The position numbers were made by a program, and so were the translations under genes. From the NCBI GenBank assembly GCA_030599585.1, contig JAUVNS010000001.1, forward strand, positions 128,001 to 192,000: a DNA stretch of 64,000 nucleotides, given 5' to 3'. Each line of letters starts with the position of its first letter. Positions within the stretch are counted from its first letter, which is position 1. Shown in pieces: positions 1 to 64,000 of the stretch. A model generated the notes under the pieces. The model was not told the DNA's origin, did not search any database, and saw only the letters and a list, made by a program, of their open reading frames with translations. The DNA is from Promethearchaeota archaeon. GTDB taxonomy: Archaea; Asgardarchaeota; Lokiarchaeia; Sigyniarchaeales; SOKP01.

Positions 1-540
1 AACGAGTAATAGATCAATTCTATTTACAGCACGGACTAATTCATACGCCGTTGTTCCAGCTCCAAAAATTACGTGATAATCATCGAAAGGGTGAACGAGT
101 TTATACGAGTATTTTTGAACTAATTCTTCTGCCATTTTTTCTCGATCTCCAGGGTTATTGCCGCATAAAACAACTTCTGCCCCATAACCTTGCGTAGCCT
201 GGATTTTCGAGGGCGTAGCGTTATTAGGCATTACTATAGTAGCTTTCGTTTGTAAAATTTGAGCTACTAATGCTACTGCTTGAGCAAAATTTCCTGAAGA
301 ATGGGCAATAATTCCTTTTTTTCTTTCTAGAGAAGCTAAGTGGCTAATAGAGTTCCAAGCACCTCTGAACTTAAAAGAACCCGTCCGTTGGAAGTTCTCA
401 CACTTAATTACTACTCTCTTAGCGCCTGTTATGGAATCTAATGTCCTACTTGTCATAATAGGGGTCTTTTTTGCTACATCAGAGACAACTCTAGCAGCAT
501 TTTTTATGTTTTTAAAAATCGTTTTCAGCTCCTTGTGTAT
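1..540 (-). CDS. Threonine/serine ammonia-lyase (PLP, fold type II), runs off the window edge; probable non-canonical ATA start
   Basis: Manual translation gives KTP...IKCENFQRTGSFKFRGA (PLP lysine), HSSGNFAQAVA and HPFDDYHVIFGAGT. No ATG/GTG/TTG occurs in frame upstream of the TP motif. Not in the ORF track. Confidence 0.9.
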   Translation of the reverse strand, partial: MHKELKTIFKNIKNAARVVSDVAKKTPIMTSRTLDSITGAKRVVIKCENFQRTGSFKFRGAWNSISHLASLERKKGIIAHSSGNFAQAVALVAQILQTKATIVMPNNATPSKIQATQGYGAEVVLCGNNPGDREKMAEELVQKYSYKLVHPFDDYHVIFGAGTTAYELVRAVNRIDLLLV

Positions 541-944
541 GAAATATGATCTTAATCTATGTATGTTAAAGTTTCTAATACATTTCTTTTTGATGGCATA
601 TAAAATGTGTGTAATCTTAAAAAAAATCTCATATTGATTAAGTTCGAGGGGAAAATTATATATAAAAAAGTAGCTAATACGATTATTATGCCATATGTAG
701 AACTTGATAAAGGATACATTATTTAGAAAAAGCTTTTAGTACATAATCCTTGAATGGAACATGTAGCGGCGTTAGCTCAATGCTTTCGATTTTAAATCTC
801 ATATCTAACATAAGCTTGAATTAAATAAAGGAATTTAACAAGATTTAGATAATAGGTTTTAATTTTTATTCTTTTTTGAAAAAATATAAATTTACATTAT
901 TTAAGAGATAATATAATTTCTTGTTATCTCTACGAAGGTTCTTT

Positions 945-2675
945 TTAAATGTGGTTAAGGCCACAATTAGTACAGAAATTGCTTTGTTTTTTAGAAAGAA
1001 AGCCACAATTGGGACATATCTTATGTGACTTTAAAGCTTTCTTTATTTCTATTACGAGATCGAAAAAATCTCGGGAATACGGATTTAGACGACTCTTGAT
1101 TAAAAAAATAGCTTCATAAAATTTTTTTTGATCAAAATAGATTCTTGCCAAAGAATGTTTGGCTTTGTCGGAATTTATATCAATTTCCAGTGCTTTCTTA
1201 AAGAATTTCATTGCCATTTCGAGATTTTCTTTTCCGTAAAACGCATATCCCATGTACAAGCGTCCTAAAAAGTGTTTAGGAATGAGTTCTAATATTTTAT
1301 TGCAAATAGTAGTAGCTTTGTCATATTCCTTATTCTTAATATAAATATATGCAAGACTCAACTTTATTATATTTGAATAGGGATTAAGTGCTAGAGCCAT
1401 ATTGATTGCTCTTTTTGCCCTATCTAATTCTTTGGCATTCGCATGATATATTCCTAAAAGCTCCCATGCATTTTCATCGGTTCTGTTAAAATTTATCCAC
1501 TTTTCACACAAGTAAATAGCCTTTTGATACCTCCTCCTTCTATTATAAACAATACTTAAAAATTTAAAAGAGTAAATACTCTTTTGGAAACATTTAATTG
1601 CCTTATAATATTGCCCCTTAACTAAGTAAATTTGGCCTATGATTAAGTATATGTAATCATGTCGTACCTTTGGATTAGTACGTTTCAATTTTATTAAAAG
1701 ATTCATTGCCAAATCATAATCACCAGTGCTGATATAAATTAGGATCTTATTAATGATCAAATTATTATGATTTTTGAAACGTACCAAGCCACGTATTGTT
1801 GTATCCATCGCATTTGTAAATTCATACTTTTCAATATAAAGCTTACCTAGCCAAACATATACGCTAGAAGGAATCTTCCTTTTAGCTACAAATTTGAGAG
1901 CTTTATCATAAGATTCCTTAGCTTCTATATATCTTCCCATGCTTGCATGAACAAAACCCCTATTTACATAATATTGGGCTACTTCGGGATGCTTTTTGAC
2001 TAATTTTTCGCTGAGCGTTATTGCTTTATCGAACTTATTCAAATTAATGTACAAAAGAAGAATATAAGAATATATATCCGTTATATATCTATGGGATGGA
2101 TCGATTGTTACTAATTTCTTCAAAAACTTTAATGCTTTTCTATTTTGATTAAGTCTCATGTATGAGTGCGCTAAATAATCTAGTGCATCTACATTTTGAG
2201 AATCTTCTTTCAATATCAGATTAAATATTTCTATAGCCTTCTCGAACTGGATGTTATTAAAAAATTTGATTGCAGACTCTCTTGGATGAGAAATGAATAT
2301 AAGTTTTCTGCAATTTGGGCAATACACATCTTCTCGTGTTAGTTCTTGGTCACAATATATGCAATGCTTCGTTGATATGAGAACCTTCGTAGCCATAATA
2401 TCTCCTGCTTTTCGTAGTTTTTTAAGGAGAAGAAATGCAAAATGTTTATCGAGAAGTTCAAGAGAGTAGTTGTTTTCTGCCCATGCTTGTAAGGCAGAGC
2501 AATGGCCCCAAAAATTAGTTTCTGGAGTAATAAGGGTTGGTTCATGAGTTGCAAGTTCCATTAATTTTAGGTGTTTGCACTGCGTAAACACATCATTTCT
2601 TATGTAAATATTGGTTTTTCCTTCCTCGAGTTTGAGAGTGAGATACTCGTTTACTTTGAATTCAGTCATGATCAA
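945..2675 (-). CDS. TPR-repeat protein with Lokiarchaeia-type N-terminal domain and two zinc ribbons
   Basis: N-term FKVNEYLTLKLE...FWGHCSALQAWAENNY; CIYC..CPNC; many TPR units; C-term CPNC..CTNC. Confidence 0.8.
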   Translation of the reverse strand: MIMTEFKVNEYLTLKLEEGKTNIYIRNDVFTQCKHLKLMELATHEPTLITPETNFWGHCSALQAWAENNYSLELLDKHFAFLLLKKLRKAGDIMATKVLISTKHCIYCDQELTREDVYCPNCRKLIFISHPRESAIKFFNNIQFEKAIEIFNLILKEDSQNVDALDYLAHSYMRLNQNRKALKFLKKLVTIDPSHRYITDIYSYILLLYINLNKFDKAITLSEKLVKKHPEVAQYYVNRGFVHASMGRYIEAKESYDKALKFVAKRKIPSSVYVWLGKLYIEKYEFTNAMDTTIRGLVRFKNHNNLIINKILIYISTGDYDLAMNLLIKLKRTNPKVRHDYIYLIIGQIYLVKGQYYKAIKCFQKSIYSFKFLSIVYNRRRRYQKAIYLCEKWINFNRTDENAWELLGIYHANAKELDRAKRAINMALALNPYSNIIKLSLAYIYIKNKEYDKATTICNKILELIPKHFLGRLYMGYAFYGKENLEMAMKFFKKALEIDINSDKAKHSLARIYFDQKKFYEAIFLIKSRLNPYSRDFFDLVIEIKKALKSHKICPNCGFLSKKQSNFCTNCGLNHI

Positions 2676-2753
2676 AATGGAGTTTGTCTTAATACTATCT
2701 TAGATATAATTCAATAAAAACTTTTAATTATGTTCGAAAAAATTAAATGCGAA

Positions 2754-3449
2754 TTAGATAAAAATAATTTTCTCGAAAAGAAAATAGAAAAAGGATGCGC
2801 TCCCAAGATACAATAGCATTACACCAAAAGCAGCTATAATTAGCATTAAGTATTGTTTATTTTTTGTCTTTTGAAAATAATAAAATGTGCTTAGACCGAG
2901 TATTATTTCAGGTATAATTATGTAGACTGCTAAATGATCGAAAATCAGAGTGACATTTTGAGGATACCACGATTGCAGCATCCACATAGATTGCTCAGAA
3001 AACCCAAAAATCGCCAATGAAATTAATCCTACGGCAATAAGGGTTTTACAGGGAGAATATTTTTCTTGTAGCTTCAAGCCAATGAAACAAATCAAAAATA
3101 AAGGGATAACCCATAATCCTGCCATATACCCCGAAACAGTGCCAATTTTAAAAAGCCCATCATCTGGAAAGACTAATATGTTTAACTGAGCCGATAAGAA
3201 CCAATCTGGCCATATTTGGAATAAACTAATTAAAAACACAAAAACCCATAGTTTTATCCATTCATTATATTTTCGGAACAATCCTACTAATAGAATCAGT
3301 AAATTATAACTAGCTACAAGTATAAACAATTTAATCCCTATAGCGATTGGGATTGGTATTAATAAAACAGCCAAGCACAAACTTATGAAAATAAGATGAA
3401 CTATAATAAAATCCCTAGTCGATTTTTCTGTATTTGCGTTTTTCACCAT
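2754..3449 (-). CDS. Multi-pass membrane protein of unknown function
   Basis: About 7 hydrophobic segments; PDWFLS and MAGLWxIP motifs. Confidence 0.75.
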   Translation of the reverse strand: MVKNANTEKSTRDFIIVHLIFISLCLAVLLIPIPIAIGIKLFILVASYNLLILLVGLFRKYNEWIKLWVFVFLISLFQIWPDWFLSAQLNILVFPDDGLFKIGTVSGYMAGLWVIPLFLICFIGLKLQEKYSPCKTLIAVGLISLAIFGFSEQSMWMLQSWYPQNVTLIFDHLAVYIIIPEIILGLSTFYYFQKTKNKQYLMLIIAAFGVMLLYLGSASFFYFLFEKIIFI

Positions 3450-3526
3450 AATATTACCAATATTAAAGAAATATATATACTTTTAAAATTTTAAACTTTC
3501 AATAAACATAAAAACTTTAAAAAAAA

Positions 3527-4366
3527 GTGGAATTTATGGGAATTGATGTAAAAAAGTTAAGAGAAGACTTCAAAGAGCCTTACGAACTGGTTAACACTTC
3601 TGATGGAATAACATTATTTTTAAGAAAATGGGAAACCCAGAGTCCATCAAATAAGGCTATACTAATTTTTCACGGAATTACCGCTTACAGTGAACCGTAT
3701 GAAATGTTCGCTAATGCAATCTCAAAAACAGGATTTACTGTTGTTGGATTAGATTTAAGAGGTCATGGGTTATCTGACGGTATTAGGGGCGATTATCCGA
3801 GTAAAGAGAGGTTAATAAACGATCTTGTAGAAACCATAGCGTATCTAAAAAAACAATACAGTACGCTATTGCTATTTGGACACAGTCTAGGAGTCCTTAC
3901 CGCTTTTATAACAAAAAAAAATAGTACTGAAAAAATTGATGGGTTAATTTTATTGAGCGCCGGCAAAACTGTTAATCCTGGAGTTTACAAGAGTCCTTCA
4001 GTTCTACAGAAATTAAAAATACTAATTAGTTCGATCTTTCGCCCTAGCAAACCTGTGATAAATTATTATCGAGAGGGTATTTCAGGCTTAGACGATCCGC
4101 TATTCAATTTTAAATATACGTTACGATTTATGAGGCTAGTAAGTTTTCAAGATTTAGACTTTTCAGAAGAAATAGAATGCCCGGTAATTCTTGGTGTTGG
4201 AGAGCACGATGAAATATTCTCTGTAGAATCAGCTCAATCACTGCTTGATGAAATTCCTTCCAATGATAAAAAATTCTTTGTTATGGCTGGTGCTAAGCAT
4301 GCTGTTGAATTTTCTGAAGAAGTTTTCAAAGACATCAAATCTTGGTTGAGTGCTAAATTCTCATGA
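3527..4366 (+). CDS. Alpha/beta hydrolase, lysophospholipase/monoacylglycerol lipase-like
   Basis: FHG, DLRGHGLS, GHSLG nucleophile elbow, GEHD, GAKH. Confidence 0.9.
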   Translation: MEFMGIDVKKLREDFKEPYELVNTSDGITLFLRKWETQSPSNKAILIFHGITAYSEPYEMFANAISKTGFTVVGLDLRGHGLSDGIRGDYPSKERLINDLVETIAYLKKQYSTLLLFGHSLGVLTAFITKKNSTEKIDGLILLSAGKTVNPGVYKSPSVLQKLKILISSIFRPSKPVINYYREGISGLDDPLFNFKYTLRFMRLVSFQDLDFSEEIECPVILGVGEHDEIFSVESAQSLLDEIPSNDKKFFVMAGAKHAVEFSEEVFKDIKSWLSAKFS

Positions 4367-4399
4367 AAAAATTAAAGTAATTGATTAAGGTGTTTTTGT

Positions 4400-5251
4400 A
4401 TGGCAAAGGAAATTAAAAGGATTGGAATTGTTGGAGCTGGTTTTACCGGAAAACAGATAGCAGCTCAAACTGCTTTAAACGATTTTGTTGTGGATGTTTA
4501 TGATATTGACCCAAAAGTTTTAGAAGGCGCTGAAAAATACATAAGCGGTGTTCTAAAACGAAAAAATAAGATGGATTCAATCCAAAAAGTTTCATACTAT
4601 TCAGATCTAGATAAAGCGTTAGAGGATGTTGATCTCGTGGTTGAAGCAGTTCCAGAAAATCTTGAGTTAAAAAAGAAAATTTTTTCCCAGATTGATAGTA
4701 TCGCACCTGTCCACACAATAATAGGGACAAATAGTTCTTCATATCCTGTTTCAAAAATCGAGTCTGCGGTTAAAAGGAAAGATAAAGTTTTAAATTTGCA
4801 TTTTTATCCACCTATTCCTACGCGCCCAATGGTAGACATTATGGCTGGCTCTGAAACAAGCCAAGAAACTTTTGAAAAAGGGAAGCAGTGGATAATAGAT
4901 ATTAAATGTGAACCCCTCGTGGTTAAAAAAGAGTGTTTAGGATTTGTTTTCAATAGAGTCTGGCACGCCGTAAAAAAAGAATGCTTAAAAATTTGGGACG
5001 GAGGATACGCCGATATAGAAACAGTTGATACTGCGTGGAAAATTTTTACAGGGATGAAAATGGGGCCATTTACTATGATGGATGGTATCGGATTAGATGT
5101 TGCTTATGCAGTAGAAATGTCTTATTATGAAGCGAGTGGAGACCCAAATGATAAACCACCTGATGCGCTTAAAGAGCTGGTAGAAAATGGGGATTTGGGT
5201 ATGAAAACGGGAAAAGGATTTTACACTTTTAGAAGAAGAAGAAAGAAATAG
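4400..5251 (+). CDS. 3-hydroxyacyl-CoA dehydrogenase family protein
   Basis: GAGFTG Rossmann motif, EAVPE, TNSS, LHF, GFVFNR, MGPF..D.IGLD, G.KTGKGFY. Confidence 0.9.
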   Translation: MAKEIKRIGIVGAGFTGKQIAAQTALNDFVVDVYDIDPKVLEGAEKYISGVLKRKNKMDSIQKVSYYSDLDKALEDVDLVVEAVPENLELKKKIFSQIDSIAPVHTIIGTNSSSYPVSKIESAVKRKDKVLNLHFYPPIPTRPMVDIMAGSETSQETFEKGKQWIIDIKCEPLVVKKECLGFVFNRVWHAVKKECLKIWDGGYADIETVDTAWKIFTGMKMGPFTMMDGIGLDVAYAVEMSYYEASGDPNDKPPDALKELVENGDLGMKTGKGFYTFRRRRKK

Positions 5252-5265
5252 CTTTTTTTATATTA

Positions 5266-6198
5266 TCAATTTAAAAGTAAAATTAAGATCCAGATAAGAC
5301 CAAAACTAATTATTATCGTAAGATTTACAACCATCGTGACTAATTTTTGGTCGTAACCATTTTCTACAGAAAAGGGGATAACAGCAAGACCCACTGGAAG
5401 GATCAAGGAGAGACAAATAATTATTCTAAATAAATGGTTGAATATGGTTGGTGGCAATAAGAAAAATAAGGTTAACCCTACCAGAAGGCCTATGCCATAT
5501 CTTAATACTAAAACCTTGATTATTGAAATCCATTCCGCTTTTCCAAATTTAAAGTGAAGAAAGACCCCTAACAATAACAACGCTAAAGCTGAATTCGCCC
5601 GTGCTAATATATCTAATAGTTCAGAGAAAAAACTTGGTATTACAAATCCCGAGAAATTAATAATTAAGGCAACAATATAGCTTAATATAGGAGCAGATCT
5701 AACTATTCTCTTTAAAATGTATTTAACATTAATCTTAACAACATTTTCTTGATTTTTTGGAGAATAAATAGTTGACATAATATAACATACTATAAATATC
5801 GTAAAGGCGTTTCCTGCGTCAACGAGAGCGATATATTGCATACCTGGTTGACCCCAAATGCCTTCTACTAAAGGGAAAAAAAAATTCGCTACATTGAACC
5901 CTATCATTGTCATAATCATAGCTCCTTTTATGTTAGAAGGATGTTTTCGAAAAACTAATAACGCAAGAAATGTCATAAAAAAGCCAAAAACTACGCTGAT
6001 TAAAGGTAAAAGAACCAAGGACAGTTCAAATTGAATAGTTGTCGTAACTTGAAGAATTACAGCTGGAAGAGTGATGTTAAAGATAATTTTAGCAATTGTA
6101 TCTCCATCAGTTTCTTTTAAGATGTTTAATTTTTTAACTAAATAACCAATAGCGACAATCGAGATTGATAGTAAAAAAATTACATTTACGTCTGTCAT
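5266..6198 (-). CDS. AEC (auxin efflux carrier/malate permease) family transporter
   Basis: 10 TM in two repeats; IFNITLPA, G.N..F.FPL.EG.WG, LALLLLG. Confidence 0.85.
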   Translation of the reverse strand: MTDVNVIFLLSISIVAIGYLVKKLNILKETDGDTIAKIIFNITLPAVILQVTTTIQFELSLVLLPLISVVFGFFMTFLALLVFRKHPSNIKGAMIMTMIGFNVANFFFPLVEGIWGQPGMQYIALVDAGNAFTIFIVCYIMSTIYSPKNQENVVKINVKYILKRIVRSAPILSYIVALIINFSGFVIPSFFSELLDILARANSALALLLLGVFLHFKFGKAEWISIIKVLVLRYGIGLLVGLTLFFLLPPTIFNHLFRIIICLSLILPVGLAVIPFSVENGYDQKLVTMVVNLTIIISFGLIWILILLLN

Positions 6199-6309
6199 GC
6201 TCGCTTATTTTTGGTCTTGTTTAATTGGTAGTTATAATATTTAAAATAATTAAATAATTATCTAACTTGTTTTAATAATATATAGAATTATTATAATTGC
6301 TGAGGATAA

Positions 6310-7224
6310 ATGAAACCTAACCTATTAACAAACAAAAAAGTTATAATCACCGCTGCTATTACGGGTGGAATTCACGGTAAATGGGCTAATCCATGTTTAC
6401 CATTAACTGCTGAAGAGCAAGCGCAGGACGCTTTAGAATGTTATGAAGCGGGGGCATCTATTGTTCATATCCATGTTCGTGGAGATGATGGTCAAAATAC
6501 TCCTGATTTAAGCTATTACGGTAAAACCGTCAAACAAATTGGGGAAATATGTCCTATGATTAGACAAATAGGAAACGGCATTGGTGCGCAAGTCGTTGAA
6601 CATAAATTCACAACTAAGTCTGGCAAAAGAAGAACTACAACCGAAATTGTCCAACCTTCGTTAGAAGAACGGTTAAATCTTCTCAATATAGATCCTGAAC
6701 CTGAGATGCACACTATTAACGCCGGATCGTTTGAATTTAGAACGCCTTATGGAGGGTCTTTGTTCAAAAACCCGCAAGATTTCAATCGCAAATACATCAA
6801 AAGATGCAATAAAAAAGGTTTTGGCATAGAAATCGAAGTATACGATTCAAGTCACATTACTAATGTGTTAGAATTTGTCGAAACGGGATTGTTAAACCCT
6901 CCCTTACATTTTAGCTTAGTCTTAGGAATTAAAGGGGGCGCTGAAGCTAACCCCGCTAATTTGTTACACATGATTGATCAATTACCAGAAGGTTCAACAT
7001 GGCAAGTTGTAACAGTCGGTAAATTCAATTTACGAACGACTGTAATGGCAATGTGTATGGGAGGAAACGTACGAACTGGTTTAGAAGATACTATTTATTA
7101 TGGAAAAGGCGAGTTAGCTCAGAATAACGCACAATTGGTCAAACGAATGGTTAGAATAGCTAAGGAAATCGGAAGAGAAGTCGCAACAGTCGATGAAGCT
7201 AAGGAAATTTTAGGAATAATGTAA
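6310..7224 (+). CDS. Beta-keto acid cleavage enzyme (BKACE/DUF849, Kce-like)
   Basis: ITAAITG, AGASIVHIHVR Zn motif, EIEVYD, GGNVRTGLED. Confidence 0.92.
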   Translation: MKPNLLTNKKVIITAAITGGIHGKWANPCLPLTAEEQAQDALECYEAGASIVHIHVRGDDGQNTPDLSYYGKTVKQIGEICPMIRQIGNGIGAQVVEHKFTTKSGKRRTTTEIVQPSLEERLNLLNIDPEPEMHTINAGSFEFRTPYGGSLFKNPQDFNRKYIKRCNKKGFGIEIEVYDSSHITNVLEFVETGLLNPPLHFSLVLGIKGGAEANPANLLHMIDQLPEGSTWQVVTVGKFNLRTTVMAMCMGGNVRTGLEDTIYYGKGELAQNNAQLVKRMVRIAKEIGREVATVDEAKEILGIM

Positions 7225-7338
7225 AATGCGTTGGAATTATTCAACGTGACTTATTTTTTAGACATAAAAGTATTTTCACACTAACATTTATTAATTGAAG
7301 TTAGATCACAATATATAGCACTATTGAGAGTGAATTTG

Positions 7339-7779
7339 ATGAGTAGAAAAAAAATAACTTGGTTTGGATTTAACTTAACACAAGCGCAATCTGTATCCTT
7401 ATTTATATTATCAATTGCAGGACTCTTCATTTCAACATTTTTGTTTATGTCAATATTGTATCCGTTACTTATGAACATGATATTTTACGATCCCTATTAT
7501 TACCCTCCAGAAGATGATTATATGATAATGATGCTTTTTAGCATGCTTCCTTATATGTTTGTCTTATGTGGCGTATTTGTAATTAGTCTTTATTCCTTGA
7601 TTCGTTGCAGAAAAATTGCCAAATATTACTCTACTTCAATTGATCCTGTAATAGAACAGAAACCAAAATCTTCTTATACCAAAGTACCACCGAAATCCAT
7701 TGCCCAATTTTGTTCTAACTGTGGAGAAATGAAGAAAGGCTATGAAAAATTTTGTACTAATTGTGGGCACCAAGCATAA
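7339..7779 (+). CDS. Two-TM membrane protein with C-terminal double zinc ribbon
   Basis: Two hydrophobic helices; CSNC..CTNC; ATG at 7339 preferred to the upstream TTG. Confidence 0.7.
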   Translation: MSRKKITWFGFNLTQAQSVSLFILSIAGLFISTFLFMSILYPLLMNMIFYDPYYYPPEDDYMIMMLFSMLPYMFVLCGVFVISLYSLIRCRKIAKYYSTSIDPVIEQKPKSSYTKVPPKSIAQFCSNCGEMKKGYEKFCTNCGHQA

Positions 7780-7823
7780 TATCAAAAAAAATAATAAAAA
7801 AATAAAAATAGGTTACTTTAAGC

Positions 7824-9230
7824 TCAGATTTTTTTCAATTCTTCTCTTATGCGTTCAAGTCTTTCTCCATGTAAACCATAATATTTCATGGCTAGAAGTC
7901 CAATTACAAGTGCGATACTAGGAAAGATAACCATTATAGCTTTCAGACCCAAAATAACTAAACCTGGGTCTGCAGGTAAGGGAATAAATTGTTTGTCCCA
8001 ACCTATATTTCCAAACATTAAGCCAATAGTTAAAATGACTAAGATTATTGAGATTCTATGAATAAATGCGTTAATTCCATAAAAGCTAGCAGATCGTTTA
8101 ACTCCAAATTTAACTGCGTCTTCGTCTATAACATCAGCGTGCAAAATGTCTACGTAAAACAATGCCCCTGACAATGGAAATCCTTGAAGTGCTATAAGAA
8201 GAATAAATGCGATTTGAAACGCTTCTCCAGTTATAAATAGGAATGGAAACAGCGTACAAATCCAAATTCCTAATGTTATCATGAAAGCTTTTCGCATTCC
8301 GTATTTAAAGCCAAGCTTTTTGTGAATTGGCATGACAAGGGCAGCAATGATAAAAGCTAACATTAGCGATATCCCGACTATAAGCGAGCCCCCTCCTGCA
8401 AAAAGAGAACCTCCTATAACGTATTTAGCGTAAATGGGAATAATCATAGGTAAAATGCTAAAACAGTACCAAACCGCAGTATTTGCTACAACGAATTTTA
8501 CAAATGTTTTATTTGTCAATGTAATTTTCATTGATTGAAAAAACGATGGTCTTTTTTCGAAGTCTTCCGCTTTTTCTACTTTTTCTTCAATCCCCTTCAA
8601 AAGAAACGGTATTGAGATTAAAAGCGTAAAAGCTGCTACGACGATCGCCATTATAAAATATTCGTTTTTAGCGACGGGAATTGCGGCGGTTTCTGGAACT
8701 AAATCGGTAATAAATATCATAGGAATAAGTGAGCTTAATATTAAGCCAACTACAGTTAGCGCTTTTATAATTAAATTAGTAGAAGCTCTCTGTTTCATAT
8801 TTGGGAACATTTCTGGGAAAAGAGCGTTCACGTTTACGTCAAACATAGTATAGAAGAACTCAAAGATAACAATCGTTGATAAAAAGTAAATAAACTCTAG
8901 CATTTTATCGCTTGAAGTGAAAGGCACGTAGAACATTAAAACCACCATAATGCATAACGGAATTATCGAAATCAGTAGATAAAACTTTCTCTTTCCCAAC
9001 TTTCCTCTATGCTTCGTCCTTTCTGAGAGTGCTCCGAGCATAGGGTCGTTAATTGCGTTCCATATACCCCATAAAACGTAGGTAATTATCATTAGAGTCA
9101 ATGGAATTTCGATGACTGTAAAATAGAAGGTAAAAATCAAGAATTGAAAGATTTGGTAAGTAAGCTGATCCGGAAATGCACTAAGCCCAAAAAGGAATTT
9201 CTTCTTAAATGTTAATTTCTCTTCACTCAT
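7824..9230 (-). CDS. MFS transporter, glycoside-pentoside-hexuronide (MelB-like) family
   Basis: WNAINDPMLGALSER, ADVIDED...R, about 12 TM. Confidence 0.9.
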   Translation of the reverse strand: MSEEKLTFKKKFLFGLSAFPDQLTYQIFQFLIFTFYFTVIEIPLTLMIITYVLWGIWNAINDPMLGALSERTKHRGKLGKRKFYLLISIIPLCIMVVLMFYVPFTSSDKMLEFIYFLSTIVIFEFFYTMFDVNVNALFPEMFPNMKQRASTNLIIKALTVVGLILSSLIPMIFITDLVPETAAIPVAKNEYFIMAIVVAAFTLLISIPFLLKGIEEKVEKAEDFEKRPSFFQSMKITLTNKTFVKFVVANTAVWYCFSILPMIIPIYAKYVIGGSLFAGGGSLIVGISLMLAFIIAALVMPIHKKLGFKYGMRKAFMITLGIWICTLFPFLFITGEAFQIAFILLIALQGFPLSGALFYVDILHADVIDEDAVKFGVKRSASFYGINAFIHRISIILVILTIGLMFGNIGWDKQFIPLPADPGLVILGLKAIMVIFPSIALVIGLLAMKYYGLHGERLERIREELKKI

Positions 9231-9537
9231 TTTTAATACCTAAATTCTAATTAAATTTTAATTGAGTTTGATTACATTATATTTTATTTAAAATTATGCT
9301 TAATTAAAGTCAAAGAGGAGTTCTTAAAAGGTTAACTCAGAAATTCTATTCCAATGATGTTCAATCGCATCATTTCTTACATCTAAGTTTAATTAGATTT
9401 AATTTGGTTAAAAACTACAAACAATCAATATCAAATGCTGTTTTATAATAAATGAAACAAATATTTTAAAACATGGAATTTATATTTTTTAATATTACAT
9501 ATTAAAAAACTAATTTAATAAATAGAGAAGAAAAACG

Positions 9538-10335
9538 ATGAAAATTGTTGATATTGAAGGTGTAGGAGAAAAATATGCAAAGACACTTGGAAAAGCTACG
9601 ATTGCAAATGTAGAAGACTTGATACCGTTGAAATGGAGTGAAATTAAAGAACTTGCTAATACAACTAGTATTTCTTTAAAATTACTCGAAAAATGGCAAG
9701 ATCAAGCAGAATTAATGGTAATTAAAGGTGTAGGTCCTGAATATTCAGAAGTTCTAAATAAAATTGGTATTGATTCTACAAGAGAACTTGCTTATCGAAA
9801 TCCTAAGAATACATTAGATAGCATTGTTAAGTTTGATAAGGAGCAACCTGATGTTATTAGAAAAATACCAAGAGTTGAAGATATTGAGGATTGGATTAAC
9901 AAGGCAAAAGAACTGAATAATGTGAAGAAAACTAAAACAATACCTAAGGAAACCCCGATTATTGAGATCGAGGGAATCGGTAAAAAATATGGAAAAACTA
10001 TGGAAACTGCAGGATATCTCGACGTTGAAAGTTTAATAGGATTAGATAGAGATGCAATCAAAAAACTAGCCGAGAAAACAAAGATTTCAGAAAAATTACT
10101 CGATAAGTGGGCAGAACACGCTGATTTAATGAGAATTGACGGTGTAGGTCCAGAATATGCTGAAGTAATTAATGAAATTGGAATTGATTCAGTTAAAGAA
10201 TTTGCTCAACGTAATCCGAGTAATACTCTAGAACGCATAGCGAAATTAGATAAAGAGAAACCTGACATGTTTAGAAAACCTCCAACTTTAGGTATGATTG
10301 AAGATTGGATTGAGCAAGCTAAAAAAATTAAATAA
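9538..10335 (+). CDS. Tandem DUF4332-like (helix-hairpin-helix) domain protein
   Basis: Two ~130-aa repeats: I..IEG.G..Y...L.KW...A.LM.I.GVGPEY.E....GIDS..E.A.RNP. Confidence 0.85.
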   Translation: MKIVDIEGVGEKYAKTLGKATIANVEDLIPLKWSEIKELANTTSISLKLLEKWQDQAELMVIKGVGPEYSEVLNKIGIDSTRELAYRNPKNTLDSIVKFDKEQPDVIRKIPRVEDIEDWINKAKELNNVKKTKTIPKETPIIEIEGIGKKYGKTMETAGYLDVESLIGLDRDAIKKLAEKTKISEKLLDKWAEHADLMRIDGVGPEYAEVINEIGIDSVKEFAQRNPSNTLERIAKLDKEKPDMFRKPPTLGMIEDWIEQAKKIK

Positions 10336-10416
10336 CTATTTCTATAATACATTTTTCTTTTTTTTATATAAAACATATTTGTTTCTATAAGCTAAATAAA
10401 GGAGTTTACTTAAAAA

Positions 10417-11001
10417 ATGGCGGATTTAAATTTAGATGTAACGTATTTTGAAAAGGGAGGATCTCAAAATACACAGAGGGCTTTGGAAATAGCAAAAAAA
10501 TACGCAGATCAATTTGGTATAAAGGATATCGTCATCGCCAGCACCACAGGAGCATCTGCTGAAAAAGCTGCAGAAATTTTTGACCCAAAGGATTACAATA
10601 TAATGATTGTGACCCACGCCTACTACTTTGTCAACAGTACAACAAGACAAGAATTTCCTGAGGAAAAATTGAATAATCTTAAGGAACTTGGCTTAAACTT
10701 TCATATTGGGACACATTCAATGAGTGGCATTGAAAGAGGAATACGATTGAAAAAAGAAGCTTGGCAATTTGTCGATTTATTAGCTAAGATGTTAGGATAC
10801 CACTTCAGTCAGGGCGTTAAAGTATGCATAGAGATATCAGCAACAATTTGCGATGCAGGACTAATCCCCGACCTTGAAAGAGACATAATCGCAGTCGGGG
10901 GCACTGGAAGAGGTGCTGATACAGTTTGTTTAATTAAACCTGCACCAACAAGCGATTTTAAGAATCTTCGAGTAAAAGCAATATTAGCTAAACCTCTATA
11001 A
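10417..11001 (+). CDS. Stand-alone pyruvate kinase C-terminal-like domain protein (MTH1675-like)
   Basis: VTYFE..G..NT, IASTTG, GVKVCIEI...DAGLI, GGTGRGADT. Confidence 0.85.
   Translation: MADLNLDVTYFEKGGSQNTQRALEIAKKYADQFGIKDIVIASTTGASAEKAAEIFDPKDYNIMIVTHAYYFVNSTTRQEFPEEKLNNLKELGLNFHIGTHSMSGIERGIRLKKEAWQFVDLLAKMLGYHFSQGVKVCIEISATICDAGLIPDLERDIIAVGGTGRGADTVCLIKPAPTSDFKNLRVKAILAKPL
10969..11001 (+). repeat. Direct repeat copy 1 (3' end of gene 10417-11001), repeated at 12011-12043
   Basis: cgagtaaaagcaataTTAgctaaacctctataa vs cgagtaaaagcaataCTTgctaaacctctataa; 31/33 identical, synonymous Leu change. Confidence 0.9.
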
Positions 11002-11007
11002 AAAGCA

Positions 11008-11161
11008 ATTTTTAGTTTTTGCAATACCATTTCTTTATGTTCGTGAAAAACAGAAAAAAAGTAAAAGACCTCCTGTAGGTAAATTAATCGGTAATACTTT
11101 TAAGCAGCTAGGCAGTACATTTAAAGACATTAGAAAACATAAGTCAATGTTAATCTTTATT
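11008..11161 (+). pseudogene. Internal fragment of the MFS gene (diverged copy of 14264-14417)
   Basis: Colinear ~154-bp match at offset 3256 encoding FLVFAIPFLYVREKQKKSKRPPVGKLIGNTFKQLGSTFKDIRKHKSM; most differences synonymous; no start codon. Confidence 0.9.
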
Positions 11162-11275
11162 AATATACTTCCATTCAGATATTCTTCTTTTTTAATAATT
11201 ATTAAAACAACACATCACATTGAGATGAAGTGATATTCTGCTTCTTTTTAAAAAAAAAAAGAATAAAATTTTGAT

Positions 11276-11830
11276 TTATAGATATGTTTGTATGAATAAA
11301 ATTGTATCATCAATTCTGTTATCGCCCGTGTTATCGCCAGTAGCTGCTCGAATGGAAAATTCGTAATCTCCAGCAGCTAAACCCGAAATAGAATATTGAA
11401 GTGAGACCATACGAAGGCTATCTTCTGCTTCCGAGTTTACTTCTCCAACATATGCATATGGTGCGGGTATTGCCGTACCATTTTGATATATTAAACTCTG
11501 AATCCATTCATAAACTCCAGAATTATCTATTGTATATTTTGCATTAAAGGAGATATATACAGATTCACTTGTATTTACAGTAATAACTATCTGCATATTC
11601 GTGAGGGTGGTAAAAGTGGGTTGTTGTGAAGGCGTTTGGGATGTTAAATACTCCGCATACCATATCTCTTGCACTATATTTCCTTCTCCTGTGGGTGATG
11701 TGGGTGATGTGGTTGATGTGGGGATGAGATTGTTAAAGTATATGAAAGAAAAACCTCCAAAACCCAATCCACTAATAGCTAATATAAATGCTAAAATGGC
11801 AATACCTCTTCCAGTTCTTGTTTTACCCAT
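11276..11830 (-). CDS. Membrane-anchored surface protein (N-terminal TM, Thr/Ser/Pro linker, beta-sandwich C-domain)
   Basis: IAILAFILAISGLGFGGFSFI; PTSTTSPTSPT encoded by 9-bp repeats near 11690-11722; beta-rich C-term with several NxS/T sequons. Confidence 0.75.
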   Translation of the reverse strand: MGKTRTGRGIAILAFILAISGLGFGGFSFIYFNNLIPTSTTSPTSPTGEGNIVQEIWYAEYLTSQTPSQQPTFTTLTNMQIVITVNTSESVYISFNAKYTIDNSGVYEWIQSLIYQNGTAIPAPYAYVGEVNSEAEDSLRMVSLQYSISGLAAGDYEFSIRAATGDNTGDNRIDDTILFIQTYL

Positions 11831-12010
11831 ATTGTCAATACCTCGTTTTTAAATAAGATTTTTTAAATTAAATGCTATTATTATTTTTTATTCTATTTAA
11901 TTTATTAAATCTTCTAACTTATTTCCTTTTATGTAAAAAAAGTGAATCCAAGTGATATATTGTGATAATGGTTGGGATTATTGGCGGAACAGGGATTGTA
12001 TTAATATTCA

Positions 12011-12043
12011 CGAGTAAAAGCAATACTTGCTAAACCTCTATAA
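12011..12043 (+). repeat. Direct repeat copy 2 (displaced 3' end RVKAILAKPL* of gene 10417-11001)
   Basis: See 10969-11001. Confidence 0.9.
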
Positions 12044-12099
12044 TTAATTCTAATATATTTCTTAAATAGAAGTAAGATGTAGCCTTACTACTATATAGA

Positions 12100-13218
12100 T
12101 TAGGGTGCGTTTTTTACTTTCTTTCTCATTTTATTTATTTTTTCTTCAATTTTTATTGCAGATTTTAAACTCAATTTGCTTAGTGCCACTTTTAACGAAG
12201 CTTTCCAACCCCAACTTTTATATATCTGACGTAGAATCAAGCTAAATATAACGAAAGTTAATAGGGAGGCAATCCAAATTTGAATGAGGTCTAACCTTTT
12301 GTAAAAAATAAAATATAAGAAATTATGCCCTAGAAAAACTGTAAAGGAGTAGTACGAGAAGTAAAAAAAAACGCGGTAACTTTTCTTGGTTTTAAAAACA
12401 TTATATTCTTCTAAAGTTATTAAAATTAGTAGTATTATCAAATCAATGCCTAATGTATATATTAACCAAGAAAAACTACTCCTAACAAGAAAATTTGGAA
12501 AATTGAATAATATTCCAAATGAAATTAGCGATAAACTTATGCCGCCTATGGGGAACCACATCTTTTTTTTAATCATTTTCCTTCTATGTACGAGATTTTT
12601 ATTTTTATTTAAATCATTTATGATATCTCCAACAATAGTTCCAAAAAGAAAGAAAGGAAAAAATAATAAAACAGGATCTTGACTAAAGTCGTTATAAAAA
12701 ATGTGATATAATACACCTTGAAGATTTTCTTGATTTTGAAATGGAATAAAAGTAAAATACATAAATTGGCTAATAAGCCATATAGAAAAACCAATCGCGA
12801 TTCTAGACTTCTTTGAAAACTTTAATAAAGGCCAAGATATAAGTAACGAAAATGCAGCAGTCATTAAGACAAACCAAGTCCAAATCCACGATAAATTAGA
12901 TATCGTTAAAGCAATAGCCAAGTTATAAATTATTGCTATTATTAATAGAAAAGAAGCTCGAAGATAATAAGAGAGTTTTACCCTTGTGTAACTTATATCT
13001 TTTAATATTTCAACTCTATGCATGCGGTTTCGATATGACAATGCGACACTTACTCCAGAAATAAATAAAAAACCCGAAGCCCCAATTGGATCTATAATAC
13101 CTACGGTATTAGTTTGTAACCAATCACCACCACTAAACCACCAATCAATTAGGTGAGTTAAAAACATATAACTCATACACATGCCACGAAAAATGTCAAT
13201 ACTTTTAAATCTCTGCAT
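12100..13218 (-). CDS. Heparan-alpha-glucosaminide N-acetyltransferase-like (DUF1624/acyltransferase-3-like) membrane protein
   Basis: R..SID.FRG..M..M...H, FLFISGVS, multi-TM. Confidence 0.8.
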   Translation of the reverse strand: MQRFKSIDIFRGMCMSYMFLTHLIDWWFSGGDWLQTNTVGIIDPIGASGFLFISGVSVALSYRNRMHRVEILKDISYTRVKLSYYLRASFLLIIAIIYNLAIALTISNLSWIWTWFVLMTAAFSLLISWPLLKFSKKSRIAIGFSIWLISQFMYFTFIPFQNQENLQGVLYHIFYNDFSQDPVLLFFPFFLFGTIVGDIINDLNKNKNLVHRRKMIKKKMWFPIGGISLSLISFGILFNFPNFLVRSSFSWLIYTLGIDLIILLILITLEEYNVFKTKKSYRVFFYFSYYSFTVFLGHNFLYFIFYKRLDLIQIWIASLLTFVIFSLILRQIYKSWGWKASLKVALSKLSLKSAIKIEEKINKMRKKVKNAP

Positions 13219-13242
13219 TTTCCTATTGATTAATATTCCATA

Positions 13243-13500
13243 CTATTTATGAATTTTTACTTTTTCTAACCTTTTGGCTAAACCTGAGCTCAATCTTCTT
13301 CCAAATAGCACTTTAATAGAAAGAAATGAGAGGTTTCTCTCTTTTTGATTTTGTATTCGAAAAACATCAAAAATAACCTCTCCTATAATGGTACTTCTTA
13401 AAACAAAGCTGAAATAGTGAGGCAATGGGATGCATCTATAGAGTTATATAAGATATAATATAGAATCCCAGTAATATTATTTTGCCCTTGGTATAAAAAG
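13243..13500 (-). pseudogene. Degraded, internally deleted remnant of a tandem paralog of 12100-13218
   Basis: YQGQNNITGILYYILYNS / PHYFSFVLRSTIIGEVIFD / SIKV..RLSSGLAKRLEK align with FQNQENLQGVLYHIFYND / FFPFFLFGTIVGDIIND / SLKVALSKLSLKSAIKIEEK; frameshifted. Confidence 0.65.
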
Positions 13501-13631
13501 TGTGAGTCTAAATTTCTTCTTTTTATTTTTTGAAGGCTTTGAAGAAATCTGAATCCGTTGACACAAAATTTATAAGAATATGGATTACAAAATCTATCAA
13601 TTAAAATTATCTATATATAAAAATGATTTAA

Positions 13632-15041
13632 ATGTCGTTAGATATTAAAAACGAAGAAATTGAAGTAGAAACTATAACAACTAAGCGCAATGTGTTTTTT
13701 TGGGCGATGTACGATTTAGCTAATACGATTTATTCCATGGTTATTGTCAGTCTAATAATTAATCGTTATATACTGGTGATAGGCCAAGCCGAATACGGAA
13801 TGTCTTATGGTGAAGCTAACTTTCTCTTTGGTGTAGTTGCCTTTGTTATGCAGATAGCAATAGCAATCTGTATACCTTTTTTAGGAGCGCTGAGTGATAA
13901 TGTAGGAAAGCGTAAACCATTTGTTATAAGCTTAACAGGGATAATCATTCTCTTTGCCGGGCTATTGGGATTTTCCCATGATCTTACATTAGTTTTCTTG
14001 TTTTTTATTATTGCAAATGTTTCTTATCAATTTAGTTTAATGTTCTATGACGCAATGCTTCCATTTATTGCTAAAAGGGAAGATCTTGGAAAGGTTGCTG
14101 GTTTTGGAGTCGCGTGGGGCTACTTTGGTACGATTATTTCTCTCTTTATCATGATGCCTTTAATCCTTGGACCATTGGGGGACATGAATTCTGATCCTTC
14201 ACAAGGTCCAATCGTATATGGCTATGCTGGTGATTGGTTCACATTTGTCTTACCCATGATTCTATTTTTAGTTTTTGCAATACCATTTCTTTACGTTCGT
14301 GAAAAGCAGAAGAAAGGTAAAAGACCTCCAGTAGGGAAGTTAATCGGTAATACTTTTAAGCAGTTAGGTAGTACATTTAAAGAGATTAGAAAACATAAAT
14401 CAATGATTATTTTCATTATTGGTTACTTCTTTGTTGCTGATGTTGCTAATGTCATAGTTCTTTATATGACTCCACTTGTTACTGATGGGTTAGTTATTGG
14501 AACTGGGGGAACTTCATCTACATTTTATGCCATACTTTTTATAATAATTGCCACATTTTCTGCCGTGGTTTTTACTTATTTCGTTGGAAAGTTTGGTGAA
14601 AAATACGGAGCAAAGAAAACATTTTACCTCGTAGGGACTTTATGGGCTGTTGCACTAATAATTGGAGTTATATTAGTATTTACAACACCGTCCATCGAAG
14701 TTGGCGCAAATATCCCTTTTATATTTAGCCTTATTATGGGAGTGGTAGCCGGACCAGCTCTGGGAGGAACATGGACAGCACAACGAATCATGGTAATTGA
14801 GCTTGCTCCTAAAGAAAAGTTCGGAGAGTTTTTTGGTTTTTCAAAGTTAAGCGGAAAACTATCTTCAGCATTAGGGCCATTAGTTTGGGGTACTGTTATG
14901 TTAACTTACGATGTAATAGGCAAGGCAGCATATGGTTGGGCAATGATATCTGTAGGTATTATATTGGCATTAGGCATCTTTATCCTAAGCTTCGTCCAAA
15001 AAGAGAATAATAATGATTTAGTGTTAAAACAAGCGCGATAA
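13632..15041 (+). CDS. MFS transporter, UMF1/Atg22-like
   Basis: WAMYDLANT, FYDAMLP, G...GYFG, GEFFGF. Confidence 0.88.
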   Translation: MSLDIKNEEIEVETITTKRNVFFWAMYDLANTIYSMVIVSLIINRYILVIGQAEYGMSYGEANFLFGVVAFVMQIAIAICIPFLGALSDNVGKRKPFVISLTGIIILFAGLLGFSHDLTLVFLFFIIANVSYQFSLMFYDAMLPFIAKREDLGKVAGFGVAWGYFGTIISLFIMMPLILGPLGDMNSDPSQGPIVYGYAGDWFTFVLPMILFLVFAIPFLYVREKQKKGKRPPVGKLIGNTFKQLGSTFKEIRKHKSMIIFIIGYFFVADVANVIVLYMTPLVTDGLVIGTGGTSSTFYAILFIIIATFSAVVFTYFVGKFGEKYGAKKTFYLVGTLWAVALIIGVILVFTTPSIEVGANIPFIFSLIMGVVAGPALGGTWTAQRIMVIELAPKEKFGEFFGFSKLSGKLSSALGPLVWGTVMLTYDVIGKAAYGWAMISVGIILALGIFILSFVQKENNNDLVLKQAR

Positions 15042-15146
15042 GGAAATACTTATAACCTTTTTTTTTATTTTTTTAAACTGATAGCAATTCAACTTTAGCT
15101 CAACAGATACTAAAAAGATAATAAGAAAAAGATAAAAAAAGAAATT

Positions 15147-16334
15147 TTAAATTATATCTAATTTTTTTCCAACTTTTTCAATGGAAGCTAGCGCCAAGTT
15201 TAAATCTTCTTTAGTTAACAAGGCGTTCATCTGAACTCGAATCCTTGACAATTCTCTTGCGACCATAGGGAAGACTATTGGTGTGCCATAGATATTTTCT
15301 TCTTCGAACAAGATTCTTGCGAGTTCTTGAGCTTTACCAGGATCGCCAATAATCAAAGGAATGATTGGCGTTTCTGATCTACCAGTGTCGTATCCCATAC
15401 TTTGAACTTCTTTCTTGAAATAGTTAGTGTGTTCCCAGACTGCTTTAAAGTGTTGAGGTTCGTTTTCAACAACTTCTATTGAAGCGATGTTAGCTGCTAC
15501 TATTCCAGGTGGATGAGCAGTGCTTAACAAATATGTTCTACTTTTGTTCGTACAGAATTCAATCAAGTCTTTAGAACCAGCGACGGTGCCGCCAAACACT
15601 CCGAATCCTTTGCTCATTGAGCCTCCTTCCACGTGAACTTTTCCTTGTAAATTAAAATGTGCAACGATACCTTTACCTTCTCCAAGAATGCCTTCTCCAT
15701 GGCAATCATCCACGAAAACCATAGCTCCAAAATCTTCCGCTACGCCTACAATCTTATCTAAAGGAGCCATGTCTCCATCCATGCTAAAAACTCCATCAGT
15801 AATGATGCAAATTCTTCTAGCTCCACCTTTTTCAGCTTCTTTTAATTGTTTTTCTAAATCTGAAATATCTCTATGTTTAAAAATAACCCGTTTCGCACCG
15901 GATAACCTAACGCCATCAATAATAGAACCGTGGTTTAATTCATCTGAGACAACTATGTCGGGCTTTCCAACCAACATCGGAATTAATCCCGAGTTTACTG
16001 CAAATCCTGTCTGACATAAGAGCGATGCTTCGACTTCTTTATATTTCGCAAATTTTTCTTGAAATTCACGGGTTAAATCAAAACTCCCAGCAATAACTGG
16101 AACTGCCCCTGCTCCTGCCCCATATTTTTTAGTGGCGTCAATTGCTGCCTGAATAATTTTTGGATGTGTAGCTAATCCCAAATAATTATTTGTATTAAGC
16201 ATCAATACTTCTTTTCCATTTACAATGCAATGTGGCTTAGAACCTCCTTCTAAATATCGAATAACCCATTCAAGATTGTTGCCTCTCAATTCGGTCATAT
16301 CCTCCTTAAGAAAAGCAACTGGATCTCTCTTCAT
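15147..16334 (-). CDS. kbl: Glycine C-acetyltransferase (2-amino-3-ketobutyrate CoA ligase)
   Basis: NNYLGLA, SDELNHGSIIDG, TDGVFSMDGD, DDCHG, SMSKGFG (PLP Lys), RIRVQM; divergent from tdh. Confidence 0.88.
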   Translation of the reverse strand: MKRDPVAFLKEDMTELRGNNLEWVIRYLEGGSKPHCIVNGKEVLMLNTNNYLGLATHPKIIQAAIDATKKYGAGAGAVPVIAGSFDLTREFQEKFAKYKEVEASLLCQTGFAVNSGLIPMLVGKPDIVVSDELNHGSIIDGVRLSGAKRVIFKHRDISDLEKQLKEAEKGGARRICIITDGVFSMDGDMAPLDKIVGVAEDFGAMVFVDDCHGEGILGEGKGIVAHFNLQGKVHVEGGSMSKGFGVFGGTVAGSKDLIEFCTNKSRTYLLSTAHPPGIVAANIASIEVVENEPQHFKAVWEHTNYFKKEVQSMGYDTGRSETPIIPLIIGDPGKAQELARILFEEENIYGTPIVFPMVARELSRIRVQMNALLTKEDLNLALASIEKVGKKLDII

Positions 16335-16522
16335 ATGTTCATATCACCTTAAATTTTTTTGAATCATGTGTAAATTAATAAATTAAGTCTATTTAGAAAC
16401 CTATATTAGTTTTTGCTATAAGAAATAAAAGGGGTTCAAAGTGGGAGAAAAATGGATAAACCTTTTTTAATTGGGTGAATTATGAACTTCATTATTGTTA
16501 CTAAGAATTATGAACATGAAAA

Positions 16523-17485
16523 TTGATGAATATGAGTAGAAAAAGAAAAATACTTGTAATAGGCAGCGCTGGTCAGATCGGCTCTGAACTAGTTCCTGCG
16601 TTAAGAACAAAGTACGGTGGAGAAAACGTAATAGCTACTGGTAGAAGAACTCCACTTCCCGATGCTATTAAAAATTCGGGACCAGTAATCTACTTAGATG
16701 CACTAGATAAGGATTCTATTGCAAAAGTTATCTTCGAATATGAAATCGATACTATCTTTCACATGGCTTCAATTTTATCTGCTACCGGAGAAAAAATACC
16801 TCAAACAGCTTGGGATATAAATTTAAATGGTTTAATTAATGTTTTGGAAGTTGCGAGAAGTTATAAAATTGATAGAGTCATTTGGCCTAGCTCCATAGCG
16901 GCTTTTGGTCCTACAACTCCCCGAGAGAATACACCTAATATTACGGTGCTACAACCGACTACGATGTATGGGATAACCAAAGTAGCGGGAGAACTTCTTG
17001 CAGAATATTACTATAATAAGTATAACTTAGATATAAGATCGATGAGATTACCGGGAATAATTAGCAGTGAAACTTTGCCAGGTGGCGGAACCACGGACTA
17101 CGCTGTGGAGATTTTTTACGAAGCTATTAAAAATAAACAATATACTTGCTTTCTAAAGGAAGATACAGTATTACCTATGTTGTATATGCCGGATTGTAGC
17201 AAATGTATGATAGACCTTCTAGAAGCAGACAATTCAAAATTAAAACGCCGAGTTTACAATTTAACAGGAATAAGTTTTTCTGCTGGTGAGATCGCAGCCG
17301 AGATCAAGAAACATATACCCGAATTCAAAATTGATTATAAGCCAGATTTCAGACAAGCAATAGCCGATTCTTGGCCTAAAACGATTGACGATTCGCTTGC
17401 TCGAGAAGAATGGGGCTGGAACCCTGAGTACGACCTTGAATCTATGACAAAAGATATGATCGATATTTTAAGTAAAAGATTGTAA
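16523..17485 (+). CDS. tdh: L-threonine 3-dehydrogenase, SDR/GalE-like type
   Basis: GSAGQIG, LSATGE, PSSIAAFG, MYGITK, PGGGTTDYAVEIF, RQAIADSWP. Confidence 0.9.
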   Translation: MMNMSRKRKILVIGSAGQIGSELVPALRTKYGGENVIATGRRTPLPDAIKNSGPVIYLDALDKDSIAKVIFEYEIDTIFHMASILSATGEKIPQTAWDINLNGLINVLEVARSYKIDRVIWPSSIAAFGPTTPRENTPNITVLQPTTMYGITKVAGELLAEYYYNKYNLDIRSMRLPGIISSETLPGGGTTDYAVEIFYEAIKNKQYTCFLKEDTVLPMLYMPDCSKCMIDLLEADNSKLKRRVYNLTGISFSAGEIAAEIKKHIPEFKIDYKPDFRQAIADSWPKTIDDSLAREEWGWNPEYDLESMTKDMIDILSKRL

Positions 17486-17552
17486 AAGTTATAAATCATA
17501 ATTCCTATTTTCTTTTTGATAATTTGTTATATTTACTAGCGAATTTTGTTAA

Positions 17553-18335
17553 GTGAGATATATAATGAAAATTGTATTTCATAAAAGATATTATAATTCA
17601 AGTTACGCAATGGATCCTGCGGCAGCTCCCGGGCGATTAGAAGGAATAGTCGATATTCTATCGAAAAACAAAGAGTACGTGTTTATCGAACCAAAACCTG
17701 CTATAAAAGAGGATATATTAAGAGCTCATACTGAACGACACTTTGAATATATTGAGCGTAATCCTTTACTGTTGGAGCTCGCATCTTTAGCTGCTGGAGG
17801 CGCAATTTTAGCTGCAGAAGAAGCTTACGATGGAAATCCTACTTTTGCTGTTATTCGACCTCCTGGTCATCACGCATCAGCAGACTCTTGTTGGGGTTTC
17901 TGCTACTTCAATAATATAAGCGTAAGCCTATTAAAACTGTTCTCAGAGGGTAAAATTAAATCAGCCTTCGTTCTCGATTTCGATTTGCACACAGGTGATG
18001 GTAACATCAATATCTTAAGCTTTAAAGAAGAAAGTTTTCGAGTAAAGATTCTCAATCCCGATTCAAGCGGAAGAACAGGTTATATTAAAGAAGTTAAGAA
18101 CTACATGGAAGAATTAGATAATATAGATATTTTTGTGGCTTCAGCTGGTTTTGATCAAGGAATTGATGATTGGGGTCATCTTTTATATCCTGAAGATTAT
18201 GATGATTTAGGGCTATTAATGAAAGAATATTCTGAAAAGCTATGCGAAGGGCGGAGATATGCGCTATTAGAGGGTGGTTATAATCACGATGCATTACCTA
18301 AAAATGTGAACTCTTTCTGTACAGGGTTTAAATAA
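17553..18335 (+). CDS. Histone deacetylase-family (AcuC/AphA-like) amidohydrolase
   Basis: RPPGHH, GFCYFNN, DFDLHTGDG, SAGFD, LEGGY. Confidence 0.92.
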   Translation: MRYIMKIVFHKRYYNSSYAMDPAAAPGRLEGIVDILSKNKEYVFIEPKPAIKEDILRAHTERHFEYIERNPLLLELASLAAGGAILAAEEAYDGNPTFAVIRPPGHHASADSCWGFCYFNNISVSLLKLFSEGKIKSAFVLDFDLHTGDGNINILSFKEESFRVKILNPDSSGRTGYIKEVKNYMEELDNIDIFVASAGFDQGIDDWGHLLYPEDYDDLGLLMKEYSEKLCEGRRYALLEGGYNHDALPKNVNSFCTGFK

Positions 18336-18363
18336 AAAAAATGATACTTAAACTTGGATTATA

Positions 18364-19491
18364 CTACTTCCCTTTGAAGTAATCTAGCACTTTTTTAAGA
18401 CAGAGGTATGAACTTTGATTCTTGGTAACGTCACAAATAGTCGTATAGTTAACAAAAATCATGTGTTTTACCCCTGTTTTAAAATATTTTTCTACTTTCT
18501 CAATTATTTCATCGGGTGTGCCATTTAAAAAATTATCTTTGCACATCTTCATTGGAATTTTCTCATATGCTTCCAATAGTGTCTTTTTGTCGTATTTCGT
18601 TGGAATAAAATCATAGATACCATTAAAGTTTTCACCTAACGGATGTGAGATACCATAACTCTGAAAATATTCACTTGACCCTACTAGCAGTTGATTTTTA
18701 GCAAGGGGGCTTGCGAGCATTTTATCGCATTCCTCCCTTTTTTCATCTATTATTACCGGCAACGAAATACCCGGGGTTATCTCATCTGGATTCCGCCCTA
18801 CATTTTTGGCATGATTTTGAATTTTTTCTAAACTCTCTTTATAATCATCTAGATTAATACTCCAAGGCAACCAACCATCTCCCAGTTTTCCTGTCAATTC
18901 TAGCATTTGAGGACCATGAGCACCAACCCATATAGGAGGAGCCTTATTTTTTCTGTAGGGTTTTAGTGAAAGGACCGCATCATTTAATTTCCAAAATTTG
19001 CCATCAAAATCTACTTTTTTATCGTGTTTCCATAAAAGTTTTATAATTTTAATCGATTCTTCTAGTCTACTAACAGGTTTTTCCCATTTAATCCCGTATG
19101 GTGTGACATTTTCTCCCTCTCCAAATCCAATCCCAAGAATTATCCTTCCTTTTGAAATGTGATCTAAAGTTATGATTAAGTGAGCAAGTAATGCCGGATG
19201 ATGTCGAAAAGTCTCAGTAACTGCAGTTCCTATACTAACTTTTTTGGTGTTATTTGCTATGATTGCCATTACAGGAAAAATGTTATACGAATCATGCGGG
19301 TTTTTGATAACTGATGCGATGTTTACAATATTTGGAGTCCAGATTGCATCTGGAAACCAACTCATAATATGATCTGGAACCCATAGAGAATCAAAACCAG
19401 CTTTCTCATACATTTTTGTCGTTTTAATTCCGTTTTCAAAAGGAGGAGTATATGTATTAAATATTCCTATCTTTACTTCACTAATATCCAT
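18364..19491 (-). CDS. LLM-class (luciferase-like, likely F420-dependent) oxidoreductase
   Basis: GFDSLWVPDH, TLDHISKGRIILGIG.GE, PPIWVGAHGP, DGWLP. Confidence 0.9.
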   Translation of the reverse strand: MDISEVKIGIFNTYTPPFENGIKTTKMYEKAGFDSLWVPDHIMSWFPDAIWTPNIVNIASVIKNPHDSYNIFPVMAIIANNTKKVSIGTAVTETFRHHPALLAHLIITLDHISKGRIILGIGFGEGENVTPYGIKWEKPVSRLEESIKIIKLLWKHDKKVDFDGKFWKLNDAVLSLKPYRKNKAPPIWVGAHGPQMLELTGKLGDGWLPWSINLDDYKESLEKIQNHAKNVGRNPDEITPGISLPVIIDEKREECDKMLASPLAKNQLLVGSSEYFQSYGISHPLGENFNGIYDFIPTKYDKKTLLEAYEKIPMKMCKDNFLNGTPDEIIEKVEKYFKTGVKHMIFVNYTTICDVTKNQSSYLCLKKVLDYFKGK

Positions 19492-19654
19492 TTGATAACC
19501 TCAAATCTTTTTTTGGATTAATTAAATTTCAATTAAGAGATAATAGGATTTAAAGATTTACAAAAATGTGAAAGGCATTTTATTTAAAGGATATTTTTAT
19601 ATTGAAGATTAAAAGAATTTTTTTCTCATTTTCTTTAAAATTAGAATAAAAAAA

Positions 19655-19784
19655 TTAATGTATTTGATAGAAATGTTCTTCAAATTCAGGCTTGCCCTGA
19701 TACTTCTGCATGAAGATCAACGGGGCCTTTTCGATGTTCTTAAAAAGATAAGAAGGTGCTCTGATTCTTGCTTGTCTTAGAGCG
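19655..19784 (-). repeat. Displaced 130-bp duplicate of the 3' end of the DUF362 gene (22636-22765), including stop codon
   Basis: Colinear at offset 2981 with 6 differences; encodes ALRQARIRAPSYLFKNIEKAPLIFMQKYQGKPEFEEHFYQIH*. Confidence 0.95.
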
Positions 19785-19786
19785 GT

Positions 19787-19923
19787 GTTGCGCCACAGTT
19801 GAGATATTGCCCATCATACACCACCAGGTTGCGCGCTATTCGCGTCACTACGGTAGTGGTACCTTAAATATGTATCCTTCGGTTCAATGTACCACTAACT
19901 ACGTTCTGCTGAAGTGTCACAAC
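19787..19923 (-). other. GC-rich structured non-coding element (candidate ncRNA, element end or MITE)
   Basis: Terminal stem GTTGTGACAC/GTGGCGCAAC (G-U pair favours minus strand); perfect 9-bp stem TAGTGGTAC/GTACCACTA; CGCG-hairpin; much more GC-rich than flanks. Confidence 0.45.
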
Positions 19924-20005
19924 TAAATGTTTGAATTGTTCTGTCAAGGATTTGAATAGAAACAAAGTAGATATATAAATTGGATTATCCTATGTTGACG
20001 AAGTA

Positions 20006-20581
20006 TCATCGATAATTTTCTTTAGATTTATAAATCAATTCAGCCATTTTCTGGAAGACTGCTTTTACATTTTCTCCAGTAAGAGCTGATGTCTCAAAAT
20101 AGGGTGCATTTAATTTCTCACCTAAATGTTCACCCATAGGTAAAATAATTTTCCTTTCTTCTTTTAGATGTGACTTATTTCCGATTAATATTCTAGGTAT
20201 TCCACTTAATCCATACTTGACAGCTGCGCTATACCAGTTGTTAATATTACTAAATGTACTTGAGCGCGTGATATCAAATACTAGAAGCATGCCATCGGCC
20301 CCATTGAAATATGGACGGTGGAGCATGTAGAATTGAGGTTGTCCCGCGATATTCCAAAACACTAATGTAACTGTGGCATTGTAATCGTTCAGTTCGATTG
20401 TTTCTTTTAAAATTTCAACACCAACCGTTGGCAGATAATTTGCTTCAAATTTATCTGTAGCAAATCTAGAAAGAAGGTCCACTTTTCCGACAGCAGGATC
20501 TCCTATAACAATAACTTTATAAATTGCTTCAAGTCTCCCTTTAAAAGCTATTTTTCCTTCTTTTCGTTCTAAATCGCTCAT
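20006..20581 (-). CDS. Rab/Ras-like small GTPase with degenerate G1/G3/G4 motifs
   Basis: GDPAVGKVD, YLPTVG, WNIAGQ, GNKSH, ETSA; ATG at 20581 preferred. Confidence 0.9.
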   Translation of the reverse strand: MSDLERKEGKIAFKGRLEAIYKVIVIGDPAVGKVDLLSRFATDKFEANYLPTVGVEILKETIELNDYNATVTLVFWNIAGQPQFYMLHRPYFNGADGMLLVFDITRSSTFSNINNWYSAAVKYGLSGIPRILIGNKSHLKEERKIILPMGEHLGEKLNAPYFETSALTGENVKAVFQKMAELIYKSKENYR

Positions 20582-20652
20582 GTGTTTTATGATGTTTTCG
20601 AATTTGGAATAATGAAATATTTTTGAATGAATTAACAAAAAAAATAAAGAAT

Positions 20653-21279
20653 TTAAAATTTCCTTGATTTTCCTTTCATATCGAAATTCGCTACAACTCC
20701 ACTTCTATTCTTGAACTCCCAATTTCTATCAAAATCATTATAGTTCCAGAAATGAGTGTTGCATATTTTTAAATCTGAAATATACAAACCGAATATAGAA
20801 TTTTCAAGTCTTTGAGGATTTTTTCCATCGAGTCCTGGAGTATAGGATAATTTCATTTCTCCGTAAGGCATAGTAATGTGGAAAGTATTTCCCTCTTGAT
20901 TAAAATTAATATCCACATATTTTATTCCTAAAACTTTCGATAGAATCATCCCATCCTGAATTTTATTAGTAAAAAAAGGTTCTAAATATTTCCTTTGTTC
21001 TTCAGTAGTTTTATCGCTTATATACACCCCTCCTTCTCCGCCTTTACTCATTACATCAGCAGCTTTATTAGAATATAAATCAATTACATGAATTGCCATT
21101 ACACCGCCGATATCAACATCACCTATTTTTCCTTCGTCATATTGGAATAATTGAAATGATTTACAAGGAGTTTCTCTGTCTCTTCCAAAATAAAACGAGC
21201 AATGCCCTTCTGCTGCGCATGCCTCATACCATCTACCTTTTGCACTCCAACTAATTCTTTCTTTTACTTCTTTAGACAT
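20653..21279 (-). CDS. DUF1326-like protein
   Basis: W..KG.WYEAC....HC.C-like N-term, YISD..T.EQR..L. Confidence 0.7.
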   Translation of the reverse strand: MSKEVKERISWSAKGRWYEACAAEGHCSFYFGRDRETPCKSFQLFQYDEGKIGDVDIGGVMAIHVIDLYSNKAADVMSKGGEGGVYISDKTTEEQRKYLEPFFTNKIQDGMILSKVLGIKYVDINFNQEGNTFHITMPYGEMKLSYTPGLDGKNPQRLENSIFGLYISDLKICNTHFWNYNDFDRNWEFKNRSGVVANFDMKGKSRKF

Positions 21280-21536
21280 TATTTCACACCTCTATCTTTA
21301 CAAATTTATAATAATTATAATTTTTATTTAACGGTAAATAAAGCTTTTCATGAGAAAAGAACTTAAAATCATATTTAATATTTTTGACTCCTTTGTCTAA
21401 ATATGTGTTTTAAAATTTATGGATAGAAACGGGAATATAAATAAAATTTAATTTATTTGACAAAAAAGTAAATACTTATATTTGATGAAATAGAAAATAA
21501 GTAGTATCCAATTTTAATTAAGGATGTCGAATAAAA

Positions 21537-22241
21537 ATGAATAAATCTAAATTAACAAACAATATTTTTCTGTTCATTATATTTTCACTATTCTTTTCAA
21601 ATATCGTCGCAATTGGCTATTCTAACGAAGTAGGAATAACAGATGGTATGTATATTAAACATTTTCTTACTCAACATTCACATCTGGATGGGTGGCCAAC
21701 AACACTCACTTTTTCTAAGACTTCAGATGATCTCTTTCATGTTACCTGGAGATGGGAATCTCCTAGCGATATGGGTAGTGGTCATTGGGATGTAACTATC
21801 AGCACTAATATTGTATCAAATATGGATAATTTTGGTCCTCCTGATGATTCTCATAATGGGTGTTGGATTTACATTAATGCTTCCCTTAATGATCAAATTA
21901 TAATGTATAATCACCCTAAGGAATCATATACTGGAGATGGAGACACTGTATATAATATTACTGGTGAATACAGTATTACTGGTGGCACGATGGATGTTTC
22001 TATGGAGGTTTGGGAATTAGAAGATGCTTTTGGGAGTGTGCTTTGGTATGAAAAAAGTAAAGGATTTCTTGTAAATGGCACAAATCGCTATAATGCATAT
22101 TGGGAGAAATATGAATTTATTGAGACTAATGCCTTCAGTAGTCCAGAAGGGGGGATTCCAGGATATAATTACTTTTTTCTATTTGGTTTGTTATTAGTAA
22201 GTGCAATAGTTATATTAAAAAATAAATCAATTAGGGAATAA
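21537..22241 (+). CDS. Secreted/surface protein with Loki-CTERM-like sorting signal
   Basis: Signal peptide; C-term IPGYN + TM + basic tail. Confidence 0.8.
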   Translation: MNKSKLTNNIFLFIIFSLFFSNIVAIGYSNEVGITDGMYIKHFLTQHSHLDGWPTTLTFSKTSDDLFHVTWRWESPSDMGSGHWDVTISTNIVSNMDNFGPPDDSHNGCWIYINASLNDQIIMYNHPKESYTGDGDTVYNITGEYSITGGTMDVSMEVWELEDAFGSVLWYEKSKGFLVNGTNRYNAYWEKYEFIETNAFSSPEGGIPGYNYFFLFGLLLVSAIVILKNKSIRE

Positions 22242-22321
22242 AATTATAATATAAACCTCAAAATAGCAATTCGCATGTCAAAAGTAGAAGAAAGACCACG
22301 CTATAAATAGTTTTTTTGTTT

Positions 22322-22527
22322 TTAATTTTTTATCACTTCTTTGATTTTTGTCGATGATTTAACGCTTGATTTCGTTTTTTTCACTTTAATTTCAACAAAA
22401 GCAGTGACAGGGATTAAAATTCCAATTGGAATTATTAATGTCATTATGATTACGAATGTATTAGCTGAATTGAGATCGGTATCACCTTGATTATTTGTCT
22501 ATATGTATGTTTATAATTCTTTCTCAT
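22322..22527 (-). pseudogene. Collapsed remnant of a membrane-anchored protein gene
   Basis: ATG-initiated MRKNYKHTY joined out of frame to QGDTDLNSANTFVIIMTLIIPIGILIPVTAFVEIKVKKTKSS...* (TM + basic tail). Confidence 0.45.
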
Positions 22528-22635
22528 TTGAAAGGGGTGAATATTACAAATAGAAAAAAAAGATGAAAAGAAAGATAATAACCCTTTATTTGTTTAATCC
22601 CTAAATTTTAAGTAGTAGGCGGTTAAAGAAGAAAG

Positions 22636-23976
22636 TTAATTTATTTGATAGAAATGTTCTTCAAATTCAGGCTTGCCCTGATACTTCTGCATGAAGATCA
22701 ACGGGGCCTTTTCGATGTTCTTAAAAATATACGAGGGTGCTCTGATTCCTGCTTGCCTTAGAGCGTCTTGTATTTGATTAACTTCAGGTGGGCATCCTTC
22801 AATTGCGATCGCTTCTTTAATATTTGGATGGTCCTTGCGCTTATTGATGATGCATTGTCCAAGCAATATTGTTTTATTCTTCCCCTCAGAAGGTTCCATG
22901 ATTTTTCCAGTAAGTACTTCTACATTGTCAAAATCTTTACCCTTCCACGCTGATTTAATTGCTATAAGTAAAACTGCATTATAAAAACTACAATAAGTAC
23001 ATATAGTTTCATCATATTTTGGATAACTTAGCCCTCCAATACCCGCTTTTGCGTAAGTAAGAGGTAACGTATTATTATTTTTGTAGATATAATCCCATCC
23101 ATGAAGCACTGCAAGATCTTCTATGCTTTCTCCTTTGACATCAATATCTGATAAATCTAATGGACGATTTCTGTCCTTAGCTGCTTGTACTAAATGTGGA
23201 ACAGCAGTAGGAGATATGCCTAATAAACTAGAACCCACCATATCCGCGGAGAGCATGTTTTTGGAAGCAACTATTATATCGCTTCTATGAGCTTTACCGT
23301 CAAAAGATGGACCTCGTTCAAGTGTATAAATCCCATCAATGATTGTAAGACCAAGCGGTGCTTTATCTGCAAGGTGTGACACATTATAATGTAAGGTGTA
23401 TTTGGGATCGTCCCCATGGAACTTTTTACGCGAGGGAATATTTATCAAGCCTTTCAGATTTTTTAACCCTAAACTAACAACGCATTGCGCGTGAGTTTTA
23501 AGAACAGGAACATCAATTAAAAAATCTGAATGAAGCATATCTGCATTCATTTTTGCGGATACCCCTTCTGCTAACTCTACTTTTTCAAATGGTCGTTGAA
23601 AAATATCGTATACTTTTACACCATATCGTTTCTTAAGAATATTGTATCCAAGCTTTTCGAATGCATCTTTAGATGTTTCTCTATCTTTTGGGCTTTCAGT
23701 GACTATTCCTTCTCCGATAGTAATGTCAGTTACACCATGCTCTTTTAACAATATTAAAATTTCCTCCATTACGCTCGAAGTTGTAAGCATACCCCATTTA
23801 GGAAAGTCACAATGCCTATTCCAATAAACCAAATTAGGTTTTATGAAAACCTTTGCGTTAGGATCAAGTTTTTCAAATCCATTTACAAGTTTGACAGCTT
23901 TACGAACAGAATCTTTTTCCTTTTCATATTTTACTATAGATACACTCGATTTACTCATATATAAACATCTTTTCAT
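22636..23976 (-). CDS. DUF362 domain Fe-S protein
   Basis: IKPN, IGEG, LKTH...VSLGLKNLKG, IIDG, CTYC, GQC, GCPP; probable start at MSKSS. Confidence 0.88.
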   Translation of the reverse strand: MKRCLYMSKSSVSIVKYEKEKDSVRKAVKLVNGFEKLDPNAKVFIKPNLVYWNRHCDFPKWGMLTTSSVMEEILILLKEHGVTDITIGEGIVTESPKDRETSKDAFEKLGYNILKKRYGVKVYDIFQRPFEKVELAEGVSAKMNADMLHSDFLIDVPVLKTHAQCVVSLGLKNLKGLINIPSRKKFHGDDPKYTLHYNVSHLADKAPLGLTIIDGIYTLERGPSFDGKAHRSDIIVASKNMLSADMVGSSLLGISPTAVPHLVQAAKDRNRPLDLSDIDVKGESIEDLAVLHGWDYIYKNNNTLPLTYAKAGIGGLSYPKYDETICTYCSFYNAVLLIAIKSAWKGKDFDNVEVLTGKIMEPSEGKNKTILLGQCIINKRKDHPNIKEAIAIEGCPPEVNQIQDALRQAGIRAPSYIFKNIEKAPLIFMQKYQGKPEFEEHFYQIN

Positions 23977-24042
23977 TAATTAAAAATTATTAGGAAAATG
24001 AATATTAACTATTTTAAAAATTAAATTGTTTTAGAAATAATT

Positions 24043-24588
24043 TTATTCTTTTGCTTTGTTTTCCCAGTCTTCTCTTAGGATTGCCATTATTATTTCGTCG
24101 TGATACTTACCGTTGTGATACCACGCTTGCCTTTTCCTACCTTCTTCAACAAATTCTACTTTTCGGTATGTTTTAAAAGCGCGAGTATTAAATTCGTAGA
24201 CACTCAATTCGATCCTATTCATATTTAATGTGTTAAAACCATATTCTACCAACATTTCCATCGCTTCTGTTCCAAATCCTTTGTTATGATATACTTTCTC
24301 TCCAATAGTAATACCGCACGAACACGCTCTATTTTTGTTGTTTATATCTTGAATCGCGCAATTTCCAATTATTTTATCCTGATCTTCTTCATCAATTATC
24401 TGAATAGAAAAATATACAGAATCTTCTCTAGTTTTAAGATTACTGAACCATTCTTCTTCCCAGTCTCTCGTCATTGGTTTATATATCGTTAAATATTGCG
24501 TAATTTCTGGATCGTTAAACCACTTTAGAAAATGATCTATGTGTTTCCTTTCAAGGGGAGCTAACTTAATTCTCTTTCCTTTTAACAT
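24043..24588 (-). CDS. GNAT N-acetyltransferase, RimJ/RimL family
   Basis: W.NDPE, GITIG...HNKGFGTEA, V.EFN.RA, EG..R. Confidence 0.9.
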   Translation of the reverse strand: MLKGKRIKLAPLERKHIDHFLKWFNDPEITQYLTIYKPMTRDWEEEWFSNLKTREDSVYFSIQIIDEEDQDKIIGNCAIQDINNKNRACSCGITIGEKVYHNKGFGTEAMEMLVEYGFNTLNMNRIELSVYEFNTRAFKTYRKVEFVEEGRKRQAWYHNGKYHDEIIMAILREDWENKAKE

Positions 24589-24659
24589 AAAAACTAGGAT
24601 TACAGCAAAAATTAAAAAATTAACGATTTAAGAATGATTTACTGAAGAAAAAGATAAAA

Positions 24660-27524
24660 TTAGAAATAAATATCTGATCTTCTTGCCATGTATTTGACGA
24701 ATTCAAAGGAAACTATACAGATCAACGAAATCAAAAAGCACACTAACCAATCTAATCCCGTAAGGAACATAAATCTAAAGTTTAAGCCCCAATCAGCTAG
24801 TGTTACTTGGACTCCTGGAATATATATGAGAGCTATAAGTAGTGCAAATAAAAAACCAATTAGAGCATACATGAAACGCGTACTGTCTTCTTTTATGCTT
24901 AGAATTAACGATTTGTTTGGTCTACGAATTTGTAAAACTAAAAATGATTCGCAGAAGAAAATCGTCACCATTAACATTGTAAGGGTTTTAGCTTCATTTA
25001 GAGAAATTCCACTTCCATCTGGGAATGTGAGGGGAGAAAACAAATAAGCTTCGTTTAAATCTCCGAAATCGATAACAGAAACTTCAGGACCTAAAAGTGT
25101 CATGAAGTAGACAACGATCATGCTAGTCGCTAATAACGCTCCAAATATAAACATAAGAATAACAGTATTTTTCGATAAGATTTCTTCCTCGTCGTGTGGT
25201 TTCTGCTTCATTAAATCTTTAGAATTACGATCGAAAGTAAGAATTAAGCCCGGAAATATGTGAACCGTTATTGAGAGGAAAATCCATTGGTAATAGAATG
25301 CGTCGTCTAAAAAGTAGGGGAAATCTAAAATAACAGATAAAATAAATTGAAAAATGCCTTCAAAAACATTTATACAGATATAGAAAAATACCACTGCTCT
25401 GATGCGAGCAAAAATACCACGTCCTTGTTCGATGCCCGTAACAATTGATGTAAAAGAATCGTCGCTTATTACCATATCACTAGCTTCTTTCGCAACATCA
25501 GTTCCTTGAATACCCATAGCTATTCCTGCATCTGCTAAATTTAAAGCTAGGGCATCGTTAACTCCATCACCGGTCATTGCTACAACCTGATTAGCTTCCT
25601 GGTACCTTTCGATTATGTCTTGTTTATGCTCTGGAGATACTCGAGCAAACACTTTAATTCTGCTAAAATCAAAAAAGGATTTAATTTTCTTTATGTTTTT
25701 ACCTTCTAATACAATTTCTTCTTTGTTTTTAATAATAGATATTTGTCGGGCGATAGCCTGTGCCGTGGTGGGAGAATCTCCAGTGATCATTACTACCTCC
25801 ACCCCTGCGTTGTGACATTGCTCAACGCTTTCTTTTACGCCTTCCCGGGGAGGATCTAGGATCGTTACAAACCCAATGTATATCATATCTGACTCGCACA
25901 ACTTTCTACTTTTCTCGTCTTCTGGTGGAAGAGCATCTAGTTTCTTATAGCATAAACTTAAAATTCTATATCCTTGTTCTGCGTAGAAATCAGAAATCTT
26001 TAAAACCTTGTCTTTTATTTCGTCTGTAAATTCTAACTCTTGGTCTTTGTATAAGACTTTTTGACAAAGTGGAATCAAAATTTCGCTTGCTCCTTTAGTA
26101 AATGAAAAGAATTTACCCTTTTTTTTATAAACTTTAGTCATTCTTTTAACTTTTGAATCAAAAGGATGCTCTTTAATGTACTCAAAATCTTCTAAGAGAT
26201 AATCTCCCATTCCTTTTTGAAAAAGAACCATCAAAGCTCCCTCAGTTGGAGAACCAATTACTTTCCAGTTATTAATTATTTTACCAGATATTTCAATCTC
26301 ATTTTTTACCAAAGCTGAGTTATTGTTCAAAAATCCTGAAGTTAAAAGTAGCTTGAGTTGAGGATGATCATCAATGTGTTTCACAAAAACAGAATTTTTC
26401 GGATCGTCGACTAGTATAATGTCCCCATCAGGACTATAACCGCTACCAGAGACGTTATATGTAGAACCATTTGTCCAGACATGTTGAATTGACATTTGAT
26501 TTCTTGTTAATGTGCCAGTTTTGTCCGAACAGACTACGCTTACTCGACCTAAACTATCTACTGAGGCGAGATTTCTGATGATAACCCCATGGCGTGCCAT
26601 AGCTACAACGCCCGTTAATAAAATAATTGTTACAAGGAGAGGTATGTTGATAGGAAGGAGATCCATGGCAGAATTAAGACTCTTGACTATATCTAACTCA
26701 CCTGTAGCGCCCCAAAGAATCATGAGAATAATAAACCAAAATCCGATAACGATTAACCCTAACCACTTTCCAAAATTATTCATTTTTTCTCGAATTGGAA
26801 TCTCACTTGTTCCTGCGTCTTCTAAACCTTGAGAAATTTTTCCTATTTCGGTATCCCTTCCAGTTTTTGCTGCTATTGCTGTTGAATTACCAGTAGCGAT
26901 AAAAGTTCCGTAAAACACCATATTGAATCGTTCAGCGATGGCCACATCTTCGTTTTTTATTACGGTACCATCATGAACTTTTCTGACAGGTTCAGATTCT
27001 CCCGTTAAACTGGATTCGTTAACTTCTAAGTTTGAGGATTGAATTATTCTTCCATCAGCAGGTATTCGATCACCTTGCTTCAAGACTAATAAATCGCCCA
27101 CAACTACATTTTTGGTGTTAATATCCTCCTTTTGACCATTTCTTATTACAGTGGTTGTGGGTGCCGTCATTTCTCGTAGTGCGCTTAATTTTTTTGTTGC
27201 TCTATATTGCTGTATGATTGCAACTATACAATTGAGCGCTACTATGCCTAGAGTTAGCATGACGAATATTAAATTTCCTTCACCCATTGTGATTGCTGCT
27301 AAAAACAGAATCAACGAGGCGAAAAGATAAATAACTATTAACCAATTAAATAAAGGAGCGAGATAAATTTTGATAAATCCTTTAGAAGCTTTCGGAATCT
27401 CGTTAAATCCGTAAAGTTCAAGCCGTTTTTGCGCTTCTTCACTTGTTAATCCATCAGTTGAGTTAGTTTGAAATTTTTTGTAGATTTGATCTAACTCCAT
27501 ATTGTAGTAGATTTCTTCCACCAT
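24660..27524 (-). CDS. P-type ATPase, P2-like scaffold with atypical ion-binding motifs (M4 PINIP, M6 His)
   Basis: LTGES, DKTGTLT, KGASE, DPPR, TGD, GDGVNDA; about 10 TM. Confidence 0.95.
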   Translation of the reverse strand: MVEEIYYNMELDQIYKKFQTNSTDGLTSEEAQKRLELYGFNEIPKASKGFIKIYLAPLFNWLIVIYLFASLILFLAAITMGEGNLIFVMLTLGIVALNCIVAIIQQYRATKKLSALREMTAPTTTVIRNGQKEDINTKNVVVGDLLVLKQGDRIPADGRIIQSSNLEVNESSLTGESEPVRKVHDGTVIKNEDVAIAERFNMVFYGTFIATGNSTAIAAKTGRDTEIGKISQGLEDAGTSEIPIREKMNNFGKWLGLIVIGFWFIILMILWGATGELDIVKSLNSAMDLLPINIPLLVTIILLTGVVAMARHGVIIRNLASVDSLGRVSVVCSDKTGTLTRNQMSIQHVWTNGSTYNVSGSGYSPDGDIILVDDPKNSVFVKHIDDHPQLKLLLTSGFLNNNSALVKNEIEISGKIINNWKVIGSPTEGALMVLFQKGMGDYLLEDFEYIKEHPFDSKVKRMTKVYKKKGKFFSFTKGASEILIPLCQKVLYKDQELEFTDEIKDKVLKISDFYAEQGYRILSLCYKKLDALPPEDEKSRKLCESDMIYIGFVTILDPPREGVKESVEQCHNAGVEVVMITGDSPTTAQAIARQISIIKNKEEIVLEGKNIKKIKSFFDFSRIKVFARVSPEHKQDIIERYQEANQVVAMTGDGVNDALALNLADAGIAMGIQGTDVAKEASDMVISDDSFTSIVTGIEQGRGIFARIRAVVFFYICINVFEGIFQFILSVILDFPYFLDDAFYYQWIFLSITVHIFPGLILTFDRNSKDLMKQKPHDEEEILSKNTVILMFIFGALLATSMIVVYFMTLLGPEVSVIDFGDLNEAYLFSPLTFPDGSGISLNEAKTLTMLMVTIFFCESFLVLQIRRPNKSLILSIKEDSTRFMYALIGFLFALLIALIYIPGVQVTLADWGLNFRFMFLTGLDWLVCFLISLICIVSFEFVKYMARRSDIYF

Positions 27525-27854
27525 TAGCCATTCTCCCGGGACTTATATCTTAATTTTGATTTTATGATAAAAAATAATTTATAATAAATACACAATAGAA
27601 ATTCTTGTTTTTATTCTATAGTATTTTTGTTAATAAAAATAGTTATTAAAGATACTTTAAAAAAATAATAGAAAAGATTCAAAAATACGAATTAGGATGG
27701 AAAATAAGATCGAATTATTTGATTGGACTTTCTTTTTTGTCTTTCTTTTTCAGACCATAAAATAATTTATCAAGATGTATTTTTATTTTATAGTATTTTT
27801 ATTTATTAAAATGAGCTAGTAACAATAAAATTAGTATTCAAGCTAATAATGGTA

Positions 27855-28394
27855 TTATTTCCATTTTTCATTTAAATCCTTTCTAGTTAAATTCCCTACT
27901 TGTTCTACAGCATAACGAACAAAATTACAGCATTTTTTTTCCCACACATTATTTTTCACATACTCTCTTATATTTAGACTTGTATTAACACCACAGATTT
28001 CTTCACAACTTAACGAACCAAATTGATTTTCAAATTTAGTAGCAAATCTTACTGCTTTTGCATAGATTTTTGGAACTTCGCTAGACTTAGCTTTTTCTTG
28101 ACCTCCCATAATGATACCCATCGCAGCTATACCTCCACCTACTGCACCACACGCGCCTTTCCAATTATTCTTACTAGTATAAGAAGCAAGACCACTAAAA
28201 GGAATCGCGAGATTATTGAAATAGTAACTTTTTAAAACATCACTTTCAAGCACATCTAATATACTCGTAAAGGTTAATGCTGCACAACTATTTCCTGGAT
28301 CTTTCCCTAAAGGGACGAGAGTCTCCTTTAACTCCTCTACTTTTTCTTTAAATTTAGTGCGATAATCTGTTTGTTTAATATTTGTCTCGTTCAT
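27855..28394 (-). CDS. C-GCAxxG-C-C family putative redox protein
   Basis: SCA, CGAVGGG, GSLSC, C-terminal C. Confidence 0.8.
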   Translation of the reverse strand: MNETNIKQTDYRTKFKEKVEELKETLVPLGKDPGNSCAALTFTSILDVLESDVLKSYYFNNLAIPFSGLASYTSKNNWKGACGAVGGGIAAMGIIMGGQEKAKSSEVPKIYAKAVRFATKFENQFGSLSCEEICGVNTSLNIREYVKNNVWEKKCCNFVRYAVEQVGNLTRKDLNEKWK

Positions 28395-28448
28395 AATTAA
28401 GAAATTTATGAGTTTTAATTTATAAAGTTTACCCCTAATTTAAATAAA

Positions 28449-31316
28449 TTAGAAAACAATTTTCTTAGCTCTAGCGAAATACTTGAAAATTTCGATCCCA
28501 ATTATACCTGGCAGCGCGAGTAAAATACACATAATCCAATCAGTTCCACTCAAAAAGAGAAAGTTGATTTGTAGATCTAAACCGAATTCATCGTTTATAT
28601 AAAAATTAACGGCATTTGAAAATAACACGAATAAGACGTGTAAAGCGAGAGTAAATAAGCTTATTACGAGTAAAGTTAGCGAAAATTCGCTTTTAAGGCT
28701 TTTGAAAAGTGATTTGTTAGGCCGTCTGAACGTCCAGATGAATGTAGTTTCAACAATGTAGATCGTAGTGATAAACATAGTTCTTGCTTTTTGTGCTAAC
28801 AATTCGGGTTGCGTTGATCCAACAGGTATATAACTAATAGAAGAATTAAGATTCCATTCATTTAACGGAATTGCACCTCCTAATGTAAGTTGAAGAACTA
28901 ATACCAAACCGATTCCCATCAATAACGCTTGTATCACCAACATAATCCACATATTCTTGTTTAATAGTTGTTCCTCGTCTCTGGGATGTTCTTTCATCAC
29001 ATCTGTTGGATGTTTATCTATCACTAGAGCTAAAGCAGGTAAAGAATGAACGATTGCGTAGATGTAAATGTGTTGCCACTCTGAGCTAAACAATTCAAAT
29101 AATGGGACAAACTCATACGCAAAAAAAATAACGGATTCCATTAGATTTAAGCAGATAAAAAAGAATATTATGGTTCGAATTCTCGCAAATAATCCACGAC
29201 CAATTTTTACACCCCTAACTATGGATGTGAAGTTATCGTCGCTAACAACCATATCAGCAGTTTCTTTAGCAACATCAGTACCCATAATACCCATAGCTAT
29301 ACCTGCATTCGCTAGTTTTAAAGCTAGAGCGTCGTTAATACCATCCCCCGTCATCGCACAGATGTGATTCGCTGACTGATACTTTTCTATAATTATCTCT
29401 TTATCTGAAGGATTGACTCGTGCAAATACAGACACTTTATTGAAATTTTTATCGTTTAAATCGTTAATTTCTGAACCTTCTACGACTAAATCCCCTTCCT
29501 TGTAAATTCTCATTTGAGCTGCAATAGTTTTGGCAGTAGCTGGATGATCGCCTGTGATCATTGAAATCTTGATACCGGCTGATTCACATTCCTCTACTGA
29601 TGCTTTCACTCCCGGTTTAGGAGGGTCTAATATTGAAACAAAACCTAAGAAGACGAGATCATTTTCAACTTTTTGTCTTTTAAAATCTTGTTCATCCTCG
29701 ATTTTCCGATATCCAATAGCCAAGGTTCGATATCCTTGGTTCGCACGAGTTTGAATGTTCTCGATTAAGAGTTTTTTTGATTTTTCAGTTAATGTTTCTT
29801 CTACACCATTTATTTCAATTTTGTTTGTTATATCTAAGATCCTCTCCGGTGCTCCTTTCGAGAATGCTATAGTCTTAGTATCATCTGTATTAAGTTTACA
29901 CACAGTTGTCATCCGCTTAACTTCAGAATTAAACGAAAACTCCTTCAATATTGCGTATTTATTTTTCACATCATAAGGAATGTATCCCGCCTTTTCAGCT
30001 AACACTAATAAAGAAGCTTCTGTTGGCGAACCTAACGCTTTTCTTACGGCTATTTCCTTTGATTCTCTTAATTGAACTTTAACATCTTCATATACTAATT
30101 TAGCGTTATTATTTAAGACGCTTGAATCAATGAATTTGGTAAATGTAGGATTTTCCTTGAAGCTTATTTCCTTTCCATTTTCAAGAATAATTCCTTCAGG
30201 ATCATATCCTGAGCCAGTAACTTGGTATTCGTTGTTGTTTATCCATAATCTTTCAACGGTCATCTCGTTTTTAGTAATGGTTCCCGTCTTATCTGAACAA
30301 ATTACCGATACGCGCCCAAGAGATTCAATTGCTGACAAATTTTTTATAATTACTCCACTTTGAGCCATATTAAGTACCCCTGTAACGAGAACGAGAGTTG
30401 TCAATAAAGGTAGGTTAATAGGCATAATTCCCATTGATCTTAGAATAGAAGATATAATTGCATCTCTTATATTATCACCAAAAAATAGACCTTCTAACCC
30501 TAAAATGGAAAATTTATACACAATTAAGACGATTAGGTAAATGATAACTATCGTTCCAAGGATATACCCTAACCTATTTAGTTTTCTTGTTAGCGGAATG
30601 TCTTCGATACTTCCCATATCATTAAGTTGATTTGAAATTTTACCAATCTCAGTATTAAGGCCAGTTCCAGCGATAAGTGCTTTTCCTCTACCAGTATTTA
30701 TGTAAGTCCCCATGAACACCATATTGCTTTGTTTCTGAATGGGTAATTCTCTATCTTTTAGTGTCTTATTGTTTTTCTCTACCGGCTCGCTCTCCCCGGT
30801 GAGTGGAGCCTCGTCAACAGTTAAATTGGTTGACTCAATAATTCTCGCATCTGCACCGATTTTATCTCCTTGTTCTAATAAAATAATATCCCCTGGAACT
30901 AGTTCTTTGGTAGGAATCTCAAATTGAATTCCGTCTCGTAAAACAACCGTTTTTAAAGCGGCAATTTGCCTTAAAGCGTCTAATGCTTTTCGAGCTCTAT
31001 ATTGTTGAGTTATTACGGTTATTGAATTAATAACTACAACTGTAAAAGTAATGATTGTTGATGTTAGATCTCCGAGTATTATAACAATTACTGCTGAAAT
31101 AATCAGTATTATTATTAAAAAATTGAAAATTGGTGCTAAATAGATTTTCCAAAGAGATGCTTTAATTTTTGGTAATTCATTAAAGCCATATTTGATGTAT
31201 TTTTCCTCTATTTCAGAAGTTTTTAAACCATTGTTAGAATCTGTTTGAAATTTTGAAATTAAAGCATCAATTGGCTGGAAATATGGTTTATCAGAACGAA
31301 TTAGGGTTTGATTCAT
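28449..31316 (-). CDS. Second P-type ATPase, P2-like scaffold with atypical motifs (M4 PINLP, M6 His)
   Basis: LTGES, DKTGTIT, KGAPE, DPPK, TGD, GDGINDA. Confidence 0.95.
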   Translation of the reverse strand: MNQTLIRSDKPYFQPIDALISKFQTDSNNGLKTSEIEEKYIKYGFNELPKIKASLWKIYLAPIFNFLIIILIISAVIVIILGDLTSTIITFTVVVINSITVITQQYRARKALDALRQIAALKTVVLRDGIQFEIPTKELVPGDIILLEQGDKIGADARIIESTNLTVDEAPLTGESEPVEKNNKTLKDRELPIQKQSNMVFMGTYINTGRGKALIAGTGLNTEIGKISNQLNDMGSIEDIPLTRKLNRLGYILGTIVIIYLIVLIVYKFSILGLEGLFFGDNIRDAIISSILRSMGIMPINLPLLTTLVLVTGVLNMAQSGVIIKNLSAIESLGRVSVICSDKTGTITKNEMTVERLWINNNEYQVTGSGYDPEGIILENGKEISFKENPTFTKFIDSSVLNNNAKLVYEDVKVQLRESKEIAVRKALGSPTEASLLVLAEKAGYIPYDVKNKYAILKEFSFNSEVKRMTTVCKLNTDDTKTIAFSKGAPERILDITNKIEINGVEETLTEKSKKLLIENIQTRANQGYRTLAIGYRKIEDEQDFKRQKVENDLVFLGFVSILDPPKPGVKASVEECESAGIKISMITGDHPATAKTIAAQMRIYKEGDLVVEGSEINDLNDKNFNKVSVFARVNPSDKEIIIEKYQSANHICAMTGDGINDALALKLANAGIAMGIMGTDVAKETADMVVSDDNFTSIVRGVKIGRGLFARIRTIIFFFICLNLMESVIFFAYEFVPLFELFSSEWQHIYIYAIVHSLPALALVIDKHPTDVMKEHPRDEEQLLNKNMWIMLVIQALLMGIGLVLVLQLTLGGAIPLNEWNLNSSISYIPVGSTQPELLAQKARTMFITTIYIVETTFIWTFRRPNKSLFKSLKSEFSLTLLVISLFTLALHVLFVLFSNAVNFYINDEFGLDLQINFLFLSGTDWIMCILLALPGIIGIEIFKYFARAKKIVF

Positions 31317-31421
31317 CTCAGTATCATTCTCAATTTACGAATGTATCAAAATTTAATAAATATTGATTTAAACATTTTTAATTATATAATTTTTTCTCTA
31401 AAACAAAGTTAACTGTTATAA

Positions 31422-32387
31422 TTAGAGATTAAATTCGGATGGATCTCCTAATATATCAATTAATATGTGATATTTTTTCCTAATTGTTGTACTCGAAAAT
31501 CTGCTTGTTTGTTCAACAATACTTTGAGTAAAAATCTTGCGATTATCTAAAGATTGTCCAATGTAATAGATTAATCCTGCGGTAAAAGCCTTGTAGTTCA
31601 TGTTTAGGATTTGCTCGTAATTAATTTTCAGTAAAATTTTAGCTGCAATTAATTGCAATTCCAACTTTAATTTGGTGTAATCTGACTCGCTGGAGAAGTG
31701 TTGTTTGACGTGTTCAAAATTGATATTGTTTAAATCCTTTTGAAATAAAATTTTAATTTTATTCTTTATATCTTCTTCTAGATTTTCTGCGTTTTTATAT
31801 CCTTTCAGCCTTTTCTCCGTTCTTTTGACTTTGAGCATTGCATTTGCGAGCATCTTTTTGTTTATCTTGTGCCCTAACTCCTTAGATGCTTTGATGAAAT
31901 CTTCAATCCTCACATTTGTAGTTTCTTTTATTTCCATCCAAATGATTGCCAGAAAGATGATTACCATATTTTCATAAGTCTGTCTATGATATTTGTTATA
32001 TCGGAGATAATTATCCTTTATTTCGTTGTACTTGGTCTTGTCAATATTTAGTCCAATACCATAACTTTTGAGCATGCTAATAGTTTTTTTTTGCTCCGTA
32101 AAACTGCTCTGAGAGTCTCTAAACCACGTATTCAAAGTTTTAATTTGCTCAAAACGAGCTTTTGTTTTTGGATCCTGAAGAGCTCTTGAGTCACCTATTC
32201 TAATTTTTCTTTCGTAATCTAAATGAGATTCAGAATAAAAATCAGATACCGGAGATTTCTCAAAAGCGATTTTGTCTTTCTCAATTAAACCACAATCTTG
32301 ACAGACAAAGTATCCGCCTTCAAGTTTTATGTTCTTGTGTTCGCAATCAGCGATTTCTTTATTTTTGTTATTCAAGGATCCAACCAT
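31422..32387 (-). CDS. Divergent TFB/TFIIB-like protein (zinc ribbon + cyclin folds)
   Basis: CEH...VCQDCG; C-term AGLIYY...TQ..V......STTIRKKY. Confidence 0.75.
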   Translation of the reverse strand: MVGSLNNKNKEIADCEHKNIKLEGGYFVCQDCGLIEKDKIAFEKSPVSDFYSESHLDYERKIRIGDSRALQDPKTKARFEQIKTLNTWFRDSQSSFTEQKKTISMLKSYGIGLNIDKTKYNEIKDNYLRYNKYHRQTYENMVIIFLAIIWMEIKETTNVRIEDFIKASKELGHKINKKMLANAMLKVKRTEKRLKGYKNAENLEEDIKNKIKILFQKDLNNINFEHVKQHFSSESDYTKLKLELQLIAAKILLKINYEQILNMNYKAFTAGLIYYIGQSLDNRKIFTQSIVEQTSRFSSTTIRKKYHILIDILGDPSEFNL

Positions 32388-32556
32388 TAATTGAGCTAAT
32401 TAAAATCTTTCACATCTATTCAAAAAAAGTATTAATCTTTAATTTATAAATGTAGCATAAAAAAACCATCAAATTAAATATTATGTAAAAGATTTAAAAG
32501 AAAATAATGAGTATACATTATATATAATATAATGAGAAAAAAACAAGCGATTAGTA

Positions 32557-33102
32557 ATGGAGCGTAAAGTCGTAATAAAATGGTTAAAAATCTTTAGTAT
32601 TAGCTTCCTCATTCTTTCATTAGGTGGATTAATTGATTTCATCTTGTTCAGTACAATTATTAACGTAACTTTAGACAGCGAGCAGTATACTATTCTGGCG
32701 ATAATTTTTCAATCTGGTTTCATGTCATTTCACGCGGCGTTGCTATGGATTGTTTTACTCAGTATTTTTAGTGCCTATATTGTTTTATCATACTCAATTT
32801 TTAAAGTTGCTAGTAAAAATACCCTCGATGATAAAATTCTTGCTAAATTTCTATTACTTATCGGTTTATTTCTAATTATTGGCAGTTTTATCACTCTGAG
32901 TTTTCTAGTTTTATTAGGTAATAGTACCATTGACACAGGACTCACAACAGTTATATTCCATAATTCTTCTGCTATTGGAGCGATGATGTGGTCATATTTT
33001 ATTTTTGTAGTTTATTGTTTCTTAGTCTCTGGATTGATTTTCGGCGGAATTGGTCTTAAATGGACGCTTCTTATTCAAGAAGAAGAAACTTCGAACGATT
33101 AA
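32557..33102 (+). CDS. Four-TM membrane protein of unknown function
   Basis: Four hydrophobic helices. Confidence 0.7.
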   Translation: MERKVVIKWLKIFSISFLILSLGGLIDFILFSTIINVTLDSEQYTILAIIFQSGFMSFHAALLWIVLLSIFSAYIVLSYSIFKVASKNTLDDKILAKFLLLIGLFLIIGSFITLSFLVLLGNSTIDTGLTTVIFHNSSAIGAMMWSYFIFVVYCFLVSGLIFGGIGLKWTLLIQEEETSND

Positions 33103-33156
33103 AACTGCTAAATTAAAAAAATATTATGCCTTTTGTATTTTTTAAGGAAGATTCGC

Positions 33157-33237
33157 TCAGATGTTAACGAAAACATAATTTATTACTTCGTTTCTTAACC
33201 ATCTTAGAAACATATCTATTTATCATCCAATCATCAC
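33157..33237 (-). ncRNA. Possible C/D box sRNA
   Basis: Minus strand GTGATGA...CTGA spanning 81 nt with an internal hairpin; intergenic, just downstream of tfb. Confidence 0.2.
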
Positions 33238-33295
33238 GAAAACATATAAAAAAAAAGAAAATTAATTTAATCTGCCCTATCTATGAACTCTCTTA

Positions 33296-34243
33296 CTAGA
33301 GTTTACCTTTGATTTGTTTTGCTCTAGATCTTAAGGTGACTTCTGTAATCTTCGCAATCGCAGCTACGAGAGATTGTGTTCTTCTTATTTCTCCATCTTT
33401 TGCTGCGATATAGATACACGCTGCAGCGAGTCCTTTCGGATCCTTTCCTGTTCGCGCTAAACCGTTCCTAGATGCCGTTCTTAACATGTCGATTGCAACT
33501 TTCTGGATTTTCATAGGAAGTTCCAATTCGTTACCAAAACGAAAAACTAAACTCTCAGCGGTGATAGGTTGATACCTAAGACCTAAACTAGGAAGTACTT
33601 CTCTTATAATCATTGCCAAACTCCTATGAACAGTTCGTCTAGGAGTTAGCGAAGCTTCGCAAACCTCGTCTAATAATCGCGGAAAGTCGTGGACTCTAAT
33701 CGCGGCGTATAACGATCCCGCGATAAATCCATTAATCGATCGTCCCATTGTTAATTTCTTCTTAGCTACAATGCTATAAATCTTCCACGCAGTTTCTGAA
33801 ATGTATTCAGGAATATTTAATTTTGAAGTAAGCATTTTCAATTTGGGTTTAGCTTCCCAAAAGTTTCGTTCGATACTTGAAATAAGAGAATTTTGAATTT
33901 TTGATAAACGTGAAAACAAAGCTTGCTCCTTAGGACCTATCGATTTCCCTTTTGAATCTGTCTTTGTAGTTGGTAACATAGTACGCGGGCCGAAATCCCG
34001 CCAACGAGGTTCAGTCCTTCTCCGGTTCTGAATTTCTTCTACAGTGTAAGCTCTTCTTTCATTACCAACGTAGGTTCTTTCTTTTATCATACCACAATTT
34101 AAGCAAACTTTATTCCCATCACGTTCTTCTATGGATGGGGTTGAACAACACTCGATATTATTACTAGAGGGCAAATTATCTTGATCATTATCTTTAGAAA
34201 TTAATCGATCACGGTAATTGCTATTCATTATAAAATCACACAA
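33296..34243 (-). CDS. tfb: Transcription initiation factor IIB
   Basis: CC...VCLNCG zinc ribbon, E.RAY B-reader, GRSI, GKDPKGLAAACIY, RTQ..VA....TEVTLRSR. Confidence 0.9.
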   Translation of the reverse strand: MCDFIMNSNYRDRLISKDNDQDNLPSSNNIECCSTPSIEERDGNKVCLNCGMIKERTYVGNERRAYTVEEIQNRRRTEPRWRDFGPRTMLPTTKTDSKGKSIGPKEQALFSRLSKIQNSLISSIERNFWEAKPKLKMLTSKLNIPEYISETAWKIYSIVAKKKLTMGRSINGFIAGSLYAAIRVHDFPRLLDEVCEASLTPRRTVHRSLAMIIREVLPSLGLRYQPITAESLVFRFGNELELPMKIQKVAIDMLRTASRNGLARTGKDPKGLAAACIYIAAKDGEIRRTQSLVAAIAKITEVTLRSRAKQIKGKL

Positions 34244-34501
34244 AAAATATGTTATTACATATACAGTACCATCTAAACATAAATCTTATAAAAAAATTAG
34301 ATGATGTTACGACTTTAATAATATCATAATATCCTAGTCGCATTTATAAATGTTTGTACGATATTAATTAAATTATACATTTTTATTTACGGGGAATAAC
34401 ATGGGAATTAATGATAACAGTAATTTTTTTTACGATAATCTATAAGAAGTAAATTTAAGAAAAATCTTCATCTTTAAATATTAAATAATCATTGAAAAAA
34501 T

Positions 34502-35026
34502 GTGTTTACTATGGATTTTTATGAAACTGTAAAGAAGAGAAGAAGTTATAGAGTGTATAAACCTGACATGCCAGAAGATGATAAAGTTACTCGAATATTA
34601 GAAGCTGCTAGATTGGCTCCTACATGGGGAAATATGCAAGGGATGCATTATATTATTGTCAAAGACCCTGAAAACGTAAAAGGAGTATGGAAAGCTGTTG
34701 GCCAAAGGAAAAAATTTGTCGAGGCTCCCATGTACGTCGTAGGTGTCATTTCTGAATCAGGTTCTGGGACAAATACTAATGGTATAAAATATTTTCCTTT
34801 AGATTGTGGAATCTGTTTTGAACATTTGATTTTAGCTGCAACAGCTGAAGGTTTAGCTACTTGTTGGATTGGATGGTTTAATGAAACTAAAGTAAAAAAA
34901 ATCCTTGAAATACCTGAAGATTTCAGAGTTATGGCTTTGACACCATTAGGATATCCTGTTAAAGAAAAAGGCGAAGTTAAAGAACGTAAGCTTATTGAAG
35001 AAATCGTACATTACGACAAATTCTAA
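34502..35026 (+). CDS. Nitroreductase family protein
   Basis: RRS.R, ARLAPT.GN.Q, L.A.AEGLATCWIG, LGYP. Confidence 0.92.
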   Translation: MFTMDFYETVKKRRSYRVYKPDMPEDDKVTRILEAARLAPTWGNMQGMHYIIVKDPENVKGVWKAVGQRKKFVEAPMYVVGVISESGSGTNTNGIKYFPLDCGICFEHLILAATAEGLATCWIGWFNETKVKKILEIPEDFRVMALTPLGYPVKEKGEVKERKLIEEIVHYDKF

Positions 35027-35106
35027 TTTAACTTGAAAATCTGTCTTTTTTATTTTTAATTTTTATTTAAAGTAAAAGTAAAATAATCTCATATTTTATT
35101 TCATAT

Positions 35107-36825
35107 ATGAATATTGTAAGAATTAATGCTAATTCAAACTCGATTAAATACGAAGAAATCGTTAAGAGTTCGAAATACTTTATATTAGGTGCTCGAGGGC
35201 TAACTTCACAAATTATTTATGAAGAGGTTCCTCCACGATGTGATCCGCTTGGGCCAGAAAATAAACTTATTTTAGCAAATGGGTTACTTACAGGAAGTCC
35301 ATTCCCAAATTCTGCGCGCACTTCAATCGGTGCCAAAAGTCCATTGACAAATGGTATAAAAGAAGCTAATGTAGGTGGTAGACCTTCATACATGCTCGCT
35401 AAGCATGGTATAAGAGCCTTAGTCCTTGAAGATGTATCCACAGAATTAAAAATAATCCTAATTAACGAGAATGGAATTGAGTTATTATCCGGTAATGAAT
35501 ATAAAGGGTTAGGAAATTACGAACTACATCGGAGACTAAGAGGTAAATATGGAGAAAATATTGGTATTTATTCTATAGGGCCAGCTGGCGAACATAAGAT
35601 GCCATCAGCAACTGTTGCTGCCAACGATTTGGAAGGCTATCCAAGTAGGCACGCTGCTCGAGGTGGATTAGGTGCAGTCATGGGTTCTAAAGGCGTTAAA
35701 GCTATAGTAATTATCCCTTCAAAAGAGTCAAAGGTAAAGATGCACGATCTTAAGAAGTTTAGAGAAGCTTCAACTCCTTTTGCGAAACATTTAGCAGAAA
35801 CTAAGAAAGTGTTTTCTACCTTCGGAACAGCATTAAATATGAGATTTATGAGTGAACATCAAGGAATCCCTACGAAAAACTTCCGATTTGGATCTTACGA
35901 TAAAATTTCGAATATTAGTGGAGAAAAACTCCATGAACTCGTAGTTGCCAGGGGAGGAAAGAAAAATTTGGCTTGTTCTCCTAATTGTGTTATAAAATGC
36001 TCTAATTTAATTGTAGACGAGGACGGGAACCATATAACTTCAAGCCTTGAATACGAAACGATGGTGTTAAATGGTACCAATTTGCTTATTGATGACTTAG
36101 ACAGCTTAGCTAAAATTGATCATTTCTGCGACGATATAGGAATCGATACCATTGAGTTCGGAGGTACAGTTGGAGTTTCTATGGATTGTGGTAAGATTCC
36201 TTGGGGTGATGCCGAAGCAGTTTTTAATATCTTGGATAAAGAAATCCGGGAGAATACTGAAATTGGTAAATTGTACGGATATGGTGTTAGAAATATTGGA
36301 AAGAAGTTGAATGCTCAAAGAATACCTGAAATAAAAGGACAAGGTATATCTGCTTACGATCCTAGAGTTTTTAAAGGAATGGGGGTAACGTACGCTACAA
36401 GCCCAATGGGTGCTGATCATACAAGTGGAGCAGCTATAGCTGGCAGAGTCCCGAGTCAAACCAAAGATTACGGTGAACTTACAAAAAACGAAGGAAAATT
36501 TGATTTATCGTTTGAATTGCAAGTATACACTACAGTATTGGATTCTATGGGTTGTTGTTATTTTATAGGACCGAGTTATGAGAATATGGAGATTATAACT
36601 GCTGCTATTAACGCAATGTATAATTTAGATTTAACAAGAGCGGAAGTAATTAATATTGGAAAACACATTCTTAAAACTGAGCTAGCATTCAACGAGAAAG
36701 CAGGCATTAGCAAGGACATGAACGATGTTCCCGAATTTTTAAAACTAGAACCTTCCGAACCTAGTGGTTTGAAATTTACATTCACTAAAGAAGAATTACG
36801 AGATTTTTGGAAGAGATTAGAATAA
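35107..36825 (+). CDS. aor: Tungsten aldehyde:ferredoxin oxidoreductase family
   Basis: KSPLT.GIKE, IGPAGE, RGGLGAVMGSK, C...C...C, EYET, DDIGIDTI, YDPR, GADH. Confidence 0.9.
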   Translation: MNIVRINANSNSIKYEEIVKSSKYFILGARGLTSQIIYEEVPPRCDPLGPENKLILANGLLTGSPFPNSARTSIGAKSPLTNGIKEANVGGRPSYMLAKHGIRALVLEDVSTELKIILINENGIELLSGNEYKGLGNYELHRRLRGKYGENIGIYSIGPAGEHKMPSATVAANDLEGYPSRHAARGGLGAVMGSKGVKAIVIIPSKESKVKMHDLKKFREASTPFAKHLAETKKVFSTFGTALNMRFMSEHQGIPTKNFRFGSYDKISNISGEKLHELVVARGGKKNLACSPNCVIKCSNLIVDEDGNHITSSLEYETMVLNGTNLLIDDLDSLAKIDHFCDDIGIDTIEFGGTVGVSMDCGKIPWGDAEAVFNILDKEIRENTEIGKLYGYGVRNIGKKLNAQRIPEIKGQGISAYDPRVFKGMGVTYATSPMGADHTSGAAIAGRVPSQTKDYGELTKNEGKFDLSFELQVYTTVLDSMGCCYFIGPSYENMEIITAAINAMYNLDLTRAEVINIGKHILKTELAFNEKAGISKDMNDVPEFLKLEPSEPSGLKFTFTKEELRDFWKRLE

Positions 36826-36848
36826 GAAATAAAATTTTGTGCTAGTAA

Positions 36849-37403
36849 TCAAATGTAATTCAACCATCCCTTTTTTTTCATTATTAATTCCGCCGAGATT
36901 ATTAGAAACAACCCTAGAGAAACGGATATAATGAGAATCAACTTAATAATAAATAAATGAGAAACAGAAATAGTATCCAACAATATTGGAATATTTATTA
37001 AAATATAACTAATACCGCAAATAAAGAATATTATCTTTCTTTTCTTATAAATTGAGAGCGAAAAGTGCCAGCAAATGGTAAGTAGTATAATAGAGCTTGA
37101 AGTTATAACAGTTGAGAGCGCCAAGAATGTGTTATAAAAAGCAAAGGTTATGGAATTTACAACGATAATTTCTATTAGGAGCAAATATAAGAATCTTTTA
37201 GCGTTGTTAACGAAAAAATCTTGTTCTAATTTTAAAAGGATACTAAAAACAAAAGGAGGGATTGTGATTAATATCAAGGTAATGGAAAGGAATGGATGGG
37301 TAAGTGTCAGAAATCCTAATAACAAACCTAAAACAAGACTTATTAGAAGTAAAATGGAACCTAAAAGTCTATAGATGCCTAATTTTTTACCTTTAATACT
37401 CAT
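36849..37403 (-). CDS. Multi-pass membrane protein of unknown function
   Basis: About 6 TM helices. Confidence 0.7.
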   Translation of the reverse strand: MSIKGKKLGIYRLLGSILLLISLVLGLLLGFLTLTHPFLSITLILITIPPFVFSILLKLEQDFFVNNAKRFLYLLLIEIIVVNSITFAFYNTFLALSTVITSSSIILLTICWHFSLSIYKKRKIIFFICGISYILINIPILLDTISVSHLFIIKLILIISVSLGLFLIISAELIMKKKGWLNYI

Positions 37404-37547
37404 ATCGAAACCTATATTTTTTTTTTAATTTCAAGACATTATAAATTTATAAAGAAAAAAAAGTATTTTGAATTATTGTAGTAATATTTGAATCTTTATT
37501 CAAATAATTCTAAAAATAGGATAATTAAACATAACGAGTTGTATATA

Positions 37548-38918
37548 TTGAGTGAAATAAAGATTTTAAAAGAGCTGGAAGAAATTGTTGGGAAAGAATT
37601 TGCCTCTAATCGTTCGGAAGATTTATATATTTACTCCCAAGATCCGGGCGCGTCACTTTCTCGACCTGTAGATTTCGTAGTGATGCCAAATACCACTGAA
37701 CAAGTTCAAAAGATAGTTAAATTAGCAAATCGAGAGAAAATTCCCATTGTCCCTATGGGTGGAGGACTTACTTTAAGTGGATTAATAATTCCTGTAAAAA
37801 GAGGCATCGTATTAGATATGAAAAGGATGAGTCAAATCCTTGAAATAAATCGGTTTAGTCGTTATGCACTTGTCGAAGCAGGAGTAACTACTGGTCAACT
37901 ACTTTCGCATTTAAACGAAAAGTATCCGGATCTACAACCACCTATTCCAGACGCACCTCCTTCTGCTACTATCGCTGGAAACATGTTAATTCATGGGTCA
38001 GGATATTTATCGCAAAGATATGGAGGACATGGAGCAATGATTAATGGTCTTGAAGTTGTTTTACCTAACGGCGAAATATGCAAATTAGGATCTTGTGCGC
38101 TTTCAGATTATTGGTTTGATAGAGGACCAATTCCGGACTTTATTGGCTTATTTATTAGCGCTTTCGGAACAATGGGAGTAATAACTAAGCTTTCGATACA
38201 ATTATTTCCAAAACCGAAAATGAGAGAGATAATTTTTGGATTATTGAAGGATCCTAAAGATATACCCGATTTACTACTGAAAATCACGGCGACCGGTTAT
38301 GCTGAAGATATACTCCTTGGAATGCAAGATAAACCTGAATGGATGAAAGGATACATTTTTATTATGACTTATATCACTGGTGAATCAGAAGGGGATATAA
38401 ATCGCCAATTAAAAGCTATTAAACGAATCTATCGAAAGTCTAATGCAAGATTTATGAAAGCTCCTGAAAAAATGCGAAATCTGTACTTAGACAAACCTAT
38501 CTTTGCTGCAGGGGCTTCCGATTTTAGAAAAGGTGGAGGATTCGAATATGTAGGAGCGTTTATGCCTCTCGAAAAAATCCCCGAAGCATATGAGAAAGGT
38601 GCAGATCTTGCAAGAAAATATGGGATTCCTCCAACTTTAGGCTCTCGGTTAATAGGTGGAGTTCATACCGTTGTAATGTTTTTTTCTTATTCCTTCAATA
38701 GAGCTGACCCTAAAGATATGGAAAACGCTAGAAGAGCTCTTCACGAAACCAATAAATTAGCGTTAGAATTAGGAGGAATTCCATGGAAAGCTGAGCTAGA
38801 AGGACAAAGATTAACGCTTGGAAAGATAGATCCTAGCTATAAAAAGCTGCTGAAAACTATTAAAAACACTCTCGATCCGAATAATATCATGAATCCAGGA
38901 AATTGGGAGGTGCTTTAA
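37548..38918 (+). CDS. FAD-binding oxidoreductase (GlcD/D-2-hydroxyacid dehydrogenase-like)
   Basis: P.GGGLTLSG, VEAGV, ATIAGN, GLEVVLPNG, G.MGVITK, DPNNIMNPG; TTG at 37548 preferred. Confidence 0.88.
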   Translation: MSEIKILKELEEIVGKEFASNRSEDLYIYSQDPGASLSRPVDFVVMPNTTEQVQKIVKLANREKIPIVPMGGGLTLSGLIIPVKRGIVLDMKRMSQILEINRFSRYALVEAGVTTGQLLSHLNEKYPDLQPPIPDAPPSATIAGNMLIHGSGYLSQRYGGHGAMINGLEVVLPNGEICKLGSCALSDYWFDRGPIPDFIGLFISAFGTMGVITKLSIQLFPKPKMREIIFGLLKDPKDIPDLLLKITATGYAEDILLGMQDKPEWMKGYIFIMTYITGESEGDINRQLKAIKRIYRKSNARFMKAPEKMRNLYLDKPIFAAGASDFRKGGGFEYVGAFMPLEKIPEAYEKGADLARKYGIPPTLGSRLIGGVHTVVMFFSYSFNRADPKDMENARRALHETNKLALELGGIPWKAELEGQRLTLGKIDPSYKKLLKTIKNTLDPNNIMNPGNWEVL

Positions 38919-38920
38919 AT

Positions 38921-40102
38921 ATGGAATTAAACGTGGAAAAAGATTGGAAGGATATAGTTCATAGATGTTTTAGATGTGGATATTGCAAATTTACTTTCGA
39001 TTATTCTGATTTTAATTGTCCTAGCTACAAAAAACACCAGTTTGAGAGTTATTCCACTGGTGGAAGGTTATGGCTCATTTATGGTTTAATAAGTGGGGAA
39101 ATCCCGTGGAGTCAGAGTGTAGCAAATGTACTTTACGCGTGTTCTACTTGCGGAAATTGTATGGAAAATTGCAGGTTTGACAAATTTAACGATTTTCTGG
39201 TAGATATTATTGAAGCTGCTCGAGCAGAGGCAGTGAAAAATGGATTTTGTCCAGAGAAGCAAAAGGCATTAATTGAACGCATAGAGAACCCTGAGATGTA
39301 CAATCCATATGGCGAACAAAATTCTAACAACGAAGATTTGAAGAAAGAATACGACCTACCAGATAAAGCAGAATGGGTTTATTTTATCGGTTGCACATCT
39401 AATTATCGTCAAAAAAAATTAAGAGACGCCACTTTAAGGTTCTTGAAGAAAGCTAATATCGATTTTACTTTGATCGACGAACATTGTTGCTGTAGCCCGG
39501 TAATGCGAACTGGTCAAATTAATTCTGTTAAAGACTTCATTAATTTTAATATTGCTCAAATAAACGATGTAGGTGCATCAAAGGTTATCACATCTTGTGC
39601 CGGTTGTTATCGTACGTTAAAAAAGGATTGGGTAAAATATGGTGCCGACTATAATTTTCAAATATATCACACCGTAGAATTAGTTAAAGAGCTATTAGAC
39701 GAAGGAAAATTAAAATTTCAATCAGAATACAACAAAATAGTAACTTATCATGATCCGTGCCATTTAGGAAGACATATGAAAATCTACGATGTTCCAAGAG
39801 AAGTATACAAACAAATTCCGGGACTTAAGCTTGTAGAAATGAAAAGAAATCGAGAAAACGCTTGGTGTTGCGGCGCTGGAGGTGGGGTAAAAATAGGTTT
39901 CCCCGAGTGGTCAGTTGAGATTTCAAAGGAAAGACTTGAAGAAGCTAAAACAACTGGAGCTTCAGTTGTATCATCAGTGTGTCCATTTTGTAGAACGAAT
40001 TTGAGCGATGCCAACGATAATTTTGATATGAATTTTGAAGTTATCGATTTGATTGAGATAATAGATAAATTGGAATTCGAAATTACTGATACAGAACATT
40101 AA
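38921..40102 (+). CDS. Fe-S oxidoreductase (GlcF/HdrD-like, CCG domains)
   Basis: CFRCGYC, CSTCGNCMENC, YFIGC, CCC, SCAGC, YHDPCHLGR, CCGAGGG, CPFC; coupled to the upstream FAD gene. Confidence 0.9.
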   Translation: MELNVEKDWKDIVHRCFRCGYCKFTFDYSDFNCPSYKKHQFESYSTGGRLWLIYGLISGEIPWSQSVANVLYACSTCGNCMENCRFDKFNDFLVDIIEAARAEAVKNGFCPEKQKALIERIENPEMYNPYGEQNSNNEDLKKEYDLPDKAEWVYFIGCTSNYRQKKLRDATLRFLKKANIDFTLIDEHCCCSPVMRTGQINSVKDFINFNIAQINDVGASKVITSCAGCYRTLKKDWVKYGADYNFQIYHTVELVKELLDEGKLKFQSEYNKIVTYHDPCHLGRHMKIYDVPREVYKQIPGLKLVEMKRNRENAWCCGAGGGVKIGFPEWSVEISKERLEEAKTTGASVVSSVCPFCRTNLSDANDNFDMNFEVIDLIEIIDKLEFEITDTEH

Positions 40103-40164
40103 CTTACCGTTTACTAAATCATAATTAGAAAATTAAATAGAAATAAATTTATTCAAAGCGAAAT

Positions 40165-42393
40165 CTATGGCTCTTGTAAGATGTCCCAAATTTTAATGGT
40201 CTTATCATTCGATCCACTTACTATATACCTACCATCAGGAGAGAAGGCAACTGAAGTTATATATTTTTTATGTCCTTCGAGTATCCAAACGAGTTCGTTA
40301 GTAGTTAAATCCCACACTTTAATATCTTTATCATATGAACCACTGACCATATAATTACCATCGAGAGAAACAGCTACATCGGTAACAAACCAAGAATGCC
40401 CTTTGAAAGACCTCACAAGCTTTCCAGTTGCAACATGCCACTCTCTTATAGTTTTGTCATTCGAACCACTAACGATATGTTTCCCATCAGGAGAAAATAC
40501 AACTGTAGTTATGTATTTTTTGTGAGCATCAATCGTTCTAACAATCTGACCAGTCTCAAGACTCCAGACCTTTAGAGTTCGGTCACTCGAGGCGCTAGCT
40601 ATATATTCACCATCAGGAGAGATAGCAACTGAACTCACCTCTTTTTTGTGCCCCTCGAGTGTCCTCACGATATCGCCAGTATTTGTATCCCATACTTTAA
40701 TATCTTTATCATATGAACCACTGACAATATAATTACCATCAGGAGAAACAGCTATGGCGGTAACGAACCAAGAATGCCCTTTGAGCGTTCGAATAGACTC
40801 TCTCGTGGAAAATTCCCAGATTTTTATAGTTTCATCGTTCGAGCCACTCACTATATATTTTCCGTCAGAAGATAGGGCAACTGAAGTTACGTATTTTTTA
40901 TGTCCCTCGAGCGTTTTTATGAGCTTACCTGAGGATATTTCCCATATTTTTATAGTTTTGTCGTTCGATGCACTAACAACATATTTCCCATCAGGAGAAA
41001 ACACCACCGAGCTTATACCCTTTCCATGGCCTTCAAAAATTTGAACAGGAATAATAGTTCCTTCTACCCTAGCAACTTTGCCTATTATTACTTTTTCTAT
41101 AGCTACTTCTTCCACTACTTCTGGTGGGGGAATAGGTTCAGGTGCAACTTTAGGTGATACTACTTCTTCTACCTCCGCTTGGGGGATAGGTTCAGGTACA
41201 ACTTTAGGTGGTACTATTTCTTCTATTACCTCCGCTTGGGGGATAGGTTCAGGTGCAACTTTAGGTAGTACTATTTCTTCTACTACCTCCGCTTGAACAA
41301 TTGGTTCTGGTTCAATTTCAAACTGCCGCTCCTTTTCTCTTGGTGCAATCTCAGTCATTTTTAACCTTACACCCAATTTTCTATCTGAAATAACTTGCTT
41401 TCTAGGGATTCTTCTCTTTCTTACTATTAGTATCACACTTATAACCAATATGATAACAATGAGAATCACTACTATTATTACACTTCCAAAAGGAAATTTG
41501 TATCCATTGATATTACTGGAAACTTCTTGAGTATCCTCTCCATTACCGCTAAAACTGTTATTTAATACTTCATTGTAGATAGAATTATATAGCTTAATAC
41601 CAACCGAATTATTATTAATTGTGTTTGTGACGATGATATTATTATCACTTTCTATTAAACTTATCCCACAATTAGTGTTGTAGCTTGCGTTATTTCCCGA
41701 AATATTATTATTATCACTATTATATAAATATATCCCATGATAAGTGTTGTAGCTTAGGTTATTTCCCGAAATAATATTATTATCACTATAAGATAAAAAT
41801 ATCCCATGATAAGTGTTGTAGCTTGGATTATTTCCCGAAATGTTGTTAAAACTGCTAAATATTAACCATATCCCAACAAAATCGTTGTTCCTTGCAGTGT
41901 TTGCCGAAATGTTGTTATAACTGCTAGAAGATATCCGTATCCCACAACGATTAGATGAAAAAGTATTATTAATTAATAGGGAATTAGTAACATTTAATAA
42001 TAGGATTCCCGCATTAGGATTATTTCCTGAATTGTAGATAGTGCAATTTTCAATCTTAAAGAACACATCGGAATTTTCAATCTCGATACAACTTCCCGAG
42101 TCTTCGCCATCTATTACCAAATCTTCTATGACATAAGGATCGGAATAGGTGCCGTTCCCCGTACAGATTCCCGCAGCTTCAGTAGCAGACCAATTATTAT
42201 AGATATGAATTTTTCCCGATATTTTTGCGAGTTTCAAACTATCGTTATCTAAACTAATATCATCGCTATATTCCGAACTTTTGCCGCAACTGCTCGTAAT
42301 AAGACTAAGATTAGTGGTAAATATTGGTAATAAAGCGAAAAAGATAATTAAAGTGATTAAAATTATTATATTTGATTTTACACTTGATTTCAT
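40165..42393 (-). CDS. Membrane protein: extracellular NosD/parallel beta-helix, TM, Pro/Glu/Val repeats, cytoplasmic 7-bladed WD40
   Basis: N-term TM; GT..DPYVIE; GI.L..S.NN.ISGN repeats; TM + RKRR; PEPIPQAEV repeats; seven GH...W[DE] repeats. Confidence 0.9.
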   Translation of the reverse strand: MKSSVKSNIIILITLIIFFALLPIFTTNLSLITSSCGKSSEYSDDISLDNDSLKLAKISGKIHIYNNWSATEAAGICTGNGTYSDPYVIEDLVIDGEDSGSCIEIENSDVFFKIENCTIYNSGNNPNAGILLLNVTNSLLINNTFSSNRCGIRISSSSYNNISANTARNNDFVGIWLIFSSFNNISGNNPSYNTYHGIFLSYSDNNIISGNNLSYNTYHGIYLYNSDNNNISGNNASYNTNCGISLIESDNNIIVTNTINNNSVGIKLYNSIYNEVLNNSFSGNGEDTQEVSSNINGYKFPFGSVIIVVILIVIILVISVILIVRKRRIPRKQVISDRKLGVRLKMTEIAPREKERQFEIEPEPIVQAEVVEEIVLPKVAPEPIPQAEVIEEIVPPKVVPEPIPQAEVEEVVSPKVAPEPIPPPEVVEEVAIEKVIIGKVARVEGTIIPVQIFEGHGKGISSVVFSPDGKYVVSASNDKTIKIWEISSGKLIKTLEGHKKYVTSVALSSDGKYIVSGSNDETIKIWEFSTRESIRTLKGHSWFVTAIAVSPDGNYIVSGSYDKDIKVWDTNTGDIVRTLEGHKKEVSSVAISPDGEYIASASSDRTLKVWSLETGQIVRTIDAHKKYITTVVFSPDGKHIVSGSNDKTIREWHVATGKLVRSFKGHSWFVTDVAVSLDGNYMVSGSYDKDIKVWDLTTNELVWILEGHKKYITSVAFSPDGRYIVSGSNDKTIKIWDILQEP
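41100..41310 (-). repeat. Coding tandem repeat (~51-54 bp x4), PEPIPQAEVxEEIVxPKVA
   Basis: Repeated ataggttcaggtgcaactttagg. Confidence 0.85.
41630..41850 (-). repeat. Coding tandem repeat (66 bp x~3), beta-helix rungs
   Basis: Repeated atcccatgataagtgttgtagctt...tatttcccgaaat. Confidence 0.8.
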
Positions 42394-42683
42394 TTTATTT
42401 TCATAAAAATTTATTAAATTTTATTTTTTGTCGATAATCTATTACTTAAGACTACTATTTATACTTTTTTGTTAATAGAAATTTAAATATATCAATTGGA
42501 ATAGAAGTAAACCTACAATTCACAACTCTCACATTTAATGTTATTATGAATCCATATTATTGTTGATTAGGCTTAGATTGGTAAAAAATTTTTTTTTAAT
42601 TATTTTCATTTACTGAAATAAAAAAAAGTATAAATAATTCAGATTATTTGCTTTGTTTATTTGTAAATACTTAATTTGTAGAT

Positions 42684-43559
42684 GTGATTGAAACGAGGTT
42701 AGGTGCTCACATGAGCGTTACAGGGGGAAAATATATGGCTCTTGAGAGGGGAAAAGAGCTTAGGTGCGAAACTATTCAAGTATTTATCAGAAATGTTCGC
42801 TCTTGGTCGTCAAAACCTTTAATACAAAGTGATATTGACGATTTTCTTAAAATTAAGGAAGAATTAAAAGAAGATATTTGGCCAATAATTAGTCACAATA
42901 GTTATTTAATAAATTTAGCAAGTATCAATAACGAAAAATTGGAGAAATCATATAGTTCTATGCTAGATGAGCTTATTAAAGCTAATCAACTCGGTATTGA
43001 ATTGGAAAATATGCATCCTGGAGTTATTCCTTTAAGCGATAAAGATGAAATCTCTAAAAAAGAAGCTTTATCTCAGATCGCCAATCAATTAAACAAATTA
43101 ATTGATGAGACTAAAAGTTCAAAAGTTAGAATTTTATTAGAAACTACCGCTGGGCAAGGTAAGGGTTTAGGCAATAAATTCCATCATTTAAATACGATTA
43201 TTGATAAAATTAAAGATAAAAATAGAATTGGGGTTTGTTTTGATACCGCCCATTCATTCGCAGCAGGCTACGACTTTACTACCAAGAAAAAATATAACGA
43301 AATGTGGAATGATTTTGACGATATTATTGGATTGAAGTATCTATTTGCCTTCCATCTAAACGATACGGAAAAAGAGTTAGGTTCTAGAGTTGATCGTCAT
43401 ACTCACATAGGACAAGGAAAAATCGGCAAGGAACCCTTTGGATTCTTGTTAAGTGACGATAGATTTAGAGATCACCCTGGAATTATAGAAACTCCAAAAG
43501 GTAAAGACATGAAAGAAGATGTAATGAATCTTGCAACTCTTAGATCTTTGGTAAACTAG
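42684..43559 (+). CDS. nfo: Endonuclease IV (AP endonuclease 2)
   Basis: GAHMS, H.SYLINL, HPG, LETTAGQG, CFDTAH, HLND, DRH.HIG.G.IG, IETP. Confidence 0.95.
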   Translation: MIETRLGAHMSVTGGKYMALERGKELRCETIQVFIRNVRSWSSKPLIQSDIDDFLKIKEELKEDIWPIISHNSYLINLASINNEKLEKSYSSMLDELIKANQLGIELENMHPGVIPLSDKDEISKKEALSQIANQLNKLIDETKSSKVRILLETTAGQGKGLGNKFHHLNTIIDKIKDKNRIGVCFDTAHSFAAGYDFTTKKKYNEMWNDFDDIIGLKYLFAFHLNDTEKELGSRVDRHTHIGQGKIGKEPFGFLLSDDRFRDHPGIIETPKGKDMKEDVMNLATLRSLVN

Positions 43560-43708
43560 TTCAATAATTTAAATAAAACTAGCATTTTAATAAAAAACTT
43601 TTTTCTTGCTTGACAAAAATGTTTAAATATTGCTTTAACAATTCTTAGATTAATGCAATTCAATTAAAAAAATTGAATTGATATTTCTACTAAATAGAGG
43701 CGAATGAA

Positions 43709-44851
43709 ATGGTTGAAACAATAGATGTATATAGAAAATTGCAACAACATATTGATGAACGTATGCCTGTTGGCTTTCCTCCAAGTGAATCAGGTACAGA
43801 CATAAAGATTTTGAAAAATCTTTTTACTCCCGAGGAAGCAAGTATTACATTAAACCTTAGTGCTTTAGCAGAACCTATAGAACGTATATATAAGCGTGTT
43901 AAAGATAGTGGGATATCTTTAAAAGAATTAGAAGATAAATTAGATGGCTTAGTAAGTAAAGGTGCAATTATGGGTGGTAGTTTTAATAATCCTGATAAAA
44001 AAACCTATAGTACAGCACAATTTGCGATTGGAATGTTTGAATTTCAAGTAGACAAACTTACAAAAGAACTAGCCCAAGCGTCTGCAGATTATAACAAGAA
44101 TATATATTATAAGGAATGGTTTAAAGCAAATGTCCCTAATCAAATGCGAACAATTCCAATAGAAAAGAGTATTCTTCCCGAACATCATATTAGTACTTTT
44201 GATGATGTTACTAAAATAATTGACAATGTTGATGGACCAATGACAATATTTAATTGCATTTGTAAACAAGAAATGGATTTGTTAGGGAAATCTTGTAATG
44301 TTACAGATATGCGGGATACATGTATGGCATTCGGAAAATTTGCAAAAGGTACTATGGAATTAGGATATGGTCGTGAAGTCAATAAAAGTGAAATGATGGA
44401 GCATTTGCAAAAATATCAGGAATTAGGTTTAATATTACAACCCAATAACTCACAAGATTCTGCTTTTATATGCGCCTGTTGTGGAGATTGTTGTCAAGTT
44501 TTACAAATGGTAAAAAGATATCCTCGACCTGCAGATTATTTTACTTCAAATTTTCATGCATCAGTTGATTCTGAGGCTTGTGAAGGGTGTGAAACATGTG
44601 TAGAACGGTGTCAAATGGAAGCATTATCTCTTATTAACAATATATCAGAAGTAGACTATGATAGATGTATAGGTTGTGGCAATTGCGTTATTACATGTCC
44701 ATCAGATGCGATTAAACTCAAAAAAAACGAAAAAGAGAAAGTACCTCCGAAAAATATGGACGCTCTTTTACAGAAAATCATGATTAAAAAAAAAGGATTA
44801 TTGGGCTCTATGAAGATGATGGGTAAAATGCTCTTAAAGAAGCAAATCTAA
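43709..44851 (+). CDS. 4Fe-4S dicluster protein with N-terminal HTH-like region
   Basis: CIC, ICACCGDCC, CEGCETCVERC, CIGCGNCVITCP. Confidence 0.88.
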   Translation: MVETIDVYRKLQQHIDERMPVGFPPSESGTDIKILKNLFTPEEASITLNLSALAEPIERIYKRVKDSGISLKELEDKLDGLVSKGAIMGGSFNNPDKKTYSTAQFAIGMFEFQVDKLTKELAQASADYNKNIYYKEWFKANVPNQMRTIPIEKSILPEHHISTFDDVTKIIDNVDGPMTIFNCICKQEMDLLGKSCNVTDMRDTCMAFGKFAKGTMELGYGREVNKSEMMEHLQKYQELGLILQPNNSQDSAFICACCGDCCQVLQMVKRYPRPADYFTSNFHASVDSEACEGCETCVERCQMEALSLINNISEVDYDRCIGCGNCVITCPSDAIKLKKNEKEKVPPKNMDALLQKIMIKKKGLLGSMKMMGKMLLKKQI

Positions 44852-44882
44852 TTTTTAATTAACTTTTTTATTTTATTTTTTA

Positions 44883-45290
44883 TTATTCGTGAATCTTAAA
44901 CCATAAAGGACTAGTATCGTCAATTAAGCCATTATAATTTACTGTTAATTCCTCCCCTTTCTTAATATCTTTAATAGCCATATATTCAATTGCTTTATTC
45001 TTATAATCGTAAAAATACTGTACATTGGGAGCGTAGGAATGGTTGATGAACTGACTAATGCTTAGAGTGATTGCGTTTTTAAAAGCCGGTTTGTGGCGTG
45101 GGTCTTCCCAAATATAGCAATAATTGTATAATTGAGTTTTTTTAATCTTTCTATAGTCTTTATTTGGTATTAGAACTACATTTGCTACGTCGATTACTGT
45201 ACCTTTTTTAATATCCTTCTTCGCAAAGGCGCCTTTTCCTTTTGTATTAGATATAAATTTAACTTCTATAAATTCATGCAATGGAATCAC
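44883..45290 (-). CDS. Stand-alone SET-domain protein (putative protein-lysine methyltransferase)
   Basis: KGKGAFA..DI.KG, INHS..PN, DI.KGEELTVNY. Confidence 0.9.
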   Translation of the reverse strand: MIPLHEFIEVKFISNTKGKGAFAKKDIKKGTVIDVANVVLIPNKDYRKIKKTQLYNYCYIWEDPRHKPAFKNAITLSISQFINHSYAPNVQYFYDYKNKAIEYMAIKDIKKGEELTVNYNGLIDDTSPLWFKIHE

Positions 45291-45305
45291 TGATTCTATT
45301 CTTTT

Positions 45306-45902
45306 TTATTCTATTGATGCGTGACGCTTATCAATGTCGTTTTCGGTTATTCCTAATAGAACCATTAATGAGGCTCCAATCGAATCTAATATGGAAAGCG
45401 TAGAAATGTCAAATAATGAAGTGAATGGTGCTAAGGAATCTTGTGAAATTGCTTTCTCTTTACTTTTTCCCTCAACTTTAATGACTAGGTCAGATAACTT
45501 TGCGATAGTGCTTTTGAGATTCCCTGTAAATAAAGCAATTTTTCCTCCAATTTTTTTTGCTTCTTCGGCTATGGCTTTAGGTGAAGTTGTTTCGCCGCTT
45601 CCGCTTACCAAAATCAATAGATCCCCCTTACTGTAGCGATATGTAACTGCGTCGGAAACAAAACAAGATTTAATACCTAAATGCATTAATCTTTGAGCAA
45701 AACATCTTCCAATAAATCCAGATCTACCAGCACCATATATAAAAATCCTTCCATTTTTTGAATCAATTTCAACTATTAACTCAATTAGTTTTAAGACTTG
45801 ATCCGTGTCAACAGAATCAGAATTTTTTTTTACTTGATCTGCGATTTCTAAAAGAGTATTTAGAAATCTTTCCCGTAGTAGTTTTGAATTAGAATCATTC
45901 AT
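45306..45902 (-). CDS. hxlB: 6-phospho-3-hexuloisomerase (SIS domain)
   Basis: GAGRSG, RLMHLG, SGSGET, LAP.TSLFD, RHA.IE; start at MNDSN. Confidence 0.85.
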   Translation of the reverse strand: MNDSNSKLLRERFLNTLLEIADQVKKNSDSVDTDQVLKLIELIVEIDSKNGRIFIYGAGRSGFIGRCFAQRLMHLGIKSCFVSDAVTYRYSKGDLLILVSGSGETTSPKAIAEEAKKIGGKIALFTGNLKSTIAKLSDLVIKVEGKSKEKAISQDSLAPFTSLFDISTLSILDSIGASLMVLLGITENDIDKRHASIE

Positions 45903-45904
45903 TT

Positions 45905-47191
45905 CTATTTTTCCTCCTTTGATAATTCGGGATTGACACAACTTCTCCATTGATCGACGGTTTCTTTAGGACCTAAACCAATCAAAAGGTCCCCAACTTC
46001 AAATATAAAATCAGATTTAAAGCTGTAAATCCATTTGTTTTCTCTTTTTAAGGCTATAATATGAAACCCTCGCTTATATTTTTGATTTTGTAATTGATTA
46101 TACGTTTTATTTTTAAAATAAGAATCTGTTGAAATTGTTTCTCGCACGACTATTTCTGAAGTTTCTTTTATGGCTTTTTGTAGAATAATATGGGGTTCAA
46201 AGCCTTCTAATATATTTTCGGCTAAATGAGCAGCTGCATCTGCTATCAATTCACATGAAAATACTATACGCATTATTCCTGTTAAAATTTTTGGATTATC
46301 AAGTGATTGCGTTAAATCTAAAAGATCTTTCTCAAAATTAATATTCAATCCATCCATTAAAGATTCCATTTCTAAAACATCTTCAGCTACATCATAACTG
46401 TTAAAGAACAATGCGGCTAAAGCTAATTCAATCATTGTCTCTGAAATATCTGTAATCAACACATAATCCCTTTTTAGTTCTTTAATTTCTTCGTAAAATT
46501 CAGGATTTTTTAGATCATAATCCGATTCCTCTTTTGTTTCCCCTAAGTGGAAAGAAAAATCTTCAGAGTCATATGTTAACTTCTTTAATTCTTTAATTGG
46601 TTCAATTTCTCCTTTAATTATCAAGATATCTCCGGTTTTAATTTCATTATCTCTTTCAAATAACCAATCGTTCTTTCTTTTTATTGCAATCAAATCTACT
46701 CCGTACTTAGACCTAAAATGCACTTCTTTGCGTTTCATGCCTATAAATTCACAAGCATCATTTACAACAATTTTTACTATTGGTTCCGGGACTTCGTCCC
46801 AAAAAAGTTGCGTGAAATCGGATATATCGCTATTAATATATACAACTCGAGCGATATCTGCAAGAGCATCAGAGATTTTGTCAATTGAATAACCCATTAC
46901 CACAATAGGTTCTAAAGCTTTTGCTTCTTTAAAACCCCCAGTTTGAGTTTGAATAATTTGCAAATTCAATAGAAATGTTAATTCATGGATTCTTTTTTCA
47001 ATTTTTGAGGTCTCGTCTGCAATTTCCTTACTACTAAATTTAATAGCACTGTAAGCAAGATCAATCATCAAGTCGATCTTCTGTTTCATCTCTCTTAATA
47101 TGTCTTTTAGTGATATAGCTTGGTACTGAAATTTCTTTCTTTTTTCATGCTTTTTAATTATTTTCTCACTCTCGTTTAGATAATTACGCAA
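45905..47191 (-). CDS. Duplicated PhoU + TrkA-C (RCK_C) regulatory protein
   Basis: Two units of LMIDLAYSA/TMIELALAA ... ISDA/IADAA ... IAIKR...W. Confidence 0.8.
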   Translation of the reverse strand: MRNYLNESEKIIKKHEKRKKFQYQAISLKDILREMKQKIDLMIDLAYSAIKFSSKEIADETSKIEKRIHELTFLLNLQIIQTQTGGFKEAKALEPIVVMGYSIDKISDALADIARVVYINSDISDFTQLFWDEVPEPIVKIVVNDACEFIGMKRKEVHFRSKYGVDLIAIKRKNDWLFERDNEIKTGDILIIKGEIEPIKELKKLTYDSEDFSFHLGETKEESDYDLKNPEFYEEIKELKRDYVLITDISETMIELALAALFFNSYDVAEDVLEMESLMDGLNINFEKDLLDLTQSLDNPKILTGIMRIVFSCELIADAAAHLAENILEGFEPHIILQKAIKETSEIVVRETISTDSYFKNKTYNQLQNQKYKRGFHIIALKRENKWIYSFKSDFIFEVGDLLIGLGPKETVDQWRSCVNPELSKEEK

Positions 47192-47777
47192 ATATTTGGA
47201 TAAAGATTATTATAAATAAAGGGGTTAAGAAGTCCGCTAACGATGTAACCATTGGAATTAAGAAATTATTTGGGTCTTTTCCTTTTCTAAATATTAATAT
47301 GGAACCCATAAATAAAAATACGAACATTAGTCCAAATAAAATCAAAATAGTAATAATAAAAATTGATATAATCAACAAGGGATTAACGATTTGTATTCCT
47401 GTTACACTTCCCAATATGTATCCTAGGCTTATCAACGCAGCAAGGCTTAATAAAATTGTTATAAATAACCCATAAAAGTCTTGTTTTAATCGATCAGAGA
47501 CTTGAATTTTTGGAGATAACGTACCTATATACAGATGAGAGGTAAGACGAGATACCAGAACAGTTGATATATCACCTATTAAAGAATTTAAGGACGGTAA
47601 TACTAATAAAATAATAGGAAAACTAGACAACACTCTTTCGTTATTAGATAGAAGCGTCCCAGAAAAGAGGCCCATAACAGAACTAATTAGAACTACTATT
47701 ACTGATTCCTTGAAGATTTTTTTAAAATAGTCCAATTTTATGGCACCCCCAACATAATAATTGTTAAATAGAAGCAA
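47184..47777 (-). CDS. MgtE/SLC41-type integral membrane domain protein
   Basis: P......GD......SRLTS.L..G, DPNN..IP..TS.AD. Confidence 0.85.
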   Translation of the reverse strand: MLLFNNYYVGGAIKLDYFKKIFKESVIVVLISSVMGLFSGTLLSNNERVLSSFPIILLVLPSLNSLIGDISTVLVSRLTSHLYIGTLSPKIQVSDRLKQDFYGLFITILLSLAALISLGYILGSVTGIQIVNPLLIISIFIITILILFGLMFVFLFMGSILIFRKGKDPNNFLIPMVTSLADFLTPLFIIIFIQIFA

Positions 47778-48292
47778 ATAACCGTAAAAAAGTCGTCAAT
47801 GGCTGTCATTACAGGATTTACAACATTATTTGGATCGAGCCCCCGCTTAAACGCTAAAAAATTTAGAAATGTAGAACAAGGAATTGAAATCGTTAAAGTT
47901 AGCGATATTGAAACAACTGGAATTACGATTAGCAAACCAATATGAAAAATATATAGTCTAATTAATAAGAAATTAATAAGAATGCTAAAAACTCCTATTG
48001 CTATTGCTGTTAATAACGACAAAGCTAATGTAGCTAATACATTTTCAAACCATGATTTCTTATTAAATTCGCCTATAATGAAGTCTCTTGAAGTACGCGC
48101 AATAAATGGCCCACTTAAATTACCCCTAAGAGAAAGTAAAGCAGGTATAATTAGAATTAATAGAAGAAAGCTCTTAAATGAGACTATTAAAAGAGAGAGT
48201 ACGATTCCCGCAAGGATATCACCCACAATGGAAACCATTTCAGATGGAAACGTTTCTTTAACGATTCGACCTTTAGTATCTCGAGCTTCCAT
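47738..48292 (-). CDS. Second MgtE/SLC41-type half-transporter
   Basis: PALLSLRGN.SG...AR, GLDPNNVVNPVMTAIDD. Confidence 0.85.
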   Translation of the reverse strand: MEARDTKGRIVKETFPSEMVSIVGDILAGIVLSLLIVSFKSFLLLILIIPALLSLRGNLSGPFIARTSRDFIIGEFNKKSWFENVLATLALSLLTAIAIGVFSILINFLLIRLYIFHIGLLIVIPVVSISLTLTISIPCSTFLNFLAFKRGLDPNNVVNPVMTAIDDFFTVICFYLTIIMLGVP

Positions 48293-48539
48293 ATGTCATC
48301 ATCATCATCAGATGAACTTATTGTTAAATTTTCGTTCATTCTCTTACTAATTTATTAAGGCTCGAATTTATTTAAAAATTACTAATTAAAATGAAAGCAA
48401 TATATAATCTCCTAAAATCAATTAAATTCTTCAATTATTTTGGTTTGGATAAAGAAAATAGATGATTTTTTTTAAATAAAATTAGATGCACCTAAAAAGA
48501 AATATAAAAATATAAAATAAAAAAAAATTGAATTTATAA

Positions 48540-50981
48540 CTATAATTTCTTAACTTTCTTGAAATGTGTCATAATTAAAGCGAACACTCCTACTGTAAGA
48601 AATCCGAATGTCATCAAAAGTGGAAAACCAGGAATTAGTTCAGGAATAGCAGATATATATGTAACTGCCATGATAATGGAAAATGGACCTGAACTACCAC
48701 TTAATGGAAAAATAATGGTCAAAGAATTATCTGCATAGTCATAAACAAACATATCAGTTGTTTCTGGAGGAGCTGCGCTCCATTCATTATTACCACTCAT
48801 GTTCCATGCCCAAAAGGTAAGATTAAAGCTATCTAGATCAAAAGAATCATCGAATTTGATATAGAAAGTTAGGTTCGTTAGTCCAGTAGTGTTGGTAATT
48901 AAAAGATCATTATAGTAAAGTACAGTTCCATCAGTGATCGAGGTATCTATAGGATTATAAGCTGAAAGAGCATTTACTACTTCTATACCGGTATTATTAG
49001 TAATGATTTCTATAAATGAGACAGTTATTTCGCTTACATCATCACTAGAGAAGGATATATGACTGGTTCCAGAGCGAAGCGTTTCGTTATACATAGGATA
49101 AATGCTCATATAATTCCAAGTTGTGTCGTCTCCACCCGGTATATTCATCCAACCTCCCATAAAGCTTATTCTTCCACTGGTTGGATCTAGATATGTGTCG
49201 TATTCTTTATTATTCGTCGAATTTCTAAGAAAAACATGATCTTCAGCAAATGTCATTACATCAAACATCCCTCCAAGTAATGCTAAAAGATTTTCAAAAT
49301 CTTCTCCAGTAAAACCTAGAGGTACAAAAAGTGGTGGTGCTGTGCCTCCTGAGTTTCCTGTGCCTCCAAACATAGTATATGGGGAAATTGGCCAGTATAT
49401 ATTCGCGTCAAGAAATTTACCCGTTCCAAAATAAGCCCAAGTGCCTGTTTCTTCGTCAAATACTTCAAAATTAGCAATAATTGCTTTAAAGAATTGCAAT
49501 TCTGGTTGTCCCGGTATTGTAGTAAAAATTCCTCCACTCTCCACTTCCCATATTGTCAAATTAGCAAATTCACTAACGGTAAAAAGAGCTGTTGCTCTCA
49601 TGTACATTCCGCCATCTTGAGAATTTTGTTTATAATAAACAACATCTCCTATTTCTAAGTCCCATTCTACTAATGTTTGGTGCTGTATTTCGTAATAAAG
49701 TTGAACATAACCGTGCTCAAAAATCAGGAATGATTGCACTATTCCAGTTGATTTGTCAATAATGTTATTTACTTTAAAGTCTGTATAAGTGTTTCTTAAA
49801 GTAAACTCAAAGTTTGTATTTTCAATGAGCACGAGATCGTTAAATGGAGCATCCCATATACGAAGCGTGTCAGAATTCCACATGAATTCAATATCTTCCT
49901 TAGTAGTACTATTAGGATATACAAAGTCATAATTAGCGGTTACTACATCATCAAAATATTGGAAATAAAAGTTGTTTGCATACCCTATTATAATATTTGG
50001 CTCTACGACATTATACTCAAATCCATCCCATACAGATAAATTTGCGTAAACTGCTTGGAATACCATGTAAGTGTCGCCTTCCATAAACCCATTATTAGAT
50101 TTAGGAAGCAAAACATCTGCAAAGTTAATAACCTCAACTTTTACATCGTAGGCACTAGTGCTACCTCCAGTCCAGTCATAATAAAAAATGTCTCCAATAG
50201 TAACTCCCCATTCAATCTCGTCAGTTATATCGTAGTCGAGAACTCTTTGTATTGTAAAATTAAGTAGCATTTGCTCACCCATTTCAACCATCATGTATCC
50301 TTCTGCGTATTCTGCGACTCCATCTGTAGCACCATACACGAGGTTAAGATAATAGCCATCAGACGAATTTGTAAAAGATATGGAGTTAGTTGAAAGACCC
50401 GAGGTAAATCCATTAAATTGGTTGAATCTATCAGGAGAAAGTGGATCATAAAACGATTCTTTGAGAATATCGTCTAATACATCAACTTCTAAATTATTCG
50501 ACCCATTTAGGGGTAATATATAAGGTGCAACACCCATTCCTGCTCTGTATTTATGCTTAATGGTGTCTGAGTTGTTATATCCAAATAGCGCAAATTCCAT
50601 TGGATCATCATATGATTCCAGCTCTTGCTCTGAAATATCTCCCGTAACATTGAAATAACATTGAGTAGCGTTAACCTGCGAAAATTCGTTTACTCCTAAC
50701 CAATCAGTTGTCACGTTTTCGATTGAGGTTATGTTATATATCCAAATGTCTTTAAACATCATGGTAACCTCCCCATTTGAAGTGTTAGTAAGGATCATTT
50801 CTACTTCCCAATAAAGCTCGTCTCCAACATCAACACCCCAATGCCATCCATTATATGCATGTTCTTCGGGAACATATGGACCCGCTTTCACTGAAGTAAA
50901 AAGCACACTTAAATTTATAGCGGCTGTGAATGCTAAAAGTATGATTACAGTTGATTTCGTTCTGTTTTTTAAATTATTCAT
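48540..50981 (-). CDS. Large secreted surface glycoprotein with three internal repeats and IPGF-type C-terminal sorting signal
   Basis: Signal peptide; WGVDVGD, WGVTIGD, WDLEIGD repeats; many NxS/T sequons; IPGF + TM + KKVKK. Confidence 0.85.
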   Translation of the reverse strand: MNNLKNRTKSTVIILLAFTAAINLSVLFTSVKAGPYVPEEHAYNGWHWGVDVGDELYWEVEMILTNTSNGEVTMMFKDIWIYNITSIENVTTDWLGVNEFSQVNATQCYFNVTGDISEQELESYDDPMEFALFGYNNSDTIKHKYRAGMGVAPYILPLNGSNNLEVDVLDDILKESFYDPLSPDRFNQFNGFTSGLSTNSISFTNSSDGYYLNLVYGATDGVAEYAEGYMMVEMGEQMLLNFTIQRVLDYDITDEIEWGVTIGDIFYYDWTGGSTSAYDVKVEVINFADVLLPKSNNGFMEGDTYMVFQAVYANLSVWDGFEYNVVEPNIIIGYANNFYFQYFDDVVTANYDFVYPNSTTKEDIEFMWNSDTLRIWDAPFNDLVLIENTNFEFTLRNTYTDFKVNNIIDKSTGIVQSFLIFEHGYVQLYYEIQHQTLVEWDLEIGDVVYYKQNSQDGGMYMRATALFTVSEFANLTIWEVESGGIFTTIPGQPELQFFKAIIANFEVFDEETGTWAYFGTGKFLDANIYWPISPYTMFGGTGNSGGTAPPLFVPLGFTGEDFENLLALLGGMFDVMTFAEDHVFLRNSTNNKEYDTYLDPTSGRISFMGGWMNIPGGDDTTWNYMSIYPMYNETLRSGTSHISFSSDDVSEITVSFIEIITNNTGIEVVNALSAYNPIDTSITDGTVLYYNDLLITNTTGLTNLTFYIKFDDSFDLDSFNLTFWAWNMSGNNEWSAAPPETTDMFVYDYADNSLTIIFPLSGSSGPFSIIMAVTYISAIPELIPGFPLLMTFGFLTVGVFALIMTHFKKVKKL

Positions 50982-51110
50982 AAATTTTAACCCTTTTTCG
51001 TTAAATTTTCAGTTAGCAAAAGCATAAAATTGTAAGTTTAAAAATTCTTGCTATTGCGAATTTTAGAAACTCTACTGGTAAAAGTAAATGTTTTTGAATA
51101 ATTCGCGAAA

Positions 51111-52637
51111 TTAATCATTGGATTTAATTAATTTCAACCAATTTGGATCGATGTTGTTAAGTGCAGCCTCAATTTCTTTTCTTACTGCCCAATCATCGTC
51201 CCATAACGAATTTGCTAAAGAATTTAGCATATTTTTATCTCCTAGTTGTCCTAAAGCTCTTGCGGCGGCGATTCTAATTTTTGGATCGCTGTCTTTAAGC
51301 ATTTCTATAAATGGGGAAATGTCGCTAATGTTTTCGAATTTTCCTAATGCTAAGGCAATCCAACTTTTAATGAAAATATCCTCGTCGTTAATCAAAGGTA
51401 ATAGAGCTTCTAAGCTATCTTCAGTTCCTTGTTTTATTAAGAGCTTAACTGCTGCTCTTTTAGTCTTCCAATTTGAAGAACTCAAGAAAGTCTTTACATC
51501 GTTAAGGTATTTCTGATTTGTCATTTTGGATAAAGCATCAATAGTCACGTCCCGCACTCTATTATCAGGATCGTTTAAAAGATCTATTAATGATGAAATT
51601 TGCTGGTCGTTACCCAACTTTCCTGTTAATTTTACACATAAACTTCTTATTTTCCATTCTTTAGCCTTAAGACCTTCAAGAACTTGATCTGGGACCTTAT
51701 CTTTAGAAATCTGAAGAAGGGAATTGTACGCCAATTTACGAGTTTTATTATCGCTACTCTTAAAAGAATTAATCATATAGTCAACAGCGTTCTCGTCTTC
51801 AAGTAAACCTAAAAGTTTGATTGCTTCCTTCCTCTCTATCATATTCTTGCTATTTGCAACTTCGTAAATTTTTTCATAAGAGTCAATGTTAACACAAATT
51901 CGTTTTAACGATTGAATAGATAACTTTCGTACGTTTTCGTTCTTATTTTTTAATAATTTTAGAAGGGGATCAATTGCTCGTTTACTATTAATTGTACCCA
52001 AAGCTTTGATACTTGCTTTCTTGACTTCCTCATCTGAATCATCAAGTAAATTGATAATTAGTCTTACATCCTTTACTTGAAGTAATTTTTCTAAAGCTTG
52101 AACAGCATTGCGTTTTACTTCAGGATCGTTTTTGTGAAGCAATTCTTTTAAGTAACTAATTGAATCTTCGCATTGAATTTTACCCAGAATAACTGGAATT
52201 GATCTTTTAACGTATAGATTTCCTTTATCAAAGAAGTTTATAATCTCACGTACATCTCCTAATTTTCCTATGTTCACGATTGATTTTATGACATCGTCCC
52301 TTATTTCTAAAGAGGGATTACTTAACATTTCTAATAAGGGTTGTAATGCAGAGAGGATTTTAATTTTACCAAGCGCAATCACCGCGGTTTTTCTAGCCTC
52401 TATAAAATTATCTGTAAGAGCTTCAATTAATATTGGACTTGAAACTTCTGGCACATTACTCGCCGCAACATTGATAATTGTAGCTCGTACCTTACCGTCT
52501 GCCTCATTTCTATATTGCGTAGCAAAAAAACTTAAATTTTTTTTATCAATCAAATTACCTATTGAATTAATCATATCCACTTTATTTTCTGGAACAGATG
52601 CTTTAAGATATTTTTCCTTAAATTCTTGAAATTCCAT
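51111..52637 (-). CDS. HEAT (PBS-lyase-like) repeat protein
   Basis: About 15 repeats of L...L.D....VR..A..ALG. Confidence 0.9.
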   Translation of the reverse strand: MEFQEFKEKYLKASVPENKVDMINSIGNLIDKKNLSFFATQYRNEADGKVRATIINVAASNVPEVSSPILIEALTDNFIEARKTAVIALGKIKILSALQPLLEMLSNPSLEIRDDVIKSIVNIGKLGDVREIINFFDKGNLYVKRSIPVILGKIQCEDSISYLKELLHKNDPEVKRNAVQALEKLLQVKDVRLIINLLDDSDEEVKKASIKALGTINSKRAIDPLLKLLKNKNENVRKLSIQSLKRICVNIDSYEKIYEVANSKNMIERKEAIKLLGLLEDENAVDYMINSFKSSDNKTRKLAYNSLLQISKDKVPDQVLEGLKAKEWKIRSLCVKLTGKLGNDQQISSLIDLLNDPDNRVRDVTIDALSKMTNQKYLNDVKTFLSSSNWKTKRAAVKLLIKQGTEDSLEALLPLINDEDIFIKSWIALALGKFENISDISPFIEMLKDSDPKIRIAAARALGQLGDKNMLNSLANSLWDDDWAVRKEIEAALNNIDPNWLKLIKSND

Positions 52638-52869
52638 TTTACTAATCCTTCTTCCTTTCTTTTCCTTAAAAAAGCGTCTAACTAGAGAATCGAGTGGATA
52701 TTTTTATTTTTAAGTAAATAGATAAATAGAAGTTGTGTCGATTCTGTGTATATATTGGATTTTTATATAGATGAATTTAATCATTAAAAAGATATATTGT
52801 AAAAAACACCGAGTTAGGTGAGGTTTCTTAACCTCTATATAATAAAAGAAAAGTAAAAAAAATAGAAAT

Positions 52870-53136
52870 TTACGAGCTAAGTAGCTGAAAGAGAATCGAA
52901 GCGTGAGGGATATAGAATTGATCCTTCACTTTTATTACGACGGTATGAAAATACTCAGCTAAACCTAAGAAACCTCGAATAACTGATTCGTCTTCCTCAA
53001 ATTTAAAAGTGATTTTTGCTATAGCCGCACTAGCACTGAAGTTGGCTTTTTCATAGACTCTTTCGTCAATTAAGGGGATTTTAAGCTCATTAACAATTTC
53101 ATATACTCGCTTGATGAAGAGTTCTCTCTTGGGAAT
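52870..53136 (-). CDS. 88-aa hypothetical protein with probable ATT start (absent from ORF track)
   Basis: (M)PKRELFIKRVYEIVNELKIPLIDERVYEKANFSASAAIAKITFKFEEDESVIRGFLGLAEYFHTVVIKVKDQFYIPHASILFQLLSS*; AGGTG SD-like motif ~7 nt upstream. Confidence 0.7.
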   Translation of the reverse strand: MPKRELFIKRVYEIVNELKIPLIDERVYEKANFSASAAIAKITFKFEEDESVIRGFLGLAEYFHTVVIKVKDQFYIPHASILFQLLSS

Positions 53137-53394
53137 ATTAAAACACCTATTAATATTGAATACTATTATTAAACTTACAAATGAAATATGATATATAATA
53201 TATTAGATTTGGAACATTTAAGAGTTTTTTTTTAACTGTGAAAAATATTACAAATTGAATTTAAATTAGGAAAATCTATGATACAAATATTATACAAAAA
53301 TAAAAATATAAATTAATAAATTACAATTACTACTATAGCTATATATTATTCATTTAAAATGGATGATTAAAAATTTGGAGGAAATGAACTAACC

Positions 53395-54084
53395 TTGGTT
53401 TCGAAGGAATATAAGAAGATAGAGAGGGTCGTTAATTTTATGAAAAAGGGCTTAACCTCTCTAAGCGATGACTTAGAAGATACTGTTAAAGGGATTAATG
53501 ATTTTGTAAAATCGTTAAACAAAGCCTTGAAAGATTTGAAAGATGTTTCTATTGAACCAGAATTAAAAACTGTTAGTACATCCTCTAAAAAAGTGATAGC
53601 AACTTCGGATGGTATGGCTAAAACTGCAGCAGCGAGCACTTTATTTAGTTTACTAAGCGGTAGCCCTGCTCCAGTACAAGAAATGCCTCCAACTACTGCA
53701 GCTACTGTATCTCCAACAGTAGGTGGGCCTCCTAAAGCTCCTGGAAAGGGTCCTCCAAAAAGACCTGCATCGGGCGCACCTCCAAAAGCACCAAGTAAAG
53801 GTGGACCACCTAAACGAACTAATTTACCTCCAGCACCAAAATTACCCCCCAGTTCTGGTGGTGTATCTGCTCAACCTCCTGTTTCAGGAACTGTGCAAAC
53901 GCCCTCATTCGCTAAGAGACCGATACCGCCAAAAGCACCATCAACAGGCGTTCCATCTCGACCGCCCGGAACTCCTACGGGTCCACCTGCAGCAGCACCT
54001 CAAGCAGGAGGGGGTTTAAGTTCTCTCCGAGATGAAATGTTAGAGGAGTTAAATCGTTTAAAGAAGATTATGAGAGGAGATTAG
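53395..54084 (+). CDS. Coiled-coil + proline-rich protein with C-terminal WH2-like helix (candidate actin regulator)
   Basis: N-term heptads; repeated PPK[AR]P; C-term GGGLSSLRDEMLEELNRLKKI; GGAGG upstream. Confidence 0.8.
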   Translation: MVSKEYKKIERVVNFMKKGLTSLSDDLEDTVKGINDFVKSLNKALKDLKDVSIEPELKTVSTSSKKVIATSDGMAKTAAASTLFSLLSGSPAPVQEMPPTTAATVSPTVGGPPKAPGKGPPKRPASGAPPKAPSKGGPPKRTNLPPAPKLPPSSGGVSAQPPVSGTVQTPSFAKRPIPPKAPSTGVPSRPPGTPTGPPAAAPQAGGGLSSLRDEMLEELNRLKKIMRGD

Positions 54085-54214
54085 TAACTAACTCCTTGTT
54101 TTTTATCTAATACTTATTTTTATACCGTTTTAACCTCGATTTTTACATCTTATAAAATTCATTACTATTAATTCAAAACATTTTTAATCATCGATTATGA
54201 ACTATTTAGTATAG

Positions 54215-54961
54215 ATGGATAAACACAATACTATCATCTGCGAAAACAATATACCAATTGTAGTTCCTAAACGCATAATGGTACTTGCTGGTCATCCAGA
54301 CGATGAAATCATATCTTGTGGTGGCACTCTTCTAAAATACCAAGCTTTCGGATCACAAATAATCGTTGTAGTTGCGACGAGTGGTGTTGGCGGATATGCA
54401 AAAAATAATCAAAAAGAAGGAATTATAAATCAAAGAAAACATGAGCTTGATTCTGTTCGATCAGCGTTGAAGTGTGAAATCATAGAATTAGATTTTCCTG
54501 ATATGGACATAAATAGAGAAAAAATCTCTAAGATAACAAATCTTATTAGAGATATTCAACCTCATGTTGTATTATTGCCTCATCATTCTGATTTTCATCG
54601 AGTGCATCGAAACTTGGCCTTAATTTCAAGAGAAGCAATTTACCATTGTTCGACGGGTAAAGCTTATGGAGGATATGAAAGAAACTGGACTCCATTAGGT
54701 GTGTATTATTACGAAGGACCTTCGTGTAAATTTCAATATATTGAGAGTTCTGTTTTTGTTATAGTAGATATCGAAGAATTTTGGGAGAAGAAAAAAGAGA
54801 TATTTAATATCGCCTACCTTACTCAGAAAGAAGTTTTAGGAAGAGTCATGGAGTGGGCAGAAGATACTGCGATTTTAAGAGGTAACGAAATAAATTCGTC
54901 GTATGGAGAAGCGTATATTCCTGAAACTACCTATACCCCACTTAAGCTTTTATTAGTATAG
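54215..54961 (+). CDS. PIG-L/LmbE family deacetylase
   Basis: GHPDDE...GG, R..E, D.H.VH, YYE. Confidence 0.9.
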   Translation: MDKHNTIICENNIPIVVPKRIMVLAGHPDDEIISCGGTLLKYQAFGSQIIVVVATSGVGGYAKNNQKEGIINQRKHELDSVRSALKCEIIELDFPDMDINREKISKITNLIRDIQPHVVLLPHHSDFHRVHRNLALISREAIYHCSTGKAYGGYERNWTPLGVYYYEGPSCKFQYIESSVFVIVDIEEFWEKKKEIFNIAYLTQKEVLGRVMEWAEDTAILRGNEINSSYGEAYIPETTYTPLKLLLV

Positions 54962-55029
54962 AATAGATATAAAAAGATTAAACATGTTTATTAAATAAGC
55001 GAATAAATTGCTAAAATTAATCTGACATT

Positions 55030-56145
55030 ATGGGCAATCTTACTGTTGTTTTAGACATTGGACAGTTTTCAGCTAAAGCGGGTTTTGCTGGTGAAGATAT
55101 GCCAAGCCAAGTATTCTTCACCATCGTAGGAAAGCCAAAATATAGACAAATTGATTACGAATATGGAATGGTTCGAAAAGACGACTATTATGTAGGAGAT
55201 GAGATTCAATCTTTAGGGTTATACAAAGTGCTTCACCCTATTAATAAAGGCATAATACAAGACTGGGTTTCATTCGGAAAAATAATTGATTATATCTTCT
55301 ATAATTTAAGAGTCGACCCTAGTTTAGTAAATGTCTTATTTGCCGTCCATCCTTTGTTTCCTCATAATGATTTAAAAAAGCTATTTGAATTATTTTTGGA
55401 ACATTATCAATGTAATGCTTTTTATCCGGTATTAGATTCTATGCTCACTTTGTATGCAGGAGGATTTCGAACAGGTTTGGTAATAGAGATCGGAGATAGT
55501 CTGACAAGAATAGTCCCAATCTATGAAGGTTATAAACTAGATCACGCAATTAGAATTCTTGAAATTGGCGGAAGAACTCTCACAAAATTTATGGAAAAAA
55601 TATTAGGTGCAAAAGGGTATTCGTCAGATTCTTCAATAAGAAGAGAACTCGTCAGGGCCTTAAAGGAAAAAGCATGTTTTGTCTCCCTCGATTACAAAGA
55701 AGATTTGAAGAGAGTTGAACAATATGAAAAAGAATATTCCTTGCCGGATGGCTCAACGATTTCTTTAGCTAGAGAGAGATTCGAAGTTCCGGAATTATTA
55801 TTTAGCCCTTCAATGGAATTAGAGGAAAAATCTCTCCCAGAAGCAATTATGGATGTAATTGAAATGTGTGACTTAGATGTCCGTCCAGATTTACTAAACA
55901 ATATTTTTTTGTCGGGAGGGTCTTCGATGTTTCCAAATCTCAAGTCTCGAATCTATCAAGAATTAGAAATTGAATTGGCGAGGCGTAAAAAGAAAAGCCA
56001 AGTCATCAAAATAATTGCACCCCGGGAAAGAATTTTCTCAGTTTGGGTAGGAGGATCGATTTTAGCAATGATTCCCGAATTCGAGCAGAACTGGATAACC
56101 AGAGCAAAATATTTTACTGATGGTATTCCTGAAGATATTCTATAA
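55030..56145 (+). CDS. Actin-related protein (divergent Asgard actin homolog)
   Basis: DIG...KAGFAGED.P, YVGDE, VPIYEGY, GGRTLT, LKEK.CFV, Y.LPDG, ERF.VPE.LF.P, LSGGSSMFP, SVWVGGSILA. Confidence 0.95.
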   Translation: MGNLTVVLDIGQFSAKAGFAGEDMPSQVFFTIVGKPKYRQIDYEYGMVRKDDYYVGDEIQSLGLYKVLHPINKGIIQDWVSFGKIIDYIFYNLRVDPSLVNVLFAVHPLFPHNDLKKLFELFLEHYQCNAFYPVLDSMLTLYAGGFRTGLVIEIGDSLTRIVPIYEGYKLDHAIRILEIGGRTLTKFMEKILGAKGYSSDSSIRRELVRALKEKACFVSLDYKEDLKRVEQYEKEYSLPDGSTISLARERFEVPELLFSPSMELEEKSLPEAIMDVIEMCDLDVRPDLLNNIFLSGGSSMFPNLKSRIYQELEIELARRKKKSQVIKIIAPRERIFSVWVGGSILAMIPEFEQNWITRAKYFTDGIPEDIL

Positions 56146-56270
56146 ATCGCCGCTTAAGATTCAAGCATCTGTTTTTCAAAGTATTATTGTAATATTACAA
56201 GCGTATTACAGTTTTTTAAAAATATTATTCTGATATTATATTTTAGTGTAATTTCATCTTAATTGGAGGA

Positions 56271-56642
56271 ATGAAAATGGAAGAACCTCAGAATACTAGT
56301 TTTGAACAAACCAAAGTTCTAAAAAAATATTACAAACCTAACTACTCTCAATTATTTAATAAGATAAAAGACATTAAAACTCCGGTAAAAAATGAAATAT
56401 TAATGTCTTTACTTGATGGGAATTGGCATACTGAATTAGATTTAATAAGAGTAGCTAAGCAGAAAATGAGATATTTGGGAGCTGTTACCTTAGGGACAAT
56501 GATTCACTCTTTAAATCACCATCTAAAGAACGATTACCTTGAAAAGAAAATGATAAACGGAAAGCTATCTTACAGAATCTCAGATAATTATGTTGGGCTA
56601 ACTCGAGCGGCATACAACAAATATAGGTTTAAAATGGACTAA
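56271..56642 (+). CDS. Small basic protein, probably winged-helix
   Basis: ILMSLLDGNWHTELDLIR..., C-terminal beta-wing YRIS. Confidence 0.6.
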   Translation: MKMEEPQNTSFEQTKVLKKYYKPNYSQLFNKIKDIKTPVKNEILMSLLDGNWHTELDLIRVAKQKMRYLGAVTLGTMIHSLNHHLKNDYLEKKMINGKLSYRISDNYVGLTRAAYNKYRFKMD

Positions 56643-56663
56643 CTTCTAATCAATTTTCTTTTT

Positions 56664-58850
56664 TTAACTTCTTTTTACGCATTGTTCTTTAGAAATTTGG
56701 TAATCTGTACAATTAGAACAGAAACCAATAATACCCTCTTCTTTAAAACTATCATTCCAACATTTTGGACAAATGTAATAGACATGACTTTTATTATTCT
56801 TCCTTTTTAGTATCTTGAATACATTAAAACCGCACTTTAAACAAGCCGTAGATTTTAATATGGTGATCCTTCCCGTTTTTGGAACTGAGAGGTAGGTTTT
56901 ACAATTTCGATCAGAACACGCCAGAAATCGTTTCTTTTGTGAAGTTGTAATTAATTTCATTGGATGATTTTTACAGGTTGGGCATTTTGAAGTAGTTTGA
57001 GGAAATTTTTTTTGAGATGTTTGCTGCATTGTCGTTTTTAAATTATCTTTAACGCTGTCAAATTTAATCGTTATTGTATTTTTCTCAGTACGAAATTTAT
57101 CAAACAGAGCTAGAAATATCTTTTTTACTATTGTTATAACATCTTCCTTTGTTTTCCTTTTCTCTTTTATATCTTCAAGTAAATTTTCAACAAATCGGGT
57201 GAAATCAGGTTTTAAAAACGGTAACCACACTTGAATTAGTTCCTGAATAAGAAATTTTCCCCATTCAGTTATTTTAAAGCGATTTTTAGCAATATTATAA
57301 GTTAATTTACGATCTAACAGAATCATTATTATTGTTGGACGAGTGGATTTTGTACCCAAATGTTCCCTCTCCATCAACTTTAATAAAGTTGTATCGGTAT
57401 AATGTGGTGGAGGTTGAGTTTTTTTATCGTCCAATAGGATTTCTTTAACTGGAAGTTCTTTGACTTCGATCTCAAATATTGGTTGGTAAGATTTTTTCAA
57501 AAAAGGAGCGATCTCATAAAACCCGCTCTGGGTTAACGAGACAAGGCGAGATGTAAATATTTCATCTTTGATTGATATCCTTAGTTTAATTCTCAATTCT
57601 GTTGCATGCTTACCGAAAAGAGCTAAATAATGTCGTGCCAATATGTCGTATACTTTTTTCTGGAGATTGTTTTCAAATTTTGAACTAGTTTGCTCTAAAC
57701 TTAGTAAAGGAGTAATGGGTGGATGATCTCCCGCATAAACTTTTCCTGTTGTTGGGTTCAATCGATTTTCTTTAAATAAATTTACTGTGTAACCTCCATA
57801 ATGTATGTGGGGTTTAAAATTTTCTAAATATGGAAGGTGGTTAAAATTGGGGCTGTATTTATCGCTATCAGTTCTTGGGTAAGAGATAATTTGGTTCAAA
57901 TATAACGAATTCATCGCATTCATGACAGATTTTGCGCTCGTTCTTAAAATTTTGGTTAACAATACAAGGGCTTTAGAAGTATTCAATGGCGTTGGGGGAT
58001 TAATTATACCCGATTCCTTTGTATTGTTTAAAATTATTGCTATTTTTTCGTTTTTAATTTTTTGAAATATGGCTTTGGCTTCGGATTCTTTCTCCTTAAT
58101 GAATGGATTTTTAGTATGCACAGCTTTTATAATATGACTTTTATGTTCTAAATTAGCGGAAATCGTCCAATATTGTTCAGGAATAAATTGTTCGATCTCG
58201 AGGTCTCTTAAATATATCAAATAGAGTAATGAAGTTTGTACTCTACCTATCGATACAAATTTATTATTAATCTCATTTAATATTGGTCTAAATGTATTTG
58301 TGACTTCCCTAGTACTTGAAAAGCCGATAACTGCATCGATAATTGCTCTTGCTTCCCCTGTTTCTCCCCAGCTCCATTTAGGGGAAATTAAATTTCTATA
58401 TTTTGATAATATCTCTTTTTTTTCTAATGAACTTAACCATAATTGGTTTACTTTAATATTTCTATTAGCTTTAATTACAAAAGGCAGTGCGTCAAAAAGT
58501 CCAATATTACACCCTTCGACATCGGCATCTGATGCAATCACACATTCGTCGCATTTTTTAGAGAAATCAATTAAAGCTTTAATATATGGATTAGCGTAGT
58601 TGATAGCGACTTTATCGATTGAATTTGGATTTGTAATGATTTCTCTAGGATCTGAATTAGTCCAGCTTTTAAATTGATCTGTATTTCTATACTCTAAAAT
58701 ATGACCTCGAAGAGGAACAACGTAAATACTTTTAGAATGTACTTGATAGACTTTTAGGTATTTTGATCTGTTTATGACCGTGACCGGCCCTAACGCCTCT
58801 GCGATTCTTTTAGCTGCTTTATTTTTTTCAGATATTATTAAAGTCGGCAT
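56664..58850 (-). CDS. topA: DNA topoisomerase type IA with C-terminal zinc ribbons
   Basis: ISEK...A..IA, GHI, SDAD.EG, GRVQT, ISYPRTDS (catalytic Tyr), DHPPITP, GTKSTR. Confidence 0.93.
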   Translation of the reverse strand: MPTLIISEKNKAAKRIAEALGPVTVINRSKYLKVYQVHSKSIYVVPLRGHILEYRNTDQFKSWTNSDPREIITNPNSIDKVAINYANPYIKALIDFSKKCDECVIASDADVEGCNIGLFDALPFVIKANRNIKVNQLWLSSLEKKEILSKYRNLISPKWSWGETGEARAIIDAVIGFSSTREVTNTFRPILNEINNKFVSIGRVQTSLLYLIYLRDLEIEQFIPEQYWTISANLEHKSHIIKAVHTKNPFIKEKESEAKAIFQKIKNEKIAIILNNTKESGIINPPTPLNTSKALVLLTKILRTSAKSVMNAMNSLYLNQIISYPRTDSDKYSPNFNHLPYLENFKPHIHYGGYTVNLFKENRLNPTTGKVYAGDHPPITPLLSLEQTSSKFENNLQKKVYDILARHYLALFGKHATELRIKLRISIKDEIFTSRLVSLTQSGFYEIAPFLKKSYQPIFEIEVKELPVKEILLDDKKTQPPPHYTDTTLLKLMEREHLGTKSTRPTIIMILLDRKLTYNIAKNRFKITEWGKFLIQELIQVWLPFLKPDFTRFVENLLEDIKEKRKTKEDVITIVKKIFLALFDKFRTEKNTITIKFDSVKDNLKTTMQQTSQKKFPQTTSKCPTCKNHPMKLITTSQKKRFLACSDRNCKTYLSVPKTGRITILKSTACLKCGFNVFKILKRKNNKSHVYYICPKCWNDSFKEEGIIGFCSNCTDYQISKEQCVKRS

Positions 58851-59052
58851 TAGGTTATAGGTTTTAAGTCTTCCATAATTTAGATTATTATTATTTTAAC
58901 TTTTATAAATAACAATAGAGCTATATATTTCTAATATATTTCTAATCGCTTTTAAATAAAAATATCTACTTTGAATAAGAAAATTCGTCTTATTATAATT
59001 TTTTGTTGTCGATATTGGTTTTGTTTAATAATCTTAAAAGGAAACGATTTTT

Positions 59053-62000
59053 TTATTTTGGGAGAGTAAAGCTAAATTCAGCACCTAAATCTCTTCCTTT
59101 TGATTCAACCCATATTTTTCCTCCATGCGCTTCTATAAAACCTCTAGCGATATACAATCCTAACCCACTTCCTTTATCGAAAGTTGAATATCCATCAACT
59201 CCTTGTTCAATTGTCACAAATTTACCAAATAACTTTTGAATTTCGTCGGGAGTCAAGCCTTTTCCGTTATCTTTTATGTTAAATAGAACCCTTTCATCTT
59301 CTTCTACAATAGAGATATCGATTTTTCCATTCTTGGGTGTAAATTTGACCGCATTCGACAAAAGATTTATCAAAGCTTGCGAAATTCTAAAGTTATCTAC
59401 TCTCATCTCAAGATTTTCGGGGACGTCTACATTAACCGTTAAATTTTTCTGACTAACTTGAAATTCTAAGTCAGAAAGACAGGTAATTATTATGTCATGA
59501 ATATTTTCTTCTCTTTTAACTAATTCTACCTTTTTTGCTTCGATTTTCATTACATCTAACAAGCGATTTATATACCCATCTAATCGGTGCACATTAGTTA
59601 AAACTCTATTTAAGTCCTCCTTAACCTCTTCTTTCAAATCCTTTTCTCTTAGAAGAATCAAATCGACATACCCTCCCACAGAAATTAGAGGTGTCTTTAA
59701 ATCGTGAGCAGCAATGCTGATAAAATCTGTCTTCAACCGATCTAGTTCTTTTAATTCAATATTTTGCTGTCTCAATATTCTTTCGGACTCTTTTAATTTC
59801 TCTTCAGCGAGCTTCTTTTCGGTAATATTTTGTATTATCGCTAAAATCATTAGTTCCCCACCTATATTAACGGCAGACAATTCAGATGCAACCCACATTG
59901 GTTTCTGATCTTTATTGTAAATTTTCGTGATTTGAGGTTTCATTATTGGATCAGATGGTTCCCCTTTAGACATCAAATCCTGAACCAATCTCAATCCGGG
60001 CATTGTTTCTTTGGGAAAAATATCCGTAAGAGTCAAATATTTTTTATCAATAAGGTCTTCTTCTTGATAACCAAAGAGTTTCGTTGTTGCCGTGTTCATT
60101 TCAATGATTTTGCCTTCAAAATTTAAAAGTACGATGCTAAATGGAGAATTTTCAAATAAGTGGCGATACTTTTCCTCTGATTCCTTTAGTTTTTTTTCAG
60201 CTCGTTTGCGATCGGTAATATCGCTAAAAGAAACCGCAAAAAATCCTTTTTTAGGGGAGTAGCCCGAAACTTTATACCAACGATCAAGTACTTCTGAATA
60301 ATCTTCTGAAGTTAATGGTTCTCCCGTGAGAGCCACTTTCCCATATCTTCCAATCCAATCTGCAGGATCATTCTCAATTCCAGGCAAAATTTCGGTTACG
60401 GTCTTTCCGATTATGTCACTTACTTTTAAACCAGTCAATTTTTCAAATTGGCTATTTGCTTCGATGTATCTATAATCTATTGGTTTGTTATCGTCGTTCA
60501 CTAAAACCTCGTGATAGGCAAAGCCCGTATTCATATTTTCAAACAATGAACGATATTTTTCTTCTGATTCCTTCAATTTCTCTTGAGCAATTTTTTGTTC
60601 TGTGACATCGGTTATAAGAGCTAAGTCAGCGAATCGCCCTAAATATGTAATAGTTTTACTGTAAGAATCTATCCATTTAATTTTTCCACTTTTAGTAATT
60701 AACCTATAGGAGCTGTACGCTGGGAGAGTAGAGGCGCCTAATTGTCTGTCCTTTAGGTATTCAATAGCTTGTTTTCGATCTTCGGGATGAATACTTATTA
60801 GTAATTCTTTTGGTGACCATTCCATCATTTCATCCATTGTATATTCATTAATTGCTAACATCGCATTGTTGACATACTTAATGTTGTCATCTTGAATAAT
60901 TACTATTCCAATTGTTGAGTGCTCAGTGATGGTCCTAAATTTCTCTTCTGATTCTTTTAACTCTTGTTCAGCTTTTTTTCGTTCGGTAATATCTAAAACC
61001 GTTACCAAATCTGCAGGTTTACCCATGTATTCAATACTCTTAGAATAATTATCCAACCATCTAATTTCTCCTGATCTATTAAATATCCGATACTGGTAAT
61101 TTGTTATATAATCCAACGAACCACCTTGCTTTTTTCTTAATTGTTCTACTACCCAGTTTCTATCCTCTGGATGAATGAATTCAAAAACTTTCGCAGGACT
61201 TAAATCTTTAGTTTCATCAACAGTATATCCAGTAAGACTCGTCGATAACTGATTAACATACTTTATTTTATTATCTTGGATAATCGCAATACCCATAAGA
61301 GAACTTTCGGCAATTGTTCTAAATTTTTCTTCAGACTCTCTAAGCTCTTTAGTTCTTTCTTGTACCTTTTTTTCTAATTCTTTGTTTAAAATCTTCAGTT
61401 CTTCTTCTGATCTTTGGAGCTTTAAATCAGCGGTTTTTTTTTCAGTGATATCTTGCATTATAACTTGAATAAGCGTCTTATCCCCTAGCTTAATTTTTGA
61501 ACTGGTTATATTTATCCATTTTTCTATCCCATCTGCTCGTGTCATTTTAAATTCTAACGCTTTCATTGGTTTGTCTTGAACAAAGCTATCAAATTTACTC
61601 TTAAAAAAAGGAATGAAATATTCTGGTCTTTCAAGCATTCCTAACACTTCTATAAAATTTTTCCCTACAAGATTTCCTCTCTTGTATTTCGAGAACATTA
61701 TGTCTGTAGTTGGATTACAATCAATTAGTACACCCTTTAAGTCAACTATCCAAATTGCATAAGGAGATCTTTCAAATAAGTGTCTGTATTTCTCTTCTGA
61801 TTGTCTAAACTTATGTTCTAACTCAGATCTCTCAGTAATGTCTCGGGTTATTCCATAAAAACCAATTTTTTTACCATAAGTGTCTTTATTTAAGTAAACG
61901 GAAGTTTCAACTATGACTTTCGTATTCTCTTTTTTAATGAACTCAAATTGGAAGTATTCTTGTGGTAAACCAGACTTATAAACCAAATTAAATATTTCAA

Positions 62001-62670
62001 AAACTTTCGTCTTATTCTCGTCGTTCATAATATGGTTATAGTTTATTTTCATCAGTTCATCAAATGAATAACCAGTCATTTGAGTGAAGGATTTGTTCAC
62101 ATATATGAAATTTCCCTCTAAATCTACTTCAAAATAGGCTTCTTTTATATTAGCGATAATTTGTCTGTATTTTTTTTCGAATGCTATTGATTTTTGAAAC
62201 GAAATTTTTTCATCCTTAGTTAGGAGTAACTTCCAAAATCGGATTTCCTGCATGTTCTCCGCTGATTTTTTTAAATCATCCTCCGTTTTAGTCCAAACCT
62301 CTTCTTTCTTTTTGAATTGAGAAATATCTTGAGTTGTAATCAAATATTTGGTTTCATGTGCTTCGTTTTTGAATAAGCGCCCTTTAAATTCATAAAATCT
62401 GAAATTATCACCATAACGAACCCTTAATGTTTCTATTGCTTTTTCAAACTTTAACACTCTTTGGAGAAAATCCACCCCACCCTGAGAATCGTTGGGGTGC
62501 AAAATGTCAGTCATTTTACCTTCTATTGTATTCAGATTTAAGTTTTTCAAAAGAAAATTTTCAGTGATGAATTCAAATTCGTAATCCTCGTTTAAAATGA
62601 AGATGGGATCGTCAAGATATTCTTTTAAGACCTCGCCTATATTATACCCAAAATTAGTAGTTGATGCCAT
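59053..62670 (-). CDS. Soluble multi-PAS (~7) sensor histidine kinase
   Basis: Repeated DITE.K.AE..L.ESEEK.R; AHDLKTPL, NLLSNAVKF, DNGKG, GSGLGL. Confidence 0.93.
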   Translation of the reverse strand: MASTTNFGYNIGEVLKEYLDDPIFILNEDYEFEFITENFLLKNLNLNTIEGKMTDILHPNDSQGGVDFLQRVLKFEKAIETLRVRYGDNFRFYEFKGRLFKNEAHETKYLITTQDISQFKKKEEVWTKTEDDLKKSAENMQEIRFWKLLLTKDEKISFQKSIAFEKKYRQIIANIKEAYFEVDLEGNFIYVNKSFTQMTGYSFDELMKINYNHIMNDENKTKVFEIFNLVYKSGLPQEYFQFEFIKKENTKVIVETSVYLNKDTYGKKIGFYGITRDITERSELEHKFRQSEEKYRHLFERSPYAIWIVDLKGVLIDCNPTTDIMFSKYKRGNLVGKNFIEVLGMLERPEYFIPFFKSKFDSFVQDKPMKALEFKMTRADGIEKWINITSSKIKLGDKTLIQVIMQDITEKKTADLKLQRSEEELKILNKELEKKVQERTKELRESEEKFRTIAESSLMGIAIIQDNKIKYVNQLSTSLTGYTVDETKDLSPAKVFEFIHPEDRNWVVEQLRKKQGGSLDYITNYQYRIFNRSGEIRWLDNYSKSIEYMGKPADLVTVLDITERKKAEQELKESEEKFRTITEHSTIGIVIIQDDNIKYVNNAMLAINEYTMDEMMEWSPKELLISIHPEDRKQAIEYLKDRQLGASTLPAYSSYRLITKSGKIKWIDSYSKTITYLGRFADLALITDVTEQKIAQEKLKESEEKYRSLFENMNTGFAYHEVLVNDDNKPIDYRYIEANSQFEKLTGLKVSDIIGKTVTEILPGIENDPADWIGRYGKVALTGEPLTSEDYSEVLDRWYKVSGYSPKKGFFAVSFSDITDRKRAEKKLKESEEKYRHLFENSPFSIVLLNFEGKIIEMNTATTKLFGYQEEDLIDKKYLTLTDIFPKETMPGLRLVQDLMSKGEPSDPIMKPQITKIYNKDQKPMWVASELSAVNIGGELMILAIIQNITEKKLAEEKLKESERILRQQNIELKELDRLKTDFISIAAHDLKTPLISVGGYVDLILLREKDLKEEVKEDLNRVLTNVHRLDGYINRLLDVMKIEAKKVELVKREENIHDIIITCLSDLEFQVSQKNLTVNVDVPENLEMRVDNFRISQALINLLSNAVKFTPKNGKIDISIVEEDERVLFNIKDNGKGLTPDEIQKLFGKFVTIEQGVDGYSTFDKGSGLGLYIARGFIEAHGGKIWVESKGRDLGAEFSFTLPK

Positions 62671-62834
62671 TTTATCTAATGACCTCTTAGACTTATAAGA
62701 TATTAAGTTCCTAATTTATATTTTAGTAAAGATTTTTAATAATGTTATTCTTTCCAACAACTCAAAGTTCTAATGGAAAAATTATAAGGAGATACATCTA
62801 ATCTCTTACATAATAATAAATAGATAATATTATA

Positions 62835-63437
62835 ATGGTTAATATCGAACCTTCTTTTGAAATCGATGAGAAAGGACGAGTAATCTGCCAATCTCACTCA
62901 AAGTATCCACTTTTTCTCCAACCAAATAAAACTCCCATTGAGGAAAGACAGATGGAGAACGAATTAACATGTCTTACATGTTCACACTATGAAAATGACG
63001 AATGTTATTTTCCGAAGGCTGAAATTGATAAAATAGAGTTGGATAGGTTAACTAGGTCACGATTTCAATGCAATCTCTGTGGAAATAAAATTGACCTTCC
63101 AATCACGATCATGCAAAAAATTTATTACGAAGTTAAATTCAACATGAAAATGCCTTTGGTTTGTTGTAATTGCTTTGAGAGCCTAAAAAAGAAGAAATTT
63201 GATGATTATTTTCTCAAAAGAATTTGGGAATCACTCAGTTTCTATCTACCTAGTATCTTATTGCTAATCAATCCTTTTCCACTTAATGTTATTGCAGTTT
63301 TAGGATATGTAGCTATCGTTATTGTATTTAAAGTAATTATCAAGCTAAAATTTCATTACAGCCTTTTTTTAGTGGATTTAATAAAGGGAAAAAAGTTTTA
63401 CGATAAGAATTTTAAGGATAAAATTGAGTCAACCTAA
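62835..63437 (+). CDS. Cys-rich zinc-binding protein with two C-terminal TM helices
   Basis: CQSH, CLTC...C, CNLC, CCNC; hydrophobic C-term. Confidence 0.75.
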   Translation: MVNIEPSFEIDEKGRVICQSHSKYPLFLQPNKTPIEERQMENELTCLTCSHYENDECYFPKAEIDKIELDRLTRSRFQCNLCGNKIDLPITIMQKIYYEVKFNMKMPLVCCNCFESLKKKKFDDYFLKRIWESLSFYLPSILLLINPFPLNVIAVLGYVAIVIVFKVIIKLKFHYSLFLVDLIKGKKFYDKNFKDKIEST

Positions 63438-64000
63438 ATTTCCAGCCCATCCCCTTACTTTTTTTCGCATTTTCTTTTGTTTTGCGATAATAAGGTCAAG
63501 CTCTTGATTAGATTTGTTTTTTAAATTCTCGATTTCTGGTACAAATTGATATTTAACAAAATAGTTTTTGATTTCTTTTGATATTAATTCTTCAGGGATA
63601 TCATTAGGATTTGTATAAAAATTGTTGTAGTTTTTCTCCCATAAGTCAAGAAAACTCTCAATAGAATCCTTATATTCAAAAATTGGTAGCGTTCCCAGAT
63701 TATTTACTGTAGTAATAGCAACATTTGCCCTCCCTACAGTAAAACGATTACCGTTAAAAGAAACTGCTATTCCACCTTCGTCCTTTAATCGTTGAAGCAT
63801 ATTAATATCGGTAATTGAGTCCCCTAGCGCAACAATCTCAGAAATTGGAACATTAGTCTCTTTTGATATTGTTTCAACGGCTAATTCTTTTCTAGTACCT
63901 CCTCTGACTTGAACTTGATTCATTGCCTTAATATAATCAGATTCTCGTTTGTTCCAAAAAAATTCGTTTAGATTTTCTAATACTGAGCTTAATTTTTTAT
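63429..64000 (-). CDS. HAD-like hydrolase (EhaR-like), 5'-truncated by the window edge
   Basis: GG..K, GDSITD..ML, SFNGNRF, R..VRG..G.LG. Confidence 0.75.
   Translation of the reverse strand, partial: KKLSSVLENLNEFFWNKRESDYIKAMNQVQVRGGTRKELAVETISKETNVPISEIVALGDSITDINMLQRLKDEGGIAVSFNGNRFTVGRANVAITTVNNLGTLPIFEYKDSIESFLDLWEKNYNNFYTNPNDIPEELISKEIKNYFVKYQFVPEIENLKNKSNQELDLIIAKQKKMRKKVRGWAGNLG

Follow-up and report, generated by a model that had tools for sequence, protein, structure and literature searches.

A proline-arm protein encoded beside an actin paralogue in Lokiarchaeia belongs to a near-universal Asgard family with a conserved terminal helix

The 229-aa protein encoded in a 64,000-nucleotide stretch of DNA from a Promethearchaeota archaeon (hereafter, the window) is the Lokiarchaeial form (type A) of a near-universal, usually single-copy Asgard family. 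This proline-arm docking-helix family is undescribed and found in most Asgard archaea, and its members follow one plan, in which an anchor is followed by a proline arm and then by a docking helix. A profile covering the arm end and the helix matched 328 of 400 Asgard genomes (82%) and 74 of 85 genera, mostly with one copy per genome. Family hits with source names include proteins labeled Heimdallarchaeum, Odinarchaeota, Sifarchaeia, Atabeyarchaeia, and Helarchaeota. Few unnamed proteins specific to Asgard archaea are as widespread, and the family is laid out like a tether or an assembly factor. On balance, the 229-aa protein probably serves as a multivalent tether for the display of a portable docking helix; no dedicated partnership ties it to the neighboring actin paralogue.

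The existence of the 229-aa gene was confirmed far beyond chance expectation. Its family comprised more than 200 members (E ≤ 0.01) and was detected in 117 of the 134 genomes of the window's own family (f1). The genome of the window contains a single copy (full-length profile match, 2.7e-113), and the tail profile matched the window protein at 5.2e-16. Residues 1–15 are conserved in homologues whose start codon (ATG, GTG, or TTG) lies at the equivalent site, so the long form of the protein, which begins with a TTG codon, is real. The proline-arm family was aligned as A1 and A3, and the invariant columns of A1 were counted among 23 homologues. All the open reading frames named for this cluster by a first-pass annotation are present at the positions it gave (Table 1).

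Table 1. Features of the proline-arm locus, in window positions
Feature	Position	Strand	Basis
229-aa proline-arm docking-helix protein (type A), stop codon included	53395..54084	+	ORF; family alignment A1; >200 homologues
N-terminal heptad helix, residues 4-49	53404..53541	+	AlphaFold2, block pLDDT 79-92
Short conserved amphipathic helix, residues 77-87	53623..53655	+	AlphaFold2 helix; invariant K76-S88 block in A1
Proline-rich disordered arm, residues ~90-205, PPK[AR]P units	53662..54009	+	pLDDT <60 (AlphaFold2)
Invariant short arm motif N-L-P-P-A-P-K-L-P-P, residues 143-152	53821..53850	+	Invariant columns L144-P152 in A1
Terminal docking helix (putative), residues 208-226	54016..54072	+	AlphaFold2, pLDDT ~89; invariant in class
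88-aa alpha/beta protein, ATT start	52873..53136	-	56-95% identity in other genomes; AlphaFold2 pLDDT 88.6
HEAT-repeat protein, variable neighbor	51111..52637	-	Pfam HEAT_2 E 6e-66
PIG-L family deacetylase, optional neighbor	54215..54961	+	Pfam E 3e-22
Divergent actin paralogue	55030..56145	+	Pfam Actin E 1.4e-88, 298 bits
123-aa protein, syntenic with the actin paralogue	56271..56642	+	Retained behind the actin gene across f1

The N-terminal coiled coil, the proline-rich linker, and the terminal motif that had been read from the sequence were borne out, and the helices were modeled with AlphaFold2 (pTM 0.21). The N-terminal helix was predicted to span 46 residues with the 3–4 hydrophobic spacing of heptads and contained about 27 invariant columns. 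The linker was predicted to be a disordered arm of about 115 residues with four PPK[AR]P units, and no tandem repeat was found in the DNA encoding it. The type and number of the arm repeats vary by lineage; in the sister family f3, the short arm motif takes the form L-P-P-P-P-K-[LM]-P-P. The terminal motif has the sequence described previously and was predicted to form an amphipathic helix. The protein as a whole matched no Pfam family at E ≤ 0.01.

Across the family, the disordered proline-rich arm ranges from about 100 to more than 150 residues with a lineage-specific repeat sequence, and the terminal helix of about 20 residues hardly changes from one Asgard class to another (consensus phi-x-x-L-[RK]-x-E-M-[LM]-x-E-[LI]-x-[RK]-[LI]-K-x-phi-[MFI]). 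Every face of this helix is conserved, and its hydrophobic stripe runs through positions -7, -4, 0, +4, +7, and +11. Type A members carry the conserved N-terminal heptad helix before the arm and terminal helix; in the type B members of other classes, as read from their sequences, a transmembrane helix and a coiled coil take the place of this N-terminal module. Positive charges after the type B membrane span indicate that the arm and helix face the cytoplasm. An exhaustive profile search also located the helix as two to three tandem internal copies in other proteins and in fusions to Ras-family GTPases; Pfam matches among the proteins with the portable helix were to Ras and TIR, and their source names were Asgard.

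The steady gene partner of type A is the 88-aa gene and not the actin gene next door. The 88-aa gene of the window, which had been proposed from its sequence and whose product is 56–95% identical to proteins of other genomes, has an ATT start behind an AGGTG motif and no ATG, GTG, or TTG start; homologues elsewhere start with ATG, TTG, or ATA. Its product was predicted by AlphaFold2 to have the topology a-b-b-a-b-b-b. The gene adjoins the proline-arm gene in all 13 sampled loci of f1 and is adjacent to or near it also in f5, f7, f19, f21, f26, and f27, in divergent, tandem, or convergent orientation. It was not found in the type B families f9 (0/3), f13 (0/31), f15, f16 (0/22), f18, f20, and f28 (0/5); as an exception, the type B genus g76 has an 88-aa homologue on another contig. 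The N-terminal heptad module and the 88-aa gene thus co-occur across lineages, a pattern that may stem from a single evolutionary event, and adjacency and co-occurrence together suggest a role for the 88-aa protein alongside this module.

The actin paralogue, in contrast, is a neighbor in f1 only, outside the conserved pair. It lies near the proline-arm gene and is co-oriented with it in 13 of 13 sampled f1 loci, within a block of conserved synteny in which topoisomerase IA is retained as well; within ±8 kb of the proline-arm gene it was absent from 7 of 7 sister-family loci. Orthologues of the paralogue (50–53% identity) were found outside f1 in f3 only, at 44 kb and 273 kb from the proline-arm gene. 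Families f5, f7, and f19 retain the proline-arm gene, and the three genomes checked from them gave no paralogue-level actin match; their matches reached only 42–43% identity, and we read them as Lokiactin. Linkage to actin therefore holds within the family, but the adjacency is lost in sister families and is not conserved beyond the family level, an outcome that the first-pass annotation had listed as refuting its proposal.

These observations bear on the proposal of an NPF/VASP-like actin partner made in the first-pass annotation, in which a WH2/VASP-type nucleation or elongation factor works with the neighboring actin-related protein and recruits profilin-actin via its proline repeats. We consider this very unlikely. 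The oligomerizing helix, the proline arm, an amphipathic helix ending in L-K-K-I, and the co-orientation with actin in f1 all stand, whereas the WH2 element, a general GGG prefix, and the wider actin linkage do not, and no paralogue-level actin match was found in the f5, f7, and f19 genomes checked, from families that keep the proline-arm gene. WH2 (PF02205) matched neither the whole protein at E ≤ 0.01 nor isolated 40–94-residue tails from five lineages at E ≤ 10, a search in which HMMER filters may drop very weak matches. Searched against the PDB at E ≤ 10, the tail profile retrieved no WH2-bearing chain, GCN4-type zippers being the sole matches. Lokiarchaeia members resemble WH2 domains in that a Leu-Lys-Lys-x element comes after an amphipathic helix, but here the gap between the helix hydrophobics and L-K-K is just two residues, and the helix was predicted to be continuous through LKKI. 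This element degenerates to IKGM, LKSI, or LKRL in other classes; across 16 lineages, its second basic position is K, R, S, G, E, T, or A, and its fourth position is I, L, F, Y, or M, that is, bulky and hydrophobic instead of T, V, or A. A WH2 domain was accordingly rejected on the HMM result, the lack of a non-helical linker, the two-residue spacing, and the fourth residue. Ena/VASP proteins are ordered as EVH1, a proline-rich region, EVH2 with G- and F-actin-binding segments, and a tetramerizing coiled coil. The VASP F-actin-binding segment is of the type G-G-G-x-L-M-E-E-M, and we take the helix pattern L..EM...L.R.K to resemble its start. The 229-aa protein shares with Ena/VASP a proline-rich region, a putative oligomerizing coiled coil, and a short basic-acidic helix of amphipathic character that would be displayed in several copies, but it lacks EVH1 and any Pfam match to an Ena/VASP domain, and its only coiled coil is N-terminal, unlike the C-terminal one of Ena/VASP. 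The VASP-like GGG prefix occurs only in members of the class Lokiarchaeia; L-x-x-E-M ... L-x-R-x-K is kept across Asgard classes, and GCN4 zippers match this stretch at least equally. Furthermore, proline runs in the arm of the 229-aa protein never exceed PP, too short for canonical profilin binding, the repeat sequence differs by lineage, and profilins of Loki and Odin reportedly do not bind the polyproline of VASP (PMC8410842). Gene adjacency in one family of genomes, even when combined with an LKK-like motif, does not amount to evidence of a WH2 module, and that tempting over-reading is corrected here.

In the tether model, the N-terminal helix would oligomerize and bind the 88-aa protein, and the two together would stand in for the type B membrane anchor. 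The arm would act as a flexible spacer reaching up to about 35 nm (about 115 residues × 0.31 nm), and the multiple copies of the end helix would dock onto a conserved receptor that is presumably encoded elsewhere and either polymeric or abundant. Tentatively, and by analogy with arcadin-2, the likeliest candidate receptor is actin, through its hydrophobic groove or its filament surface. Actin is present in lineages in which the helix was not detected, so the cross-lineage distribution gives no specific support for actin, and conservation on all faces of the helix exceeds the need of a one-sided groove binder. The main text of a Lokiactin co-immunoprecipitation preprint describes enrichment of gelsolins, a profilin, and an Arf GTPase and mentions no proline-rich protein. 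It is rather doubtful that the end helix is, more broadly, an ancestral actin-binding module (for the groove or the filament side) displayed multiply at the membrane in type B, in the 88-aa complex in type A, on Ras-family GTPases, and in tandem-copy proteins. If this were true, the archaeal relatives of eukaryotes would already have had a GTPase-linked, membrane-tethered system for actin anchoring or assembly, with no relation to WH2 domains, formins, or Ena/VASP. Profilins and gelsolins are the actin-binding proteins known to date from Asgard archaea, and no Asgard actin membrane anchor, nucleator, or elongator was reported in the literature searched. Be it actin, Vps4, or something new, the identity of the receptor would fix the position of a conserved hub within the cell biology of Asgard archaea and would also explain the fusion of the helix to small GTPases.

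A receptor in the ESCRT system was also weighed, with the end helix as an Asgard-type MIT-interacting motif (MIM) that recruits the Vps4 ATPase or is remodeled by it like ESCRT-III tails. The helix and the ESCRT-III tails of six Asgard lineages have the core [LM]-x-x-E-[LI]-x-[KR]-L-[KR] in common, and this core falls in the last 20 residues of only 3 of the 7013 open frames of the window's genome, those of the 229-aa protein and the two ESCRT-III proteins. By layout, a terminal helix with the core phi-x-x-E-phi-x-+-L-+ after a proline-containing linker recalls both ESCRT-III MIM1 tails and IST1, in which a core is followed by a proline-rich linker and terminal MIMs. MIM1-like tails have been described for Asgard Vps2/24/46 subunits (PMC7240154). 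However, the core pattern was drawn up after viewing both sequence sets, and in unbiased scans the similarity was not significant: with an HMM built from the helix family alone, the ESCRT-III tail scored 2.7 bits and ranked no higher than about 37th, and a BLOSUM scan gave no enrichment. The canonical MIM1 pattern, [DE]-x-x-L-x-x-R-L-x-x-L-[KR], is absent and matched no open frame of the genome, whose MIT domain is encoded at G000:C22:67284-67469. The helix is also longer than MIM1, with invariant L, R, and M residues that are missing from ESCRT-III tails; the 229-aa protein gave no Snf7 match in Pfam and lacks that fold; and its gene was not linked to ESCRT genes in the seven genomes in which both positions were compared. 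To our knowledge, tandem internal copies and GTPase fusions, both of which this helix forms, do not occur among MIMs, and we judge the MIM reading unlikely. It also seems improbable that the helix is a plain short coiled-coil zipper whose partners are further copies of itself, the N-terminal helix, or its counterparts on other proteins (the GTPase fusions, for example), so that a network or condensate is built instead of a complex with a separate receptor. The top PDB profile matches were of the GCN4 type (the R-L-K-K-L kind, E 0.19), conservation on all faces together with the hydrophobic stripe would suit burial in a bundle, and occurrence on several unrelated proteins and in tandem is as for homotypic modules. 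Yet three turns alone are weak, near-invariance across Asgard classes is unexpected of a generic zipper, and the low pTM of the AlphaFold2 model provides no evidence that the terminal helices pack together. That the end helix binds the neighboring 88-aa protein in a closed two-gene complex is highly improbable: the adjacency is strict and independent of orientation in type A lineages and both proteins are strongly conserved, but type B lineages without the 88-aa gene keep the helix almost unchanged, and GTPases and tandem-copy proteins bear it too.

The tether model has counterparts in known systems. Arcadin-2 of Pyrobaculum calidifontis, a regulator of crenactin, has an unstructured linker of non-conserved sequence between its core and a conserved C-terminal helix of 17 residues that by itself binds the hydrophobic groove of crenactin, and its gene adjoins the actin gene (PMC5173319); we liken the two proteins by architecture alone. 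Adjacency of the proline-arm and actin genes holds at the family level only. Arcadin-2 is, moreover, crenarchaeal and lacks a long proline arm, and the Asgard helix also occurs in tandem and on GTPases. Type B proteins, in which a long, flexible, P-rich linker joins a membrane anchor to a putative terminal binding element, resemble ZipA-type membrane tethers and also the linker and C-terminal peptide of FtsZ. ZipA differs in ending in a globular FtsZ-binding domain instead of a 20-residue helix, and there is no homology. Some type B members are automatically annotated as ZipA by one source.

The remaining neighbors vary. The HEAT gene is present in just 5 of the 13 f1 loci at varying distances, and the PIG-L gene sits between the proline-arm and actin genes in 7 of them. 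The 123-aa protein, described as wHTH-like in the first reading, had no match in Pfam or the PDB, and its gene is tandemly duplicated in loci L004 and L005. With Pfam Actin, the Lokiactin-type gene of the same genome (G000:C4:4909-6021) scored 442 bits, compared with 298 for the paralogue. Outside f1, the neighbors of the proline-arm gene are housekeeping genes. Gene neighborhoods offer two weak hints of actin: the paralogue beside the proline-arm gene throughout f1, and a two-domain gelsolin gene 3.4 kb from the proline-arm/88-aa pair in one f19 genome.

The window lies at G000:C20:128001-192000 of a 4.85-Mb Asgard genome, and every ORF that the first-pass annotation had named in it was found where it had been placed. 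The proline-arm gene starts with TTG, and the long form of its product is real because residues 1–15 are kept in homologues that begin at the same place with ATG, GTG, or TTG. The AlphaFold2 model of this protein, for which a 23-sequence alignment served as the input, had a helix at residues 4–49 with hydrophobic residues spaced 3–4 apart, a short helix at 77–87, a low-confidence arm (about 90–205), and a single unbroken end helix at 208–226. The protein had no match in Pfam, NCBIfam, a PDB sequence search, or the ESM Atlas, and the family appears not to have been described before; one member (P0149) carries the precomputed label PF27509.1, and some of the family may be included in a recent Pfam entry. 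The arm contained no tandem repeat at the DNA level, and its repeat unit varied by lineage (PPKAP, PPTAP, GPPSGPPKA, PPRPPAAVG, and GGPPGG), so that sequence-specific ligands of the repeats (SH3, UEV PTAP, and profilin) were rejected. By eye, a T6 run was seen ~14–19 nt 3′ of the stop codon.

Pfam confirmed the PIG-L, actin, and HEAT identities of the neighbors, and the 123-aa "wHTH-like" gene matched nothing in Pfam or the PDB; in genus g11, it has a tandem duplicate. The genome carries four actin-family genes, and the one in the window is a divergent paralogue, as judged from its lower whole-genome search score relative to that of the Lokiactin-type gene on contig C4 (Table). A weak profilin-like frame was also seen on C4.

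Table. Coordinates of the features discussed (bare positions refer to the window; G, genome; C, contig; L, fetched locus; f, family; pair, 88-aa and proline-arm genes)
Feature	Position	Source	Details
Proline-arm gene	53395-54084 (+)	window	229 aa
88-aa gene	52873-53136 (-)	window	ATT start behind AGGTG
Actin paralogue	55030-56145	window	294 bits
Lokiactin-type gene	C4:4909-6021	G000	442 bits
Profilin-like frame	G000:C4:26452-26736 (+)	G000	Pfam E 0.002 (below cut-off); ~20 kb from Lokiactin-type gene
GTPase + Cys-rich homologue	C28:129258-129935	G000	no end helix
ESCRT-III tail cores	G000:C22 near 68284; G000:C40 near 330158; L039-L047	six Asgard lineages	
123-aa gene duplicates	L004:11044-11793; L005:11046-11764	g11	3′ of actin paralogue
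Two-domain gelsolin	L026:1595-2209 (-)	G108, f19	205 aa; Pfam E 7e-28; 3.4 kb from pair
Small longin-like protein	L030:9129-9578 (+)	f26	Pfam Longin E 2e-4; 0.4 kb from pair
ORF of similar look	L028:2856-3314 (-)	f27	152 aa; ~4.6 kb from pair
Pair and actin-paralogue orthologue	G135:C1 2.215-2.260 Mb	f3	within 45 kb
88-aa gene and actin paralogue	G138:C1 456-467 kb	f3	9 kb apart
88-aa homologue, in-frame stop	L019:9795-10088	G184	TAG inside 10-codon insertion
88-aa homologue, in-frame stop	G177:C20:12957-13211	G177	one TAG flagged by whole-genome search
88-aa homologue, in-frame stop	G271:C38:11360-11653	G271	one TGA flagged by whole-genome search

We compared the window's proteins with 20 loci fetched from the class. 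The order 88-aa gene, proline-arm gene, actin paralogue, 123-aa gene was kept in all 13 loci of the window's own family, f1 (eight genera), with a topoisomerase IA gene next in the block in 11 and the PIG-L gene between the proline-arm and actin genes in seven; insertions of ~5 kb interrupted the block in two loci. Since topoisomerase IA belongs to this conserved block, the actin link is no stronger than the topoisomerase link, and the actin adjacency in f1 resembles inherited gene order. The earlier argument from an actin cluster thus stands within f1 but not in the sister families f3, f4, f5, and f7, where no actin gene lay within 8 kb of the proline-arm gene in seven loci. In f3, orthologues of the actin paralogue (50–53% identity) were separated from the proline-arm gene by 44 kb and 273 kb; the former neighbors are scattered there and still loosely linked (Table), resembling decaying ancestral synteny. 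The best actin matches in the f5, f7, and f19 genomes checked reached only 42–43% and were read as Lokiactin. The 88-aa gene adjoins the proline-arm gene in f5, f7, f19, f21, f26, and f27 and lies within 3 kb of it in one f3 genome, the two being divergent, tandem, or convergent outside f1. The other neighbors outside f1 were housekeeping genes, with the sole exception of a gelsolin gene in a single f19 genome; the portion retrieved of the related G098 locus showed no equivalent. A small longin-like protein and an ORF of similar look were also observed near the pair in f26 and f27, respectively.

The arm and the end helix were retained in distant homologues. Profile A4, built from the C-terminal 42 residues of 16 lineages, matched 328 of the 400 genomes of the phylum, mostly once per genome; it matched 76 of the 90 genomes of high quality, and 74 of 85 genera were represented. 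Type A proteins, which have the conserved N-terminal helix, occurred in the class Lokiarchaeia and in f19, f21, f26, and f27. In f9, f13, f15, f18, and f31, we read a type B protein consisting of an N-terminal membrane span, basic residues, a coiled coil, the arm, and the helix; the basic residues after the span predict that the remainder is cytoplasmic. A polytopic membrane domain replaces this span in f16, and only tails at contig ends were found in f20, f28, and f29. The f27 sequences matched proteins labelled Odinarchaeota, and the f28 tail matched one labelled Sifarchaeia, an N-terminally cut sequence with a coiled coil and no membrane span.

Across the 16 lineages, the end helix had the consensus phi-x-x-L-[RK]-x-E-M-[LM]-x-E-[LI]-x-[RK]-[LI]-K-x-phi-[MFI], in which L, M, E, and K are invariant. 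Its hydrophobic residues, at −7, −4, 0, +4, +7, and +11 from the invariant M, form a nearly straight stripe with conserved charges alongside. The first-pass annotation had read this segment as a WH2-like motif, which failed on each testable feature (Pfam, AlphaFold2, the 16-lineage consensus, and the PDB). The architecture that it proposed (coiled coil, proline arm, and terminal amphipathic helix) was borne out, whereas membership in the WH2/VASP class was rejected. In the literature searched, Asgard WH2-like motifs were described only within gelsolins (PMC9433394; bioRxiv 10.1101/2025.11.30.690169), and no nucleation-promoting or VASP-like factor was reported in Asgard archaea.

The end helix also occurred in other architectures. 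When 1.84 billion representatives were searched exhaustively with the profile, 59 proteins matched at E≤0.001, most of them family members or fragments; the others included P0219, P0243, P0246, P0207, P0209, P0235, P0242, P0225, and P0241. In some, including a cluster labelled Sigynarchaeota, two or three internal helices lie in tandem N-terminal to a Cys-rich domain; in another, a Ras-family GTPase precedes a pair of helices and this Cys-rich domain. Other Ras-family GTPases end in a single helix (one is from a Lokiarchaeota MAG), an Odinarchaeota-labelled protein has three helices in tandem, and a TIR domain is joined to a type A protein with a membrane anchor. The copy in one of these proteins is identical to the window's helix at about three quarters of the residues, indicating that the two are the same module. 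The window's genome encodes a homologue of the GTPase + Cys-rich protein without the end helix.

Display of the helix in several copies, through a coiled coil, tandem arrays, or many anchors, points to a polymeric or oligomeric receptor or to a monomer present in abundance. Actin is our leading candidate, tentatively: helices of this kind often bind its groove, and the tandem copies resemble RPEL motifs and tandem-WH2 proteins. The same layout acts on an archaeal actin in arcadin-2 (PMC5173319). None of the evidence gathered is specific to actin. Distribution tests were uninformative, since both actin (16/17) and Snf7 (11/17) were present in most genomes of families lacking a helix match; Snf7 is near-universal in Asgard genomes (263/268).

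PDB matches to the helix profile were GCN4-type zippers only (E 0.19), and homotypic zippering of the end helix seems improbable to us. Binding to the Vps4 MIT domain as an Asgard-type MIM is an equally unlikely reading: the end helix shares a nine-residue core with ESCRT-III tails of six lineages, and the derived pattern was C-terminal in only 3 of 7013 frames of the window's genome, but it was written after both sequence sets had been seen, and an HMM derived solely from the helix family ranked the ESCRT-III tail only ~37th. Motif-level resemblance arises easily among K/E/L/R-rich helices, and the same caution applies to MIM1. The helix may also dock on a receptor other than actin or Vps4 MIT.

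In the ESCRT-III tails themselves, the core read L-E-x-E-[IL]-x-[KR]-L-[KR], usually with a G-x-L-P-x-[VI]-P element upstream, and had Glu at the position of Arg in eukaryotic MIM1. These sequences suggest a charge-swapped MIT–MIM1 interface in Asgard archaea.

The 88-aa gene listed in the first-pass annotation is real, its product being conserved among the sampled Lokiarchaeia loci (56–95% identity) with a confidently predicted fold, an a-b-b-a-b-b-b unit (pLDDT 88.6). The frame lacks an ATG, GTG, or TTG start; two congeneric genomes share the ATT start behind AGGTG, and the same codon is ATG, TTG, or ATA in other genera. Standard gene callers would overlook or shorten such a gene. No family match was found in Pfam, NCBIfam, a PDB sequence search, or the ESM Atlas. 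The model's best hits were at E 0.12 in Foldseek and Z 4.2 in VIA-align (histidine-kinase ATP-binding domains and half-glyoxalase modules), which we treated as no match, leaving the predicted fold with no convincing structural relative; roadblock, longin, and profilin folds, suggested by the topology, were listed by neither program. The family was present in type A lineages and not found in f9, f13, f15, f16, f18, f20, or f28, the exception being genus g76 of f31, which has a type B protein and an 88-aa homologue on different contigs. Because this family tracks type A lineages, we infer a role for the 88-aa protein at the N-terminal module of type A rather than at the end helix; the lineages are related, so the co-occurrence may go back to a single event in evolution and has no statistical weight. 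In-frame stops close to the 5′ end were observed in some 88-aa homologues (Table), possible causes being erroneous sequencing, a small insertion, or recoding.
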